Below are positions 1-56,927 of a DNA stretch of 56,927 bases, one piece after another. Every line of letters begins with the position of its first letter. The first letter of the stretch is position 1. A program made the position numbers and the translations under genes. The DNA comes from Bacillales bacterium (GTDB lineage: Bacteria; Bacillota_I; Bacilli_A; RF39; UBA660): assembly GCA_016288635.1 (NCBI GenBank), contig JAEEKZ010000047.1, forward strand, positions 1 through 56,927, in the 5' to 3' direction. Under the pieces are notes generated by a model. The model was not told the origin of the DNA. It saw only the letters and a list, made by a program, of their open reading frames with translations, and made no database searches.

Positions 1-225
1 CAAATTCCACCCATTCAAGTAATACTTATTAACCATTTTGTTTTTAGAAAGCGTTTTATTTACTTCCTTAGTCAAAATATTAGTACTTTTACCATGAATA
101 ATACATACTACTTTCTTTTTCATCAAATAATTATCTTTAATAAATCCATTAACCAATGACTCCACCATTGAACTTACTTCACCATGCAAATCCAATCTTG
201 GAGTTGTACTCGTAACTATAACCAT
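1..225 (-). CDS. Small stand-alone Smr/MutS2-C domain protein (3' end runs off the window)
   Basis: Not in the ORF track. Manual translation MVIVTSTTPRLDLHGEVSSMVESLVNGFIKDNYLMKKKVVCIIHGKSTNIL...NGWNL has the Smr LDLHG and IIHGK motifs. Confidence 0.85.
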   Translation of the reverse strand, partial: MVIVTSTTPRLDLHGEVSSMVESLVNGFIKDNYLMKKKVVCIIHGKSTNILTKEVNKTLSKNKMVNKYYLNGWNL

Positions 226-227
226 TA

Positions 228-1385
228 CTATTGAGTTGGTGTATTATTAATTGTTGGTTGATTTCCTTGAACTGCTGTTACAGGAGGTGGATTAGTTGAT
301 GATGTTGGAGCAGCTGGCGTTGGAGCCGGTGCTGGTGCAGCTGGTGCAGCTGGTTGAGTTTGTTCAACCGCTTGTGCTGGTGCAGCAGGCTGTGTTGGAA
401 CTGCTGGTTGAGCAGGAGCCTGAGTCGTTGGAGCAGGTTGAGCCCCAGCTGCAGGTTTATCATTTGAAACTGCAACAGATCCTCCAAGTTTTTGAGTTAA
501 CGCTGTCATAACACTATTTAATGGTGGTATTGAATCGTGGCTACCTATTTTTTCAGTACTTAAACCACCCGCTATATTAGCAACTTGAATACTTTTTGGC
601 ATATCATAATTAACTGCTAGCGAATAAACAAATGCCCCAGCAAATATATCTTTTGCAGATGTTGTATCAATTGCTTTAGCATTTATACCTGTTGTAACAC
701 GAATTTGTCCATCAGCAGCAAATAAAGCTCCCCCATCCGCTAAAGTTATAATGAAATTAGTTCTATAATATTTTTCTACTAATATGTTAAATATTCCAGC
801 TAAAGTAGTTGGGCTTTGTAGATTAACTTGTTTTCCAGATATCTTTTCAGCCACTTCTTTAGATGCAATTACATATTTAGCATATTTACATAAATCGGCA
901 GTTTCAGCATTATATTCATCCGCAACAAGAACAGTAATTTTATCAGCAAATCTATTAAAAGCTGTCATTGCAGCATGATATTCTTTAGAGCTTGCTACTA
1001 CTATATCTGGACTTAGTGCCCATTCTTCTTTTCTAATTCTTGCGGTTGATTCAGATGTATCATACAATATTTTTCCACCAGTAGATTTATTAACAATAGA
1101 AACACGCATAGATGTTGGCTTATCAAAACTTGTATCCAAGTATTCAGTTTTAACACCAACTGATTCTAATTCTTTTCTAATAAAATTTCCATAATCATCT
1201 GATCCTACTATGGAAGAAATATAAGTTTCAATCCCCCATGTAGCAAGTAAATAAGAGATGGTTGGCGCCAAACCAGCACTGCCATCAACCTTATCCGTTA
1301 CAGAATATTTACTATTTTCTTTTGGAAATTCATCAGCTGGAAATGTAAATTCAAATGATGAAACTCCAATACATAACACCTTCAT
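228..1385 (-). CDS. PfkB/ribokinase-family protein with altered anion-hole motif and Pro/Ala/Gln-rich C-terminal tail
   Basis: VGSDDYG N-terminal PfkB motif; DTTSAKDIFAGAF in place of DTxGAGDxF; ANIAGG; last ~80 aa low complexity. Confidence 0.8.
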   Translation of the reverse strand: MKVLCIGVSSFEFTFPADEFPKENSKYSVTDKVDGSAGLAPTISYLLATWGIETYISSIVGSDDYGNFIRKELESVGVKTEYLDTSFDKPTSMRVSIVNKSTGGKILYDTSESTARIRKEEWALSPDIVVASSKEYHAAMTAFNRFADKITVLVADEYNAETADLCKYAKYVIASKEVAEKISGKQVNLQSPTTLAGIFNILVEKYYRTNFIITLADGGALFAADGQIRVTTGINAKAIDTTSAKDIFAGAFVYSLAVNYDMPKSIQVANIAGGLSTEKIGSHDSIPPLNSVMTALTQKLGGSVAVSNDKPAAGAQPAPTTQAPAQPAVPTQPAAPAQAVEQTQPAAPAAPAPAPTPAAPTSSTNPPPVTAVQGNQPTINNTPTQ

Positions 1386-1463
1386 ACAAACACCTCTTTA
1401 TTGTAACTTTATTATAATATATTTTTATTTAAATATCTATCATTTTAAAAAAAGAATATTAAA

Positions 1464-2890
<1,427 letters not shown>

Positions 2891-2900
2891 TCACAAAGAA

Positions 2901-2929
2901 ATTATAACATTTAAAAGTGGACAAAACAA
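2901..2929 (-). promoter_or_regulatory. Sigma-A promoter of tgt
   Basis: Minus strand TTGTTT-17 bp-TATAAT with TG extension. Confidence 0.6.
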
Positions 2930-2946
2930 CTTTATTATGCTATTAT
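2918..2946 (+). promoter_or_regulatory. Sigma-A promoter divergent from tgt, driving a putative sRNA
   Basis: TGGACA (2918-2923)-17 bp-TATTAT (2941-2946) with TG extended -10. Confidence 0.6.
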
Positions 2947-2947
2947 T

Positions 2948-3041
2948 AGCTTGCCGGGAAGCAATTCCGTCAGGCAAGATGCGAGCTATATTTATTATAG
3001 TTTTGTAGCATGAGGGCAACGATATTGCCCTCACTTTTTTT
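2948..3041 (+). ncRNA. Putative ~90-nt structured small RNA of unknown family
   Basis: GC-rich island in AT-rich spacer. Stem CTTGCC/GGCAAG enclosing GGAA-GCAA-TTCC (GNRA loop); second stem ATGC-GAGCTATA/TATAGTTT-GCAT; upstream promoter; intrinsic terminator. Confidence 0.6.
3011..3041 (+). terminator. Intrinsic terminator ending the putative sRNA
   Basis: TGAGGGCAA-cgata-TTGCCCTCA followed by C and T7 on the plus strand. Confidence 0.8.
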
Positions 3042-3063
3042 GCAAAAAAATAATAAGTATATT

Positions 3064-4044
3064 TTACTTATTACTTATAGATTCAAAATATTCATTAATT
3101 ATATTTAAGTACTCTTCCCTATTATTAGCATGACATAATTTAACCTTTGTCTCTTTAGCATTAGGAAGCCCTTTTAAATAATACATAAGCATACTTCTAA
3201 GTTCTAATGTTGCTTCAACCTGTGATTTATCGCTATATAAATAATCCATATGCTGAACCATCATATTATGAACGTCCTCAATTGAATGTGATGATGGTTT
3301 TTTACCATCTAAATATTCTACTGTTTCTTTAATTAACCACGGATTACCAAGTATTCCCCTACCAATCATTACCGAAGTACATCCTGTTTCATCAATCATT
3401 CTTTTAGCATCTTGATATGTTACTATATCACCATTTCCAATTACTGGAATACTAACATTATCCACAACTTCTTTAATAATACCCCAATCGGCCTTACCGG
3501 AATAGCCTTGTGATCTAGTTCTAGCGTGAATAGCTATAGCACTAGCTCCATTCTTTTCAATTATTTTAGCTACCTCTACAGCATTAATACTTTTTTCATC
3601 CCATCCACTTCTTATTTTAACTGTAACAGGACAACTAACACTTTTTACAACAGCTTTAACTATTTTACCAATCTTTTCTGGATCCTTTAATAAAGCTGAA
3701 CCAGCTTGTGCTCTAAGAGCAACTTTGGGAACCGGACAGCCCATATTAATATCAATAATATCAGGATGCATGTTTTCTTCAACTAGCTTAGCTGCTTTTA
3801 CAAAATCATCTACATCCGAACCAAATATTTGTTGAGAAATTGGCCTTTCCATCTCATCCATTTTTAGCAAATCAAAAGTTTTCTTACTACCATATACTAA
3901 AGCTTTATCAGAAACCATTTCAGCTACAACTAAAGCAGCACCCATTTCCTTACATATCTTACGATAAGAAGTATTAGTTACTCCAGCCATTGGAGCAACA
4001 ACAACTTGGTTTTTTAGTTTAACATTACCAATTTTCCATTCCAT
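3064..4044 (-). CDS. dusB: tRNA-dihydrouridine synthase (DusB/NifR3 family)
   Basis: APMAGVT, DINMGCP, VTVKIRSGW, IHARTR, IGNGDI, VMIGRG. Confidence 0.95.
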   Translation of the reverse strand: MEWKIGNVKLKNQVVVAPMAGVTNTSYRKICKEMGAALVVAEMVSDKALVYGSKKTFDLLKMDEMERPISQQIFGSDVDDFVKAAKLVEENMHPDIIDINMGCPVPKVALRAQAGSALLKDPEKIGKIVKAVVKSVSCPVTVKIRSGWDEKSINAVEVAKIIEKNGASAIAIHARTRSQGYSGKADWGIIKEVVDNVSIPVIGNGDIVTYQDAKRMIDETGCTSVMIGRGILGNPWLIKETVEYLDGKKPSSHSIEDVHNMMVQHMDYLYSDKSQVEATLELRSMLMYYLKGLPNAKETKVKLCHANNREEYLNIINEYFESISNK

Positions 4045-4081
4045 CTAGTTCACCCTCAAACTTCCTTTATATTATCAAAAT

Positions 4082-4109
4082 AAAAAAAGAATATCAAATA
4101 ATATTCTTT
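4082..4109 (-). terminator. Intrinsic terminator after pduL
   Basis: Minus strand AAAGAATAT-loop-ATATTCTTT plus T run. Confidence 0.6.
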
Positions 4110-4668
4110 AATATTCTAAATCTATTATATCTCCAGAATTAAGTGCAAAAGCTGCAGCTTCATCTGTATCAATATGTGTTTCAAAGAAACCATCATCACT
4201 TACTTTAAACACAGCATTTAATGTTCCTCCTTTTATACCAGGAACTTTTAATGTACATGGCTGTTTATCCTTAATTCCGAGTTCAGCTGCTTCTTTTGTA
4301 TTCATATGAACATGTCTATGAGCAATAATACATCCTTCAATAGTAATTTCTGCTTTTGGTGTAACTAAAGTGATTTTTTCACTATTAGCAACATCTCCAC
4401 TATCTCTAACTGGTGGATTTAAGCCAAATTTTCTAGCATCCGTTTTAGATATTTCAATTTGATTATATTTTCTAAATGGTCCTAATATTCTAACATTAGG
4501 TATTTCTGTCTTTTCTGTTTTCAAAGTTAATGTTTGATTACTAGCAAATTGACCAATTTGATTTAAATCGTTCTTCTTAGTTAATTCCTCATCAAATAAT
4601 AACTTATATGTTTCTTCTGTTAAATGAACATGTCTATTACTAACCCCAACTGATACTTTTGTTTCCAT
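4108..4668 (-). CDS. pduL: PduL-family phosphate acyltransferase
   Basis: VSNRHVHL, GQFA, VRILGP, QIEIS, PVRDSGD, RHVHM, HIDTDEA. Confidence 0.92.
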   Translation of the reverse strand: METKVSVGVSNRHVHLTEETYKLLFDEELTKKNDLNQIGQFASNQTLTLKTEKTEIPNVRILGPFRKYNQIEISKTDARKFGLNPPVRDSGDVANSEKITLVTPKAEITIEGCIIAHRHVHMNTKEAAELGIKDKQPCTLKVPGIKGGTLNAVFKVSDDGFFETHIDTDEAAAFALNSGDIIDLEY

Positions 4669-4679
4669 TCTCTACTCCT

Positions 4680-5300
4680 TTAATTATTTATACTTAAATT
4701 CTTTATATCAACAAATTCTTTACCTTTATATGTAATTTCATATATATTACATAATTGCCCTGTATTATCTAATATAATTTTATCATTTTGAGTTAAAACT
4801 AAACTCTCATCTAAATTATAACCCACCTCAATATAATTAATTAAATAAGCTAAAATACATCTTTTAGGCATAAATACAGCAACCTGATTATAACCATCTT
4901 CTAATACTTCATCAATAAATGCCGTGACTCTTTTACTACACTCATTTAATGACTCTCCCTTTTCAAGTTTAAAATCAAAATTCCTTTCTTGGAAATAGCT
5001 TAGCATCTTGATACTTTTACCCTCTAGATTACCTATTTTACAATCATATATTTTTTTATTAACATTTATAAGTAAATCTTTTTCATAAGCTAAGTTCTTA
5101 GCTAACTCAATTGATCCAAAACTCATATCGCTATATATTGCCTCAATATTATCAAATTCTTCCATCTTAGCAAGTTTTTTAGATACCATATCTCCCTTTG
5201 GATTAAGTGTTCTAAACTTCTTCTTTATTTCAATATCGGTTTCATTAGTAAAAACGATATTATTACTTAATTCTGTACTTGCAATTAAAAATATTTTCAT
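4680..5300 (-). CDS. Degenerate histidine-phosphatase (PGM-like) fold protein
   Basis: MKIFLI start, IYS, KIG, GESLNE pattern of the family; the catalytic RHG and second His are absent. Confidence 0.6.
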   Translation of the reverse strand: MKIFLIASTELSNNIVFTNETDIEIKKKFRTLNPKGDMVSKKLAKMEEFDNIEAIYSDMSFGSIELAKNLAYEKDLLINVNKKIYDCKIGNLEGKSIKMLSYFQERNFDFKLEKGESLNECSKRVTAFIDEVLEDGYNQVAVFMPKRCILAYLINYIEVGYNLDESLVLTQNDKIILDNTGQLCNIYEITYKGKEFVDIKNLSINN

Positions 5301-5800
5301 TTTACTAAACCTCCAATTATACCAAACGAAATAATATACATTATGATACTAGCTAGCACTAATCCTAAAGCAATAGATAAGAAAGCTTTCTTTTTATCCA
5401 TATCTAGGACTGACGCAATTAAAGCTCCAGTCCAAGCCCCAGTAACAGGAAGAGGAATAGCAACAAATATTGCTAAACCTATATATTGTAGTCTTTCAAT
5501 TGAGTCTTTTCTTTTATCAGCTTTTTTTAAACACCATTCAACGACTTTAGACATAAATTTTCTTTTCTTTAACCAGTCAAATAATGGCATTATGAAAGCT
5601 AAAATAAATGGTATAGGTAATAAATTACCTAAATAGCAAATTATAATACTTGGTATTGGTTTTAAGCCGAGTAATGATGCTGCAATTAAGCCGCCTCTTA
5701 ATTCAAGAATAGGCATCATTGAAATAATAAATGTAATTACATACCTGTTTTTAATAAAAGCTAGTACACCAATTAACCATTTAGCTAACTTTTCTGCCAT
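5297..5800 (-). CDS. Small multidrug-export-like membrane protein (COG2426 type)
   Basis: SMMPILELRGG and FVAIPLPVTGAWTG motifs; several TM helices. Confidence 0.88.
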   Translation of the reverse strand: MAEKLAKWLIGVLAFIKNRYVITFIISMMPILELRGGLIAASLLGLKPIPSIIICYLGNLLPIPFILAFIMPLFDWLKKRKFMSKVVEWCLKKADKRKDSIERLQYIGLAIFVAIPLPVTGAWTGALIASVLDMDKKKAFLSIALGLVLASIIMYIISFGIIGGLVK

Positions 5801-5801
5801 A

Positions 5802-6887
5802 TTATTTATTATCCTTTCCGGAATGAGTTACCAACAAATCAATATCTACATTATTAATGTTATCAAATTTCTTGGTTATTTTGTCGCTAGTAATTTGTAA
5901 TTCATCAATGGATGCATTAACACTCTTAACATTTTTAGCTAACTTATCCCAACGTTCTTTATATCTTGAGAATTCAACACTTAATTTATTTAATTCATCA
6001 TGAATAACTTGCGTATATTTATCTCTTTCCATATTCTTTAAAATCATGCTTATAATAGATAATGTACTAATCAATGTAGTTGGACCCGTAATCCACACCT
6101 TTTTATTATACGCATAAGTAAGTAATTCTGTATGATACGCATTAATTTCTGCGAATATTGCCTCAGCTGGCAAAAACATTATAGCTTCTTCTGTCGTTTC
6201 TCCTGGAACAATATATTTAGATGATATTGCATCAATATGTTTCTTAACATCAGAAACAAAAGCTTTTTCATATATAAGTCTTTCTTCTCTAGATCTACTC
6301 TTATCAGTCATCTTCTGATAACTCTCAAGTGGAAATTTTGAATCTATTGATATTGTTCCAAGAGGAGCTGGTGCATATAATAACGCATCAACTATATAGC
6401 CATTTTTAAATTTATGCTGTGTTTCATATATTCCAGATGATTTAGCTCCAAATGCATTTTGTAAGATATACTCTAGATTTACTTCCCCAAAAGTACCTCT
6501 AGTCTTTTTATCAGTTAATACACTTTGCAAAGAAACTATCTCAGTAGATAATCCATCAATCTTCTTTTGCGCTTCATCAATCTTAGTAAGTCTTTCTAAT
6601 ACATTAGCAAAAGTTTTATTTGTTTTTTCAAAACTCTTATCTAATCTATCGTTTACTTTTTCATTTATCGCAAGAAGATTTCTCTCAATTTTATCATTCA
6701 TCTTTTCAAAATCGTTATGCATATTTTTACTAAAATCATACTTAAAATTACCAATTTCTTTATTGATATTAGCTTCAAAATGTCCTAATCTTTCGATAAG
6801 TTCAATATTCTTGTTTCTTCTAAATATGGATATTATAAGTAATATTATTACTACTACAAGTAATCCAATTATTATATAATCTAACAT
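5802..6887 (-). CDS. rmuC: DNA recombination protein RmuC
   Basis: N-terminal TM plus coiled coil, KTRGTFGE, IDSKFP, AIMFLPAE, GPTTL; start at the ATG after the AGAGGT RBS. Confidence 0.93.
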   Translation of the reverse strand: MLDYIIIGLLVVVIILLIISIFRRNKNIELIERLGHFEANINKEIGNFKYDFSKNMHNDFEKMNDKIERNLLAINEKVNDRLDKSFEKTNKTFANVLERLTKIDEAQKKIDGLSTEIVSLQSVLTDKKTRGTFGEVNLEYILQNAFGAKSSGIYETQHKFKNGYIVDALLYAPAPLGTISIDSKFPLESYQKMTDKSRSREERLIYEKAFVSDVKKHIDAISSKYIVPGETTEEAIMFLPAEAIFAEINAYHTELLTYAYNKKVWITGPTTLISTLSIISMILKNMERDKYTQVIHDELNKLSVEFSRYKERWDKLAKNVKSVNASIDELQITSDKITKKFDNINNVDIDLLVTHSGKDNK

Positions 6888-6956
6888 TTTATTACCTCTA
6901 AATAAGTATACCATAAATAAGTACTATTAGACTAAAAAACTGTCTATTAAGACAGT

Positions 6957-7577
6957 TTATTTTGAAAGATTATGAGCTTTATTGAATAGTTTGTTATAAA
7001 TATCAAATTCTTCAAGCTTTTCATTAATGTTTTTATTAATATTTTTTTCTAACTTAGCAGTAGCCTTACAATAACCGGTTGTAAGAATAACTCTTATTGC
7101 ATCTATTCCCAAAGTAGGAATAACTGATTTTTTAACAAAGCCGATTTTTTGTAAATCTTTTGAATCTAATTCTCCAAGAGCTTTACGATATGCTCCTTCT
7201 TGCTTACGTAATTCTTTAGAATCTAAATCATCTAATATTGCCAAGTATTTAAAAACAGTTCTTTTATAATCAATTCTAACGATTCTCTTTTTATTACTAA
7301 TTGATGATAAATACTTTTCTAACTCGCATCTAATAGGTAAGTGATAAGAATATCCACCTTGTTTAAATACGGATATAATTATTTCACTAGTCTTGTTAGT
7401 AGCTTGATCGATTTGAGCAATATTTCTAATAGTTCTCAAACTATTTAATTCAGATTCGTATTTACATAATAATGCAACATCTTTTTTTAGCAACGCTAAA
7501 TCTTTGTCTTTTTTAATATTTCTTTTTGTAGCATTTATATCATTTAATACACTTTTTACAGTTCTTCTCTCGCTCAC
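6957..7577 (-). CDS. Hypothetical basic, helical protein
   Basis: 206-aa ORF with AGAGGTG RBS, GTG start and its own terminator; no motif recognised. Confidence 0.7.
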   Translation of the reverse strand: MSERRTVKSVLNDINATKRNIKKDKDLALLKKDVALLCKYESELNSLRTIRNIAQIDQATNKTSEIIISVFKQGGYSYHLPIRCELEKYLSSISNKKRIVRIDYKRTVFKYLAILDDLDSKELRKQEGAYRKALGELDSKDLQKIGFVKKSVIPTLGIDAIRVILTTGYCKATAKLEKNINKNINEKLEEFDIYNKLFNKAHNLSK

Positions 7578-7654
7578 TTTAAGAACACCTCTTTATTCTA
7601 TACAAAATTATACAATATTACCCATTAAATTTCTATAGATAAATTAAAAAAAGA

Positions 7655-8926
7655 CTATTTTGTAGTCTTTTCATTTTCTTTCTTGATTAATTCTAAAGCT
7701 TTATGCATTCTTAAATCATATTCAACAACTTCTAAAGAACCAAATTCTTTAATTAATTCATCTTTAGATACGCCATACATTTTAGCAACTTCTTCTGCTC
7801 TCTCATCAACTTCTTTTTTAGTTGTTTTAATCTTTTCAGCTTCAGCAACTGCATCAATTAAATATCTATATTTTAATGTCTTAAGAGCTTCTGGTTCCAT
7901 TTGCTTATGTAAATCTTCATGAGTTGTATTTGTAAATTTATAATATAAATCTAAACTCATACCTTGTTGAGCAAGTCTTTGCTCATATTGATGCATCATT
8001 CTATGAACTTCAGCATCAACAATTCTATCATCAATAGTTACCTTCATATTATCGGCAGCTTTAGCTAAACATTTTTCAACAAAATCATCATCTAAATGAG
8101 CTTGTTTATGAGCAACTAAATCAGCTTTAACTTTCTTTTCTAATTCTTCTTTAGTAGTTACTTCTTCATAACCTAAATCTTCAAAGAAATCTTTATTAAT
8201 TTCAGGTAATTTACGAGCTTTAACTTCATTAACTTTTACTTCAAAAACAACTGGTTTTCCTTTTAATTCAGGTGTGTAGTTCTCAGGGAATTTTAAGTCA
8301 AGACTAACAGTTTCACCCTTCTTAACACCAACTAATTTATCTTCAAATCCAGGTATAAAAGATCCTGATCCAATTTCAAGTGAATAATTTTCAGCAGTAC
8401 CGCCTTCAAATGCTTTGCCATCAACAAATCCTTTGAAGTCAATTATGGCAGTATCGCCTTTTTCAATAACTCCACCTTTTTTAACAACTAAATCAGCATA
8501 TTCTTCTTGTAAATGTTTAATTTGTTCTTCAACTTCTTCTTTAGTTACTTTAGCTTTTTCAAGTTTAATTCCTAAATTCTTATATTCACCTAATTTAACT
8601 TCTGGTTTAGTAATAATAGTAAACTTTAAAGTAATTGCTTTTTCATCTACTTTAACAATACTAGTTTCAGGTTCAATAACAGGAATTAAGTCGCCAACTT
8701 CTTTCTTTTCAGTTACTTTCTTATAACCTACTTGGCAAGCTTCATCAAATGCATCTTGATATAATGATTCAACACCATATTTCTTTAAGAAAACATCTTT
8801 AGGAGCATGTCCTTGTCTAAAACCATCTACTTTAGTTTTTTTATTAGCTTTTTCAAAAGCATTATCTAAGCATTTTAGCCATTCATCTTTTAATTCAATT
8901 TCAAATTCATGTATATTTTTTTCCAT
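7655..8926 (-). CDS. tig: Trigger factor
   Basis: GFRQGHAP ribosome-binding motif; FKBP domain (FEGG, FIPGFE). Confidence 0.96.
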   Translation of the reverse strand: MEKNIHEFEIELKDEWLKCLDNAFEKANKKTKVDGFRQGHAPKDVFLKKYGVESLYQDAFDEACQVGYKKVTEKKEVGDLIPVIEPETSIVKVDEKAITLKFTIITKPEVKLGEYKNLGIKLEKAKVTKEEVEEQIKHLQEEYADLVVKKGGVIEKGDTAIIDFKGFVDGKAFEGGTAENYSLEIGSGSFIPGFEDKLVGVKKGETVSLDLKFPENYTPELKGKPVVFEVKVNEVKARKLPEINKDFFEDLGYEEVTTKEELEKKVKADLVAHKQAHLDDDFVEKCLAKAADNMKVTIDDRIVDAEVHRMMHQYEQRLAQQGMSLDLYYKFTNTTHEDLHKQMEPEALKTLKYRYLIDAVAEAEKIKTTKKEVDERAEEVAKMYGVSKDELIKEFGSLEVVEYDLRMHKALELIKKENEKTTK

Positions 8927-9036
8927 AATTCCTCTTTTCCTGTGATATTATACCTTATTTTTTTGATATTTACAACCAAATTACCCCACCATTTAATAGA
9001 TTTTATCAATAAAAAAGAGTCTATTTGACTCTATTT

Positions 9037-10413
9037 TTAAATATCTGTATTTTTTGAAATGTAATCAACTAATTTATCAATTGGTAATGTAATTTGTTCC
9101 ATTGTATCTCTTGATCTAACTGTTACAGTATCGTTATTTAATGAATTATCATCAATTGTAATACAAAATGGTGTTCCGCATGCATCAGAACGACGATATC
9201 TTTTACCAATTGAACCTGATTCATCTACACTGCATTGGAAATGCTTACATAGCATTGCATATACATCGTTTGCTTTATCAGCATGTACTTTCTTAATTAA
9301 AGGTAAAATAGTAGCTTTAATTGGTGCCAATGCTGGATGTATTTTCAATACTATTCTTTCTTCATTGTCTACCATTTCTTTTGTATAAGCATTGCTTAAC
9401 AAAGCAAGTAATAATCTATCTAGACCCACTGAAGGTTCAATAACATATGGTAAGTACTTTTCATTAGTTTCAGGATCAACTACTCTTAAATCTTGTTTAG
9501 AATGCTCCATATGAGTATTTAAATCATAGTCTGTACGATCTGCAACGCCCCATAGTTCTCCCCATCCAAATGGGAATTCAAATTCAATATCAGTAGTAGC
9601 CTTACTATAGAAAGCTAATTCTTCTTTAGCATGATCTCTATATCTTAATTTATTTTTATCTAATCCTAATGTCTTTAAGAATTCTAAACAGAAACTTTTC
9701 CAATAACCAAACCACTCTAAATCATCACCGGGTTTACAAAAGAACTCTAATTCCATTTGTTCAAATTCTCTTGTTCTAAAAATAAAGTTACCTGGAGTTA
9801 TTTCGTTTCTAAACGCTTTACCAGTTTGACAAACACCAAATGGTAATTTAAGTCTCATTGCTCTTTCAATATTCTTAAAGTTAACAAATATACCTTGAGC
9901 AGTTTCTCCACGTAGATATACAACTGATTTAGTATCTTCAGTTACACCCATATGTGTTTCAAATAATAAATTAAACTTTCTAATTGGCGTAAAATCACAC
10001 TTACCACAAACAGGACATTTAACTTTATTATCTTTAATATAAGCTTCTAATTTTTCATTATCCCATCCATCACCAGTTTCTTTTCCTTTAGAGAAATCCT
10101 CAATAAGCTTATCCGCTCTATGACGAGACTTACATTGTTTACAATCGATTAGGGGATCAGCAAAACTAGCTACATGACCAGATGCAACCCAAACATTTGG
10201 ATTCATTAATATTGCAGAATCAAGTCCATAGTTATATGGATTTTCTTGAATAAATTTCTTCTTCCAAACATTACGTAAATTTTCTTTTAAAAGTGTTCCT
10301 AGAGGACCGTAATCCCAAGCATTAGCTAAACCACCATATATTTCACTTCCTTGGAAAATAAAACCATATTGCTTAGCATAATTAACTAGCTCATCCATTT
10401 TAATTTGCTCCAT
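9037..10413 (-). CDS. glyQS: Glycine--tRNA ligase (alpha2 type)
   Basis: IYGG, WDYGPLG, LRGETAQG, FRNEITP, REFEQME, IEPSVG, SIGKRYRR. Confidence 0.96.
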   Translation of the reverse strand: MEQIKMDELVNYAKQYGFIFQGSEIYGGLANAWDYGPLGTLLKENLRNVWKKKFIQENPYNYGLDSAILMNPNVWVASGHVASFADPLIDCKQCKSRHRADKLIEDFSKGKETGDGWDNEKLEAYIKDNKVKCPVCGKCDFTPIRKFNLLFETHMGVTEDTKSVVYLRGETAQGIFVNFKNIERAMRLKLPFGVCQTGKAFRNEITPGNFIFRTREFEQMELEFFCKPGDDLEWFGYWKSFCLEFLKTLGLDKNKLRYRDHAKEELAFYSKATTDIEFEFPFGWGELWGVADRTDYDLNTHMEHSKQDLRVVDPETNEKYLPYVIEPSVGLDRLLLALLSNAYTKEMVDNEERIVLKIHPALAPIKATILPLIKKVHADKANDVYAMLCKHFQCSVDESGSIGKRYRRSDACGTPFCITIDDNSLNNDTVTVRSRDTMEQITLPIDKLVDYISKNTDI

Positions 10414-10507
10414 ACTAACACTCCTTCATAACAATGAAAATTATAACACAATCAATAACTTGAAACAACTAATTATTAATTATATAATTAACTAGGAGTG
10501 ATTAAGT

Positions 10508-11872
10508 ATGTACGAAAACAAAAAAATACATTTTATTGGTATTGGTGGCATAAGTATGTCAGGACTTGCATTAATGGTTTTAGATCATCATGCAACAGTA
10601 TCAGGAAGCGACATAACCGAATCAGAATTAACGGATAAATTAGAAAAGATAGGATGCATTATTAAATATGGACATCATCCTGAACTTATAGATGACGCTG
10701 ATATAGTTGTTTATACAGCTGCAGTACACGATGATGACCCTGAACTAATGCGTGCTAAAGAATTGAATAAAGAAACATATGAGAGAGCAGATTTCCTAGG
10801 TTTAATAACAAAAGAGTATAAAAACTGTATTTGTATTTCAGGAACTCATGGAAAATCTACAACAACAGGAATGACTTCCCTAGCCTTCTTAAAATCAGGA
10901 TTAAATCCTACAATTCACATTGGGGCTATTCTAGAACAAATCAATAGCAACACTAAAATTGGTTCAAAAGATTATCTTGTGATGGAAGCATGTGAATATG
11001 TTGATTCATTTCTAGCATTCCACCCTACTAGTGAAATCATACTTAATATTGATGACGATCATTTAGATTATTTTAAAAACGTTGATAATATTAAAAAATC
11101 ATTTAGAAAATTTACAAGCCTTCTACCTAATGATGGTTTTGTAGTTTTAAATATAGATGATGAAAATGCTAAGACTCTTGAAGATGTAGATAAAAAAGTA
11201 ATTACTTATGGAGTAAATAACGACGCTAATTATAGAGCTAAAAATATTGAGTTTAATGACTTAGGATGTGCAATGTTTGATATTTATCTTGATGATAAAT
11301 ATTTAACTCATTTAAATATTAATGTCATGGGAGAACATAACGTATATAATGCTCTAGCAAGTTTTGCATTATCCCATCAATACATTAATGATATTAATAG
11401 TATTAAAGAAGGTATTGAAGATTATAGAGGTGTTAAAAGAAGATTTGAACTAATAAAAGTTTTAGATAATGGTATTAAAATATATGATGATTATGCTCAT
11501 CACCCAACTGAAGTAATGTCTACACTTAAAACTTCAAAAGGAATTAAATGCCATGAAAGTTGGGCAGTATTCCAATCACATACTTTTTCAAGAACAGCCG
11601 CTCATCTCAAAGAACTTGCGGATATCTTAAAACAATTTGATCATGTAGTTATTGCCAAAATATATCCAGCTAGAGAAATAAATACATTTGGTATAAGCGA
11701 AGAAATGATTGTAGATGAAATCAAAAAAGATAATCCAAATGTTATCTATATAGATGATTTTGATAAAATCGTTGATTATCTAGAAGAAAACGTTAAAGAT
11801 AATGATCTAGTTATCACAATTGGAGCTGGTCCAATAGATAAAGTTGCTCATAAATACGCAAATAAAAATTAG
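10508..11872 (+). CDS. murC: UDP-N-acetylmuramate--L-alanine ligase
   Basis: HFIGIGGISMSGLA, GTHGKSTT, EACEY, DHLD, GVKRRF, DDYAHHP. Confidence 0.96.
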   Translation: MYENKKIHFIGIGGISMSGLALMVLDHHATVSGSDITESELTDKLEKIGCIIKYGHHPELIDDADIVVYTAAVHDDDPELMRAKELNKETYERADFLGLITKEYKNCICISGTHGKSTTTGMTSLAFLKSGLNPTIHIGAILEQINSNTKIGSKDYLVMEACEYVDSFLAFHPTSEIILNIDDDHLDYFKNVDNIKKSFRKFTSLLPNDGFVVLNIDDENAKTLEDVDKKVITYGVNNDANYRAKNIEFNDLGCAMFDIYLDDKYLTHLNINVMGEHNVYNALASFALSHQYINDINSIKEGIEDYRGVKRRFELIKVLDNGIKIYDDYAHHPTEVMSTLKTSKGIKCHESWAVFQSHTFSRTAAHLKELADILKQFDHVVIAKIYPAREINTFGISEEMIVDEIKKDNPNVIYIDDFDKIVDYLEENVKDNDLVITIGAGPIDKVAHKYANKN

Positions 11873-11895
11873 ATATTAAATATCTAATTTTTTTT
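11864..11895. terminator. Bidirectional terminator between murC and the large orphan gene
   Basis: AAAAATTAGATAT-taa-ATATCTAATTTTT between convergent stops. Confidence 0.7.
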
Positions 11896-14800
11896 ATCTT
11901 ATAATTCTTCCCTGCTTATATGCATTTTCGTATTCTAGTAATTCTTTTAATGCTCTTTTATCTCTATCAATAAAGTCTTGATATGTTCTACCATCACTAC
12001 ATACACAATAATACCAGTCATTGTTACAAACAAAATATACTACATTTTCTATATTGTTTACTAGACTAATTAAATATCCTGATGCATTAGATGATATATA
12101 TTCAAAAGGCATTCCATCTAAAGCTAATTTAACAGCATATATTCTATTAATAACATTCAACATATCATCTGTATTAGTTAAACATCTAACCTCATCTCTT
12201 CCTGGTGGATAATAAGGCATATTTTCTTCGGAAAAATCAAGAGGAACAAATGGTCTATCAGTTGCTGTAGTTGCTTGAACAACAGCATTATCTTTAGAAA
12301 TTGATGAGTAAAAATATTTCCATCCTTCATGAAGGCTTTCAACACCTAAATTAGCTTTTGGTTCATTTTCAAATCCATTTCTAGCAGAAATAAATACATT
12401 TTGAATAGGATATTCTGAAACACTACTTTCAGCGATTAAATCTTTAGCTACTTCATATGAGGCATTAACTAAAAACTGAGCAGTACTTGATAATGCCACA
12501 GGTATAGAGGATAACTCACTCATAAATACAGAATTACCATGTCTAAATCCAGATTCTTTTCCTAAATACTGTCCCGTACTTGCATCTTCAAATCGTATAT
12601 GAAAACCATTTTCATTTTCCATGCAAAAATCGTAAAGTTCTTCACCTACTCCACCAACACGCATACAAGAATCTACTCTTTCACCATGAGTAAAATTACA
12701 TGGATTAGTAAAATTAGCTACAACAGCTCTTATTTTAACAGAACCAATTTTATATACTTTATTAAATGTTGGAATAGTTACACTTTGTCTTTCAAATGCT
12801 TTTAATGTCCACTCAACCGATTCTCTTAATCTTTGATCTCCTTGCGTTTTACGATTTGCAGATAAAGCTCCCGGATTTTCATCAATTAATCTTGCATCTT
12901 CAGGAGTTAATATTTGCGAATATATATCAGAAGTTCTAGAATATCCTTTTGTTTTCTTGAATATAGAAGACAAGGTCATTACTCCGCCTCTAACATGTTT
13001 TTTCTTCTTTCTTTCCTCTTCTTCTTTTCTAAGAATTGGCATAAAATAAGACATAAAAGCAGCAATTTGTCTTTCATCTATTTCAAAATCCAAGCAATTA
13101 TTATCATTAATAAACTTAACCAACTCACTTGGTAATTTATGTAGTTTTCTCTTAGACATTATCTCTTTTAATTTTTGATAATAATATTCATTTTCAAGTA
13201 TACCCTTTAAAACATCTAATCTTAAATAAGACAATATTTTACAAATAGATAAACTTGATTTACCAGGTGAATAATTTTTCTTTAATTCATCATCTTTTTC
13301 AGTTAGTATTTTTTCTCTTATATCTTCATACCAAGCTGGTGATTCATTTTTAACCTTCGAAATTATTTCTAAACCTAATAATCTAAATTCAAACATTTTA
13401 GATGTAACAATATTAGTATCATTAGTTAATTTTGCATGTTTATTTTTATTAAACTTAATTAAATCTTGGATTAAATCGTCACTATAACCTTTTTCATGAC
13501 ATTTTCCTATCAAGACATTTACAAAACTTGTTTCATTAGGAAGAGTAACATCTTTTTCTAAAAAATAACTAAAGATAACCTGTTTAGCACTATTTTCATC
13601 AATTGATTCAATTAGTTTAATTTCTCTTCCAACATCATATGTATTTTTATATTCATCTCTTTTTTTATCAACATAATAATCCATAATATATTTTAGTATT
13701 TTTGAATATTTTTCAGGATCTCCATTGTTGATTTTATAAATAACAAGTTCTAGGAATTTTCTAGGATTACTTTTATATTTAAGGTCTATCTTTGCACCCA
13801 AATCCTTTTCAAGCATTTCAAAGAATACTCCATTTAGACTACGAGCAACATCACTAACAAGCTCACTATCTACTTTATTACCTTGAATTTGGTTTAATAG
13901 TATAGCAAAACTATCAACTATTGGTGCAAATTTTATAGAAAACTCATGTTGTTTAATATTATCATAAGCTGAATCTAAATCATCCATAGTATATCTTTTG
14001 TTAGGAAATAAAGCTATTAGTTTATCAAATAAACTTTCATTTAAACTAAGTAATTCTAATATGTTTTTATCATCAATATAATATAATAATTCTTTTCCAA
14101 CAATTGCTTTTAAGGCTTCAACATTATGCTTATTTAACTTCTTTTGCTTTACAACAAAATCCAAATAATATATTAATTCATCTGACTCTAAAGCATTTAC
14201 AAATAAAGCATTATTTTTTAAATATTCACGAGCAAAAATAAGTTCACGAAATTTTTTGTTTTCTAAAAATAAACTTCTTAATACCGATTTATTATAAGAC
14301 GACGAAACTTCCTCGTTATTAAAATATTCAAGAAATAATTCTTCATAAAAATCAGGATCATTTTTTCTAATTGCCCTAAATGAATTAGTAACAACAGTTC
14401 TTGTTTCATTAGCAAAAATATTTATATATTGTTTAAAATACGTTTTTATATTTTCAACACTATTAGTACTTACAAATATCTCAAATACTTTTAATGAGAT
14501 AGTGTCTGATGTGATAATTATTTCTCTAGACGGATCTGATTCTAAACTTTTCTTCAATAATTCAAGTATTCTATTATTAAATATATCCCCTTCAAATAAA
14601 TGAACCACCCTAGCATTGGGATTTCTAAGAACTGCTTCAATTATTGAAGCATCCCCTTCCTCACAACATATTTCTTTTCTATTTATCTTGTCAATATACG
14701 CTTTATCACTTGATTCAATATGTCCTCTAATTCTATCAACACACATTGAAGAATACTTTCCACTTCTTAATAAGTGTTCTATATTACCGGCTTCAATTAA

Positions 14801-15703
14801 TGCGTCAACAAATTCGTCATTATATAGATTATCTAATTTCTCTTTTGGATAATACTTTATAAAAGAACGAAAACTATAATCATTTTCTTTCATGTCTTTT
14901 ATTAGTTTTTCTCTTAAGTCTTCATCACTTATTAAATTAAAACCAACCATTTCATTAGCAAATAAATAAATTCCACTTGCATATAGCAAATCATAAATAT
15001 CAAATCTAGCAGAATAATCTAACTTGTTAACGAAGAAACGAAATTTACCTAATATGTCGTTACTATCCTCATTAATTAAATTAAGAAAATCTTTTGGAGC
15101 ACCCTCAGAAAACACCATGCGCATTTTATTAACAAATTCACTTTCAAATAAAATAGCATTTGCATCAAGTATTTTTCTAGTTATATAAACAATCATTATA
15201 GGATGGACATCTTTGATATTTGCAACAACCATATTAACATAATCATCCATATTTTCTGGAGATATAATAGATTCAAAATTAATTGCATCAAGCTTTTTTT
15301 CTTTAATTAAAGTTGCAAGATTAGCAACATCAAATACAATAGCGTTAGCAATATCAAACTTATCTTTAATTCCATCATACACATCTTTTAATTCTTTAAT
15401 ATGTGTTTTATTATCCGTAGATTTTAAACACTCTACCATTGTAGATGGACCATCGTAAGCATATAACAACCTGCATTTATTATATTGAAGTTTTAGTTCT
15501 TCATCATCACCTAAAATATCTATATCTCTTGAAAGAAAAAAATCAATAAAATCAAAGAATTCTTTTTTCAAAGTTTTTCTTCTTTTTTTAAACTCTTCAA
15601 TTACTTTTTTTCTTAATTCTTCATTATAAATTAGATAAGTTTTTTCTAGATCAGAAAAAAACAAATTATTATCACTTAATTGTTGTAGTATTTGTTTATC
15701 CAT
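11894..15703 (-). CDS. Large (1269 aa) hypothetical protein with a motif-rich C-terminal domain
   Basis: Uninterrupted ORF with AGGTGA RBS; no signal peptide or TM; helical-looking N-terminal two-thirds; C-terminal GERVDSCMRVGGVGE...NGFHIRF...SGFRHGN segment. Confidence 0.85.
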   Translation of the reverse strand: MDKQILQQLSDNNLFFSDLEKTYLIYNEELRKKVIEEFKKRRKTLKKEFFDFIDFFLSRDIDILGDDEELKLQYNKCRLLYAYDGPSTMVECLKSTDNKTHIKELKDVYDGIKDKFDIANAIVFDVANLATLIKEKKLDAINFESIISPENMDDYVNMVVANIKDVHPIMIVYITRKILDANAILFESEFVNKMRMVFSEGAPKDFLNLINEDSNDILGKFRFFVNKLDYSARFDIYDLLYASGIYLFANEMVGFNLISDEDLREKLIKDMKENDYSFRSFIKYYPKEKLDNLYNDEFVDALIEAGNIEHLLRSGKYSSMCVDRIRGHIESSDKAYIDKINRKEICCEEGDASIIEAVLRNPNARVVHLFEGDIFNNRILELLKKSLESDPSREIIITSDTISLKVFEIFVSTNSVENIKTYFKQYINIFANETRTVVTNSFRAIRKNDPDFYEELFLEYFNNEEVSSSYNKSVLRSLFLENKKFRELIFAREYLKNNALFVNALESDELIYYLDFVVKQKKLNKHNVEALKAIVGKELLYYIDDKNILELLSLNESLFDKLIALFPNKRYTMDDLDSAYDNIKQHEFSIKFAPIVDSFAILLNQIQGNKVDSELVSDVARSLNGVFFEMLEKDLGAKIDLKYKSNPRKFLELVIYKINNGDPEKYSKILKYIMDYYVDKKRDEYKNTYDVGREIKLIESIDENSAKQVIFSYFLEKDVTLPNETSFVNVLIGKCHEKGYSDDLIQDLIKFNKNKHAKLTNDTNIVTSKMFEFRLLGLEIISKVKNESPAWYEDIREKILTEKDDELKKNYSPGKSSLSICKILSYLRLDVLKGILENEYYYQKLKEIMSKRKLHKLPSELVKFINDNNCLDFEIDERQIAAFMSYFMPILRKEEEERKKKKHVRGGVMTLSSIFKKTKGYSRTSDIYSQILTPEDARLIDENPGALSANRKTQGDQRLRESVEWTLKAFERQSVTIPTFNKVYKIGSVKIRAVVANFTNPCNFTHGERVDSCMRVGGVGEELYDFCMENENGFHIRFEDASTGQYLGKESGFRHGNSVFMSELSSIPVALSSTAQFLVNASYEVAKDLIAESSVSEYPIQNVFISARNGFENEPKANLGVESLHEGWKYFYSSISKDNAVVQATTATDRPFVPLDFSEENMPYYPPGRDEVRCLTNTDDMLNVINRIYAVKLALDGMPFEYISSNASGYLISLVNNIENVVYFVCNNDWYYCVCSDGRTYQDFIDRDKRALKELLEYENAYKQGRIIR

Positions 15704-15757
15704 TCTATCACCTATCTTCTTCTATTATTTTATCACATTTTATTAATATATACCATA

Positions 15758-15771
15758 CGAACATCTGTTCG
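15758..15771. promoter_or_regulatory. LexA (Cheo/SOS) box upstream of the 1269-aa gene
   Basis: CGAACATCTGTTCG matches Gram-positive CGAAC-N4-GTTCG; overlaps a minus-strand TTGCGA -35-like element. Confidence 0.75.
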
Positions 15772-15777
15772 CAATAT

Positions 15778-15801
15778 AAAAGCACATATTGATATGTGCT
15801 T
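15778..15801 (-). terminator. Intrinsic terminator after valS
   Basis: AAGCACATAT-loop-ATATGTGCTT followed by T on the minus strand. Confidence 0.7.
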
Positions 15802-18340
15802 ATTTTAATAATTCTTCTAATTTTTTCTTTTCTTCTTCTAATTTAGTTCTATCCATTTCTACTATTTTAGCCGGTGCCTTATTAACATAATTTTCATTAG
15901 ATAATAAAGCTTCTCTTCTAGCAATAGAGGCCTGTAAAATCTTAATTTGTGATTCTTTTAAAATTCTATCTGCTTCAGATTCAACTTTTTCAAAAAAGAT
16001 TGTAGCTTTAATTCTATTTGAGAATACTTTATATGCTTTTATACCTAAAGGTTTATTAACAATATGATCTTTATCTATTTTTAATAATTTAACAATAATA
16101 TCATTATCATCTTCAGTATCAAACATTACTTTAAATTCTTTAGTCATATTATTCTCTGCTTTAATATTTCTAAATGATTTAATAAACTCTACAGAATCAT
16201 CTACTGCAACTTCTTCAGATTCAAATATATATTTCTTACTATATTTTGGATAAGCAGAAATCATAATAGATTCTTCATCTTTAACTGGTAACATTTGATA
16301 TATTTCCTCAGTTACAAATGGCATAAATGGATGTAGCATTTTTAAGATACCAGTTAAAACATAACATAACGTTGATTTGGTACTATCTGTATCAATTGAA
16401 TACTTAGCCATTTCTATATAATAATCACAGAAGTAATTCCAAGTAAATTCATATATACTTGCTCCAGCATTATTAAATTCATATTTATCCATAAATCTCT
16501 TTGATTCATGTAAACACTTTTCAAATTTAGTTAAAATCCATTTATCTTCAGGTTTTAAACTATCTAAATTAATCTCTTTTAACCCATCAATATTTGATAA
16601 AACAAATCTTGAAGCATTCCATATCTTATTAATATAGTTCCATGCAGATTTAATCTTTTCTTCATCAAATCTCATATCAGTTCCAGGTGCAACATCTGTA
16701 GCAAGATAATATCTTAATGCATCAGCACCATATTCTTTAACCATATCAAATGGATCTATACCATTGCCTAAACTTTTACTAAACTTTCTACCCTGTTTAT
16801 CACGAATTAAACCATGTATTAAACAATCTTCAAATGGTCTAGCACCAAGTAACTTTTCACCTTGGAAAGTCATTCTATTAACCCAGAAAGGTATAATATC
16901 ATAACCAGTTACTAAACATTGATTTGGATAATACTTCTTAACTAGCTCATCACTATCAGGCCATCCTAATGTAGCAAAAGGCCATAGAGCACTAGAGAAC
17001 CATGTATCAAGTACATCTTCATCTTGTACCCATCCTTCTCCTTCTGGAGCATCCATTCCTACATATACTTCATCATTTCTATACCATGCTGGAATTCTAT
17101 GACCCCACCATAGTTGTCTAGAAATACACCAATCATAAGTTATTTCCATCCAGTGATTCATAGTCTTTTCATATCTTGATGGTACAAAGTTAACTTTTCT
17201 ATCTTTATCTTTTTGAGTCTCTAATACTGTATCAGCAAGAGGTCTCATTTTAACAAACCATTGTCTCTTAACCATTGGTTCAACCATAACACCAGTTCTC
17301 TCTGAATGTCCAACTTCATGAACTAATGGTTCAATATCAATTAGTAAGTCTTGACTCTTTAAGTCTTCCAAAACAGCTTCACGACATTCTTCACGAGTCA
17401 TTCCAGCATATTTCTTACCGCAATTCTCATTCATTGTAGCATCATCATTCATAATACAAATACGTTCAAGATTGTGACGATTTCCTACTTCAAAGTCATT
17501 AGGGTCATGTGCTGGAGTAATCTTAACTACACCAGTACCTTTTTCCATATCAGCATGTTCATCAGTTATAACTGGAATAGGTTTATTTAAAATAGGTAAT
17601 ATAACATTTTTACCAACATACTTTTTATATCTTTCATCATTCTCATTAACAGCAACAGCAGTATCACCAAATAATGTTTCTGGTCTAGTTGTTGCAACAT
17701 CTAAGTATTCTTCACTACCTTCTAATTTATATTTAATATGATAGAAAGCGCTCTTTTCTTCACTATAGATAACTTCCTCATTAGATAGTGCAGTTTGTGC
17801 AACAGGATCCCAGTTAATTATCTTTTCACCTCTATAAATAAGGCCTTCATTATAATAATCAACAAATACTTTTCTAACAGCTTTTGATAGTCCTTCATCT
17901 AAAGTAAATCTTTCTTTTGTATAATCTAAAGCAATACCCATTTTAGCCCATTGCTGTCTAATGATATCACCATGTTCATGAGTCCAATCCCAACAAGCTT
18001 CTAAGAATTTTTCTCTTCCATATTCATATTTATTAATACCTTGGTCTTTAAGTCTTTTAACAACTTTAGCTTCCGTTGCTATTGCGGCATGATCCATTCC
18101 TGGAAGCCAAAAAGTATCATAACCTTCCATCTTCTTATATCTAATAATAATATCTTGTAAAGTTACGTCCCAAGCATGTCCTAAATGTAATACACCAGTA
18201 ACGTTAGGTGGTGGTAACACTATACAAAACGGTTCTTTCTTTGAATTGACATCACAATTAAAATATCCTTTGTTTAGCCAAAAATCATATTTGTTTTGCT
18301 CTACAATCTCAGGATTATACTTTTTTTCTAACTCTTTCAT
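15800..18340 (-). CDS. valS: Valine--tRNA ligase
   Basis: PPPNVTGVLHLGH, TTRPET, WCISRQLWWGH, DVLDTWFSS, KFSKS, C-terminal coiled coil. Confidence 0.98.
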   Translation of the reverse strand: MKELEKKYNPEIVEQNKYDFWLNKGYFNCDVNSKKEPFCIVLPPPNVTGVLHLGHAWDVTLQDIIIRYKKMEGYDTFWLPGMDHAAIATEAKVVKRLKDQGINKYEYGREKFLEACWDWTHEHGDIIRQQWAKMGIALDYTKERFTLDEGLSKAVRKVFVDYYNEGLIYRGEKIINWDPVAQTALSNEEVIYSEEKSAFYHIKYKLEGSEEYLDVATTRPETLFGDTAVAVNENDERYKKYVGKNVILPILNKPIPVITDEHADMEKGTGVVKITPAHDPNDFEVGNRHNLERICIMNDDATMNENCGKKYAGMTREECREAVLEDLKSQDLLIDIEPLVHEVGHSERTGVMVEPMVKRQWFVKMRPLADTVLETQKDKDRKVNFVPSRYEKTMNHWMEITYDWCISRQLWWGHRIPAWYRNDEVYVGMDAPEGEGWVQDEDVLDTWFSSALWPFATLGWPDSDELVKKYYPNQCLVTGYDIIPFWVNRMTFQGEKLLGARPFEDCLIHGLIRDKQGRKFSKSLGNGIDPFDMVKEYGADALRYYLATDVAPGTDMRFDEEKIKSAWNYINKIWNASRFVLSNIDGLKEINLDSLKPEDKWILTKFEKCLHESKRFMDKYEFNNAGASIYEFTWNYFCDYYIEMAKYSIDTDSTKSTLCYVLTGILKMLHPFMPFVTEEIYQMLPVKDEESIMISAYPKYSKKYIFESEEVAVDDSVEFIKSFRNIKAENNMTKEFKVMFDTEDDNDIIVKLLKIDKDHIVNKPLGIKAYKVFSNRIKATIFFEKVESEADRILKESQIKILQASIARREALLSNENYVNKAPAKIVEMDRTKLEEEKKKLEELLK

Positions 18341-18344
18341 ATTT

Positions 18345-18559
18345 TACCTCCATATAACAAAAAAATAGTTATATCATAAAGGGCGTCTATTAAACACTGT
18401 ACCACCTTTACTTTATAACTATTGTTATCTCCTTATTCTTAACGCGAATCACACGCTTTTTCTCGATTTGCAACCAACTATTATCTATTTGTTAATTTCC
18501 ACCAAACATTAACTCTCTTTAAAATTCGATTAATAGTACCTCAAATGTCCTCAAAAACT
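18345..18559 (-). ncRNA. T-box riboswitch leader of valS
   Basis: Stem I motifs AGAGAG...GGTGGAA and T-box AAAGGTGGTACAGTG with antiterminator-type pairing to GACGCCCTTT. Confidence 0.88.
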
Positions 18560-18565
18560 AATGTG

Positions 18566-18594
18566 ATTATATAATAATAACAATTAATTTTCAA
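18566..18594 (-). promoter_or_regulatory. Sigma-A promoter of the valS leader
   Basis: TTGAAA-17 bp-TATAAT on the minus strand. Confidence 0.75.
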
Positions 18595-18646
18595 GTCTTA
18601 TTTACTTTATTAAAAACTTGTTTTATAATTCTATGCGGTGAATCAA

Positions 18647-19513
18647 ATGAAAGATAACAAAAAGAATATCATTATTAGTTTAATAGGAATAACTTTATTT
18701 TGTATTTCCATTAATTTATTTATAAGAAATAACAATTTATACAATGATGGAATATTAGGTGTATCTCAATTATTAAATAATCTAATTATAAAACTATTCC
18801 ATATTAAAATGGATTTTGATTTTTCTGGTATAATCAATTTTTTTCTAAATATACCTTTATTCATTCTTGCTTATAAATCCATAAGTAAAGAATTCTTTTG
18901 GAAAACCCTTATAGCAGTTATCTTTCAAACAATTCTTTTAAGTATAATACCCATTCCCAAAGAAAGCTTAGTTAGTGATACGCTTACATCTGTTTTAATT
19001 GGAGGCATCTTAGCTGGTATTGGTGCTGGTATGACATTATCAAGCGGAGCATCTGGTGGAGGAACGGAAATAATTGGTATGTTCCTATTAAAGAAAGATG
19101 GACATTTATCCGTAGGTAAAATTAATCTAGGAATAAATTTAGTATTATTCTCTATTTGTGGATTGTTATATGGCGTAGAAACAATGATATATTCAATCAT
19201 ATATGTTGCCATTACTTCATTAATGATTGATAGAACGCACGCTCAAAATATTTGTACTAAACTTGTTGTATTCACCAAAAATGATCCTCAAAATTTAATT
19301 GATTATGTTGAAAACAATATTGAACGAGGAATAACATATTTTAAAGCCAAAGGTGGATACGATAATTCCACCACTTATATTTGCTATATCGTTCTAACAA
19401 AATATGAATGCCGCGAATTTGAAAACAACTTAAAGAACATCGATCCTAATGCATTTATCGTAAAAGATGTCGGAGTACAAACATTAGGAAACTTCCAAAA
19501 AATATGGAAATAA
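18647..19513 (+). CDS. YitT-family membrane protein
   Basis: GILGVSQ, NIPLF, GASGGGTE, RGIT, GGY, IDPNAF; start at the ATG after GGTGA. Confidence 0.9.
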   Translation: MKDNKKNIIISLIGITLFCISINLFIRNNNLYNDGILGVSQLLNNLIIKLFHIKMDFDFSGIINFFLNIPLFILAYKSISKEFFWKTLIAVIFQTILLSIIPIPKESLVSDTLTSVLIGGILAGIGAGMTLSSGASGGGTEIIGMFLLKKDGHLSVGKINLGINLVLFSICGLLYGVETMIYSIIYVAITSLMIDRTHAQNICTKLVVFTKNDPQNLIDYVENNIERGITYFKAKGGYDNSTTYICYIVLTKYECREFENNLKNIDPNAFIVKDVGVQTLGNFQKIWK

Positions 19514-19538
19514 AAATACAGAATTAAATCTGTATTTT
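19512..19538. terminator. Bidirectional terminator
   Basis: AAAATACAGA-attaaa-TCTGTATTTT between convergent genes. Confidence 0.7.
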
Positions 19539-20523
19539 ATTTTGCCATTAAATATTCTACTGCTTCATCAAAAGTCGCAACTGCTTTTATTTCAATTTTT
19601 AAATTGTATTTTTCTTTTACTCTTAAAGCTTCCGCCTCGTTTTCTTTAGGGCATAAGAATATATCAGATCCTTTAGCACCAAGAAGTTTATATTTAATAC
19701 CATCAATCTCTCCAACTACACCACCATCATTTATAGTGCCTGTACCAATTATATCTCTTCCCTTGGTTATATCTTCTTTAGTTAACTTGTTATATATTGC
19801 AAGAGTAGTCATCAAACCACCACTTGGACCTGATTCTGATTCTTTTGAATCAATCTTAACTTCAGGATTTGTTTTATAATCATATGTTGTTATAATTCCT
19901 GTACCAATTTTAGACACACCATCAATTTCATAAATAACTGCATTACATTTTATTTCTTTATTATTCCTTAATACATCTACCTCAACTTTATCTCCAGGAG
20001 TTAATTGAGTAATATATTCTCCAACATCATTATAATCCTTCATATCAACACCATTAATTTTAATGATTTCATCCATTGGTTTTAAATCAGTATTCGCTTC
20101 TTCTGCTATAAAAACAATAATAAAATGCGTATCAACTAACTCTATTTCTTTTCCAGCCTTTTCGTAAGCAATAAGAGTAGCTAAATCTTGAGCACTTCTC
20201 ATTGAAAGTTTATCGACATTTAAAGAATCTTCATAAGACATTCCATCATAACTAGCTTCCTGATTTGGATACATATCCCAATTCGGAATAATTAAAGCTG
20301 CTATGGCAGTTGGTAATGTTGCTTCCCTCATTGTTACATATGATAATTGTAATTTACCTTTTGTTTCATTTTCTCCAGAAATAGATATTCTTTCTACTAA
20401 ATCAACTTTACCTCCTGGAGAATATATTACATAATCGAACTTAATAAAAAATAAAGCAATTAAAACAAGAATTATTATGGTTCCTTTATTATTTTTTATA
20501 AAATCCTTTATTCTTTTTAACAT
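19537..20523 (-). CDS. YlbL/SepM-like PDZ plus Lon-C (S16) membrane protease
   Basis: N-terminal TM, SPG, PDZ region, GPSGGL catalytic Ser, GTGTI, IDGIKYK catalytic Lys. Confidence 0.88.
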   Translation of the reverse strand: MLKRIKDFIKNNKGTIIILVLIALFFIKFDYVIYSPGGKVDLVERISISGENETKGKLQLSYVTMREATLPTAIAALIIPNWDMYPNQEASYDGMSYEDSLNVDKLSMRSAQDLATLIAYEKAGKEIELVDTHFIIVFIAEEANTDLKPMDEIIKINGVDMKDYNDVGEYITQLTPGDKVEVDVLRNNKEIKCNAVIYEIDGVSKIGTGIITTYDYKTNPEVKIDSKESESGPSGGLMTTLAIYNKLTKEDITKGRDIIGTGTINDGGVVGEIDGIKYKLLGAKGSDIFLCPKENEAEALRVKEKYNLKIEIKAVATFDEAVEYLMAK

Positions 20524-20601
20524 ACCATCACCTTATATAATTATACCAAATCTATATACTTGTTTAAGTATAAATAATAATACTATACACATTTATAGAC
20601 A

Positions 20602-20633
20602 AAAAAAGATAATTATTATAATTATCTTTTTTT
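20602..20633. terminator. Terminator after the pilin-like gene pair
   Basis: AAAAAAAGATAATT-loop-AATTATCTTTTTTT palindrome. Confidence 0.65.
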
Positions 20634-20642
20634 AAACTATTA

Positions 20643-22835
20643 TTAAGGATTCTCCTCAGGAGCAACATAGTCCTTATCCCACCAAGCATACAATGAGCCA
20701 GTGTAACTAAATTCGGTATTCATTCCAGCTTTTATCTCTCCAGTTGGATAAACTACCAAATAAGAAGCTCCACCACCTCGTCTAGAACAATATCCTTTAA
20801 AAGTATAACCACTTCTAAAATCTGTTGGCATATCCCATTCAGTTTCTCCTGCAGGAGCAATATCTGTTTTAAGATTATATATTGGTATATAATTATTACC
20901 ATCTATCTTATACCAGCCATCATCATAACGTTCATAAATTGCATTATCTCTTGTAAGCTCAATATCTATTTTATAATTTGAGAATTTTTGAGGATTGCTG
21001 CTATTTGGCTTAATGTAAATTGTTTTAGGTATTCCCGTGAATACAACTTCACTAAATCCATCAGTTGGTAAATCAACACTTTCTATTTTAGCGTCATTTA
21101 TTTTTATATATAATTTTAAATCACCACTAATACTTCCATCTAATTTTTTAATTGTCATTCTAAATGGTTGTGAAGATGAACCCGTTGGAGTATTAACGAA
21201 TAAATCAAGATTCTTATTATTTGTTATATATTGTTGACTAAATTCTCCATCTAATACCAATGATTTTAAACCATCTTCATCAAAATCAACACGTATACCA
21301 CTATCATAACCATTATCACTATTCGCATAGAATAAATCATCATTAATGCTAATAGGAATATATTTCTTCAAATCAGTAATAACATGATATGGTTTTTCAG
21401 CTGAACCATCAGATCTTATTCCATTTACAGTTTCATATACATAAGTATTGTATTTAAGGGAAATTGCAGGTCTTACACCAATTTCACTTTCCACATCAGA
21501 AGAAACCAAATAACCATAATCAGAAACAGAATAAACGCTAGCTGATGTTCTATCAAAATCAACTGGAGACATAGTCCAAAAACCATTATAACCGTCTATC
21601 AAATAATTATAGCCAGCTTTTGGATCACGACTATTATCATAAATCATATATACTTCATCTGCAGTAATTGTTGCGCCAGATATACCTACATTCTCTAATA
21701 ATTCATTACCTTGAACATAGTTAATTGTATGTGACACAGTGTATCTATCAGCCTGTTGTGAACAATACATTGTTTCTGGAGTATTAATACTGGCTTGTGT
21801 TGCAGTTTGACTAACTAAATCCTTGAAACAAACATAATTTCCTACACTTGGTCCACTGGCAACTTTTGCCCATTTTGAAGAGCAATTTGTTGTATCACCA
21901 AACAATACAGGCGTATTAGTACTTGGGTTCCACTCAATCTCAACAGGTTCTTGATCAGCCAACTGACTAAAATATGAAGTCATATCCGTATGATCTGTAT
22001 AAATTACAGTTTCTGTATTTGCATACATTTTTTTGACTGACTCAACAATATTTCCCAATCTTCTTTTGGGTCCATAACTAGTTACAGTTCCATCGCCAAT
22101 CATTGGTTCAGATCTATCATTACACCAATGTGTATCTTCAACGAAATAACTGACCGGTTTAATATTATCTATTAGAAACTCATCGATTTTTGCTTTTAAC
22201 ATTGAATTTTGCTCGACGGTTGTTTCTGGTAATTTATAAGTATAACCAACATATTCTTTTAAAGGAACATTATTAAAATATTCATTATATTTTGTTTTTC
22301 CAATACCATCTTTGTTTGTAACCGTCTTACACGATCCGTTTTCATCCGGTAAACCAACATATAGCAACTTAACGCCACCTGTTTCAGTTGTTCTTATTAT
22401 CTTCCAACATCTATCAGCAAATATAACATTATTATGCGTTGCAGTTTGATAATAAAAGAATACTGGGCTATTATAATCCATATAGTCTTTCGAAAACTTA
22501 TATACTTCATAGTTTTCATTTCTATGATGGTTTATACAATACTCGCCATCTTCTCCACTATTTTTATGACAATCAGGATGCTGATCTCTCTCATATAAAG
22601 CTATTAAAGCATCATACTTCTTAGAAATAACAGCAGAAAGCAATAAACCATCTTTACCTTTTACTTTTGCATTTAAATCTTCTCTAATATCTTCTGCTGA
22701 TTTTTGTACATTTCTTCTAGTATTAATATACTTTTCAAGTAAAGCAATCATTAATAGTAAAAACAAAACAACAAAAGTAATTATTATTGAGCTGGATATA
22801 AATCCCTTTTTATTTAATTTTTTTCTATTTTTCAT
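20643..22835 (-). CDS. Large pilin-like surface protein (class III signal lacking Glu5; DUF6273-like domain; C-terminal InlB-B-like repeat)
   Basis: KKGF-ISSS plus hydrophobic helix; CWKIIRT...GVKL, FWTMSP, GVRPAISL; GYTFKGY...LYAWW. Confidence 0.7.
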   Translation of the reverse strand: MKNRKKLNKKGFISSSIIITFVVLFLLLMIALLEKYINTRRNVQKSAEDIREDLNAKVKGKDGLLLSAVISKKYDALIALYERDQHPDCHKNSGEDGEYCINHHRNENYEVYKFSKDYMDYNSPVFFYYQTATHNNVIFADRCWKIIRTTETGGVKLLYVGLPDENGSCKTVTNKDGIGKTKYNEYFNNVPLKEYVGYTYKLPETTVEQNSMLKAKIDEFLIDNIKPVSYFVEDTHWCNDRSEPMIGDGTVTSYGPKRRLGNIVESVKKMYANTETVIYTDHTDMTSYFSQLADQEPVEIEWNPSTNTPVLFGDTTNCSSKWAKVASGPSVGNYVCFKDLVSQTATQASINTPETMYCSQQADRYTVSHTINYVQGNELLENVGISGATITADEVYMIYDNSRDPKAGYNYLIDGYNGFWTMSPVDFDRTSASVYSVSDYGYLVSSDVESEIGVRPAISLKYNTYVYETVNGIRSDGSAEKPYHVITDLKKYIPISINDDLFYANSDNGYDSGIRVDFDEDGLKSLVLDGEFSQQYITNNKNLDLFVNTPTGSSSQPFRMTIKKLDGSISGDLKLYIKINDAKIESVDLPTDGFSEVVFTGIPKTIYIKPNSSNPQKFSNYKIDIELTRDNAIYERYDDGWYKIDGNNYIPIYNLKTDIAPAGETEWDMPTDFRSGYTFKGYCSRRGGGASYLVVYPTGEIKAGMNTEFSYTGSLYAWWDKDYVAPEENP

Positions 22836-22845
22836 ATCCTACCTC

Positions 22846-23553
22846 TTATTTATAACATGCTTCTGATTTATTAAACTCAAATGGAGAATAAATCCAGGCG
22901 TAGTATCTTGCACTTTTATTAGTAGACGAAAAAGCCTTAAAAGAAGCAACCAAAATATAATTATCAGAGCAATTTGCACTTATAGTTTTAATATATGTTC
23001 TTAATTCTGCAGGTAAATCATACAAAGCTTCTGAACAATATTTATTCTTATTAAACTTAGCAGCAGTTTCTCCTGCTTGACTTGCATAATATGAATCATT
23101 TGCTTGAGTTCTTTTTCCAACATATGTATCACTACACAATGTTAACCCATATTGCAAAGAATTTGACCACAATGCAAATTCTGGCTTAACAAGCAATAAA
23201 TGTTCTAATCCATATGATTGGGTTAAATCCGTAAAACCTGTTTTAAATTTTCTTATTTCATCAGAAGACATATTCATAAATAATTGTGGAGTTCCTATTC
23301 CAATTGGAACAACATAATTATCTGCCGCTATTGAAGTGGCATAATCAGGATTAACGTTGTTAACTTTTAAATAATCTGCAATTGCGTATAACTTAAATAT
23401 ATATGCAGTATCATCATAATAAACTCTTGTTTTCTCTCTTGATAAAGTTGTAGCGAATGATGAAAAGACACGCAAAAGTATAATGGTTACCATAACCATT
23501 ACAACAATCGTTTCAACCATTGCAAATCCTTTTTTATTCTTTATTAGTTTCAT
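22846..23553 (-). CDS. Type IV prepilin-like protein
   Basis: KKG/FAMVE class III signal with Glu5 followed by a hydrophobic helix; start after the GGTGA RBS. Confidence 0.8.
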   Translation of the reverse strand: MKLIKNKKGFAMVETIVVMVMVTIILLRVFSSFATTLSREKTRVYYDDTAYIFKLYAIADYLKVNNVNPDYATSIAADNYVVPIGIGTPQLFMNMSSDEIRKFKTGFTDLTQSYGLEHLLLVKPEFALWSNSLQYGLTLCSDTYVGKRTQANDSYYASQAGETAAKFNKNKYCSEALYDLPAELRTYIKTISANCSDNYILVASFKAFSSTNKSARYYAWIYSPFEFNKSEACYK

Positions 23554-23625
23554 ACTATTCACCATATTATTATTATAGTTTATAATTCAACTTTTTACAA
23601 TAATCATTATAATTAATTGCGTCAA

Positions 23626-24264
23626 CTATAACACTTTATTAACTAAATCAGTTAATTTCTTAACATGTTTATCTTTAATCTTAACGTATTTTAAATAACA
23701 ATCTCCACAAAGAGGAACATACTCTACATCACTAGTAGATCCATCTATAACAACAGTTTCTCCTTGGTCTGTAAACACTCCATTAACTCTTCTAGAATTA
23801 AATATTGCCTTTTTACCACATAAGCAAAGACAACTACTTCCTATCTCAGAAATATCATCTGCTACTGCAAATAATTTAGCAACAGCTGGTGAGAATATAT
23901 TACCTGTAAAATTACTCTTTAATCCATATGTAATAACAGGTATTTTAATTAAGTGAGCAATTGTCCATAATTCCTCAATTTGACTTTCACTTAGCATTTC
24001 TACCTCATCAACTAAAATAACTTTTGAAGTGTAATACTTTTTATAATTGCCCTCTGTTAACAATGATTCATTTTCTCTCAAAAGAATATCTACTTTTCTA
24101 GCTTCCCCATTTCTAGAAATAATACTATCTTTTCCTTTTGTATCTATCTTAGATTTAATAATGGTAATTTTAAAATTATTTTCTTCATAATTATGTGCTG
24201 TTTGTAAAATATTAATAGTTTTTCCACCATTCATTGCACTATACTTAAAAATTAGATTTGCCAT
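23626..24264 (-). CDS. tdk: Thymidine kinase
   Basis: SAMNGGKT P-loop, SR, LVDE, YGL, CLCG Zn site, YVPLC. Confidence 0.9.
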   Translation of the reverse strand: MANLIFKYSAMNGGKTINILQTAHNYEENNFKITIIKSKIDTKGKDSIISRNGEARKVDILLRENESLLTEGNYKKYYTSKVILVDEVEMLSESQIEELWTIAHLIKIPVITYGLKSNFTGNIFSPAVAKLFAVADDISEIGSSCLCLCGKKAIFNSRRVNGVFTDQGETVVIDGSTSDVEYVPLCGDCYLKYVKIKDKHVKKLTDLVNKVL

Positions 24265-24288
24265 TATTATCACCTAATTATATATTAT

Positions 24289-24319
24289 AAAAAAGTCTAC
24301 CTCTAATCAAGAGGTAGAC
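24289..24319 (-). terminator. Intrinsic terminator after recO
   Basis: GTCTACCTC-loop-GAGGTAGAC plus T6 on the minus strand. Confidence 0.8.
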
Positions 24320-24321
24320 CC

Positions 24322-25056
24322 TTATATTTCCAAAATATTTTTTAAAAATTTCTTACTATGAATATAAATTCCTGTGTAATCATCATAGAATGTATTTATA
24401 AAAGAATTTATTTCTTCCTTTGTAGAATTATCAATTTTAAAATTACTGATACTTTTTATTTCAACATAATAATATAATCTAATTAATTTAATCGCTTTTT
24501 GTGACATAATTGGTTGATTATTGTAACAATTTTTACATATATATCCACCAGAAGAAACATCTATAGTTACTATATCTGTTTTACTTCCACATAAACTACA
24601 TGAATCAACATTTAATCTAACACCAAGATATGGTAAATATTTTAACTCAATTATATTAGTTAGAATCATTGGATCTAACTTTTCATTTAGTTTTAATATT
24701 ATATTTATAAATAAATTATATATTTCCTCATATTCACTAGTCTGTTTTACAACTTGTTCAGTTAAATCTGCAATATAAGTTAAATAGCTAATTAATGTTA
24801 AATCGTTATGAATGTTTTTTAAAGGATCAATTATATCAACACTATTTAAAATAGATAATTTATTTTCTTTATAATTAATTAAAAAACGTCCATAGGCAAA
24901 TCTATTAGTGAATGCACGTAATTTTGACTTTACTTGCTTAGCCCCCTTGGCCATTATGCCAATCATGCCATACTCTTTTGTGAAAACATTTATTATTTTT
25001 GATGTTTCCCCATAAGAAATCTCACTTAAAATTATACCTTCAACGCTTTCTATCAT
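24322..25056 (-). CDS. recO: DNA repair protein RecO
   Basis: GIIL..YGETSKI, AKGA, CSLC...CKNC Zn finger; follows era. Confidence 0.93.
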   Translation of the reverse strand: MIESVEGIILSEISYGETSKIINVFTKEYGMIGIMAKGAKQVKSKLRAFTNRFAYGRFLINYKENKLSILNSVDIIDPLKNIHNDLTLISYLTYIADLTEQVVKQTSEYEEIYNLFINIILKLNEKLDPMILTNIIELKYLPYLGVRLNVDSCSLCGSKTDIVTIDVSSGGYICKNCYNNQPIMSQKAIKLIRLYYYVEIKSISNFKIDNSTKEEINSFINTFYDDYTGIYIHSKKFLKNILEI

Positions 25057-25066
25057 TTTTACATCT

Positions 25067-25957
25067 TTATTTATCTATAGAATCAATAAAACCTAATTCT
25101 ATTAAATAACTTTCTTTTTCCTTCCAATTTTCAATCGTTTTAACATATGTTTCAAGATAAACTTTTTTGCCTAATAATGCCTCAATATCTTTACGAGCTT
25201 CAATACCGATTTCTTTTAATTTATTACCACCTTTACCAATGATAATTTTCTTTATTGAATCTCTATCTACAATTATATCAATACAAATATTAACAATATC
25301 TTTCTTTTCTTCAAATTTAATCGTATGACACGTTACAGAATGCGGCACCTCTTCTTCAGTAGAATTAAGTATCTTTTCTCTAACTATTTCACTTACCATA
25401 AAATTTAAAGGACTACTTGTATATTCATCTTTAGGGAAAAATAGTACTTCATCCCTAACATATTTCTTAATAACCTCAATTAATCTCTCAATATTATCTT
25501 TCTTAATCGCAGAAACAGGAACTATTTCCGCAAAAGGATAAATATCTTTAAACTTATCAATAGTCTCCATTATTTGAGCATTATTAAGTCTATCTATCTT
25601 GTTCATTACTAATATTACAGGAATATCACAATCTTTTAAAGCCTCTAAGATATATAAATCTCCTCTTCCGATTCCACTTGCTACATCAACAACAAAACAA
25701 ATGCAATCAACATCTTTTGTTTGATTTAAAGATTCCTTATTTAAATATCTATTTAACTTACTTTGTGGTTTTCCTATTCCAGGAGTATCAACAAATATTA
25801 TTTGATAATCATCTTCATTATAGATCCCTTGAATAATATTTCTTGTGGTTCCAGCTTTATTAGAAGTAATTGCAACATGCTCATTAATAATAGAATTAAG
25901 AAGTGTGCTCTTACCAACATTAGGTCTTCCGATTAAACTAACAAATCCACTCTTCAT
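25067..25957 (-). CDS. era: GTPase Era
   Basis: GRPNVGKST, DTPG, NKID, EEVPH, IIIGKGG KH domain. Confidence 0.97.
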   Translation of the reverse strand: MKSGFVSLIGRPNVGKSTLLNSIINEHVAITSNKAGTTRNIIQGIYNEDDYQIIFVDTPGIGKPQSKLNRYLNKESLNQTKDVDCICFVVDVASGIGRGDLYILEALKDCDIPVILVMNKIDRLNNAQIMETIDKFKDIYPFAEIVPVSAIKKDNIERLIEVIKKYVRDEVLFFPKDEYTSSPLNFMVSEIVREKILNSTEEEVPHSVTCHTIKFEEKKDIVNICIDIIVDRDSIKKIIIGKGGNKLKEIGIEARKDIEALLGKKVYLETYVKTIENWKEKESYLIELGFIDSIDK

Positions 25958-25965
25958 ATTATTTC

Positions 25966-26421
25966 CTATCTAAATAGATGAATAATCTTTGGAACAAAGA
26001 TAAATAAACAAATGATGAATTCTGCAAGTCCTGCTACTCCAGCAGCCGCTGAACCAGAATCCTTTGCTATCTTAGCTAATGGATCATACTTCTGAGTAAC
26101 TAAGTCTACGACTGCTTCAATACCAGTATTTAATAACTCTACAGCAAGTACAACTACAAGAGATATTAATAATATTGCCCATTGAGTAAATGATATTTCA
26201 AGTAGAAATCCCATAATGATTGCAACAATACTACCAACACCATGAATCCATAAACTTTGCTCATTTTTATAAGCATTTACTAACCCGTCCCATGAATACT
26301 TGCAAGCTCTAAATGTTCTTTTAATACTAAAGTGTTTTCCATCTGGAGTACCACTTTTAGCATAAAGAGGCTCACCATTCTCATCCAATAGTTTTTTGTC
26401 TTTTAGTTTCAATAAACTCAT
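25966..26421 (-). CDS. dgkA: DgkA-family (undecaprenol/diacylglycerol) kinase
   Basis: ELLNTGIEAVVD, AKIAKDSGSAA; three TM helices; GGAGG RBS inside ybeY. Confidence 0.9.
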   Translation of the reverse strand: MSLLKLKDKKLLDENGEPLYAKSGTPDGKHFSIKRTFRACKYSWDGLVNAYKNEQSLWIHGVGSIVAIIMGFLLEISFTQWAILLISLVVVLAVELLNTGIEAVVDLVTQKYDPLAKIAKDSGSAAAGVAGLAEFIICLFIFVPKIIHLFR

Positions 26422-26839
26422 TTAAAACATCCTCCTGTCTTCCAAACATAACTTTTTCTTCATCTTCTGTTTGATGATCATATCCAAGTAAATGAAGAAG
26501 TCCATGTACACATAAGAAACACATTTCTCTTGTTTCACTGTGACCATATTCTTTTGCTTGTTCCTTCATTCTCGGGATACACACAAATATCTCTCCCAAA
26601 ACATTTAATCCATTTTGATCAAATGTTCCAGAATCGTTATAAGCAAATGATATTACATCAGTTACTCTGTCAATTTTACGATATTCCCTATTCAATTCTT
26701 GTATTTTCTTTTCATCAACGAAAATGATTGTAAATATACCATTATTAATCTTTTCTATTTCTAATGCTTTATCAAGAACTTTAGGCAATACATCTGGATA
26801 TTTATATCCAAATTCATCTACAATTTCATAATTATTCAT
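26381..26839 (-). CDS. ybeY: rRNA maturation RNase YbeY
   Basis: LNREYR, TDVISF, HGLLHLLGYDH. Confidence 0.96.
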   Translation of the reverse strand: MNNYEIVDEFGYKYPDVLPKVLDKALEIEKINNGIFTIIFVDEKKIQELNREYRKIDRVTDVISFAYNDSGTFDQNGLNVLGEIFVCIPRMKEQAKEYGHSETREMCFLCVHGLLHLLGYDHQTEDEEKVMFGRQEDVLNEFIETKRQKTIG

Positions 26840-27456
26840 TAGAAATTAAGCACCCCCAAAATCTTCATGATATATATCACAAAACCAGCAATTATTATAA
26901 TACAAATAACATTATAAAGTCCATCTTTTTGTAAGAATTTTGGTAACTTATTATATATTGCTCTTAAGAAACTATATAATAGATATCCTATGATAGCTCC
27001 AGCTAAGTTTAAAATAATATCATCAACATCAAATGCTCTACCAATTCCTAGTTGAACTAACTCTACTGTACTACTTATTATTATTGAACTAACTATAATA
27101 GGAATTATATTTTTTGGCTTTAAATAGCCAGTCAAAATGCAGCCCATTGGAATAAAAAGAATTATATTACCGAGAACATTTAGTTTAAACAAATTACTTC
27201 CAATTGTATATCTAGTTATTTCTTTAAAAGGAACTAAATTAAATCCAGCATTTGAACTTACTTCGGTATTTATTAATAATTGAAATAATAATACTACATA
27301 TAAGATTGAACCTAAAGATAGTAATTCTCTATATAAACAAAACCTTTCTCTGTGACTAATTAAATAAAAGATACGGGTGGTTATAAGTGTAACACTAAAA
27401 ATAATCAAACTTGGCCAAATAGCACCAATTGATACTTGAAATAATCTTGCAAACAT
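26839..27456 (-). CDS. VanZ-family membrane protein
   Basis: NLVPF, GNIILFIPMG, ELVQ, GRAFDVDDIILN. Confidence 0.9.
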   Translation of the reverse strand: MFARLFQVSIGAIWPSLIIFSVTLITTRIFYLISHRERFCLYRELLSLGSILYVVLLFQLLINTEVSSNAGFNLVPFKEITRYTIGSNLFKLNVLGNIILFIPMGCILTGYLKPKNIIPIIVSSIIISSTVELVQLGIGRAFDVDDIILNLAGAIIGYLLYSFLRAIYNKLPKFLQKDGLYNVICIIIIAGFVIYIMKILGVLNF

Positions 27457-27556
27457 AATTCATCACCCTTTCTATTTATATTACATCATATACATTGTAC
27501 TATTAATTGATATTTTTTTAAAGCATTTTATCAATAATAAAAAACAATTAGATAAA

Positions 27557-29770
27557 CTAATTGCCTTTCTTCTGTCTTTGCTTTCTTTGTCTTTGTTTTG
27601 GATGTCTTTGAACAAATTCAACACCTTCAAAAACAACTCCACCTTTATTTCTATCGTTCTTAATAGGTCTAACAATCATATAATCTCCAAGCATTATTAC
27701 ACCTGTTTTGTGTGGTAAAACAATTTGTTTAGAAGGTAAATTAAGACTACTTCCCTGAAGAATACCACTCTTTATTGATAATCTTCCTCTTAGACCATTC
27801 TCAGTAATTTTAACTTCAACATAGTTGTTTTTAACATCCATGATCTGTACTTCCATCTCTTCACCCATATGATCATCAATAAATCTAGAAGAGCATAATT
27901 TAGCAAAATCTCTTTCACATTCATCAGCTTGTCTACTCTTATAAGTACAGTATTTAGCAATGTTATCTAATTGAGATAATAAATCATCCAAATCAATTTC
28001 AATCTTTTCTTTAAATATATAAATATGAATCAATAAACATACTATTAAATCTGCAAGTCTTCTAATTGGTGAAGTAAAATGGCAATATCCATCACTGGCA
28101 AGAGCCCAATGCCCCTTATTTTCAGTAGTGTAATATGCTATAGGCATACATCTTAAGATGATATATGAAATAATAGGACCCCATTCTTTATTTCCAGAAT
28201 ACTGTTTTAAAATTGATTGTAATTGTTTTCTGCCACCTTCTCCATTTAAACCTCTAACATCAACATTAAGTTTTTGTAATATTCCTTTTGCTTTTTCAAT
28301 TTTAAATGATTCAGGATCTTCATGACATCTAAATATTAATGGCAAGGTATTTTTTATAAATTCTAAAGCTATGGCTTCATTTGCGGAAACCATACTGTTT
28401 TCAATCCATTTTTCGGATTCACCTGATGATTCAGTTCGATATTCGACTTCACCAGTTTCGTTATTTTTTCTTGGTTCAGGATTATCATTAACAAATTCAA
28501 GAGCACCTTTAGCTTTTCTGTTACGTGTTAGTCTATCAGAAAGTTTCTTTAATGCATCAATAGATTCAAAAAAGTCATAATATGAATCATCAATTTCGCC
28601 AGTCTGCATGAATTTATTTAAATCTTCATAAGTCATTTTTTTCTTAGACTTAATAACACTTGGATAAATATCGTATTTAATAACATTACCTTGGCTATCA
28701 AATGTCATATCACAGGTAATGGTTAAACGCTCCTTACCTTCTTTTAAAGAACATATTCCACCAGAAATTTCAATTGGGAACATTGGATCAACATAGTCGC
28801 CAATATAAACGCTTGTTCCTCTTTTTAAAGCTTCAGCAAATAATTTAGAATTAACACCAACTACAGCAATTACATCGGATATATTTACCTTTAAATTTAT
28901 CGTTCCATCAGAATTTTCTTTAACAATTAAAGAATCATCCATATCTTTAGTATGAATCGAATCAATCGTAAAAGCTTGTTCTTCAGTTAAATCTACTCTA
29001 CCCTCTTTTTGTTCAGGTTTTATATCATCAGAAAACTGTGCTGCTTCCTCTAAAACTGGTTCAGGGAAACCAGTAGCAAATCCTCTACTTATAGCTATTG
29101 ATATTTCATCAGCAAATTGGTCATCTGCTCTACCAAGTTTTTCAATACTTACACCTTTAACCTGATTAGAAACACATACTTCATCAGATAATTGTATACA
29201 AACTCTATCACCCTCAAAAAGATTTGTTAAAAAATAATCATGAATCAAAACCTCAATTGGATATGGAGCATTAAAAGGAACCAAAGCTAATTTATTATTT
29301 TTTATAACAACATCACAAACTAAATTATGATTACTTCTATTTTGGATACCAACAACAATATTCTTTGTACAATCAACTGTAATAGTGTCGCCAGGAAAAG
29401 CTCCGTGCAGTTTAGCCTCAGGAATAATATAATCTTCCTCATTAACGGTAACAAAGTATTGACCTTGTCTATTTCTTTCAAGCTTAGCAACTGCGAAAGG
29501 TCGTCTTATTGCCCCATATTTTTGATCAATACCTTTATAAATAAAATTCTTTTCTATTAAACTATCTAATATAAAATCTAATTGTTCTCCACTGATAAAA
29601 AGACCAAGTAAAATTAATAATTCTTGTTTTGAATATCTAAATTTATTTAAAAGATCAAAAACAAATTTAACTTTATTATCTACTTCAATAGCGATTGTGT
29701 TTAATACTTCTTCTTTAGATTGTCCAATTTTTTTTAATAGTTCAAGAACTTCTTTTTCTTTATTGCCCAT
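27557..29770 (-). CDS. RNase R / RNB-domain exoribonuclease (divergent)
   Basis: TIDSIHTKDMDD, RGTSVY, CSL, IENSMVSANE, HFTSPIRR; cold-shock and S1-like regions; basic tail. Confidence 0.88.
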   Translation of the reverse strand: MGNKEKEVLELLKKIGQSKEEVLNTIAIEVDNKVKFVFDLLNKFRYSKQELLILLGLFISGEQLDFILDSLIEKNFIYKGIDQKYGAIRRPFAVAKLERNRQGQYFVTVNEEDYIIPEAKLHGAFPGDTITVDCTKNIVVGIQNRSNHNLVCDVVIKNNKLALVPFNAPYPIEVLIHDYFLTNLFEGDRVCIQLSDEVCVSNQVKGVSIEKLGRADDQFADEISIAISRGFATGFPEPVLEEAAQFSDDIKPEQKEGRVDLTEEQAFTIDSIHTKDMDDSLIVKENSDGTINLKVNISDVIAVVGVNSKLFAEALKRGTSVYIGDYVDPMFPIEISGGICSLKEGKERLTITCDMTFDSQGNVIKYDIYPSVIKSKKKMTYEDLNKFMQTGEIDDSYYDFFESIDALKKLSDRLTRNRKAKGALEFVNDNPEPRKNNETGEVEYRTESSGESEKWIENSMVSANEAIALEFIKNTLPLIFRCHEDPESFKIEKAKGILQKLNVDVRGLNGEGGRKQLQSILKQYSGNKEWGPIISYIILRCMPIAYYTTENKGHWALASDGYCHFTSPIRRLADLIVCLLIHIYIFKEKIEIDLDDLLSQLDNIAKYCTYKSRQADECERDFAKLCSSRFIDDHMGEEMEVQIMDVKNNYVEVKITENGLRGRLSIKSGILQGSSLNLPSKQIVLPHKTGVIMLGDYMIVRPIKNDRNKGGVVFEGVEFVQRHPKQRQRKQRQKKGN

Positions 29771-29870
29771 ACCAAACCCTCACCTGTAAAATATATAATA
29801 CAATTTTTTATAATAAAAATAAAGTAAAAAAAGAAAATTTTAATAAAAAAAATTAGGCTTTAACCTAATT

Positions 29871-30059
29871 TTAATAATTTCTATTTTTTTTACGAGAATT
29901 TTTAATTCCTTCTTTAATTTTATCTCTTCTCTCAACACCTGGTTTTACATAGTGTTTTCTCTTTTTCACTTCAGAAAGGACTCCGCTTCTAGCTACTTTT
30001 ACTTTAAATTTCTTTAAAGCACTTTCAACGTTACCGTTTTGAACTACTACTTTTGTCAT
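29871..30059 (-). CDS. rpsU: 30S ribosomal protein S21
   Basis: ESALKKFK, EVKKRKHYVKPG; start at the ATG after GGAGGG. Confidence 0.93.
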   Translation of the reverse strand: MTKVVVQNGNVESALKKFKVKVARSGVLSEVKKRKHYVKPGVERRDKIKEGIKNSRKKNRNY

Positions 30060-30155
30060 TTTTCGCCCTCCCTTCGTGCACAACTACATGGTATTATACA
30101 ACCAATAAAACTAAAAATCAACAATATTTGCCATAAAATAAGACAATTTTCGACA

Positions 30156-31883
30156 TTAGTCTTTCGTTAATTCTGATTCATATAATTTTTTATAACTCTT
30201 ACTAGTTTTTAATAATTTATCATGTACACCTGAAGCAACTATCTTTCCATCCTCTAAGAAAAGTATTCTATCTGCATTTTTAATCGTAGATAATCTATGA
30301 GCAATTATAAGTATCGTATAGTCATCTCTCATATTATCAATTGCCTTTTGAATTTGACTTTGTGTTTCATTATCTAATGCTGAAGTTGCTTCATCGAATA
30401 AGATAATTTGTGTATTTTGAATTAATGCTCTAGCAATAGCTAATCTCTGTTTTTGACCACCAGATAAGTTAATTCCACCTTCACCTATAAGTGAATCATA
30501 TTTATCAGGTAGTTCATTAATATAATCATCTAAACACGCAATTTTACATGCATTAATCATCTCTTCTTCAGTAATATCACTTTTAACTAATTTTAAATTA
30601 TCTCTAATACTCATATTAAAAATATATGGATCTTGAGAAATAATTGTTATATTACCTCTAATACTATCTTTATCTAATTCATTTATATCAATTCCATCAA
30701 TAGTAATTGATCCTTTTTTAATGTTATACATCTTACATAATAAATTAAATATTGTGGTTTTACCAGCTCCGCTTTTGCCAACAAAAGCAACTGTTTCTCT
30801 AGCTTTTATTTTAAAGTTTAAACCTTTTAATATTTCTTTATCATTGTATCCAAAATAAACATCTTTAAACTCGAAATTTCCTTTAATATTATCAATATGT
30901 TTTTTGCCAAATTTTTCTTTACCAAATTCAGAAGAATCAAATAATGAGTAAACTCTTTCACACGATAAATTAAAGTCTTTAATAGATTCTAGTATATCCC
31001 CCACTAAATAAACACAATATGAAGCTGTATTGCAATAATTATATAGAACAAGTGCCATCGCAGGAACTAACCAATTGTTTTGCATAAAGATTACTAAAAG
31101 CACAATTAGCAAAAATTGGAATAAGTCTTGTAATTCCCAAGAAAACAAATGAAAATTCCATGATCTTTTTCTAACTCTCATCCATTTATTATTAGCATCA
31201 TCTATTTTAACAGAAAGATTACTTATGAAATCTTTTTCACTATTAAGCATTTTAATATCACGTACGCCGCGAACTAATTCTCCAACTAAACCTGATACCT
31301 TTTCTCCTGCTTCCCTAGCAACTTTATCATCTTTTTTCCTCTCACTAGTTCTAACGCTTTCTATATAACCCGTAATTAAAACAGTGATAATTAAATACAA
31401 GAAAACCCATTTATTAACAATAAATACAGCCACTCCTATACCAAGATATTTTACAAAACTTGATACCTGAGAAAGACTAGAATTAAACACATCAGCAATC
31501 TTAGTAGTATCTCCAGTTAGTCTCTGAATAAAAACTCCAGATCCCTTTTCATCAATACATTTATTCTCAATTTTTAAAACATTCTGTCCTAAATCGATTT
31601 CCAACTTTGTTAAAATATTTCGATAAATTTTAATTGACCACATTCTTGTAAAATAGTTAATTAAATTAGAAAAACTATTTACCAAAAGAATAGCAAGCGC
31701 AACAACAATAATATGAACAAAATTATTATTAGTTAACGCCAAAATAATTTTAGCACTTAATACTGGTGCCAAAATTCCTATTGATATACCAAGGATATTA
31801 ATAATTATTAAACCAACTAAATATTTCTTTTGGTTTCTAGCATAACTCCAAGCAAATTTTAAGTTCTTACCAAACTCTTTCAT
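30156..31883 (-). CDS. ABC exporter, fused permease/ATPase
   Basis: N-terminal TM domain, GKSGAGKT, LSGGQKQR, LFDEATSALD, IAHR. Confidence 0.93.
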   Translation of the reverse strand: MKEFGKNLKFAWSYARNQKKYLVGLIIINILGISIGILAPVLSAKIILALTNNNFVHIIVVALAILLVNSFSNLINYFTRMWSIKIYRNILTKLEIDLGQNVLKIENKCIDEKGSGVFIQRLTGDTTKIADVFNSSLSQVSSFVKYLGIGVAVFIVNKWVFLYLIITVLITGYIESVRTSERKKDDKVAREAGEKVSGLVGELVRGVRDIKMLNSEKDFISNLSVKIDDANNKWMRVRKRSWNFHLFSWELQDLFQFLLIVLLVIFMQNNWLVPAMALVLYNYCNTASYCVYLVGDILESIKDFNLSCERVYSLFDSSEFGKEKFGKKHIDNIKGNFEFKDVYFGYNDKEILKGLNFKIKARETVAFVGKSGAGKTTIFNLLCKMYNIKKGSITIDGIDINELDKDSIRGNITIISQDPYIFNMSIRDNLKLVKSDITEEEMINACKIACLDDYINELPDKYDSLIGEGGINLSGGQKQRLAIARALIQNTQIILFDEATSALDNETQSQIQKAIDNMRDDYTILIIAHRLSTIKNADRILFLEDGKIVASGVHDKLLKTSKSYKKLYESELTKD

Positions 31884-31884
31884 G

Positions 31885-32799
31885 TTAATATTTTCTTCCT
31901 ACCAAAGAGTCTCTAACTTCAAGCAAATTAGCATCAAGGTCAGTCTCTAGAATACAAGAGTTTTTAATGTTTATAAATCCTACTCCCTTGATTAAAAGAT
32001 CAGAGTTTTCTGGAATATTGACTCTTGTAGGCCATGATTTTTCACTATTTCTCTTAATAAGTTTTAAATATCCAGGGATATATAAAACAAAATTATTTTC
32101 TACATTAGATTTAACAACAAAATCATGGATAACCAATTCTTGATTTTCTTTCATTATTCTTGAAGATGGTCTAATCTTTCTAAGATAATCTACTCCTTTA
32201 TAATAATGTTTATAAGCTAAACCTGGAGTATCATAAATACAAGTATTATTATACATTGTTTTAATAACATCTAATGTTGTTGTTTCATGTTTTGATTCAA
32301 CAATCTTTGAACCCGTCATTTTATTAATTAGTGTTGATTTACCTGAAATAGTAAATCCACATACATATACTTCTTCTTCCTGAGAAACAATATCTAACAA
32401 TTCATGGATATCATTTTTAGAACTCTCTAAATAAATATCTTCATGTATATCATACGTTTTACGAATATTACTTAAATATCTTTGTTCATGTATATTTTCA
32501 GGAATTAAATCGGCTTTAGAAATAATTAATATTTTTCTTCCGCGTAGATTTTTATAAACATCTAATACTTCTTCACTTATATTTAAAAAGTCAGTTAAAA
32601 ATAATTTTAATGCATTTTTCTTATATAATTTGATTATATCTTCATTACTAATTTCAACGTCTGGTTTAATATCTTGCCCATAGTTTTTTAGTTTAAAACA
32701 ACGCGCACAATAATCAAAATCTAAATTTGGAGCATATCCTAATTCTTCAGAATTAGTATTTTGCATTTCTACTCCACAACCAATACACATTTTTCCCAT
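31885..32799 (-). CDS. YqeH-like circularly permuted GTPase (divergent)
   Basis: CIGC...CARC Zn finger, SKAD (G4) before GFTISGKST (G1), DTPG; near yqeG. Confidence 0.8.
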   Translation of the reverse strand: MGKMCIGCGVEMQNTNSEELGYAPNLDFDYCARCFKLKNYGQDIKPDVEISNEDIIKLYKKNALKLFLTDFLNISEEVLDVYKNLRGRKILIISKADLIPENIHEQRYLSNIRKTYDIHEDIYLESSKNDIHELLDIVSQEEEVYVCGFTISGKSTLINKMTGSKIVESKHETTTLDVIKTMYNNTCIYDTPGLAYKHYYKGVDYLRKIRPSSRIMKENQELVIHDFVVKSNVENNFVLYIPGYLKLIKRNSEKSWPTRVNIPENSDLLIKGVGFINIKNSCILETDLDANLLEVRDSLVGRKY

Positions 32800-32800
32800 T

Positions 32801-33847
32801 TTATCCCTCTCTTACTCTTGAAGACCCGTCTTGTCCCCTACTATCTAAAGGAAGTAATATATTTTTATAAATACATTCTGCATATGTTCTTTTTAATTCT
32901 TGATATCTAGTATCGTCTTTAAGACTCGGATCCATTTGCTCATATAATAAATCTGCTAATAATAATACTTTTCGCTTTTTTTGATCATAATTAACAAAAG
33001 CTTTCTCAAATTCGGAATCCCCCGGTTTTCCTTCATATCCTTTTAATGCCCATAAAGCATTATTGCTTTCATCCAAAAGTTTAGAAACAGTAAAGTATTT
33101 GGTTCTATTAACAAAATCTATTATTTCTTGATTATTAGAATATGTTTTGCATGAAAAGGTAAACAATTCTCCTCCAAATAAATAATCAAATAATTCAAAA
33201 CACGCTTTATACTCGTCATATATCCTTGATGGGAATAGTCTTTCATCTTTATATGTGCATCCTCCAACCAAATAACCATTATCAGCAAGTTCGTTTATAA
33301 AATCTTCATCCTCGAATATTATAGAACCCATATGTTCTAAAAATCCATCTGAAGTTCTAAATCCATATCCACCTGTTGAACTTAGACTTCCATCTTCTTC
33401 ATGTCTGCAATTTATATAAACCGCATTAGTTTTCTTAATCACAGGATAAATTCCGTTTTTTAATATTTCACACGAAGCAGGTTCTGTCATAACATGTCCT
33501 AATTCATGTGTTAGAATCGTTATCAATTTCATATATTCTGGATCATTAACATAGTACATAATATGCGACACTTTACAATTTTCATCATAATCCGTTATAG
33601 TCGTGCCTAAAATTTTATTGCTTCCAGTAAACGACTCATCATTTACATCAACAGCGACAAACTTAGCTTCGCAAATATTCCTAATATGCTCTAATCCTAT
33701 CAGACCATTTGTTAATCTTACATATGCTTTGCAAATAGCTTTAACGATTGACTTTATCTCATCAGGAATATTTGGAGAATCTTCAATCATTACATCAACC
33801 TTAATCAATAAAACTTCTAATGCCGTTCTCTTATTCGTAATACTCAC
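32801..33847 (-). CDS. Hypothetical HExxH zinc-metallopeptidase-like protein
   Basis: ILTHELGHVM motif with downstream SDGFLE; no signal peptide. Confidence 0.7.
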   Translation of the reverse strand: MSITNKRTALEVLLIKVDVMIEDSPNIPDEIKSIVKAICKAYVRLTNGLIGLEHIRNICEAKFVAVDVNDESFTGSNKILGTTITDYDENCKVSHIMYYVNDPEYMKLITILTHELGHVMTEPASCEILKNGIYPVIKKTNAVYINCRHEEDGSLSSTGGYGFRTSDGFLEHMGSIIFEDEDFINELADNGYLVGGCTYKDERLFPSRIYDEYKACFELFDYLFGGELFTFSCKTYSNNQEIIDFVNRTKYFTVSKLLDESNNALWALKGYEGKPGDSEFEKAFVNYDQKKRKVLLLADLLYEQMDPSLKDDTRYQELKRTYAECIYKNILLPLDSRGQDGSSRVREG

Positions 33848-34358
33848 CCTTTATTAATATACCACGCTTGTTTAATCTTTTTATAATTTTCGATTCAAAA
33901 TAACGATTAACATGAGTTGGAAGATGTTCTATCTTAGAAATAGGATTAACAAATATTGAATTAATACCCATTCTATTTGCTCCAAACACATCAGTCATCA
34001 ATTGATCACCAATCATAGCAATTTCATGTGGTTTAAATTTATATAATTTCATTATCTTCTTATACTTAATCTTTAGAGGCTTACAACTATTACATGAAGT
34101 ATCTACATTAAGTTGTTCTTTAAATGGAGTTAATCTTCTTTTACCACTATTAGACATAATAATTACTTTAAATCCATATTTGTGCTCTAATAAACTAAAT
34201 AAATCTTTTAATCTTTTATCAGGTTCATGCATAGAATATGGAGCTATTGTATTATCTAAATCATATAAAAGACACTTGATCCCATTCTTTTTTAACTTAG
34301 CATAATTAATTTTAAATATACTTTGATAGTAATAATCTGGTATAAATATATCTAACAT
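33831..34358 (-). CDS. yqeG: YqeG-family HAD IIIA phosphatase
   Basis: DLDNT, MSN, KP, IGDQLMTDV. Confidence 0.92.
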   Translation of the reverse strand: MLDIFIPDYYYQSIFKINYAKLKKNGIKCLLYDLDNTIAPYSMHEPDKRLKDLFSLLEHKYGFKVIIMSNSGKRRLTPFKEQLNVDTSCNSCKPLKIKYKKIMKLYKFKPHEIAMIGDQLMTDVFGANRMGINSIFVNPISKIEHLPTHVNRYFESKIIKRLNKRGILIKGEYYE

Positions 34359-34369
34359 AGTACCTCCTT

Positions 34370-37300
34370 TTAAAATAAACTTAATTGAGCAGATTCAGGC
34401 ATACCGTCAAATACACCCAAATCTCTTAATTTTTCTATTGTAGTTTTATTAACTTTACCTCTATCAGCAAAATCATCTACACAGAAGAATTCTTTTATTT
34501 CTCTTTCTTTTTCAATTTGTAATCCACAAGCTTCTCCTAAACCTTCTACACTACAGAAAGGTAAGTATAAAGCTTTTTCATCTTCTTTAATTACAAATGT
34601 TTTTGCTTTAGAAATCTTAATATCTATATTTTTAAACACAAATCCTCTTGCTAACATTTCAAGAGCAACTTGTAATGTTTCCCCTACAGCTACTTCTTTT
34701 GCTGAAGCATCAAATCCTTTTTCTCTAATCTCAGCAAGTCTTCTTTTTATTCCATCATAACCTTGTAACATAGCTTGTACATCAAAGTCACTTCTTCTAA
34801 TTGAGAAGAATGCTGAATAATAATGTAAAGGATAATAAGTCTTAAACCACGCAACACGGTATGACATCATTACATATGCGCAAGCATGTGCCTTAGGGAA
34901 CATGTACTGAATCTTTCTACAACATTCAATAAACCACTCTGGAACATTATTACTACGCATAGTATCTGTCATTTCCGCCCACTTATCTGGTTCTTTCTTA
35001 GCTTTTCCTTTACGAACGAATTCACTTATTTTGAATGCTTGTGAAGACTCTAATCCATAGTTAATTAAACTAACCATGATATCATCACGACATCCTACAG
35101 CTTCCTCAAAAGGAACTACTTTATTTAATATTAAATCACGAACGTTACCATTCCATACATCTGTACCATGTGATAAACCAGCCACTTTAACTAAATCGGC
35201 AAAATGTGTTGGTTTAATTTCAAGTAACATGTTAATAGCAAAGTTTGTTCCAAATTCTGGAACGCCTAAAGTACCAGTCTTACACATAATTTGCTCTTCA
35301 GTTACACCAAGAGCTTTTGGAGATTGGAATAAACTTAATATATTATGATCATCAAATGGTATTTCCATAATGTTTATACCAGTTGTATCACCTAGTCTTT
35401 TTAACATAGTTGGATCATCGTGTCCAAGTATATCTAGCTTTAAGACATTATCATGAATTGCATGGAAATCAAAGTGTGTAGTATACCATGATGCATCAGG
35501 CTCATCTGCTGGATATTGATATGCCGTAAAATCAAATACATCCATATACTGAGGAATAACGATAATTCCACCTGGATGCTGTCCAGTAGTTCTCTTAACA
35601 CCCGTACAACCTAATGCTATTCTTTCTACTTCAGCAGAGTTAAGAACGATACCATTCTCTTCACAATAACCTCTTACATATCCAAAAGCCGTTTTATCAG
35701 CAACTGTAGATATAGTACCGGCTCTATAGGCATTTTGTTCACCAAACAACACTTTTACATGATTATGTGCTGCTGCTTGATTTTCTCCAGAGAAGTTTAA
35801 GTCTATATCAGGTACTTTTTCAGCTTTAAATCCTAAGAATGTAGCAAATGGAATATTGTGTCCGTCTTTCTTCATCTTTGTTCCACATTCTGGGCAATCT
35901 CTATCAGGCATGTCAAACCCACATGGATATAGTCTAGCTAAATCTTCTCCATCAACCTCAAAATCACTATGTTTACATTTAGGACAAACATAATGTGGTG
36001 GTAAACCATTAACTTCTGTAATACCCATCATTGTCGCAACTAAACTTGAACCAACACTACCACGAGATCCTACGAAGTATCCATCAGCGTTTGATTTTTT
36101 AACTAACTTTTCTGCGATAAGATAAATTACATCGAATCCACCACCAATAATACCATCAAGCTCTGTTTTAAGTCTTGTTTCTATTATTTCAGGAAGCGGA
36201 TATCCATATATTTCATGCGCTTTATTATAAACCATTTCCTTTGTTATCTCAGCAGAATTTTCTAGAACTGGAGTATATAATTTATCTTTAATAATTTGTA
36301 ATTCTTCAACTTGTTCTGCAATCTTATTTGGATTATCAATTACTATTTCTTTTCTTGTTTCTTCATCTATAAATGAGAAGGCATCTAACATTTCATCTGT
36401 AGTTAAGAAGTATTGATTAGGAACCTTTATTCCTCTTTTATTAAGTGGATGTAACTTACCATTTGCTTTTTGTGAAATAATAACTTTACGATATATTAAA
36501 TCATCCGGTCTTAAATTATGAGCATCAGATGTTGCTACAACCATCTTATTTGATTCTTTAGCTACTTTTATTAATCTTCTAACATAATTAAAGTAATCAC
36601 TCTCTGATCTAAATGGAGCATCTTCCCCAATAAGATGAGTTACCACGTTAAGTGGGTATACTTCAATATAATCATAATATGACATCATATTTCTTAAGTC
36701 TTCATCATCTACTGATAAACCTTTTTCAAATACTTCTCCATTTACGCAACCAGAGCCAAATATTAAACCTTCTCTTAATGGATTAATATCCGTTCTTGGA
36801 ATCTTTGGTTCTTTTCCTTTAAATAAATATTTTGTATTTGCTAAAGATACTATTTTAAATAAATTTCTTAAACCTTCCTTATTCTTGGCAATCATAGTCA
36901 TATGGAATGGTCTAGCAAACTTAACAACGGTTTCGCTATCTACTAACTTGTTTAAATCATCAGTTGTTTCTATATGTTCATTATCTAAAACATTAACCAT
37001 TTTATAGAAACAATGTGCTGTTCCTTCGCAGTCATAATCCGCTCTATGGTGTTTATCTTCATCCCACTCTACATCTAAATTTTTAACTAACGTAGATAAT
37101 TTATGATTTTTCCAATCAGGATACATAACTCTAGCAAGTCCCATTGTATCTACAACAGTATTATCAAACTTACGTAATCCATACTTTTCTACTGCTGCTT
37201 CAATAAATGAAATATCAAATGCTGCATTATGGGCAACAAGTGGTAAATCACCAACAAACTCTAAAAATCTCTTCGTAACATTTTCTTCTGTATCTTGTCC

Positions 37301-38701
37301 AACTAACATATCATCCGTTATATTAGTTAATTCAGTAATTACTTTTGGTAATGGTTTATCACAAGCAATTAATTCATCAAATCTTTCAATTATTTCATCA
37401 TTTTTAACTTTAACAGCACCAATTTCAATCATTTGATCAACATTTGGTGTAAATCCAGTTGTTTCTGTATCATATACAACATATTCTTGATCTAATAATT
37501 TGAAATTCTTGTTCTTAAATACTAATCCTGCATCAGTATCAACAACATTCATTTCTGTTCCATATAATACTTTAAATTTATCTTTATCTTCTCTACCTTT
37601 ATTTATTTTAGCAAGAGTATTAAACGCATCAGGATACGCCTGTAGAACATTGTGATCTGTTATAGCAACACTCTTCATTCCTAATTTGTCACAAAACTTA
37701 ATTAACTTAGATGTATCTATAACTCCATCCATCATACTCATCATTGTATGACAATGTAATTCTACTCTTTTTACCTCAGCTGTATCTTTAACTTTTTCAT
37801 CTTTAGAAGGTATTTCTTCGATTCCTGTTATATTAAAAACTAAAGCATGAGAATAATCATTTAACTCGATATTACCATTAAATCTATACCAATTACCAAC
37901 ACTAATTCTTTTAGCAATTTTATAAAATTCTTCTTCTTCGAAACGAACTAAATGACCAACAAAACTATCAGTTTTATCACTCATCTTTAAATCGAGAATA
38001 TAAGCAGTAGCTTTTTTACCTTTTCTTTCTTGAGTTTCCATTGCAAAGACATATGCTTCCACAATAATATTTTTCATTTCACCCAAAATATTATTTAATT
38101 GCGTTATTTCTCCATCTCGATGTCTACCCCAAATAACAGGACTATTCTCTTCAGGAGCAACTTCCTCAACACTATCTTTACCCTCAGTAATTATTTCTGT
38201 TAAAGTTTTTAAATTAGCTAAATCCAGTTTTATTTCAAAAGAGTATTCTCCTAATCCATATCTTTTTAATTTATCACTAATTTTAGCAAACTCTCTATTT
38301 AATTCTGACTTAACTAATCTTGTATAAATAGTTACATATATCTTATCCCCATCAAATTCTAAATTACGATCTTTTAAAGGCGCAAAAGATGGTCTTAAAT
38401 TAACTAATTCATCTATCATAGCATCAATATATTTTGTTAAATCATCAAGCGTTACTTCACCATATTCCATAACAACGTGACATTTCTTTTCACCATTAAT
38501 GCCTCCTTCACAAGCCTTAAATAAATTATCCATTTCTTTTTTATCAATTACGTATGGGTTTTTTATAACCACTTCAAAACTTTGTGAAGCCGTAATTAGT
38601 TTCACTTTATCTATCTCTGAAGCAAAAAATTCTTCTGACTCAAAATTAATACTGTTAAAAAATCTTTCTATTTCTGCATCCATATTTGTCTTCCATTTCA
38701 T
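34370..38701 (-). CDS. polC: DNA polymerase III PolC (start may be at 38683)
   Basis: PHP ELHCHT, embedded exonuclease DTETTG...HNAAFD...HRADYD, GSRGSVGSS, PDIDLNF, KLDILGHD. Confidence 0.97.
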   Translation of the reverse strand: MKWKTNMDAEIERFFNSINFESEEFFASEIDKVKLITASQSFEVVIKNPYVIDKKEMDNLFKACEGGINGEKKCHVVMEYGEVTLDDLTKYIDAMIDELVNLRPSFAPLKDRNLEFDGDKIYVTIYTRLVKSELNREFAKISDKLKRYGLGEYSFEIKLDLANLKTLTEIITEGKDSVEEVAPEENSPVIWGRHRDGEITQLNNILGEMKNIIVEAYVFAMETQERKGKKATAYILDLKMSDKTDSFVGHLVRFEEEEFYKIAKRISVGNWYRFNGNIELNDYSHALVFNITGIEEIPSKDEKVKDTAEVKRVELHCHTMMSMMDGVIDTSKLIKFCDKLGMKSVAITDHNVLQAYPDAFNTLAKINKGREDKDKFKVLYGTEMNVVDTDAGLVFKNKNFKLLDQEYVVYDTETTGFTPNVDQMIEIGAVKVKNDEIIERFDELIACDKPLPKVITELTNITDDMLVGQDTEENVTKRFLEFVGDLPLVAHNAAFDISFIEAAVEKYGLRKFDNTVVDTMGLARVMYPDWKNHKLSTLVKNLDVEWDEDKHHRADYDCEGTAHCFYKMVNVLDNEHIETTDDLNKLVDSETVVKFARPFHMTMIAKNKEGLRNLFKIVSLANTKYLFKGKEPKIPRTDINPLREGLIFGSGCVNGEVFEKGLSVDDEDLRNMMSYYDYIEVYPLNVVTHLIGEDAPFRSESDYFNYVRRLIKVAKESNKMVVATSDAHNLRPDDLIYRKVIISQKANGKLHPLNKRGIKVPNQYFLTTDEMLDAFSFIDEETRKEIVIDNPNKIAEQVEELQIIKDKLYTPVLENSAEITKEMVYNKAHEIYGYPLPEIIETRLKTELDGIIGGGFDVIYLIAEKLVKKSNADGYFVGSRGSVGSSLVATMMGITEVNGLPPHYVCPKCKHSDFEVDGEDLARLYPCGFDMPDRDCPECGTKMKKDGHNIPFATFLGFKAEKVPDIDLNFSGENQAAAHNHVKVLFGEQNAYRAGTISTVADKTAFGYVRGYCEENGIVLNSAEVERIALGCTGVKRTTGQHPGGIIVIPQYMDVFDFTAYQYPADEPDASWYTTHFDFHAIHDNVLKLDILGHDDPTMLKRLGDTTGINIMEIPFDDHNILSLFQSPKALGVTEEQIMCKTGTLGVPEFGTNFAINMLLEIKPTHFADLVKVAGLSHGTDVWNGNVRDLILNKVVPFEEAVGCRDDIMVSLINYGLESSQAFKISEFVRKGKAKKEPDKWAEMTDTMRSNNVPEWFIECCRKIQYMFPKAHACAYVMMSYRVAWFKTYYPLHYYSAFFSIRRSDFDVQAMLQGYDGIKRRLAEIREKGFDASAKEVAVGETLQVALEMLARGFVFKNIDIKISKAKTFVIKEDEKALYLPFCSVEGLGEACGLQIEKEREIKEFFCVDDFADRGKVNKTTIEKLRDLGVFDGMPESAQLSLF

Positions 38702-41520
38702 TTTCTTTTTATAATACTATTCAATATTATTCTTATTTTGTCAAGAGATTTACTTGGCTTTCCTTCTATTAGCACAAGTTCATTTCTTCTTATATTTTCA
38801 AGCAACTTAAAATTCTCTGCGAAAACAGTTACATCCATTGTTCCCGTCTCATCAGACACTTTTAAAAATGCCATATCATTTCCGTTTTTATCTTTTATTC
38901 TATGTATATTTTCTATTATAACAATTATCTTAATTTCATTATATAATTTTGATTTAACATCTTTTAATTTAGTAATGTTCTTACTTTGATATTTGCTAGC
39001 AGGATGATTTCCTACATAGAATCCAAATAATTCTATTTCTTTATCATTCAAAATACTATTATCAAATTCTTCATATTTATTTATAATTGGTTTTAAATCA
39101 TCATCATCAACACCTAATGATACGTAATTCATTGCTGAATCATATAAATTAATTAAAGTCTTTTTATTTAATCCCAATGAATCAAAACTTCCAGCATAGA
39201 TTAATGTCTCTAATATATTTTTCTTAATATCTTTATTCTTACTCAAGAATTCAAAATAATCTTTATAAGGGGCATTATCTATTATGGCATCCGAAATATT
39301 CTTAGTTATGCCTTTAATAATAGTAAGAGGCAATATTAAAGAATCCTCTACAATATTAAAATTTTTAAATGATTTATTAACATCTGGTTTAACAACCTTA
39401 ATATTCTTTCTCTTTAACTCATTTATGTATGAAGATATTTCTACTGTGCTCTTACCATCTAATAACAATTCATTTATAAAATAAATTGGATAATAACATT
39501 TTAAATAAGCCATTTGGTAAGCTACAAGTGCATAAGCTACACTATGAGACTTATTAAATCCATATCCCGCAAATCTTTCAATTAAATCATAAATTTGTGA
39601 AGAAATAGATTTAGAAATTCCATTCTTTTGGGCACCAACAATAAACTTATCTTTTGATACCTTGATTACTTCGTCTTTTTTCTTGCTTATAGCTCTTCTA
39701 ATGGTATCTGCTTCGTTTTTAGTAAATCCGCCTAATTGTTCAAGAATAAGTATTACTTGTTCTTGATATAAAATTACACCATAAGTTTCTTTTAAAATTG
39801 GTTTTAATGAATCATGAAGATATTTAATATTTTCTTCATCTTCTTTATTTTTTATAAATTCATCTTGAGCAGGACCTGGTCTAACAAGAGCCATTGCTGC
39901 AATTAAATCATTGAAGTTTTTAGGTTTTAATTTCCTTAACAAACTCTTCATAGTAGCGGTTTCGTATTGAAATATACCATCAGTATCCGCTCTATTAAAC
40001 ATATCTATTACATTTTTATCATTAAGATCAATATTCTTTAACAAATTCTTATCAGTTTGTCTTAGTATATTAGCAATAATATCTAAGTTCTTAACAGCAA
40101 GAAAGTCCATTTTTAAAAATCCTAAAGATTCCAAATAAGGCATTTCTATTCCTGTAATTAAATTGTCCTCTTCATCCTTTACAACTGGAATTATTTTAGT
40201 TAAATCTACACTAGAAATAATTAATCCAGCAGCATTTATAGATGTATTCTTCTTAATACCTTCTAACTTAAGAGCAATATCATATAAATTATTTATTTGA
40301 GGATACATCTTAATATATTTTGCTACTGTTTCATCTTCAGCATTTTCTTTTAACGACATTTTCCCATCAATAGAATCTAAAAATTTATTTAATAATTCAT
40401 CATCTAATTTAATTAATTTTGCAACTTCTCTTAAAACAGATTTAGTTTTTAAATTATTATAAGTAATACCTACAGCAACATTATTCCTGCCATATTTATT
40501 TCTTACGTATTCAATAATATCTTTTCTCTTACCTGATTCAAAATCTATATCTATATCAGGCATAGTAACTCTATCTGTATTTAAAAATCTTTCAAACATT
40601 AAATTATACTTAATCGGATCTATATCATTAATACCAATTGAATAACATACTAAAGATCCTGCAGAGCTACCACGGCCTGGCCCAACATAGATATCATTTT
40701 TCTTAGCATAACAGCAATAATCATAAACAATTAAGAAATAATCAACAAATCCCATCTTACTTATAACACTAAGTTCATAATTTAATCTATCTTGGTATTC
40801 TTTTGTTACTTTATTATTAAGTCTTTTATTTAAACCTTTATTAGCTAGTTCAACTAAAAATTTTTCTGAATTACGACTTTGTTTAGGTATATATCGTACA
40901 TTCTTAGGAAATTCTAGATTAATCTTATCAGACACTTCTTTTAGGCCATATAAATCATCTTTAGATAGAACATATGCATAATTATAATCTATCTTACTTG
41001 TTCCTCCTAGCATATTTAAATATTTAAGATATTTATTATCTTCTTTCTTTAAACATCTCACTTCTTTTATATAGACAACATTTTTAGTAATTCTTAATAA
41101 ATCTACCTTTTCATCATTATTTTGATATCCATAATAAACCTCAGGATAAAAAGCAACTAACTCTCTTAATGAAACTGAGTGATATGGTATAACACACAAA
41201 ATGTTTGCAGAATATTCTTTTAATAAATCAGTATTTAAACTATCTTTCCTTAAATCCACTTGTAACAAATTACAATATCCATCATAATTCATAGCATACA
41301 AAAACAAATGCTTTTCATCAAGAATAATATCTAATCCCACAATGGGCTTAATACCCAATTCAGTACAACCTGAAATTAATTCCATAGATGCTGAAAGATT
41401 AGTATCAATAATACCACAAGATATATATTTATTTTTCTTTAAATAGTCTAATAAGTCTTTAACTTTAACTAAACTATTTAATAAAGAATAATCAGTTTTT
41501 ATGCTTATTAGACCGTTCAA
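38698..41520 (-). CDS. dnaE: DNA polymerase III alpha subunit DnaE (short, degenerate PHP)
   Basis: GPGRGSSAGS, FERF, PDIDID, KMDFL, FNKSH, OB fold. Likely TTG start after GGGTGA because a TACAAT -10 lies only 3 nt before the ORF-track ATG. Confidence 0.93.
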   Translation of the reverse strand: MNGLISIKTDYSLLNSLVKVKDLLDYLKKNKYISCGIIDTNLSASMELISGCTELGIKPIVGLDIILDEKHLFLYAMNYDGYCNLLQVDLRKDSLNTDLLKEYSANILCVIPYHSVSLRELVAFYPEVYYGYQNNDEKVDLLRITKNVVYIKEVRCLKKEDNKYLKYLNMLGGTSKIDYNYAYVLSKDDLYGLKEVSDKINLEFPKNVRYIPKQSRNSEKFLVELANKGLNKRLNNKVTKEYQDRLNYELSVISKMGFVDYFLIVYDYCCYAKKNDIYVGPGRGSSAGSLVCYSIGINDIDPIKYNLMFERFLNTDRVTMPDIDIDFESGKRKDIIEYVRNKYGRNNVAVGITYNNLKTKSVLREVAKLIKLDDELLNKFLDSIDGKMSLKENAEDETVAKYIKMYPQINNLYDIALKLEGIKKNTSINAAGLIISSVDLTKIIPVVKDEEDNLITGIEMPYLESLGFLKMDFLAVKNLDIIANILRQTDKNLLKNIDLNDKNVIDMFNRADTDGIFQYETATMKSLLRKLKPKNFNDLIAAMALVRPGPAQDEFIKNKEDEENIKYLHDSLKPILKETYGVILYQEQVILILEQLGGFTKNEADTIRRAISKKKDEVIKVSKDKFIVGAQKNGISKSISSQIYDLIERFAGYGFNKSHSVAYALVAYQMAYLKCYYPIYFINELLLDGKSTVEISSYINELKRKNIKVVKPDVNKSFKNFNIVEDSLILPLTIIKGITKNISDAIIDNAPYKDYFEFLSKNKDIKKNILETLIYAGSFDSLGLNKKTLINLYDSAMNYVSLGVDDDDLKPIINKYEEFDNSILNDKEIELFGFYVGNHPASKYQSKNITKLKDVKSKLYNEIKIIVIIENIHRIKDKNGNDMAFLKVSDETGTMDVTVFAENFKLLENIRRNELVLIEGKPSKSLDKIRIILNSIIKRK

Positions 41521-41605
41521 ATTATCACCCATTTAATTGTACCAAATTGACTATGTAAAGTCCATAAATTAGAAATAAAAAAATACTTAATAAATAAGTA
41601 TTTTT

Positions 41606-43825
41606 TTATTTTTTCTTCCAAATTGCATATAGAGTTTTTGTTCCTGATTCTACTATATTAACAACCTTATCATTGTCTTTATAAACAACACCAGAATTAA
41701 GTGAAGTTCCCCATCCAGTAAACTCATATCCTTCTTTAACAAATATGTTCTTTCTTAATAAACATTCTTTATCTCTTTCACATTTCGTTTCATCCATATG
41801 TCCTGTTCCACCAGTGGCATTATAAACAATAGTGTATGTTCCTAAATCCCAAGTAGCTTCAAAATGAATTATTTTATCTTCCTTAGTTGTAAGAGCAACA
41901 AAGTATTCTCCTTTTGCTAGATAAGAACCATCAGTTCCAGGATTAGCAAATTTCTGGGTAATACTTTGTGAAGTGGCTCCATATTTAGCTTGTTCTATAT
42001 TATCTACGCCAGTTACTTTCCAACCAGCAAAATCATAGCCTTCTTTAACTGGTTTTGGCACTTTAATGACATCTGTAAATCCTACGGCTTCAGGAGCTTC
42101 ATCAATCATCTTACCACCAGCAGTATCTATCTCAATTTTATAGCCAATTGCTTCCCAGTTAGCAATAAAAGTTATGTTCCCATTAGATAAAGAAGACAAT
42201 CTTTTAAAACTAAATCCACCATCTGGAGAAAGATCTTTAGGTTCAATTATTTCTAAACCATCCCATGATTTTTCGATTGAACTACCTTTTTCTATATAAA
42301 CTGCTGAATTTGCATAAACTCCAACGGCTGTCCATCCTTTAAATTTAAATCCAGGCTTGATTGGGTTTGGCAGTGTTACAGCATCACTATATAGGATACC
42401 TTCTCCATTAAGAGGATCATATTTATATAAATCTTTATCACAATAAGTAGTGCCAAAACATCCACCATTCAAGTTATATGAAATTTTATATTTTATTTCT
42501 TCCCATGCAGCAGATAATATAACTGTACCTGAGTTTTCCTTTAAATTCATAAAGAATGTCGTATCCACGGGATTTTCGCCACTAAATTTGTTAGAAATCG
42601 AGTTTACGGAAGATCCATACTTAGCATTCGATCCAAGATTAGTTGCTGTCCATCCTTTAAATCTAAAACCAGGTTTAGTTGGTTTTGAAACATTAACTGC
42701 TCTACCTGTTGTACCAAATGTAGGACTATTTACACCAGCAGTACCCCCATTTAAATTATATGAAATACTATATGACTTTGTTGTCCAATTTATATACAAA
42801 TTCAAGCCATTAGTAGCCGCTACTTTATATAAATCATTAGTAAATCTACCATTAGAGTTAATATATTGCGTTCCTAAACCATCTTTAGAAGTATAGAATC
42901 CATCAAAATATTTTCCCGTTGTAGATGAAATACTTGGAATTGGTTCATTAACACATCTTGTTAAATTCGAATCAATAAAATATATACATCCTTTTTCACT
43001 TACAGTATTATATTTATAATATATAAACGAAGAACCATCAACAAGTGAATCTAAAGTGACCTTATATACATTAGGTTCCCAAATTGCATACAAAATTAAA
43101 CCGTTATTTGATTCAGAAACTATACTGGTTTCATCGTATAACCTACCATTTTCTTTTTCATCATACCATCCGGCTAAATGATATCCTTCAAATTTTCTTG
43201 TCTCAGGGAAAGTAAACTTTTCATCAACTCTTTCAAGGAATTGTTCGTCTAATTTTTCGCCAGTTGGATAATTATAATTATATGTAACATATACTGTGTT
43301 ATAACATTTTTCACTGCCGCCAGATTGAACAACACAATATTTTAATTGAGCATTATTAGAAATATATGTAAATAATGTTTCATTCTTCTCTCCCGTAGGA
43401 TAAGAATATTTAATCTTTATATCAAATGTACTTGATACATTTGATGCTTTTGTAGGATTAATTACAACATTTTCTTTATCGAATTTAACATCATAATTAA
43501 TTAGTTTATATACTTTATTTTCTCCCAGAAAATTAGTATAAGTAAATGATGAATTATTATAATATAAACTTGCCTTAGATGAAGCAGATCTAAACTCAAT
43601 TTTATTACCACTATAATTAATTAAAACGCTATCTAAAGTTTGAGTATCTAAATCAGCTTTTATATTATTTAGAAGTGTAGTAATTTTTTCATCATTTTGT
43701 CCAGAGTAATTTGCAGAATCAGAGTCTCTTTTTTCAATAAGCATTTTATATCCAATGAACCCTATCACGCCCATTAAAGCCAAGACAATAATAGCCTCTA
43801 AAATTCCTAGTAATATTTTTTTCAC
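41606..43825 (-). CDS. Membrane-anchored surface protein with about six InlB B-type (Listeria-Bacteroides) repeats
   Basis: N-terminal TM; repeats of YxIxYNxNGG...KxGYxFxGW...LYAxW. Confidence 0.85.
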   Translation of the reverse strand: MKKILLGILEAIIVLALMGVIGFIGYKMLIEKRDSDSANYSGQNDEKITTLLNNIKADLDTQTLDSVLINYSGNKIEFRSASSKASLYYNNSSFTYTNFLGENKVYKLINYDVKFDKENVVINPTKASNVSSTFDIKIKYSYPTGEKNETLFTYISNNAQLKYCVVQSGGSEKCYNTVYVTYNYNYPTGEKLDEQFLERVDEKFTFPETRKFEGYHLAGWYDEKENGRLYDETSIVSESNNGLILYAIWEPNVYKVTLDSLVDGSSFIYYKYNTVSEKGCIYFIDSNLTRCVNEPIPSISSTTGKYFDGFYTSKDGLGTQYINSNGRFTNDLYKVAATNGLNLYINWTTKSYSISYNLNGGTAGVNSPTFGTTGRAVNVSKPTKPGFRFKGWTATNLGSNAKYGSSVNSISNKFSGENPVDTTFFMNLKENSGTVILSAAWEEIKYKISYNLNGGCFGTTYCDKDLYKYDPLNGEGILYSDAVTLPNPIKPGFKFKGWTAVGVYANSAVYIEKGSSIEKSWDGLEIIEPKDLSPDGGFSFKRLSSLSNGNITFIANWEAIGYKIEIDTAGGKMIDEAPEAVGFTDVIKVPKPVKEGYDFAGWKVTGVDNIEQAKYGATSQSITQKFANPGTDGSYLAKGEYFVALTTKEDKIIHFEATWDLGTYTIVYNATGGTGHMDETKCERDKECLLRKNIFVKEGYEFTGWGTSLNSGVVYKDNDKVVNIVESGTKTLYAIWKKK

Positions 43826-43901
43826 ACTACTCACCTATTTTCTAATTATAGTATACCATGATGTCATTTTTTATGTACATATTTTATTAATTGTTTACAT
43901 C

Positions 43902-43926
43902 AAAAAAAGCACTAATATTAGTGCTT
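43902..43926 (-). terminator. Intrinsic terminator after dnaJ
   Basis: AAGCACTAA-ta-TTAGTGCTT plus T run on the minus strand. Confidence 0.7.
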
Positions 43927-45055
43927 ATAAATACTTTTTAAACTTCTTGAAAGAATCATCAGTTTCCAAATCAGTTTCTGCTAATTGTTGTAATAATTCT
44001 TTTTGTTGTCTATTTAACTTTGTTGGCATAATTATATTAACAACAACATACATATCACCTTTAGTACTGCTTTTTGGCGACTTAATTCCCTTTCCTTTTA
44101 GCTTTAATTTTGTATAGTTTTGTGTTCCTGGATCAATTTGCATTACAACACTACCAGTAAGTGTAGGTACTTCTTTTTTACATCCTAAAATAGCATCAGT
44201 AATTGTAATAGGGACTTCTAGATAAATATCTTTTCCATCTCTTTCAAACAAAGGATGTTCCTTAACATGGAATTCTAAATAGATATCTCCATTTGGTCCA
44301 CCATTTATACCAGCTTCACCTTTTCCAGATATTCTTAATTCATATCCATTATCTACACCTTCAGGAATATCAACTGCGATTGTTTTTCTAGTCTTAATTA
44401 AACCTGTACCACTACATTTAGAACAAGACTTTTTATAACTCTTTCCTTTTCCTTTACAAGTTGAGCAAGTCTTTTGTGTTTGCATAACTCCAAATATTGT
44501 TGATTGTTGTTCAATAACTTTACCTCTTCCACCGCAAGTTGGACAAGTTATTTCATCAAATCCACCTTTTCCAGAACATTCACTACATGATTCATTTAAA
44601 TCTAGTTTAATGTCTTTTTTACAGCCAAATACAGCCTCATCAAAAGTTAAATCAATATCAACTTTGACATCAGGCCCTCTTCTTGGTCCGTTTCTTCTTG
44701 CTGTACTGCCGAAACCACCAGAAAATCCACCGCCAAATAAGTCTCCCAAAATATCATCTAAGTTAATATCAACACCATCGAAGCCACCAAAACCACCAAA
44801 GCCACCAGAATATCCTCCGGCACCTCCTCCGTTTTGGAATGCAGCAGAGCCAAATTGATCATATTGTCTTCTTTTGTTTTCATCAGACAACACTGCATAA
44901 GCTTCACCAATTTCTTTAAACTTAGCTTCATCACCTGTTTGTTTATTATCAGGGTGATATTGCTTAGCTAACTTACGAAAAGCACTTTTTATTTCACTAT
45001 CAGATGCATCTTTAGACACACCTAAAATATCATAATAATCTTTACCTGAGGCCAT
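43925..45055 (-). CDS. dnaJ: Chaperone DnaJ
   Basis: J domain with HPD, G/F region, four CxxCxGxG repeats. Confidence 0.97.
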   Translation of the reverse strand: MASGKDYYDILGVSKDASDSEIKSAFRKLAKQYHPDNKQTGDEAKFKEIGEAYAVLSDENKRRQYDQFGSAAFQNGGGAGGYSGGFGGFGGFDGVDINLDDILGDLFGGGFSGGFGSTARRNGPRRGPDVKVDIDLTFDEAVFGCKKDIKLDLNESCSECSGKGGFDEITCPTCGGRGKVIEQQSTIFGVMQTQKTCSTCKGKGKSYKKSCSKCSGTGLIKTRKTIAVDIPEGVDNGYELRISGKGEAGINGGPNGDIYLEFHVKEHPLFERDGKDIYLEVPITITDAILGCKKEVPTLTGSVVMQIDPGTQNYTKLKLKGKGIKSPKSSTKGDMYVVVNIIMPTKLNRQQKELLQQLAETDLETDDSFKKFKKYL

Positions 45056-46851
45056 TATTTTTCACCTTCTTTGCTTATTTTAACAAATTGATCTAATAAA
45101 GAATCAAAATATTTAATTGCTTCTTCATATACTTTTTTATCTTCCAAATCAACATCAAGAATTCTAAATGCATCAATAGGCCATACATTTGAACCAGTAC
45201 TTAAGAATTTAATGTATTTATCCAACATATCTTTATTACCATTAATAATATTACTTGCTACAAATAATGCAACACTAATACAAAATGCATAATTAAATAA
45301 ATAATAATTCATATAGTAATGACTTCTTCTAGCCCATGATAAGCCAGAATATTCATCATACTCTACTTCTTTTCCGGAATATTTTTTTATAGAATCAAGC
45401 GTGATTTTATCCATATAATCTTTAGTAATAGCATTACCACTATCTACATAATTATAGAAATCTTGTTCTAGTTTTCCTTCTCTAACGGCTCCAAATAAAT
45501 TACTAATTACTACTTCGATAATATTATTTATTCCCGCTAGTTTTTCTTCTTTAGAGGTACTATTATTAGCTAAATAATGAGAAAGTAAACATTCATTAGT
45601 TAATGATGCTACTTCACTAACTAAACTAGAAACATTAACATAAGGCATATCATTATTTGCTTTTACAAATTGATGATGAACATTATGTCCTCCCTCATGT
45701 ATCAATGTAGATACAGATGAAAGATTAGAATTAAAACTCATCAATATACGAGAATCTTTAGATAATGTTGAAAGAGAATATCCTCCAGAACATTTTCCAG
45801 GATATTGAGCATAATCAACATATCTATTATCTATTATTTTCTTAAATGCTTTACAATATTCTTTTCCTAATGGCTCAACAGCTTTCATACATAATTCTTG
45901 AGCTTCTTCGATAGAATATTCTTTATCACTTTTAGCCATATCTAATTGCAAATCATATTGATATAGTTTATCTAAACCTAAAGTATCTTTAAATATTCTT
46001 AAATATTTTTGATAAGATTTAACATTTTCTTCAGTTGTGTTAATTAATGCATCATATGCTTTATTTGGCATGTTAAGATTAAATAACTTAGCATCCCAAG
46101 CATTCTTGAAATTATGCAATTTTGCATCAGTAATATTAGCTTTAACATATCCATTTAAGAATTGAGCTGAAGAATTAGAATATCTATCTAGTGTTTTAGA
46201 ATATTTTTCTCTAACTTCTTTTCTAATATTTCTATCTTTATTTTCCATTAGTTTATGATAGTTAGTAGATGAAATAGTTTCTACAACTCCATCAATTTCC
46301 ACAGTACCATAATCATGTTCTTTATTAAGCATTGTAGAACTCATTTCTTCAAAATGATTCATTGCATTATTTAATTCAGCAATTATAGTCTCACTTTTTT
46401 CATCTAATATATGTTCTTTGCTTCTATATGTTTTATCAAGTAAATTCTTATATTTATTAAGTTCTTTATACTTAAATAAGTCTTCATATTCTTTTTTATT
46501 TAAAGTAAGTAATTCTGAATCAAAAAAGTTGGAGTTAACAACAAATTGATTAAATAAATCAGCAGATTTAGATAATCTTTCCATATTCTTAGAAACACCT
46601 AATTCTTGATCACTAATTAAATATGCATATCCCTCTAGGTTTTCTACCATATCATAAGCTTCAAAAAACTTATCTAAAAACTCTTTTACTTTTTTAGCAT
46701 CTTTTGTACAACCCTTATAACTATTTAAAGATTTGATTATCTTACTACATTTTTTAAAACAATCTTCAAATTCTTTATCATTTTTATAAAAGTCAGTTAA
46801 ATCCCATTTATACTTTTCTGGTACATCTTTTCTTGATTTGTATTTATGCAT
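45055..46851 (-). CDS. pepF: Oligoendopeptidase F (M3B)
   Basis: KWDL, GKCSGGY, HEGGH, EVAS, HYY motif set. Confidence 0.9.
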   Translation of the reverse strand: MHKYKSRKDVPEKYKWDLTDFYKNDKEFEDCFKKCSKIIKSLNSYKGCTKDAKKVKEFLDKFFEAYDMVENLEGYAYLISDQELGVSKNMERLSKSADLFNQFVVNSNFFDSELLTLNKKEYEDLFKYKELNKYKNLLDKTYRSKEHILDEKSETIIAELNNAMNHFEEMSSTMLNKEHDYGTVEIDGVVETISSTNYHKLMENKDRNIRKEVREKYSKTLDRYSNSSAQFLNGYVKANITDAKLHNFKNAWDAKLFNLNMPNKAYDALINTTEENVKSYQKYLRIFKDTLGLDKLYQYDLQLDMAKSDKEYSIEEAQELCMKAVEPLGKEYCKAFKKIIDNRYVDYAQYPGKCSGGYSLSTLSKDSRILMSFNSNLSSVSTLIHEGGHNVHHQFVKANNDMPYVNVSSLVSEVASLTNECLLSHYLANNSTSKEEKLAGINNIIEVVISNLFGAVREGKLEQDFYNYVDSGNAITKDYMDKITLDSIKKYSGKEVEYDEYSGLSWARRSHYYMNYYLFNYAFCISVALFVASNIINGNKDMLDKYIKFLSTGSNVWPIDAFRILDVDLEDKKVYEEAIKYFDSLLDQFVKISKEGEK

Positions 46852-46874
46852 TGCAATTCCTTTCTAATATCAAC

Positions 46875-46902
46875 TAAAAGTTCTAGTTTCCTAGAACTTT
46901 TA
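46875..46902. terminator. Hairpin/terminator between dnaK and pepF
   Basis: TAAAAGTTCTAG-tttc-CTAGAACTTTTA. Confidence 0.7.
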
Positions 46903-46915
46903 TATTTTACATTAA

Positions 46916-48754
46916 TTATTTTTCTTCGTAATGTGCTTCTTGTACATCATCGCTCTTGTTTGATGATCCATTATCAGATGTTTCACTATCACTTGTTGAT
47001 TCAGTTTGAGCATTAGCTTTTGCAGCTTCTTCATATACTTTAGCGCCTAAATCCATAGCAATTTTTTGTAAATCTTCACTCTTCTTCTTAATATCATCAA
47101 TATCTTTTCCTTCAAGAGCTTTCTTTAATTCTTTAATCTTATCTTCAGCGTTTTCTTTATCCTTAGTAGATACTTTATCTTTTAAGTCTTCAAGAGCTTT
47201 TTCAGTGTTATTTATAATTGAATCAGCTTCATTTCTAACATCAGCTTCTTCTTTTCTCTTTTCATCTGCAGCTTTATTAGCTTCAGCTTCTTTAACCATC
47301 TTATCAATTTCTTCATCAGATAAGTTAGTTGAATTAGAAATTGTAATTGATTGTTCCTTATTAGTTCCTAAATCTTTTGCAGTTACATGAACAATACCAT
47401 TAGCATCGATATCAAATTTAACTTCGATTTGAGGTACTCCACGTCTTGCGGGTAAGATATTAGTTAATTGGAAGTTACCTAATGACTTATTATCTTGAGC
47501 CATTGGTCTTTCACCTTGTAATACATTAATATCTACAGCAGGTTGATTATCTACAGCAGTAGAGAATACTTGAGATTTGCTTGTAGGAATTGTTGTATTT
47601 CTTGGAATTAAAACAGTCATAACATTACCTAATGTTTCAACACCTAATGATAATGGTGTAACATCTAGTAATACGATATCATCAACTTCACCAGTTAATA
47701 CACCACCTTGAATTGCAGCACCCATTGCTACAACTTCATCGGGGTTAACACTCTTATTAGGTTCTTGTCCTAATTCCTTTTTAACCAATTCTTGGATGTA
47801 TGGAATTCTTGAAGATCCACCAACCATGATTACTTTATCAATATCACTAGCCTTCATATTAGCATCTTTTAATGCTTTTCTAACTGGCTCTAATGTTGAA
47901 TCAAATAAATCTTTACATAATGATTCAAATTTAGCCTTAGTTAATGTCATATCTAAGTGTAATGGATTTCCATCTTTTTGAGTAATGAATGGTAATGAGA
48001 TTTGTGCTGTAGTCATACCAGATAAGTCTTTCTTAGCTTTTTCTGCAGCATCTTTAACTCTTTGCATTGCCATTGAGTCTCCAGATAAATCTACACCTTG
48101 TTCTTTTTTAAATTCTTCAACTAAATAGTCAGAAACAATCTTATCAAAGTCATCTCCACCCAAACGGTTATTACCGCTTGTAGATTTAACTTCAAATACA
48201 CCATCACCTAATTCAAGGATTGATACATCGAATGTTCCTCCACCTAAGTCATATACTAAAATAGTTTGTGATTTATCTTGTTTATCAAGTCCATAAGCTA
48301 GTGCAGCAGCAGTAGGTTCATTAATAATTCTTTCTACTTCTAATCCTGCTATCTTACCTGCATTCTTAGTTGCTTGACGTTGTGCATCGTTGAAATATGC
48401 TGGAACAGTAATAACAGCTTTTTTTACAGGCTCTCCCAAGTAACTTTCTGCATCTTTCTTTAATTTAGCAAGAATTTTTGCAGAAATTTCTTCTGGAGTA
48501 TATTCTTTTCCATTAGCTTCAACTTTTTCACTAGTACCCATCTTTCTCTTAATAGATGAGATAGTATTTTTTACATTAGTAACAGCTTGTCTTTTTGCAG
48601 TTTCTCCAACTAATTCTTCTTCTCCTTTAAATGCTACAACTGAAGGAGTTGTTCTTCCTCCTTCTGGATTTGTAATAACTTTTGGTTCTCCACCTTCTAG
48701 TACAGCAACACATGAGTTTGTTGTACCTAAATCTATTCCTATAATTTTACTCAT
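46916..48754 (-). CDS. dnaK: Chaperone DnaK
   Basis: [32 protein letters not shown]. Confidence 0.98.
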
Positions 48755-48784
48755 AATTAATCATCTACCCTTTCATATATAAAA

Positions 48785-49369
48785 TTATTTATTTACTTTA
48801 ACCATTGCTACACGCAAAACTTTATCTTTATACATATAACCTTTTTGCATGCAATCAATAACAGTGTTCATTGGTTTTCCTTCAACAGTATCAACCATAA
48901 CAGCTTCCATTGTGCTAGGATCAAATTCTTTATCAATACATTCTATTTCTTGTACTCCATATGCTTGAAGTATTGAAATTAATTGCCCATAGATAAGTTT
49001 AAATCCCGCTAAGAACTTAGATAATTCTTCTGTTAAATTAGGATTATCTAATTTAAGTGCCCTTTCAAAATTATCAACAATTGGAAGTAATTCCTTTATA
49101 AACTTCTCACCATCATACATTAGCAAATTACTACGTTCTTCTTCAAAACGTCTTTTCATATTTTGCATATCCGCAGAAATACGTAAAAGTTTGTCATTTA
49201 AAGCAGCTTTTTGTAAGTATAATGTTTCAACTTCAGCTTTTAAAGCAGCATTTACTTCTTGTTCGTTATTTTTTTGTTCATGTTGCTGTTGGTGTTGCTT
49301 ATCATGTTTATTTTCATGTTTTTGATTTTGTACTTGGTTTTGTTTTTTCTTTTCTTCTTTTTCCATCAT
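48785..49369 (-). CDS. grpE: Nucleotide exchange factor GrpE
   Basis: ADMQNMKRR, LLPIVDNFERAL, FDP, QKGY...LRVAMV. Confidence 0.95.
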   Translation of the reverse strand: MMEKEEKKKQNQVQNQKHENKHDKQHQQQHEQKNNEQEVNAALKAEVETLYLQKAALNDKLLRISADMQNMKRRFEEERSNLLMYDGEKFIKELLPIVDNFERALKLDNPNLTEELSKFLAGFKLIYGQLISILQAYGVQEIECIDKEFDPSTMEAVMVDTVEGKPMNTVIDCMQKGYMYKDKVLRVAMVKVNK

Positions 49370-50373
49370 TTGTTCCTTTCATCAATGTTCTGTTGAATTA
49401 GGTTTAACATACTAACCACTTTTCCATAGTCCATACGTTTAGGACCAATAATAGCAATTGTACCTTCTTCTCCATCTATATTATAATTTTTCTTAATAAT
49501 TGTTACATTTGAATCTAGATCATTATCACTACCGATACATATTTGAACATCATTTGAATTATCTACTCTAGAAATACTCTTAATAATATTCTCATCATCA
49601 AGTTTATTGGCAATTCTTTTTATTTCTTCAACATTATCATATTCAGGTTGTTGAAATAATTTATTTCTACCAGTAACTCTTACAGTACCTTGTTGATTAT
49701 CAACAAAATCATTAAATGCATTATAGAATATATTATAGATTGCTTCATATTGATTCATTTGAGCAACTATAACTGGTTTTACATCAAGTTCTAGTCTTTC
49801 AGACACTTCGTCAATTGGTGTACCTACAAGCATTTTATTTATAATTTCACAAGCTTTATTTAATTCTTTAAAATCTATATCATCCGGTAAAGAGAATTTT
49901 TTGTTTTCTACGATACCTTTATCTGTACAAACTAAGGCTACAACATGATTTTTGTCTAAAGAAATAATATCAACTTTTTGTAACAAATTATCTCTACTAT
50001 TTTTACCCAAAATAATACTTGTATAATTTGTTAAATCACTAATTATTTGCATACATTCATTAATAGCATCAGAAATAACTAATTTTTGGTTTTGAAATAT
50101 TGCTTGTAACTTAAGCATTTCCTTACCATTTAGCTTTTCGGGTTCCATTAAATGTTCAACATAATATTTGTATCCTTTTTCACTTGGAACTCTACCGCTT
50201 GAAACGTGGTTTTTTTCAAGTAAACCAATACTTTCTAAATAAGCCATTTCATTTCTTATTGTTGCGCTTGAGCAGTGGAATTTCCCACATAAAACTTTTG
50301 AGCCAACAGGCTTAACTGTTTTTATATAAGCTTCAACAATTGCCTTTAGAATATTCTCTTGTCTTTTATCCAT
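49366..50373 (-). CDS. hrcA: Heat-inducible repressor HrcA
   Basis: PVGS, SSATIRNEM, SSGRVPS, IIGPKRMDY. Confidence 0.96.
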   Translation of the reverse strand: MDKRQENILKAIVEAYIKTVKPVGSKVLCGKFHCSSATIRNEMAYLESIGLLEKNHVSSGRVPSEKGYKYYVEHLMEPEKLNGKEMLKLQAIFQNQKLVISDAINECMQIISDLTNYTSIILGKNSRDNLLQKVDIISLDKNHVVALVCTDKGIVENKKFSLPDDIDFKELNKACEIINKMLVGTPIDEVSERLELDVKPVIVAQMNQYEAIYNIFYNAFNDFVDNQQGTVRVTGRNKLFQQPEYDNVEEIKRIANKLDDENIIKSISRVDNSNDVQICIGSDNDLDSNVTIIKKNYNIDGEEGTIAIIGPKRMDYGKVVSMLNLIQQNIDERNK

Positions 50374-50387
50374 ATTCTATTACCTCT

Positions 50388-50414
50388 TTAGCACTGATAA
50401 CCTCTAAGTGCTAG
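50388..50414. promoter_or_regulatory. CIRCE operator 1 (overlaps the start of the hrcA leader)
   Basis: TTAGCACTG-N9-AAGTGCTAG vs consensus TTAGCACTC-N9-GAGTGCTAA. Confidence 0.88.
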
Positions 50415-50433
50415 AATCATTATATTATTAAAA

Positions 50434-50460
50434 TTAGCACTTGTCAATAGATAATGCTAA
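50434..50460. promoter_or_regulatory. CIRCE operator 2 overlapping the TTGACA -35 of the hrcA promoter
   Basis: TTAGCACTT-N9-TAATGCTAA; minus strand TTGACA-17 bp-TATAAT. Confidence 0.82.
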
Positions 50461-50505
50461 CAATTATGGCAATAAAAAAGATGCATCATTTTTGCATCCT
50501 TTTAT

Positions 50506-51732
50506 CTACACATTCGAAGCAACAGAAAACTCTCTACTATCTAAATTTAAAGTATAATAAACATTCTCATTAGCTCCATATATTGTAATTATATCGTTAT
50601 ATGAATCATTTTCATTTGATGGTGGAATAACAATATTCCATGAACTAGCATTCATACCAACTCCATCAAACATATAGTCCATATCAACTACCTTTGATGT
50701 ATCCCAAGAACTTATATTAATTGAGAAATTAGCACTATTATATCCAGCATTTAAGAACATACTATGCATATTGGATACGTTAGTTGTTTTCAAAAAATTT
50801 AATCCTGAAATCGTTTTCAAACTTTTAAATTGTTTATTCTCATCCAAATCACTAAATAAATACGATGAATCGCTATTAGCAAAAATATGCCCTGTTCCAT
50901 TTCCTGCGATAGTAACAATCTTTTGTGTAGAGTCTAAATAGCAAGTAACTGATTCGTTTTCAGAATCACTACAATCCCATTTTTTACTTTCCTTTCCAGT
51001 AGGTTTATAACTATCTACAATATTAATATCTGTAATATACGCCTTTTGATTTTCTATCTCATTACTCCAACTGGAACCTTGAGATAAAGTTGAAATAACA
51101 TAATCATCCTTTGTTAATACTATCTTAGTATCTATTGTTTTTCCTGCATTCATAGATTGATCCGTATCAAGATTAATAAATGATAATTCAAATATCCAAT
51201 CCTGTTTTTCTCCTGCAGCAGAATATGATAATATTTCATAATCTTCAGCTATTAAAATAATTCCACTTTCAGTAGTTATATCAAATCCTTGAAGTTCATT
51301 ATTATAAGTTAATCCTTCAACTTCTGTTAAGTATTCACCATCGGGATTAACTACTTTTAATAGCAGCTCCGTTTCATGATTATTAGTAGTGTATTCAAAA
51401 TTATTTTTAATTATATGGAAATACACATCATAATAATCAGTAGCTTCTAAAGTTTTAGTATTAGCCCTTAAAATAGCGCTAGAAGTAGTTGTAGAACTAA
51501 CATTACCCATTCCTTGAGCAAAATTGCCTTCAAATACATCTAAAGCTAAATCTTCACCCTTAATAAATGATAAACTATCACTTTTATATGTTCTTATTCC
51601 GACATTTGTTACAGCTGCATCACCAACTGTAGACTGAAAATAGGCATATGATACAGTTATAACTAAAGTAAACATAACAACTATTAATATCATAATACTT
51701 AGTCTACTTTTTTTATCAATAACTTGATACAT
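50506..51732 (-). CDS. Surface protein with TasA/CalY-like N-terminus and DUF285/BspA-like repeats
   Basis: Signal ending VSYAYF (SipW-type pattern); repeats TTNVSNMHSMF and WDTSKVVDMDYMF. Confidence 0.7.
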   Translation of the reverse strand: MYQVIDKKSRLSIMILIVVMFTLVITVSYAYFQSTVGDAAVTNVGIRTYKSDSLSFIKGEDLALDVFEGNFAQGMGNVSSTTTSSAILRANTKTLEATDYYDVYFHIIKNNFEYTTNNHETELLLKVVNPDGEYLTEVEGLTYNNELQGFDITTESGIILIAEDYEILSYSAAGEKQDWIFELSFINLDTDQSMNAGKTIDTKIVLTKDDYVISTLSQGSSWSNEIENQKAYITDINIVDSYKPTGKESKKWDCSDSENESVTCYLDSTQKIVTIAGNGTGHIFANSDSSYLFSDLDENKQFKSLKTISGLNFLKTTNVSNMHSMFLNAGYNSANFSINISSWDTSKVVDMDYMFDGVGMNASSWNIVIPPSNENDSYNDIITIYGANENVYYTLNLDSREFSVASNV

Positions 51733-51746
51733 ACCTTATCCTCCTC

Positions 51747-52703
51747 TTAAATGTCTAATTTATACCAATCCTTTTCTGAAGAAAATAACCATTCTAAACC
51801 ACGAGTTCTTTCACGAACATTATCGGGTATTAATCTTCCTATAGCAATATTTGAATTGTTTTTATTTTCTTTGCATGCCCAATTATATCTATAATATAAA
51901 TCATACATATCTAATATTTCTTTTTTATCTCTTAAAACACATTTTTCTTTGAAAGTATCCAATGTTTTTCCCTTTAATAAATCGATAATATATTGATAAT
52001 CACATAACAAAGTAGCATCCTTTATATCATCAACAAGAGATAGAGCATAAAGAATTGCCCAAACTGTTTCATATCCCCAATCTAAAGTTGCTAAATCTTC
52101 TTTAGTATATGTTCCATCAAAAACTCTTTGTTCTCTTTCATTAAAATAATCTAATACACCAAATTTTTCAAAAATCGGCATAAAGAATTTTAATGATCCA
52201 GCATAATTATCCCTTCTAACATCACACGCAACTTGAACAATTAAAATACTTGCAATAACCTTTTTACATATATCATCTAAATTTTTTAATTCAGCTTTAT
52301 CATCCTCAAGAGGAATATTAATATCATCACTAATAGAAATATTCAATTTTTGAATATATTCATTATTTGTTTTTCTTCTTTCATCCTGCACACTTAACTT
52401 TTCTGGTTCTTGATTAGCATGTAAATCTAATACTTTTTTAACCGTATCATTAAATGCGTCTTCATTAAAAGACAAACGCATTATTTTATTTTTTTGAGCA
52501 GCATAATAGAAAGTTTTCTTTTCAGTAACAACCTTAAATAGCGCATTATATCCACCACTTTCTATTACATATAAATATCCGAATCCAAAAGAAATATTTT
52601 CAATGTTATCATAATCCTCACCTTGTTTTAATGTCTTTAAAGCACATTTAACAAGTTTATATTTAACAGAGTCATTATTTATCTCATTACGTTCTTTTGT
52701 CAT
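51747..52703 (-). CDS. DUF4272-like protein with extra N-terminal domain
   Basis: WGYETVWAILYAL, LRDKKEILDMYDLYYRYNWA, ERTRGLEW. Confidence 0.75.
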   Translation of the reverse strand: MTKERNEINNDSVKYKLVKCALKTLKQGEDYDNIENISFGFGYLYVIESGGYNALFKVVTEKKTFYYAAQKNKIMRLSFNEDAFNDTVKKVLDLHANQEPEKLSVQDERRKTNNEYIQKLNISISDDINIPLEDDKAELKNLDDICKKVIASILIVQVACDVRRDNYAGSLKFFMPIFEKFGVLDYFNEREQRVFDGTYTKEDLATLDWGYETVWAILYALSLVDDIKDATLLCDYQYIIDLLKGKTLDTFKEKCVLRDKKEILDMYDLYYRYNWACKENKNNSNIAIGRLIPDNVRERTRGLEWLFSSEKDWYKLDI

Positions 52704-52798
52704 AGTTCTCCCTCTCTAGTCTTATACATATATTATATACCAACTATAATCAAACATAAAGAAAAAAATTAATAAAAAAAAGCGATTATTTCGCTCTT

Positions 52799-53596
52799 TT
52801 AATTCTTTCTAACTCTTTCATACGGATTTCCTGCAGCCTTCATAGCAGCTTTATTGTCATACATTCTTGCATCCGCTTCATTTATCATAACCTCTAGATC
52901 ACTACACACAGTTCTATATGATGAACCCATCGCAGCTGAATATTGAGTTTGAGCAATAGATTGCCTGATTTCTTCAATTTTCCTAAAGAATAAATCCTCT
53001 GGAATGTTTTGACATACAGCAACAAACTCATCTCCACCACGTCTAAATAATTCTTTCTTACGAATTGATCTACGCATACATTCCGCTAAAGTGATTAATA
53101 AACGATCTCCCTCACTATGACCATAAGTATTATTGAAAAATCTTAAATCATTAGCATCCATGAATAACACACCGATATTATAACGAATACAAGGTTCATT
53201 AATTAATTCAATTAAAGTATTGTTATTCATTAATCCTGTTAGCTTATCTGTTTGTAAATCAGTTATTTTATCTCCAAGTTTTAATATGTTTCCTAAGAAT
53301 TGACTAATATATAATAATGCTCTTTTATCAAATATTTTTACAAACCTTGGTCTAATTATTTCGATTGAAGACACATCTGATATTTGTACTGTAACCGTAG
53401 CTTTAGGATCAGTAAAGCCATTTAACGAAATAGAGTCTTCAGGTCTATTTTGATCTTTATAGAAAATAATTCTTACATTTTTTGCACCAAAATACTGAGC
53501 AATAATATGCATAATTTTCATATAATATTCATCATCATAAAAATCTGTATACATTGCTTTGTTCAAGTTTGTATATAAATTGAAACGATTCCCCAT
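52799..53596 (-). CDS. GGDEF diguanylate cyclase
   Basis: DKLTGLMN, DANDLRFFNNTYGHSEGD, RRGGDEF, ADARMY. Confidence 0.9.
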   Translation of the reverse strand: MGNRFNLYTNLNKAMYTDFYDDEYYMKIMHIIAQYFGAKNVRIIFYKDQNRPEDSISLNGFTDPKATVTVQISDVSSIEIIRPRFVKIFDKRALLYISQFLGNILKLGDKITDLQTDKLTGLMNNNTLIELINEPCIRYNIGVLFMDANDLRFFNNTYGHSEGDRLLITLAECMRRSIRKKELFRRGGDEFVAVCQNIPEDLFFRKIEEIRQSIAQTQYSAAMGSSYRTVCSDLEVMINEADARMYDNKAAMKAAGNPYERVRKN

Positions 53597-53666
53597 AATA
53601 TGACTCCTTCCGCAATAGTTATTTTACATATTATTCGTTGGAAATCAACTTTTTTTAACTGATTTG

Positions 53667-55112
53667 TTAAATTTCAGCAAATTCTTCGTTATTTTTTTCT
53701 TCTTTTTTGCTTTTTTCGTTCTTCTCTTTGCCTTTTTTCTTATTTTTCTTTCTATTATTTTTTGCAGGTTTAGAATTCACAACAATCTCGTCATCTAATT
53801 CATGAGTAACAGTCTCTTGTACAACAGGTTTTCTCTTTTTACTTTTTTTACTTAACAAAATAATAATAATTAAAAGTAAGAAAACAACTAAGCCAAATAA
53901 TCCATAAATGATTTTTAAAAACATATTGTTTTGTTTAATTAAAGATAATGTATATTCAGCTTCATAAGCTGCCATAGAATTATTATCCTTATCATAAACA
54001 TAGAATCCTTCTTTACCAGTATCTAAGTTCGTTCCATAAATGATACTCGTTTTAGATTTATCACTATATTTTAATACTTCGACTTTATTTCCAGATATAG
54101 TTTCATTAACCTTCTTATAATTTTCTAGTTCAACCGGCAAATTTTTATATGAGTCCTTATAAATAAACACAAAATCATTAGAAACTATTTCATTATATTT
54201 AGTATATTCACCATCTTTATAAATAAACAACTCAATATTACCTTCAGCATCCTTTAAGCCGACAAGATACATATCAACTGATTCGTTATAGAATGCCGGA
54301 ATATCAAATTCGCCAATCTTAATAGTTGATTCTTCAAAATCAAGAGGTTTCTTCAAATCAGTATTTTTTTTAATTACCACATAATCAGTTCCAGCAACTG
54401 TAACATTTATTGGATTACTATCCTTGACCTCAACATTTATTTTATAAACTCTTTCACTTCCATTTTGTGCTTTTACTGTAATAGAAATAACATTTAATCC
54501 TAAATTAACTTCTACTTCTCCATCACCGTGAACTGTAGCTTTATTATCATTTTTAGTGGCTACAATAGTTACACTTTTAGTATCTTCTGGAACTACTACA
54601 CTATAAGACAACGTGTCTTTATTAAATCCGGGAGTTAGCTCAAATCCATTAATAGCTAATTTCTTTAAATAATTATCTTTTGAATAACTAGCCTCAATTT
54701 GTTGTTGCGTTTTTATTTCAATATTTTTTCCAGATGACGACAAGTTCATTTCTTGGAAATTACTAAAGTGATATGCATCATAACTACCAACAGTTACTTT
54801 TGTATTTCCTGCTTTTAACGCTTTAAATTTAAACGTATAACTTTTTGAGGAAATACCTTTAGTTGAACTTCCAGCCATTGCAACTCCACCACTTTCAGCA
54901 GTTGAAGATTGCAATTTTAAATAGTTAGAATCATAATTTAGTTTCATTTCCCATGAACCTATATCACCACCAGATAATGTTACTGTTACAGTTATAGAAT
55001 TACCAACAGCAACAACTGATGGTGAAGCAACTGTTATTTTTCCAGAGCCAGCAAAAACAAGCGTCGGAAGCATTAATAACATTATGATTAATCCATAAAT
55101 TACTTTTTTCAT
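53667..55112 (-). CDS. Membrane-anchored protein: cohesin-like domain, cadherin-like beta-sandwich, C-terminal TM and charged tail
   Basis: Signal peptide; VAVGNSITVTV...LNYDSNYLKL...FKFKALKAG; DNYLKKL...LTPGFNKDTLSY...VKAQNG; TM then Lys/Glu-rich tail. Confidence 0.75.
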   Translation of the reverse strand: MKKVIYGLIIMLLMLPTLVFAGSGKITVASPSVVAVGNSITVTVTLSGGDIGSWEMKLNYDSNYLKLQSSTAESGGVAMAGSSTKGISSKSYTFKFKALKAGNTKVTVGSYDAYHFSNFQEMNLSSSGKNIEIKTQQQIEASYSKDNYLKKLAINGFELTPGFNKDTLSYSVVVPEDTKSVTIVATKNDNKATVHGDGEVEVNLGLNVISITVKAQNGSERVYKINVEVKDSNPINVTVAGTDYVVIKKNTDLKKPLDFEESTIKIGEFDIPAFYNESVDMYLVGLKDAEGNIELFIYKDGEYTKYNEIVSNDFVFIYKDSYKNLPVELENYKKVNETISGNKVEVLKYSDKSKTSIIYGTNLDTGKEGFYVYDKDNNSMAAYEAEYTLSLIKQNNMFLKIIYGLFGLVVFLLLIIIILLSKKSKKRKPVVQETVTHELDDEIVVNSKPAKNNRKKNKKKGKEKNEKSKKEEKNNEEFAEI

Positions 55113-55122
55113 GTTATCCTTT

Positions 55123-56892
55123 CTATTCAATTGTATATGTTCCCAATAAATTTCTTTGAATTTGTAATAAGTCTAATGCATTAATTATGTTATCACCAGA
55201 TGTATCTCCAGCTTTTCCATAAGCATTTTCTAATTTAAATGTACCCAATATATTCTTCTGAACTTGTAATAAATCTAGTGCATTTATTTTTCCATCTCCA
55301 GAAGTATCACCTTTAATAACTATTGAATATTCTTCAGTAGTTTCTCCATTTCCAACGGAAACAACCATACCAGTGCCAACTTCACCTGATGTTAGTTCTT
55401 TTCCATTATTAGTTACTTTAACCTCAGCACCAACTGCTTGAAGATCCGCAATTAATTCTTCAACTTTTCCACCTAAAGACATGCTCTTAATAAATCCAGC
55501 CTCGGTAGTAATTCCCGCGGTAGTAATCATTGTACTAACTGGTACTACAACTTTTTCTTCAGTCTCTACTGGAGTATCTTGCTCAGGAGAAGTTTGTTCT
55601 GGCTCATCAGGAGGAAGATTTTCGGTTCCACTTGCACTATTCGTAACTTCCTGTTCCATATTTAAATAAACAGGAATATAGAAATCAAATGGTAATTCTA
55701 ATAAATCCATACTCTTGTATGAAAAATATGATGATTTAGATTCACTAGATGGAGCATTTAAATTAGTCATATATTGGTGAATATATAATTTGGACATATT
55801 CGTTGGTGCAACATTAAACTTTTGTAAATAGTTAGTATATTGACCTTTAGTAATATAACTAGATGATAATAACTCAGAACCTCCGGAAATTGCCTTTTGT
55901 AAAGAATCCCATCCACGATTTTTTGCAGCATTTAATCCACAATAAGTAGTTCCTTTTGTTGTTGCACATGAATCTGATACACCAATATTATAGAAATTAT
56001 AATATCCTTTGTATGTATCTCCGTATGTTTCAGATGTATATACACCACTATATAAATTAAATAAAGTATCTTTATTTCCTAACTCTTGTAATATTCTTGT
56101 TGATAAAAATATTGGATTAACATCAGTTTCTTTTCCAGACGCATTTATAACAGCTGCCAAATCATTACCTATTCCTAAATGATAATTATAAAAATTTGAA
56201 TTCTTAATTATTTGCTTAATACCAGCTGGGTAGGTTTCTTCAAGAGATGCTGAATATTTAAGATATTCGAATTGGAACATAGTCTTTTCTTCAAACCAAT
56301 TTCTTGGATCAACATATTTAGCAACTGCTTTCTTACTTGCAGGATGCCATTTAGATGTACTACTATAAGCACTTTTACAAGTTCTATCTATCATTTCCTC
56401 ATTATCTGTATATATATAACTTTCTCCACAAGCACTTTCATTTTTAACAACTGATTCAAAATCTAAATTTGTTATTATTGCATGGAAATTCCATGTTGGA
56501 TGTTGATTCTTTAAAGTACATAATCCTTCCCAATAACTTTGAGGGAATCCCAAATCTTTCATTTGAGCTTCGCATTCACTATTAGCCTCGCTACTATATT
56601 CAACTATTTCTTTTAAACTTACATATGACTTACAAATATACGCCACTTGTGTTCCGTAATTAACCTTATACCAGCCATCCGAACATCCTTTTTCATCAGG
56701 AACTACATTTTCATCAGCAAGAGGAATACTTGCTCCTTCATTCAATCGTTTAATAAGTTCATAATTAGTTCCTGGCCCTTTTCTAACAGCAACGCCACTC
56801 GTGTTTAAAACAACGTTATAGCTAGTTGCTTTAACATCACAAAAAGTGAAAATCAAAAAGAAAATTAACAACATATAAATTATCTTTTTCAT
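55123..56892 (-). CDS. Secreted peptidoglycan hydrolase: SH3b, GH73-like glucosaminidase, Pro/Glu linker, C-terminal dockerin
   Basis: VRKGPGTNY...GWYKV; ILQELG, YNFYNIG, GQYTNYLQKFN, HQYMTN; duplicated GDTSGDxxINALDLLQ. Confidence 0.85.
   Translation of the reverse strand: MKKIIYMLLIFFLIFTFCDVKATSYNVVLNTSGVAVRKGPGTNYELIKRLNEGASIPLADENVVPDEKGCSDGWYKVNYGTQVAYICKSYVSLKEIVEYSSEANSECEAQMKDLGFPQSYWEGLCTLKNQHPTWNFHAIITNLDFESVVKNESACGESYIYTDNEEMIDRTCKSAYSSTSKWHPASKKAVAKYVDPRNWFEEKTMFQFEYLKYSASLEETYPAGIKQIIKNSNFYNYHLGIGNDLAAVINASGKETDVNPIFLSTRILQELGNKDTLFNLYSGVYTSETYGDTYKGYYNFYNIGVSDSCATTKGTTYCGLNAAKNRGWDSLQKAISGGSELLSSSYITKGQYTNYLQKFNVAPTNMSKLYIHQYMTNLNAPSSESKSSYFSYKSMDLLELPFDFYIPVYLNMEQEVTNSASGTENLPPDEPEQTSPEQDTPVETEEKVVVPVSTMITTAGITTEAGFIKSMSLGGKVEELIADLQAVGAEVKVTNNGKELTSGEVGTGMVVSVGNGETTEEYSIVIKGDTSGDGKINALDLLQVQKNILGTFKLENAYGKAGDTSGDNIINALDLLQIQRNLLGTYTIE
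55141..55311 (-). repeat. Duplicated Ca-binding dockerin segments
   Basis: GDTSGDGKINALDLLQVQKNILG and GDTSGDNIINALDLLQIQRNLLG, 34 aa apart. Confidence 0.85.
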
Positions 56893-56927
56893 TACGTTAC
56901 TCCTTACCATTTTAATTATATCATGAA

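Follow-up and report, generated by a model that had tools for sequence, protein, structure and literature searches.

In the window (the whole stretch of 56,927 nt analyzed here, with 29% G+C), the gene tgt for queuine tRNA-ribosyltransferase (positions 1769–2884, minus strand; Pfam PF01702, E-value 1e-161) and the gene dus for tRNA-dihydrouridine synthase (3064–4044, minus strand; PF01207, E-value 1e-89) are separated by a spacer of 179 nt (2885–3063), which holds a candidate small RNA (sRNA) on the plus strand. An earlier note on this DNA had set such an RNA in an otherwise minus-strand region, and all long open reading frames (ORFs) in 1–7000 do lie on the minus strand; GC skew is negative over the whole window. 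The source genome, hereafter G000, comprises 1.14 Mb, is 89.5% complete, and has a G+C content of 29%. The best 88-nt segment of the spacer has a G+C content of 0.455 and ranks 23rd among the 402 spacers of the genome; such a raised G+C content is typical for structured RNAs of AT-rich genomes. On the other side of tgt, a 102-aa ORF (1464–1772, minus strand) overlaps the tgt stop codon by 4 nt and has no Pfam match at E-value 0.001; from the usual tgt–yajC gene order, we would presume YajC to be encoded here.

The plus-strand promoter that the note had placed at 2918 is found by a consensus scan as a sigma-70-type site (2918–2946) with 10 of 12 matches, comprising the −35 box TGGACA (2918–2923), a 17-nt spacer, and the −10 box TATTAT (2941–2946), the latter extended by TG (TGcTATTAT, 2938–2946). 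It is the best of seven promoter-like sites in 2600–3400; shuffled sequences yield 4.6 such sites on average, hence, the promoter scan taken alone is weak evidence. From the promoter geometry we infer a transcription start at G2953, 7 nt after the −10 box, which is the first base of the core of the 5′ hairpin P1. On the minus strand, a putative tgt promoter (2901–2929) is seen by eye, with the −35 box TTGTTT (2929–2924) and the extended −10 box TGtTATAAT (2909–2901); it is not called by the scan, as it matches three of six positions in the −35 box. The −35 boxes of the two promoters abut (2918–2923 on the plus strand, 2924–2929 on the minus strand), and promoter interference between the sRNA and tgt is possible. 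In this arrangement (2882–2909, minus strand), the transcript from the putative tgt promoter would have a 5′ leader of only about 10 nt ahead of the ATG, containing no more than a partial Shine–Dalgarno sequence (GUGAU).

The 89 nt that begin at the predicted start fold at −29.1 kcal/mol (z-score −3.9; none of 200 shuffles as good) and form all three consecutive hairpins that had been described, that is, P1, P2, and a terminator. The longer RNA of 124 nt that the note had considered folds at −36.6 kcal/mol (z-score −4.1; again 0/200 shuffles as good). The fold of these 124 nt, in which promoter bases pair with GUAGCAU and P1 takes another register, was rejected: the promoter bases precede the predicted start, and G001, a related genome introduced below, breaks this register.

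Hairpin P1 (2953–2975) has a lower stem of 3 bp and, above an internal loop, a stem of 4 bp capped by the GCAA tetraloop (2961–2964), i.e., GCC / G / GGAA-GCAA-UUCC / GUCA / GGC, the internal loop being formed by G2956 opposite G2969–A2972 (1×4); both the GNRA cap and the G/GUCA internal loop are thus as first reported, in the fold from the predicted start. P2 (2980–3007) is a long hairpin with a U-rich loop (2991–2995) and a base formed by UGCG (2980–2983) with UGUA (3004–3007); it has no U tract. The bulged state claimed for this UGUA holds in the single-sequence fold of G000 only, where an alternative AUGC/GCAU base of P2 leaves it unpaired, and not in the comparative structure, where UGUA/UGCA and UGCR form the base of P2 by pairing with each other, as they do when two of the homologues are folded. 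The terminator (3011–3041) combines a stem-loop (3011–3033) of nine pairs, five of them G–C, with a following C and U7. It is the sole terminator-like site called in the region and lies on the plus strand, as proposed; shuffled sequences yield 0.4 on average.

On the opposite strand, dus apparently ends in an AT-only hairpin (3072–3052, overlapping the stop codon) followed by T7, both within 3044–3072 of the minus strand; this hairpin is not called by the terminator scan due to too few G–C pairs. It and the sRNA terminator stand back to back, 2 nt apart, and the homologous locus L079 has the same AT-only hairpin.

A BLAST search with the spacer against 60 relatives yields one clear match, in G001, the only other species of the genus (E-value 2.6e-11, 86% identity across the promoter and P1); short, weaker matches (E-values of 1.5e-5 and up, e.g., in G003, G015, G034, and G013) cover AT-rich flanks of the promoter or the terminator. 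Of 41 genomes, G000 among them, 38 yielded a tgt gene; the regions upstream of tgt were read at the locus of G000 and at 29 loci of relatives, and among these 29 the element is present only in G001. The exact 19-nt word of P1 retrieved 16 metagenome stretches, in two of which, L079 and L080 (G+C content 0.30 and 0.32), the element is present as a whole. The others, 14 in number, are G+C-rich, have flanks unrelated to those of the element, and were discarded as matching by chance; the same applies to 17 of the 18 matches of an 18-mer scan of species genomes, the remaining one being G001. The identity of TGT to that of G000 is 98% for L079, 82% for G001, and 79% for L080, with near-identical values from tblastn; hence, the four homologues represent three lineages, that of L080 having only a metagenome contig as its source.

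A covariance model built from the four RNAs (R1; 86 positions, 27 pairs) was run with Infernal's stricter filters on three sets of genomes, drawn at the levels of family (150 genera), order (86), and class (109), each set comprising 151 genomes with G000 among them. True matches across these samples are G000 and G001 only. Three weak matches were rejected: G073 (27.2 bits) and G143 (25.5 bits) lie within coding sequence and lack P1, and G209 (26.7 bits) covers a gene's 3′ end with its terminator. Among the genomes searched, the candidate sRNA family occurs in a single genus-level clade only.

The sRNA is divergent from tgt at all four loci. At the opposite flank, convergent dus is found in G000 and L079 only (tblastn); in G001 and L080 this place is taken by a homologous gene for a 240-aa protein with a hydrophobic translation, which may be a CvpA-like membrane protein. 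In these two loci the upstream gene has its own terminator, located 12–20 nt past that of the sRNA; due to this separate termination, the complement of the element was rejected as a minus-strand leader of tgt.

Matching promoter geometry is called by the scan in G001 and L079; the L080 promoter falls below the scan threshold and is seen by eye, with 8 of 12 matches plus TG. The distance from the end of the −10 box to the GCC of P1 is 6 nt in all four sequences, and the pairs below GCC/GGC (2950–2952 with 2976–2978) are broken in L079 and L080; both the broken pairs and the fixed distance agree with transcription beginning at the core's first G. The extended −10 box TGnTATAAT also stands ahead of tgt in G001 and L080. 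The two divergent −10 boxes are 34 nt apart here and 44 nt apart in G001, which makes the geometry of the divergent promoters variable. In G001 and L080, GGUGA is present where the tgt leader of G000 has GUGAU. Terminators are called by the scan in L079 and L080; that of G001 is not called and is seen by folding.

Folded singly, the four RNAs form the same three hairpins, with z-scores of −3.9, −3.4, −2.5, and −5.5, and no fold contains a single-stranded stretch longer than 4–5 nt. The P2 loops are UUUAU, UUA, UUUAU, and UUUUU.

For the comparative structure, the four RNAs were aligned with MAFFT (alignment A2, 95 columns), which replaced a two-sequence MAFFT alignment with misaligned P2. A hand-written structure placed on A2 pairs in 93.5% of cells, compared to 81.4% in column shuffles, a control that ignores kinship, and to 30–49% when the partners are slid by 1–3 columns; four of the unpaired cells come from the terminator of G001, which is one column out of register. 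Changes on both sides are seen in 10 of 28 pairs, namely, one in the lower stem of P1, four in P2, and five in the terminator, although with four sequences from three close lineages the power to detect covariation is low. RNAalifold independently arrives at what is in essence the same three-hairpin structure; of its 27 pairs, 9 are doubly changed and kept. P2, with ten pairs, is paired in 97% of cells, and the doubly changed pairs of the terminator are five of eight. The lower stem of P1 has two unpaired cells beside its one double change. The apical stem of P1 is invariant and thus shows no covariation; since it never varies, conservation at the DNA level is conceivable, and P1 could be conserved as DNA instead of RNA.

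The degree of conservation differs strongly along the element. Between G000 and G001, the 23-nt core of P1 is identical at 22 of 23 positions, the one difference being A to G in the internal loop; P2 with its linker is identical at 13 of 33 positions, and the terminator at 5 of 24. Four-fold degenerate sites of tgt in the same pair of genomes are 39% identical (n = 103), i.e., near saturation. The core is also identical at 23 of 23 positions in L079 and L080, but by construction, as both were retrieved by an exact match to 19 of its bases; hence, the unbiased comparison of P1 is that of G000 with G001 only, and retrieval by exact match misses homologues with an altered P1.

A scan of the whole window with Rfam 15 (4227 models) gives no match at gathering thresholds, and no family, including preQ1-I/II/III, c-di-GMP, 6S, and SRP, reaches its gathering score, in agreement with the note. 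Sub-threshold matches in 2600–3400 (E-value up to 10) are based on the terminator: L20_leader with 19.8 bits (gathering score 58.7) and SSRC38 with 15.8 (80). In the homologous loci the best ones are rsmX with 23.9 and 18.9 bits (56) and rimP with 28.7 (47). For the preQ1 riboswitch families there is no cmscan match even at E-value 10, either for the copy in the window or for the homologues. ARAGORN finds no tRNA or tmRNA genes in the window. Identity with the SRP RNA (RF00169) was rejected, since the SRP RNA of this genome is encoded elsewhere (contig C43, 1769–1848; 52.6 bits) and is unrelated in sequence; that of G001 is on contig C4 (53.6 bits), and both score over the cut-off. In a full-text literature search, the listings and abstract openings returned contain no mention of an RNA element beside tgt.

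Taken together, these observations support the core claim of the note, an unannotated structured small RNA: there is no match to Rfam, tRNA, or SRP RNA, and the fold, the promoter, and the terminator are kept in relatives. The element recurs with promoter and terminator in three other sequences and covaries outside the terminator, that is, the same-strand promoter and terminator and the compensatory change (in four sequences) that mark an independent sRNA gene are found. A real sRNA gene beside tgt is, in our view, likely. With somewhat less confidence, we favor an independently transcribed non-coding RNA gene of about 88 nt (approximately 2953–3040, plus strand), the first member seen of a genus-restricted family; its start, end, and strand are predictions.

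In this reading, a housekeeping-type promoter with an extended −10 box would fire away from tgt; the transcript would begin at the foot of the 5′ hairpin P1, run through P2, and stop at the intrinsic terminator; the convergent upstream gene would have its terminator back to back with this one. The RNA would be nearly fully folded, with constraint acting on the whole P1 hairpin, its two strands as well as its tetraloop and internal loop. Due to this constraint and to the lack of a long single strand, we tentatively suggest that the RNA may act through the shape of P1, which a protein or another macromolecular partner would recognize, rather than through a long antisense seed. The sRNA would act without Hfq or CsrA: Hfq was not found in G000 or G001, nor was CsrA (PF02599), the two genomes being 89.5% and 96% complete. 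The link with tgt would most simply be a shared divergent promoter region, and coupling of the two promoters is possible.

The closest counterparts are intergenic, Rho-independently terminated sRNAs of Firmicutes, which likewise lie between protein-coding genes, have a sigma-A-type promoter of their own and an intrinsic terminator, measure 70–90 nt with stacked hairpins, and occur in a narrow phylogenetic range. Different from these, the RNA beside tgt matches no curated family, has no evident seed, and its conservation is centered on a complete 5′ hairpin. Similarity to RsmX of the Csr/Rsm clan (RF02144, CL00106) is seen as weak full-length cmscan matches in L080 (23.9 bits, E-value 0.3) and G001 (18.9 bits, E-value 4.3), far under the gathering score of 56, and the G000 copy has no such match. 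Like the Csr/Rsm sponges, the RNA has multiple hairpins and a terminator; however, its loops are GCAA and U-rich, without a repeated loop GGA (the one conserved GGA is in the stem of P1), and the genomes G000 and G001, as noted above, yielded no CsrA.

The main rival to P1 as a binding module is a trans-acting riboregulator, in which either P1, with its conserved bases, or P2, at its UGCR/YGYA base, would open and pair with one or several mRNAs. The anatomy of a 5′ hairpin, a middle hairpin, and a terminator is common among base-pairing sRNAs, and pairing sRNAs work without Hfq in many Firmicutes, consistent with Hfq not being found here. However, the four folds offer no single-stranded stretch beyond the 4–5 nt given above, and the sequence of the P2 loop varies. 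Moreover, the 23-nt core of P1 has no match elsewhere in the genome on either strand with up to six mismatches; a BLAST search of the genome with the element finds nothing in P1; and a crude duplex scan against the tgt mRNA reveals no site shared by the four sequences, only long, loop-ridden duplexes at differing places. We consider base pairing unlikely, though more probable than the other alternatives.

P1 conserved as DNA leads to another alternative, that there is no functional RNA and P1 is an operator, bound by a regulator of tgt and centered about 70 bp ahead of the presumed tgt start, with the downstream hairpins acting only as convergent terminators. Here, the dyad GGAA-N4-TTCC of P1, the lack of covariation in the apical stem, and the location of P1 within the tgt upstream region at all four loci would fit. 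The outer arms, however, are asymmetric (one vs. four unpaired bases), unlike a dimer site; the invariant central GCAA is that of a GNRA loop; a correctly spaced promoter faces P1 at a fixed 6 nt in all four loci (in L080 by eye); and P2, which has no U tract, keeps its pairing through double changes. The genome contains no second copy of the P1 site (the dyad GGAA-N4-TTCC as such occurs at 22 sites), and the eight neighboring proteins scanned include no regulator. An operator is therefore quite improbable.

The position beside tgt might hint at a role in queuosine insertion, with the RNA as a decoy or substrate of TGT carrying GUN-like triplets, or as a stand-alone preQ1/queuine sensor tuning tgt by way of the promoter region that both share. 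The neighborhood is consistent with this: tgt is adjacent at all four loci even though the other flank has changed, and in this clade it is uncoupled from queA, which is close to tgt in 9 of the 29 relatives' loci. The distances are up to 70 nt upstream in these nine and 0.4–1.3 kb upstream in three more, and in one locus queA follows tgt; in G000 it is on another contig than tgt (C13, 3800–4807), and in G001 it is 15 kb from tgt (C1, 314611–315618). There is also precedent for a non-tRNA substrate, as TGT reportedly acts on the virF mRNA. Yet the three lineages are close kin, which makes shared synteny weak evidence, no preQ1 riboswitch family matches, and no plus-strand gene lies downstream to be controlled.

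The specific idea of the note, that the unpaired GUCA and UGUA mimic GUN anticodons, gains no support from the comparison. TGT needs U33-G34-U35 in a 7-nt loop, and its minimal substrates are anticodon stem-loops of GUN tRNAs; the RNA beside tgt likewise contains GUC and GUA, but GUCA and UGUA both lie outside hairpin loops, the base before GUC is C and not U, and neither of the two motifs is conserved, GUCA being GUCG in G001 and UGUA being paired in the comparative structure and replaced by UGCA in L080. None of the four folded RNAs has UGU in a hairpin loop. The preQ1 riboswitches (classes I–III) are also small structured RNAs near queuosine genes, but the present RNA is not a 5′ leader, has its terminator opposite a convergent gene, and shows no alternative antiterminator pairing.

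The tgt gene of L079 (1588–2703, plus strand; 89.4% nucleotide identity to the gene in the window) has TAA at codon 42, where AAG is found here. This in-frame stop may reflect a true pseudogene or an assembly error; the neighboring sRNA and dus are intact; in the sRNA, the changes within P2 are compensated, and the terminator stem has been rebuilt. The stop, if real, would mean that the RNA is kept independently of tgt, which counts against the queuosine link. As a whole, that link is very unlikely. Equally remote is its variant with a stand-alone RNA in which the invariant GNRA hairpin, together with the internal loop, would be the binding site for TGT or preQ1/queuine, and which would set the queuosine level of tRNA; control would then go through the abutting divergent promoters or through titration, in a clade with tgt split from queA. 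If true, this would be the first case of a tRNA-modification enzyme regulated by an RNA in trans.

The 9-codon hydrophobic ORF MRAIFIIVL proposed in the note does sit at 2979–3008 of the plus strand, but that the transcript is an mRNA for this tiny peptide is hardly credible: G000 and L079 share the hydrophobic frame of nine codons with the same UAG end, while the frames of G001 (19 codons) and L080 (26, from UUG) traverse the terminator stem and encode unrelated peptides, a clear ribosome-binding site is lacking, the base of P2 occludes the start codon, and conservation is strongest ahead of the ORF, in P1, so that the ORF is judged not to be the conserved feature.

Genes for sRNAs that diverge from a functionally linked gene are well known, e.g., oxyS–oxyR, gcvB–gcvA, and micF–ompC. 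The element is similar to these in its back-to-back divergent promoters and in the arrangement being kept across relatives; in those systems, however, the neighbor is the regulator of the sRNA or belongs to the same regulon, whereas here it is a tRNA-modification enzyme. The fixed place of the element against the tgt promoter offers a concrete and testable tie to queuosine modification. At present, however, the element is a new, ordinary candidate for a lineage-specific sRNA, one of many, seen in only three lineages. To our knowledge, hardly any non-coding RNAs have been described for uncultured small-genome gut-type Bacilli; if transcribed, the element would add a well-defined sRNA family to these AT-rich organisms. 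It also offers a clean test case, a 23-nt hairpin frozen while the remaining RNA drifts with compensation, and the frozen P1 points to a specific partner in organisms where Hfq and CsrA were not found.

Further along the window, a gene for a PduL-type phosphate propanoyltransferase (PTAC) adjoins a gene of the histidine phosphatase family (4108–5300, minus strand), in a genome of 1.1 Mb.

Follow-up and report, generated by a model that had tools for sequence, protein, structure and literature searches.

The LexA consensus of Bacillus subtilis is given as CGAAC(n)4GTTCG (PMC4551915). The Bacillota LexA (DinR) operator, or Cheo box, is represented by the sites of B. subtilis recA and lexA and by dinBox1 of phage GIL01, and an identical 14-bp palindrome, overlapping a promoter, occurs at the locus analyzed here. 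SOS regulons outside model organisms still give unexpected members. In the present case, a site that is among the strongest promoter-located LexA sites of a 1.1-Mb genome would guard a member of its largest class of uncharacterized genes instead of one for repair. This gene, located in a stretch of 56,927 nt (the window), encodes a giant protein, and we know of no described SOS regulon that includes a counterpart.

The giant gene (11894..15703, minus strand; 1269 aa) is preceded by a ribosome-binding site, AGGTGA, at 15708-15713. The LexA box is located at 15758..15771, 55 nt from the ATG at 15703, and reads CGAACAGATGTTCG on the gene (minus) strand and CGAACATCTGTTCG on the plus strand, a perfect palindromic arm pair. 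An earlier sequence-only reading of the window had described a near-perfect box ~55 nt upstream that overlaps a TTGCGA hexamer and matches the Bacillota LexA operator. The box is in fact perfect; it fits CGAAC-N4-GTTCG, shares the recA/lexA motif of relatives, and overlaps the TTGCGA -35 at 15774-15769. The candidate sigma-70 promoter (15745..15774, minus strand) consists of TTGCGA and TATATT separated by 18 nt, or alternatively has a 16-nt spacer with TGGTATATA, and matches the consensus at 9/12 positions. The LexA box lies over both its -35 and its spacer. Reading of the sequence suggests an alternative extended -10 at 15727..15735 (minus strand; TGATAAAAT), which has the same letters in the ortholog L146. 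If this were the real -10, the box would abut the -35 region, as in the recA promoter.

The giant gene has the valS terminator on one side and the convergent murC gene on the other; no co-transcribed partner gene adjoins it, in agreement with the earlier view that it is monocistronic. The valS terminator had been proposed to insulate the gene upstream, and the terminator scan indeed detected an intrinsic terminator hairpin at 15780..15801 (minus strand; -9.7 kcal/mol, z -3.64), followed by the T-run TTATATT. The stem of this hairpin is kept in L146, with changes confined to the loop region. A bidirectional terminator had been postulated downstream. The AT-only hairpin found between murC and the giant gene (11865..11891) folds on either strand (-7.7 and -7.9 kcal/mol, z about -3.8), but it has zero G-C pairs and fails the terminator scan, which needs 3. 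Its assignment as a bidirectional terminator is thus plausible but weak.

The sequence-only reading had proposed confirming lexA in the genome and scoring the site with a matrix derived from recA/lexA promoters, and both checks came out in its favor. Profile searches identified lexA on contig C24 (LexA_DNA_bind domain, 67.9 bits) and recA on contig C57 (RecA, 463.9 bits). The lexA translation contains ITAGSP, SGNSM and ATLK, by our assignment at the positions expected for self-cleavage and for the catalytic Ser and Lys. The recA, lexA and Y-family polymerase genes of this genome and of 30 relatives share the box motif, with conserved boxes 61-75 nt upstream of recA in most of the 30 relatives and 1 or 2 boxes 44-95 nt upstream of lexA in 27 of them. 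The matrix derives from 73 sites in recA/lexA promoters of the 30 relatives and leaves this genome out (training median 18.0 bits). With this matrix, the giant-gene site scored 18.7 bits, higher than the sites of recA (17.4 bits), the Y-family polymerase gene (16.7 bits) and lexA (15.1 bits) of the same genome. The uvrB gene of this genome was without a clear box.

Across the 1.14-Mb genome, the giant-gene site ranks fourth by matrix score. Four sites reach at least 18.7 bits, versus 0.30 expected from an independent-base model, 0.2 from a Markov model of order 1 and 0.05 from a model of order 3. Three of the four top sites are located away from classical SOS promoters: in the gyrA coding sequence, inside a small ORF that we presume to be DUF1292-like from reading its translation, and before the SRP RNA. 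Thus, a high score by itself does not show regulation. The perfect motif occurs twice genome-wide, the second time within the gyrA coding sequence. These data bear on the possibility that the palindrome arose by chance or is a relic, without regulatory role, with the gene being constitutive like its paralogs. Consistent with a chance origin, equal or better matrix sites occur inside coding sequence (C43:855, 23.3 bits; C56:18893, 19.4 bits), and 11/100 shuffles of the window yielded at least one match with ≤1 mismatch to the LexA motif. In the window itself, the box is the sole match at this level and the runner-up matrix score is 9.7 bits, bearing out the earlier remark that no comparable box occurs elsewhere in it. 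A chance origin is opposed by the low number of such sites expected per genome (~0.05-0.3), with far fewer expected at <100 nt from a start codon. The lower scores of the genome's own recA, polymerase and lexA sites also argue against it, as does the overlap with the -35, which is shared with the proximal lexA boxes of relatives.

The single syntenic ortholog found, L146 (68% identity), carries the box ACAAACATTCGTTCGT at the same position (19.7 bits), as the sole site >7 bits in its 7.7 kb. Between the two genes, the box arms differ at 1/10 positions and the spacer at 3/4 (one-sided Fisher P about 0.04, hand calculation). That L146 keeps the site although 3/4 spacer bases have changed argues against a chance palindrome. 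On the other hand, the rest of the promoter region differs at 18/83 positions, and the arms are no better conserved than these surroundings (P = 0.33, based on one ortholog), as would be expected for a palindrome without function. The fraction of differing synonymous sites is 0.53, and the dN/dS value of 0.23 over 1033 codons indicates ordinary purifying selection on the giant gene. In balance, we consider a chance or relic box unlikely. The rank of the box, the regulon context and the L146 box support the regulatory reading as far as sequence analysis reaches, and the giant gene is probably regulated by LexA.

LexA sites were also sought before 56 distant homolog loci, 9 same-family homologs and 2 in-genome paralogs, and none was found (0/56, 0/9, 0/2). 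The sequence-only reading had named lack of the site in homologs as a finding that would count against it; the syntenic ortholog (1/1) sides with that reading, whereas the distant homologs do not. Absence of the site outside the ortholog pair is compatible with a chance box. It is equally what limits SOS control, if real, to this ortholog lineage: such control would be a trait of the lineage shared with L146, not of the whole family, and would have been gained there only. Before the 56 homologs, the enriched words were T-runs and -10-like words only; CIRCE had no match in these regions and a CtsR-like word one. A search of 400 further genomes of the family (species representatives) with the N-terminal 899 aa gave 0 matches at E≤1e-20. 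Proteins 89% and 66% identical to the giant protein do exist, as seen by sequence search.

While the regulatory part of the earlier interpretation holds up, the description of the protein as an orphan does not. At E≤0.001, the giant protein is matched by 375 cluster representatives (clusters at 50% identity), nearly all from uncultured gut Bacilli, defining an undescribed family of at least that many clusters. Three copies are present in this genome, old paralogs with 28-32% identity, and several genomes have multiple copies. With up to three or four copies per ~1 Mb genome, the family accounts for about 1% of the coding capacity of this genome. Its spread is patchy, with a match in 31/301 genomes of the order (including the present genome, G000) and none in G001 of the same genus. 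The family is without entry in Pfam, NCBIfam, PHROGs and PADLOC: searches of these collections with the giant protein and relatives gave no match (Pfam, whole protein, E≤0.01, 0 families; PADLOC and PHROG, 3 family members each, 0 families). Models for defence, phage and repair functions did not match the giant protein, a search of 2.9 million viral contigs turned up no relative, and PDB sequences searched with the profile of the domain gave no hit at E≤1. The roles suggested in the earlier reading (repair factor, anti-phage effector or toxin) are guesses.

In the AlphaFold model, residues 1-899 (13007..15703, minus strand) form an all-alpha solenoid composed almost exclusively of helices (mean pLDDT 85.3). 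Conservation across the family is seen at residues about 480-900; it is poor at residues 1-480. Foldseek comparison of the solenoid model with the PDB gave no match at E≤0.001; the top rows, at E 0.01-0.07, were HEAT, PPR and PUF-type repeat proteins, with RNA-binding ones (PPR, PUF) predominating. The conserved C-terminal domain (residues about 974-1269; 11897..12784, minus strand; model pLDDT 81.2) has a predicted GNAT-like fold, with a core at 974-1151 and a second lobe at 1169-1269 that resembles the N-terminal half of GNATs. With this model, 6/6 Foldseek PDB matches at E≤0.001 were GNAT acetyltransferases (best E 2.5e-4), and the matches in a viral structure library were GNAT as well. In an independent VIA-align search, all 50 listed rows belonged to the GNAT superfamily (Z 6.3-8.4, identity 2-15%), although the tool itself notes that unrelated models also find matches at Z 6-8. 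Among them were E. coli YhbS (4rs2_B; Z 7.8, 151 aligned) and AAC(2')-Ia (5us1_A; Z 7.2, 150 aligned). The second lobe was matched by 2gan_B (Z 8.4, 101 aligned), and the match to the tandem-GNAT mycothiol synthase MshD (1ozp) spans both lobes. We regard the fold match of the predicted domain as middling in strength.

Unlike GNATs, the domain has no GNAT Pfam match, shows no evident CoA pyrophosphate-binding signature at the usual place, is fused to a 900-aa solenoid and has its own invariant motifs, GER..C.R..G and FR.GN. In a scan of 43 domains at E≤10, the 25 most-matched of 28 families included none of acetyltransferases. The signature R/Q-x-x-G-x-G/A was not seen at the predicted beta4-alpha3 junction (residues about 1061-1074, strands mapped by hand). 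An R-x-x-G-x-G string, R1015-G1020, sits in the alpha1-alpha2 region in a low-confidence loop. This string overlaps the first invariant motif, G1007-E-R...C1013-x-R1015..G1018 (12644..12685, minus strand; HGERVDSCMRVGGVG), which is present in 43/43 aligned domains and of which C1013-G1019 is the low-confidence loop (pLDDT <50 at model residues 114-120). Across the 43 domains 16 positions are invariant, nine of them charged or polar (E1008, R1009, C1013, R1015, R1054, N1057, N1102, R1169 and D1229).

Failure to find the canonical CoA-binding signature at its expected place, as read from the model, is a point in favor of a non-enzymatic scaffold or structural protein, in which the GNAT-like domain would serve as a binding module that is no longer catalytic. 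Such a protein might have a housekeeping role, perhaps linked to the envelope, with one copy placed under LexA control to adjust dosage after damage. The three old paralogs in a 1.14-Mb genome would fit such a role, as would the cell-wall genes near homologs (D-Ala-D-Ala carboxypeptidase downstream in 9/55 loci, Mur ligase in 2/55, FemAB in 1/55 downstream and 1/53 upstream) and the convergent murC here. However, these neighbours may merely reflect synteny among related genomes, and the 16 invariant positions, with their nine charged or polar residues, form a pattern typical of active sites or ligand-binding sites. We consider a scaffold without catalysis improbable.

Small GNAT toxins act on tRNA or the translation machinery. 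TacT and AtaT, of roughly 170 aa and with a partner gene, may share with the giant protein an acyltransferase fold and stress-linked expression, a functional analogy only; here the protein has 1269 aa and no partner gene. By this analogy, the giant protein could be an SOS-triggered growth-arrest or suicide effector, either a toxin-like acyltransferase that targets tRNA or the translation machinery, or an abortive-infection protein with anti-phage action, turned on once attack by a prophage or phage damages the DNA. The GNAT-like fold, the non-significant resemblance of the solenoid to mostly RNA-binding repeats, the patchy distribution in the order and the multiple copies in several genomes are in line with such an effector. 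Yet PADLOC and PHROG gave no match, the viral contigs contained no relative, and there is no adjacent antitoxin-sized gene in the single-gene unit between valS and murC. Moreover, the neighbours of homologs (55 loci downstream, 53 upstream) are varied housekeeping genes, without defence islands or mobile elements, and GC and GC3 of the giant gene resemble genome values. The ordinary purifying selection likewise speaks against an effector of this kind, which we judge to be very unlikely.

Taking as a basis the observed site with its rank, its regulon context, the protein family and the resemblance in fold, we propose with moderate confidence that the locus is a LexA-controlled single-gene unit making a cytoplasmic protein that combines a solenoid with a GNAT-like, catalytic module of the acyl-transfer type. 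LexA repressor would occupy the promoter of this unit; upon DNA damage, activated RecA would promote LexA self-cleavage, freeing the promoter and allowing the 1269-aa protein to be made. The SOS regulon may be small; recA, lexA, the Y-family polymerase gene and the giant gene appear to belong to it, probably along with one or two small genes. A cytoplasmic location would agree with the highest 19-residue Kyte-Doolittle mean of 1.31, with no segment at membrane-helix level. The ~900-residue helical solenoid may serve as a platform to which a large partner binds, and the C-terminal domain of ~300 residues as the putative catalytic module. In a more far-reaching version, the family would be a new class of giant solenoid-plus-acyltransferase-like enzymes peculiar to reduced-genome gut Bacilli, and this lineage would have recruited one copy as a new SOS effector arm. 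That copy would covalently modify a large target (tRNA, ribosome or envelope precursor) and pause growth during repair, in functional analogy to the SulA/YneA checkpoint but by an entirely different chemistry. This version is highly speculative and we give it little credence. The SOS link would offer an experimental handle, DNA-damage induction, on an opaque family from uncultured organisms.

Look-alikes of the giant protein found with a protein language model were unnamed clusters only, with EcoRI_methylase, PcfJ and PBECR4 as weak named leads (0.79-0.89). The PcfJ-like domain (PF14284; 0.79-0.83) was rejected, as hhalign of the 43 domains versus 3 PcfJ domains, a shallow alignment on the PcfJ side, gave a probability of 0.13%. 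Contigs of 4 sequencing runs covered the locus in fragments, and a single contig (run X6, record 17; 5 differences) spans the promoter; among its differences listed none falls in 15594-15840, which is uninformative on conservation. In total, the locus is present in 20 sequencing runs, none of them listed as RNA and all as DNA or of unknown kind, from 11 studies of animal gut metagenomes.

The giant gene (11894-15703, minus strand; 1269 residues) is preceded by valS (15800-18340, minus strand), and a terminator scan placed a hairpin of 9 bp with a T-run at the end of valS (15801-15780, minus strand; -9.7 kcal/mol, z -3.6), bearing out the upstream insulation proposed in the sequence-only reading. 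TTGCGAACAGATGTTCG is situated 26 bases downstream of the hairpin foot. The LexA-type box CGAACAGATGTTCG (15771-15758, gene strand) overlaps a TTGCGA hexamer and ends 55 nt upstream of the ATG. A consensus scan paired TTGCGA with TATATT at 18-nt spacing as the candidate promoter (9 of 12 consensus matches); by eye, TGGTATATA at 16-nt spacing also fits as the -10 element. An extended -10, TGATAAAAT (15735-15727, minus strand), is identical in the ortholog at locus L146 and is an alternative candidate. Whichever -10 is used, the box covers or abuts the predicted -35 region. Downstream, murC converges on the 3' end of the giant gene. The bidirectional terminator suggested for this junction was recovered in part: an AT-only hairpin folds on both strands, but fails the G-C criterion of the scan. 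The giant gene is a monocistronic unit, with G+C and GC3 similar to those of its neighbours.

The genome contains lexA and recA, and both of these, as well as a translesion polymerase gene, have a matching operator. In translated LexA, the stretches ITAGSP, SGNSM and ATLK stand at what we take to be the expected places of the cleavage site, catalytic Ser and catalytic Lys. Thirty genomes of the same family supplied further recA and lexA loci. Most recA promoters have an A/GAACAAATGTTCG-type box 61-75 nt upstream of the start; at lexA a pair is usual, with a distal box 70-95 nt upstream (cacGAACAtttGTTCgtg) and a proximal one 44-63 nt upstream, over a TTGACA -35. These boxes have the same form as the B. 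subtilis-type consensus, CGAAC(n)4GTTCG, as quoted in PMC4551915. The lexA promoter of the genome itself (C24:4600-4700) retains a single, degenerate box, the proximal one (CAAATATTTGTTTG, 15.1 bits), over a TTGACA -35; the distal box of most relatives is absent. No clear box was seen at uvrB, which is split over two contig ends.

Within the window, the giant-gene box is the sole match with at most one mismatch, in line with the sequence-only reading, which saw no comparable box in the other intergenic regions; at least one match with up to one mismatch occurred in 11 of 100 window shuffles. The assembly (1.14 Mb, 63 contigs, 28.6% G+C, rated 89.5% complete), of which the window is contig C53, has two perfect sites, this box and one within the gyrA coding sequence, and three one-mismatch sites, one of them ~55 nt upstream of a gene for a Y-family polymerase with IMS and IMS_C domains. 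We scored the genome with a symmetric 16-position matrix built from 73 recA/lexA sites of relatives, with the genome itself excluded (training-site median 18.0 bits). The giant-gene box (C53:15757) reached 18.7 bits, compared with 17.4 for recA (C57:9761), 16.7 for the Y-family polymerase (C56:2657) and 15.1 for lexA (C24:4639). Further sites lie within the gyrA C-terminal coding region (C43:855-870, 23.3 bits), ~45 nt before the SRP RNA (C43:1709-1724, 21.1 bits; Rfam RF00169, 52.6 bits), within a small DUF1292-like ORF (C56:18893, 19.4 bits) and before a small gene (C27:4387-4402, 16.9 bits). Four sites scored at least 18.7 bits (expected 0.30 with independent bases, 0.2 with a first-order and 0.05 with a third-order Markov model), and seven at least 16.7 bits (expected 1.5, 1.15 and 1.0, respectively). 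These scores and counts indicate that the box equals the accepted SOS operators of the genome in quality and is unlikely to be of random origin. Since three comparably strong sites lie outside classical promoters, however, score alone is no proof of regulation.

The two best-scoring sites share contig C43 (2.7 kb), where 850 bp separate them, the second immediately downstream of a TTGACG/TATAAT promoter. LexA-like boxes also lie over the promoters of two tiny genes (C27:4387-4402; C8:28663-28678, 13.7 bits), one encoding a 56-aa basic helical peptide and the other a peptide of 56-62 aa that has a single hydrophobic helix. Neither peptide matches Pfam; each could be a division inhibitor of the SOS response or a small toxin. 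A 137-aa ORF (C56:4216-4629), also lacking a Pfam match, shares 4 bases with the end of the LexA-boxed polymerase gene and could encode a YolD/UmuD-like accessory factor.

A scan of JGI metagenome contigs yielded one ortholog, L146, 68% identical along the full 1269 residues and with matching flanks (valS upstream; murC-sized and then 458-aa ORFs downstream). Its box, ACAAACATTCGTTCGT, is at the corresponding place and, at 19.7 bits, is the one site to exceed 7 bits along the 7.7 kb of L146. The arms differ at 1 of 10 positions (G to A, tolerated by the matrix), the spacer at 3 of 4 and the remaining intergenic region at 18 of 83. With a synonymous-site difference of 0.53 (dN/dS 0.23), the arms are far better conserved than neutral sites (P ~0.006) and differ from the spacer by a hand-calculated one-sided Fisher test (P ~0.04), but are no better conserved than the surrounding promoter (P = 0.33). 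With a single ortholog, this support is modest. A frameshift at L146:1590-1630, near a conserved 'GKFRFF' stretch, splits the gene into ORFs of 230 and 1033 aa; either an error of assembly or decay of this copy could account for it. On sequence grounds, the giant gene is real, under selection and single, and its predicted promoter has a canonical LexA operator. LexA would repress the giant gene and DNA damage would induce it; we consider this regulation likely. That the box is non-functional, as the strong sites outside classical promoters might suggest, is unlikely beside its retention in L146.

The giant protein is not the orphan it had been called. A word-indexed search returned three close relatives (89%, 66% and 66% identity) and three distant ones, and when the C-terminal 468 residues served as query in an exhaustive HMMER search, 375 cluster representatives matched at E<=0.001 (233 at E<=1e-30), mostly of 1100-1500 aa with the matched part C-terminal. 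The operator itself is of known kind. The family is in none of four profile libraries searched, and no earlier description was found in the available text of the literature on RF39 giant proteins or on comparative genomics of LexA regulons in Firmicutes (e.g. PMC3998124). A genome scan gave 78 loci, mostly labelled uncultured Bacilli, Tenericutes, Erysipelotrichaceae or Candidatus Coprovivens, and a few Muribaculaceae, Bacteroidaceae or Clostridia-type; several genomes have 3-4 copies. Of 301 genomes of the order, 31 gave a match at E<=1e-10. The present genome has three copies, ~1% of the 1.14-Mb assembly: the giant gene and two old paralogs at C8:6774-10562 (plus strand, 32% identity) and C52:29122-32709 (minus strand, 28%). 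In some genomes two members lie near each other on one contig (loci L018 and L028), and in L018 a 1241-aa ORF directly follows the family copy (L018:7315-11040). Neighbours of 55 and 53 homologs were varied housekeeping genes, most commonly a downstream D-Ala-D-Ala carboxypeptidase (9 of 55), and no relatives were found in viral contigs. That the LexA-boxed gene encodes an SOS-triggered toxin or anti-phage effector is, in this setting, very unlikely.

No membrane-like segment was found in the protein. Residues 1-899 were modelled as an almost purely helical solenoid (mean pLDDT 85.3) with no significant PDB match, the best being HEAT, PPR and PUF repeat proteins (E 0.01-0.07). For residues 900-1269 (pLDDT 81.2), all six Foldseek PDB matches at E<=0.001 were GNAT acetyltransferases, as were the weaker ones listed, and a viral structure library likewise pointed to GNAT. 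An independent search against structure representatives listed 50 matches, GNAT-superfamily chains (Z 6.3-8.4) over model residues 75-252; a second lobe (270-370) resembles GNAT N-terminal halves. We call the fold GNAT-like, not GNAT, because Z below 8 can reflect a common arrangement. Across 43 domains, G1007, E1008, R1009, C1013, R1015, G1018, F1026, F1034, G1052, F1053, R1054, G1056, N1057, N1102, R1169 and D1229 are invariant and H1035 nearly so; conservation peaks in CMRVGGVG, which the model renders as a loop of low confidence. By sequence, no GNAT profile matched the giant protein, nor was an acetyltransferase family among the 25 most-matched of 28 Pfam families for the 43 domains, and no CoA-binding signature of the usual type was recognized where strands mapped by hand would place the beta4-alpha3 junction. 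The C-terminal domain may be a catalytic or ligand-binding module of acyl-transfer type, and the solenoid may hold a large partner, both proposed with less confidence than the regulation; an enzymatic GNAT-type function is tentative. A non-catalytic scaffold would accord with the missing CoA signature, less so with the invariant residues, and is distinctly unlikely. The combined statement is held with moderate confidence, because its core is the probable LexA regulation together with the family placement.

Box conservation, which holds in L146, does not extend to other homologs. No site of at least 13 bits was present within 400 nt upstream of any of 56 complete distant-homolog loci in species-representative genomes (28-42% identity within the C-terminal domain), nor was a LexA site found before nine strong same-family matches, one relatives-search match and the two paralogs; the two sets may overlap. 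Two queries detected no family member in a same-genus genome, G001 (96% complete). LexA control of the giant gene would therefore be a local acquisition. The locus is rearranged within the genus: in G001 (locus L159, G001:C1:143000-150000), genes of hrcA, grpE and dnaK size come after valS in place of the giant gene, and a CIRCE-like TTAGCACT element is present there.
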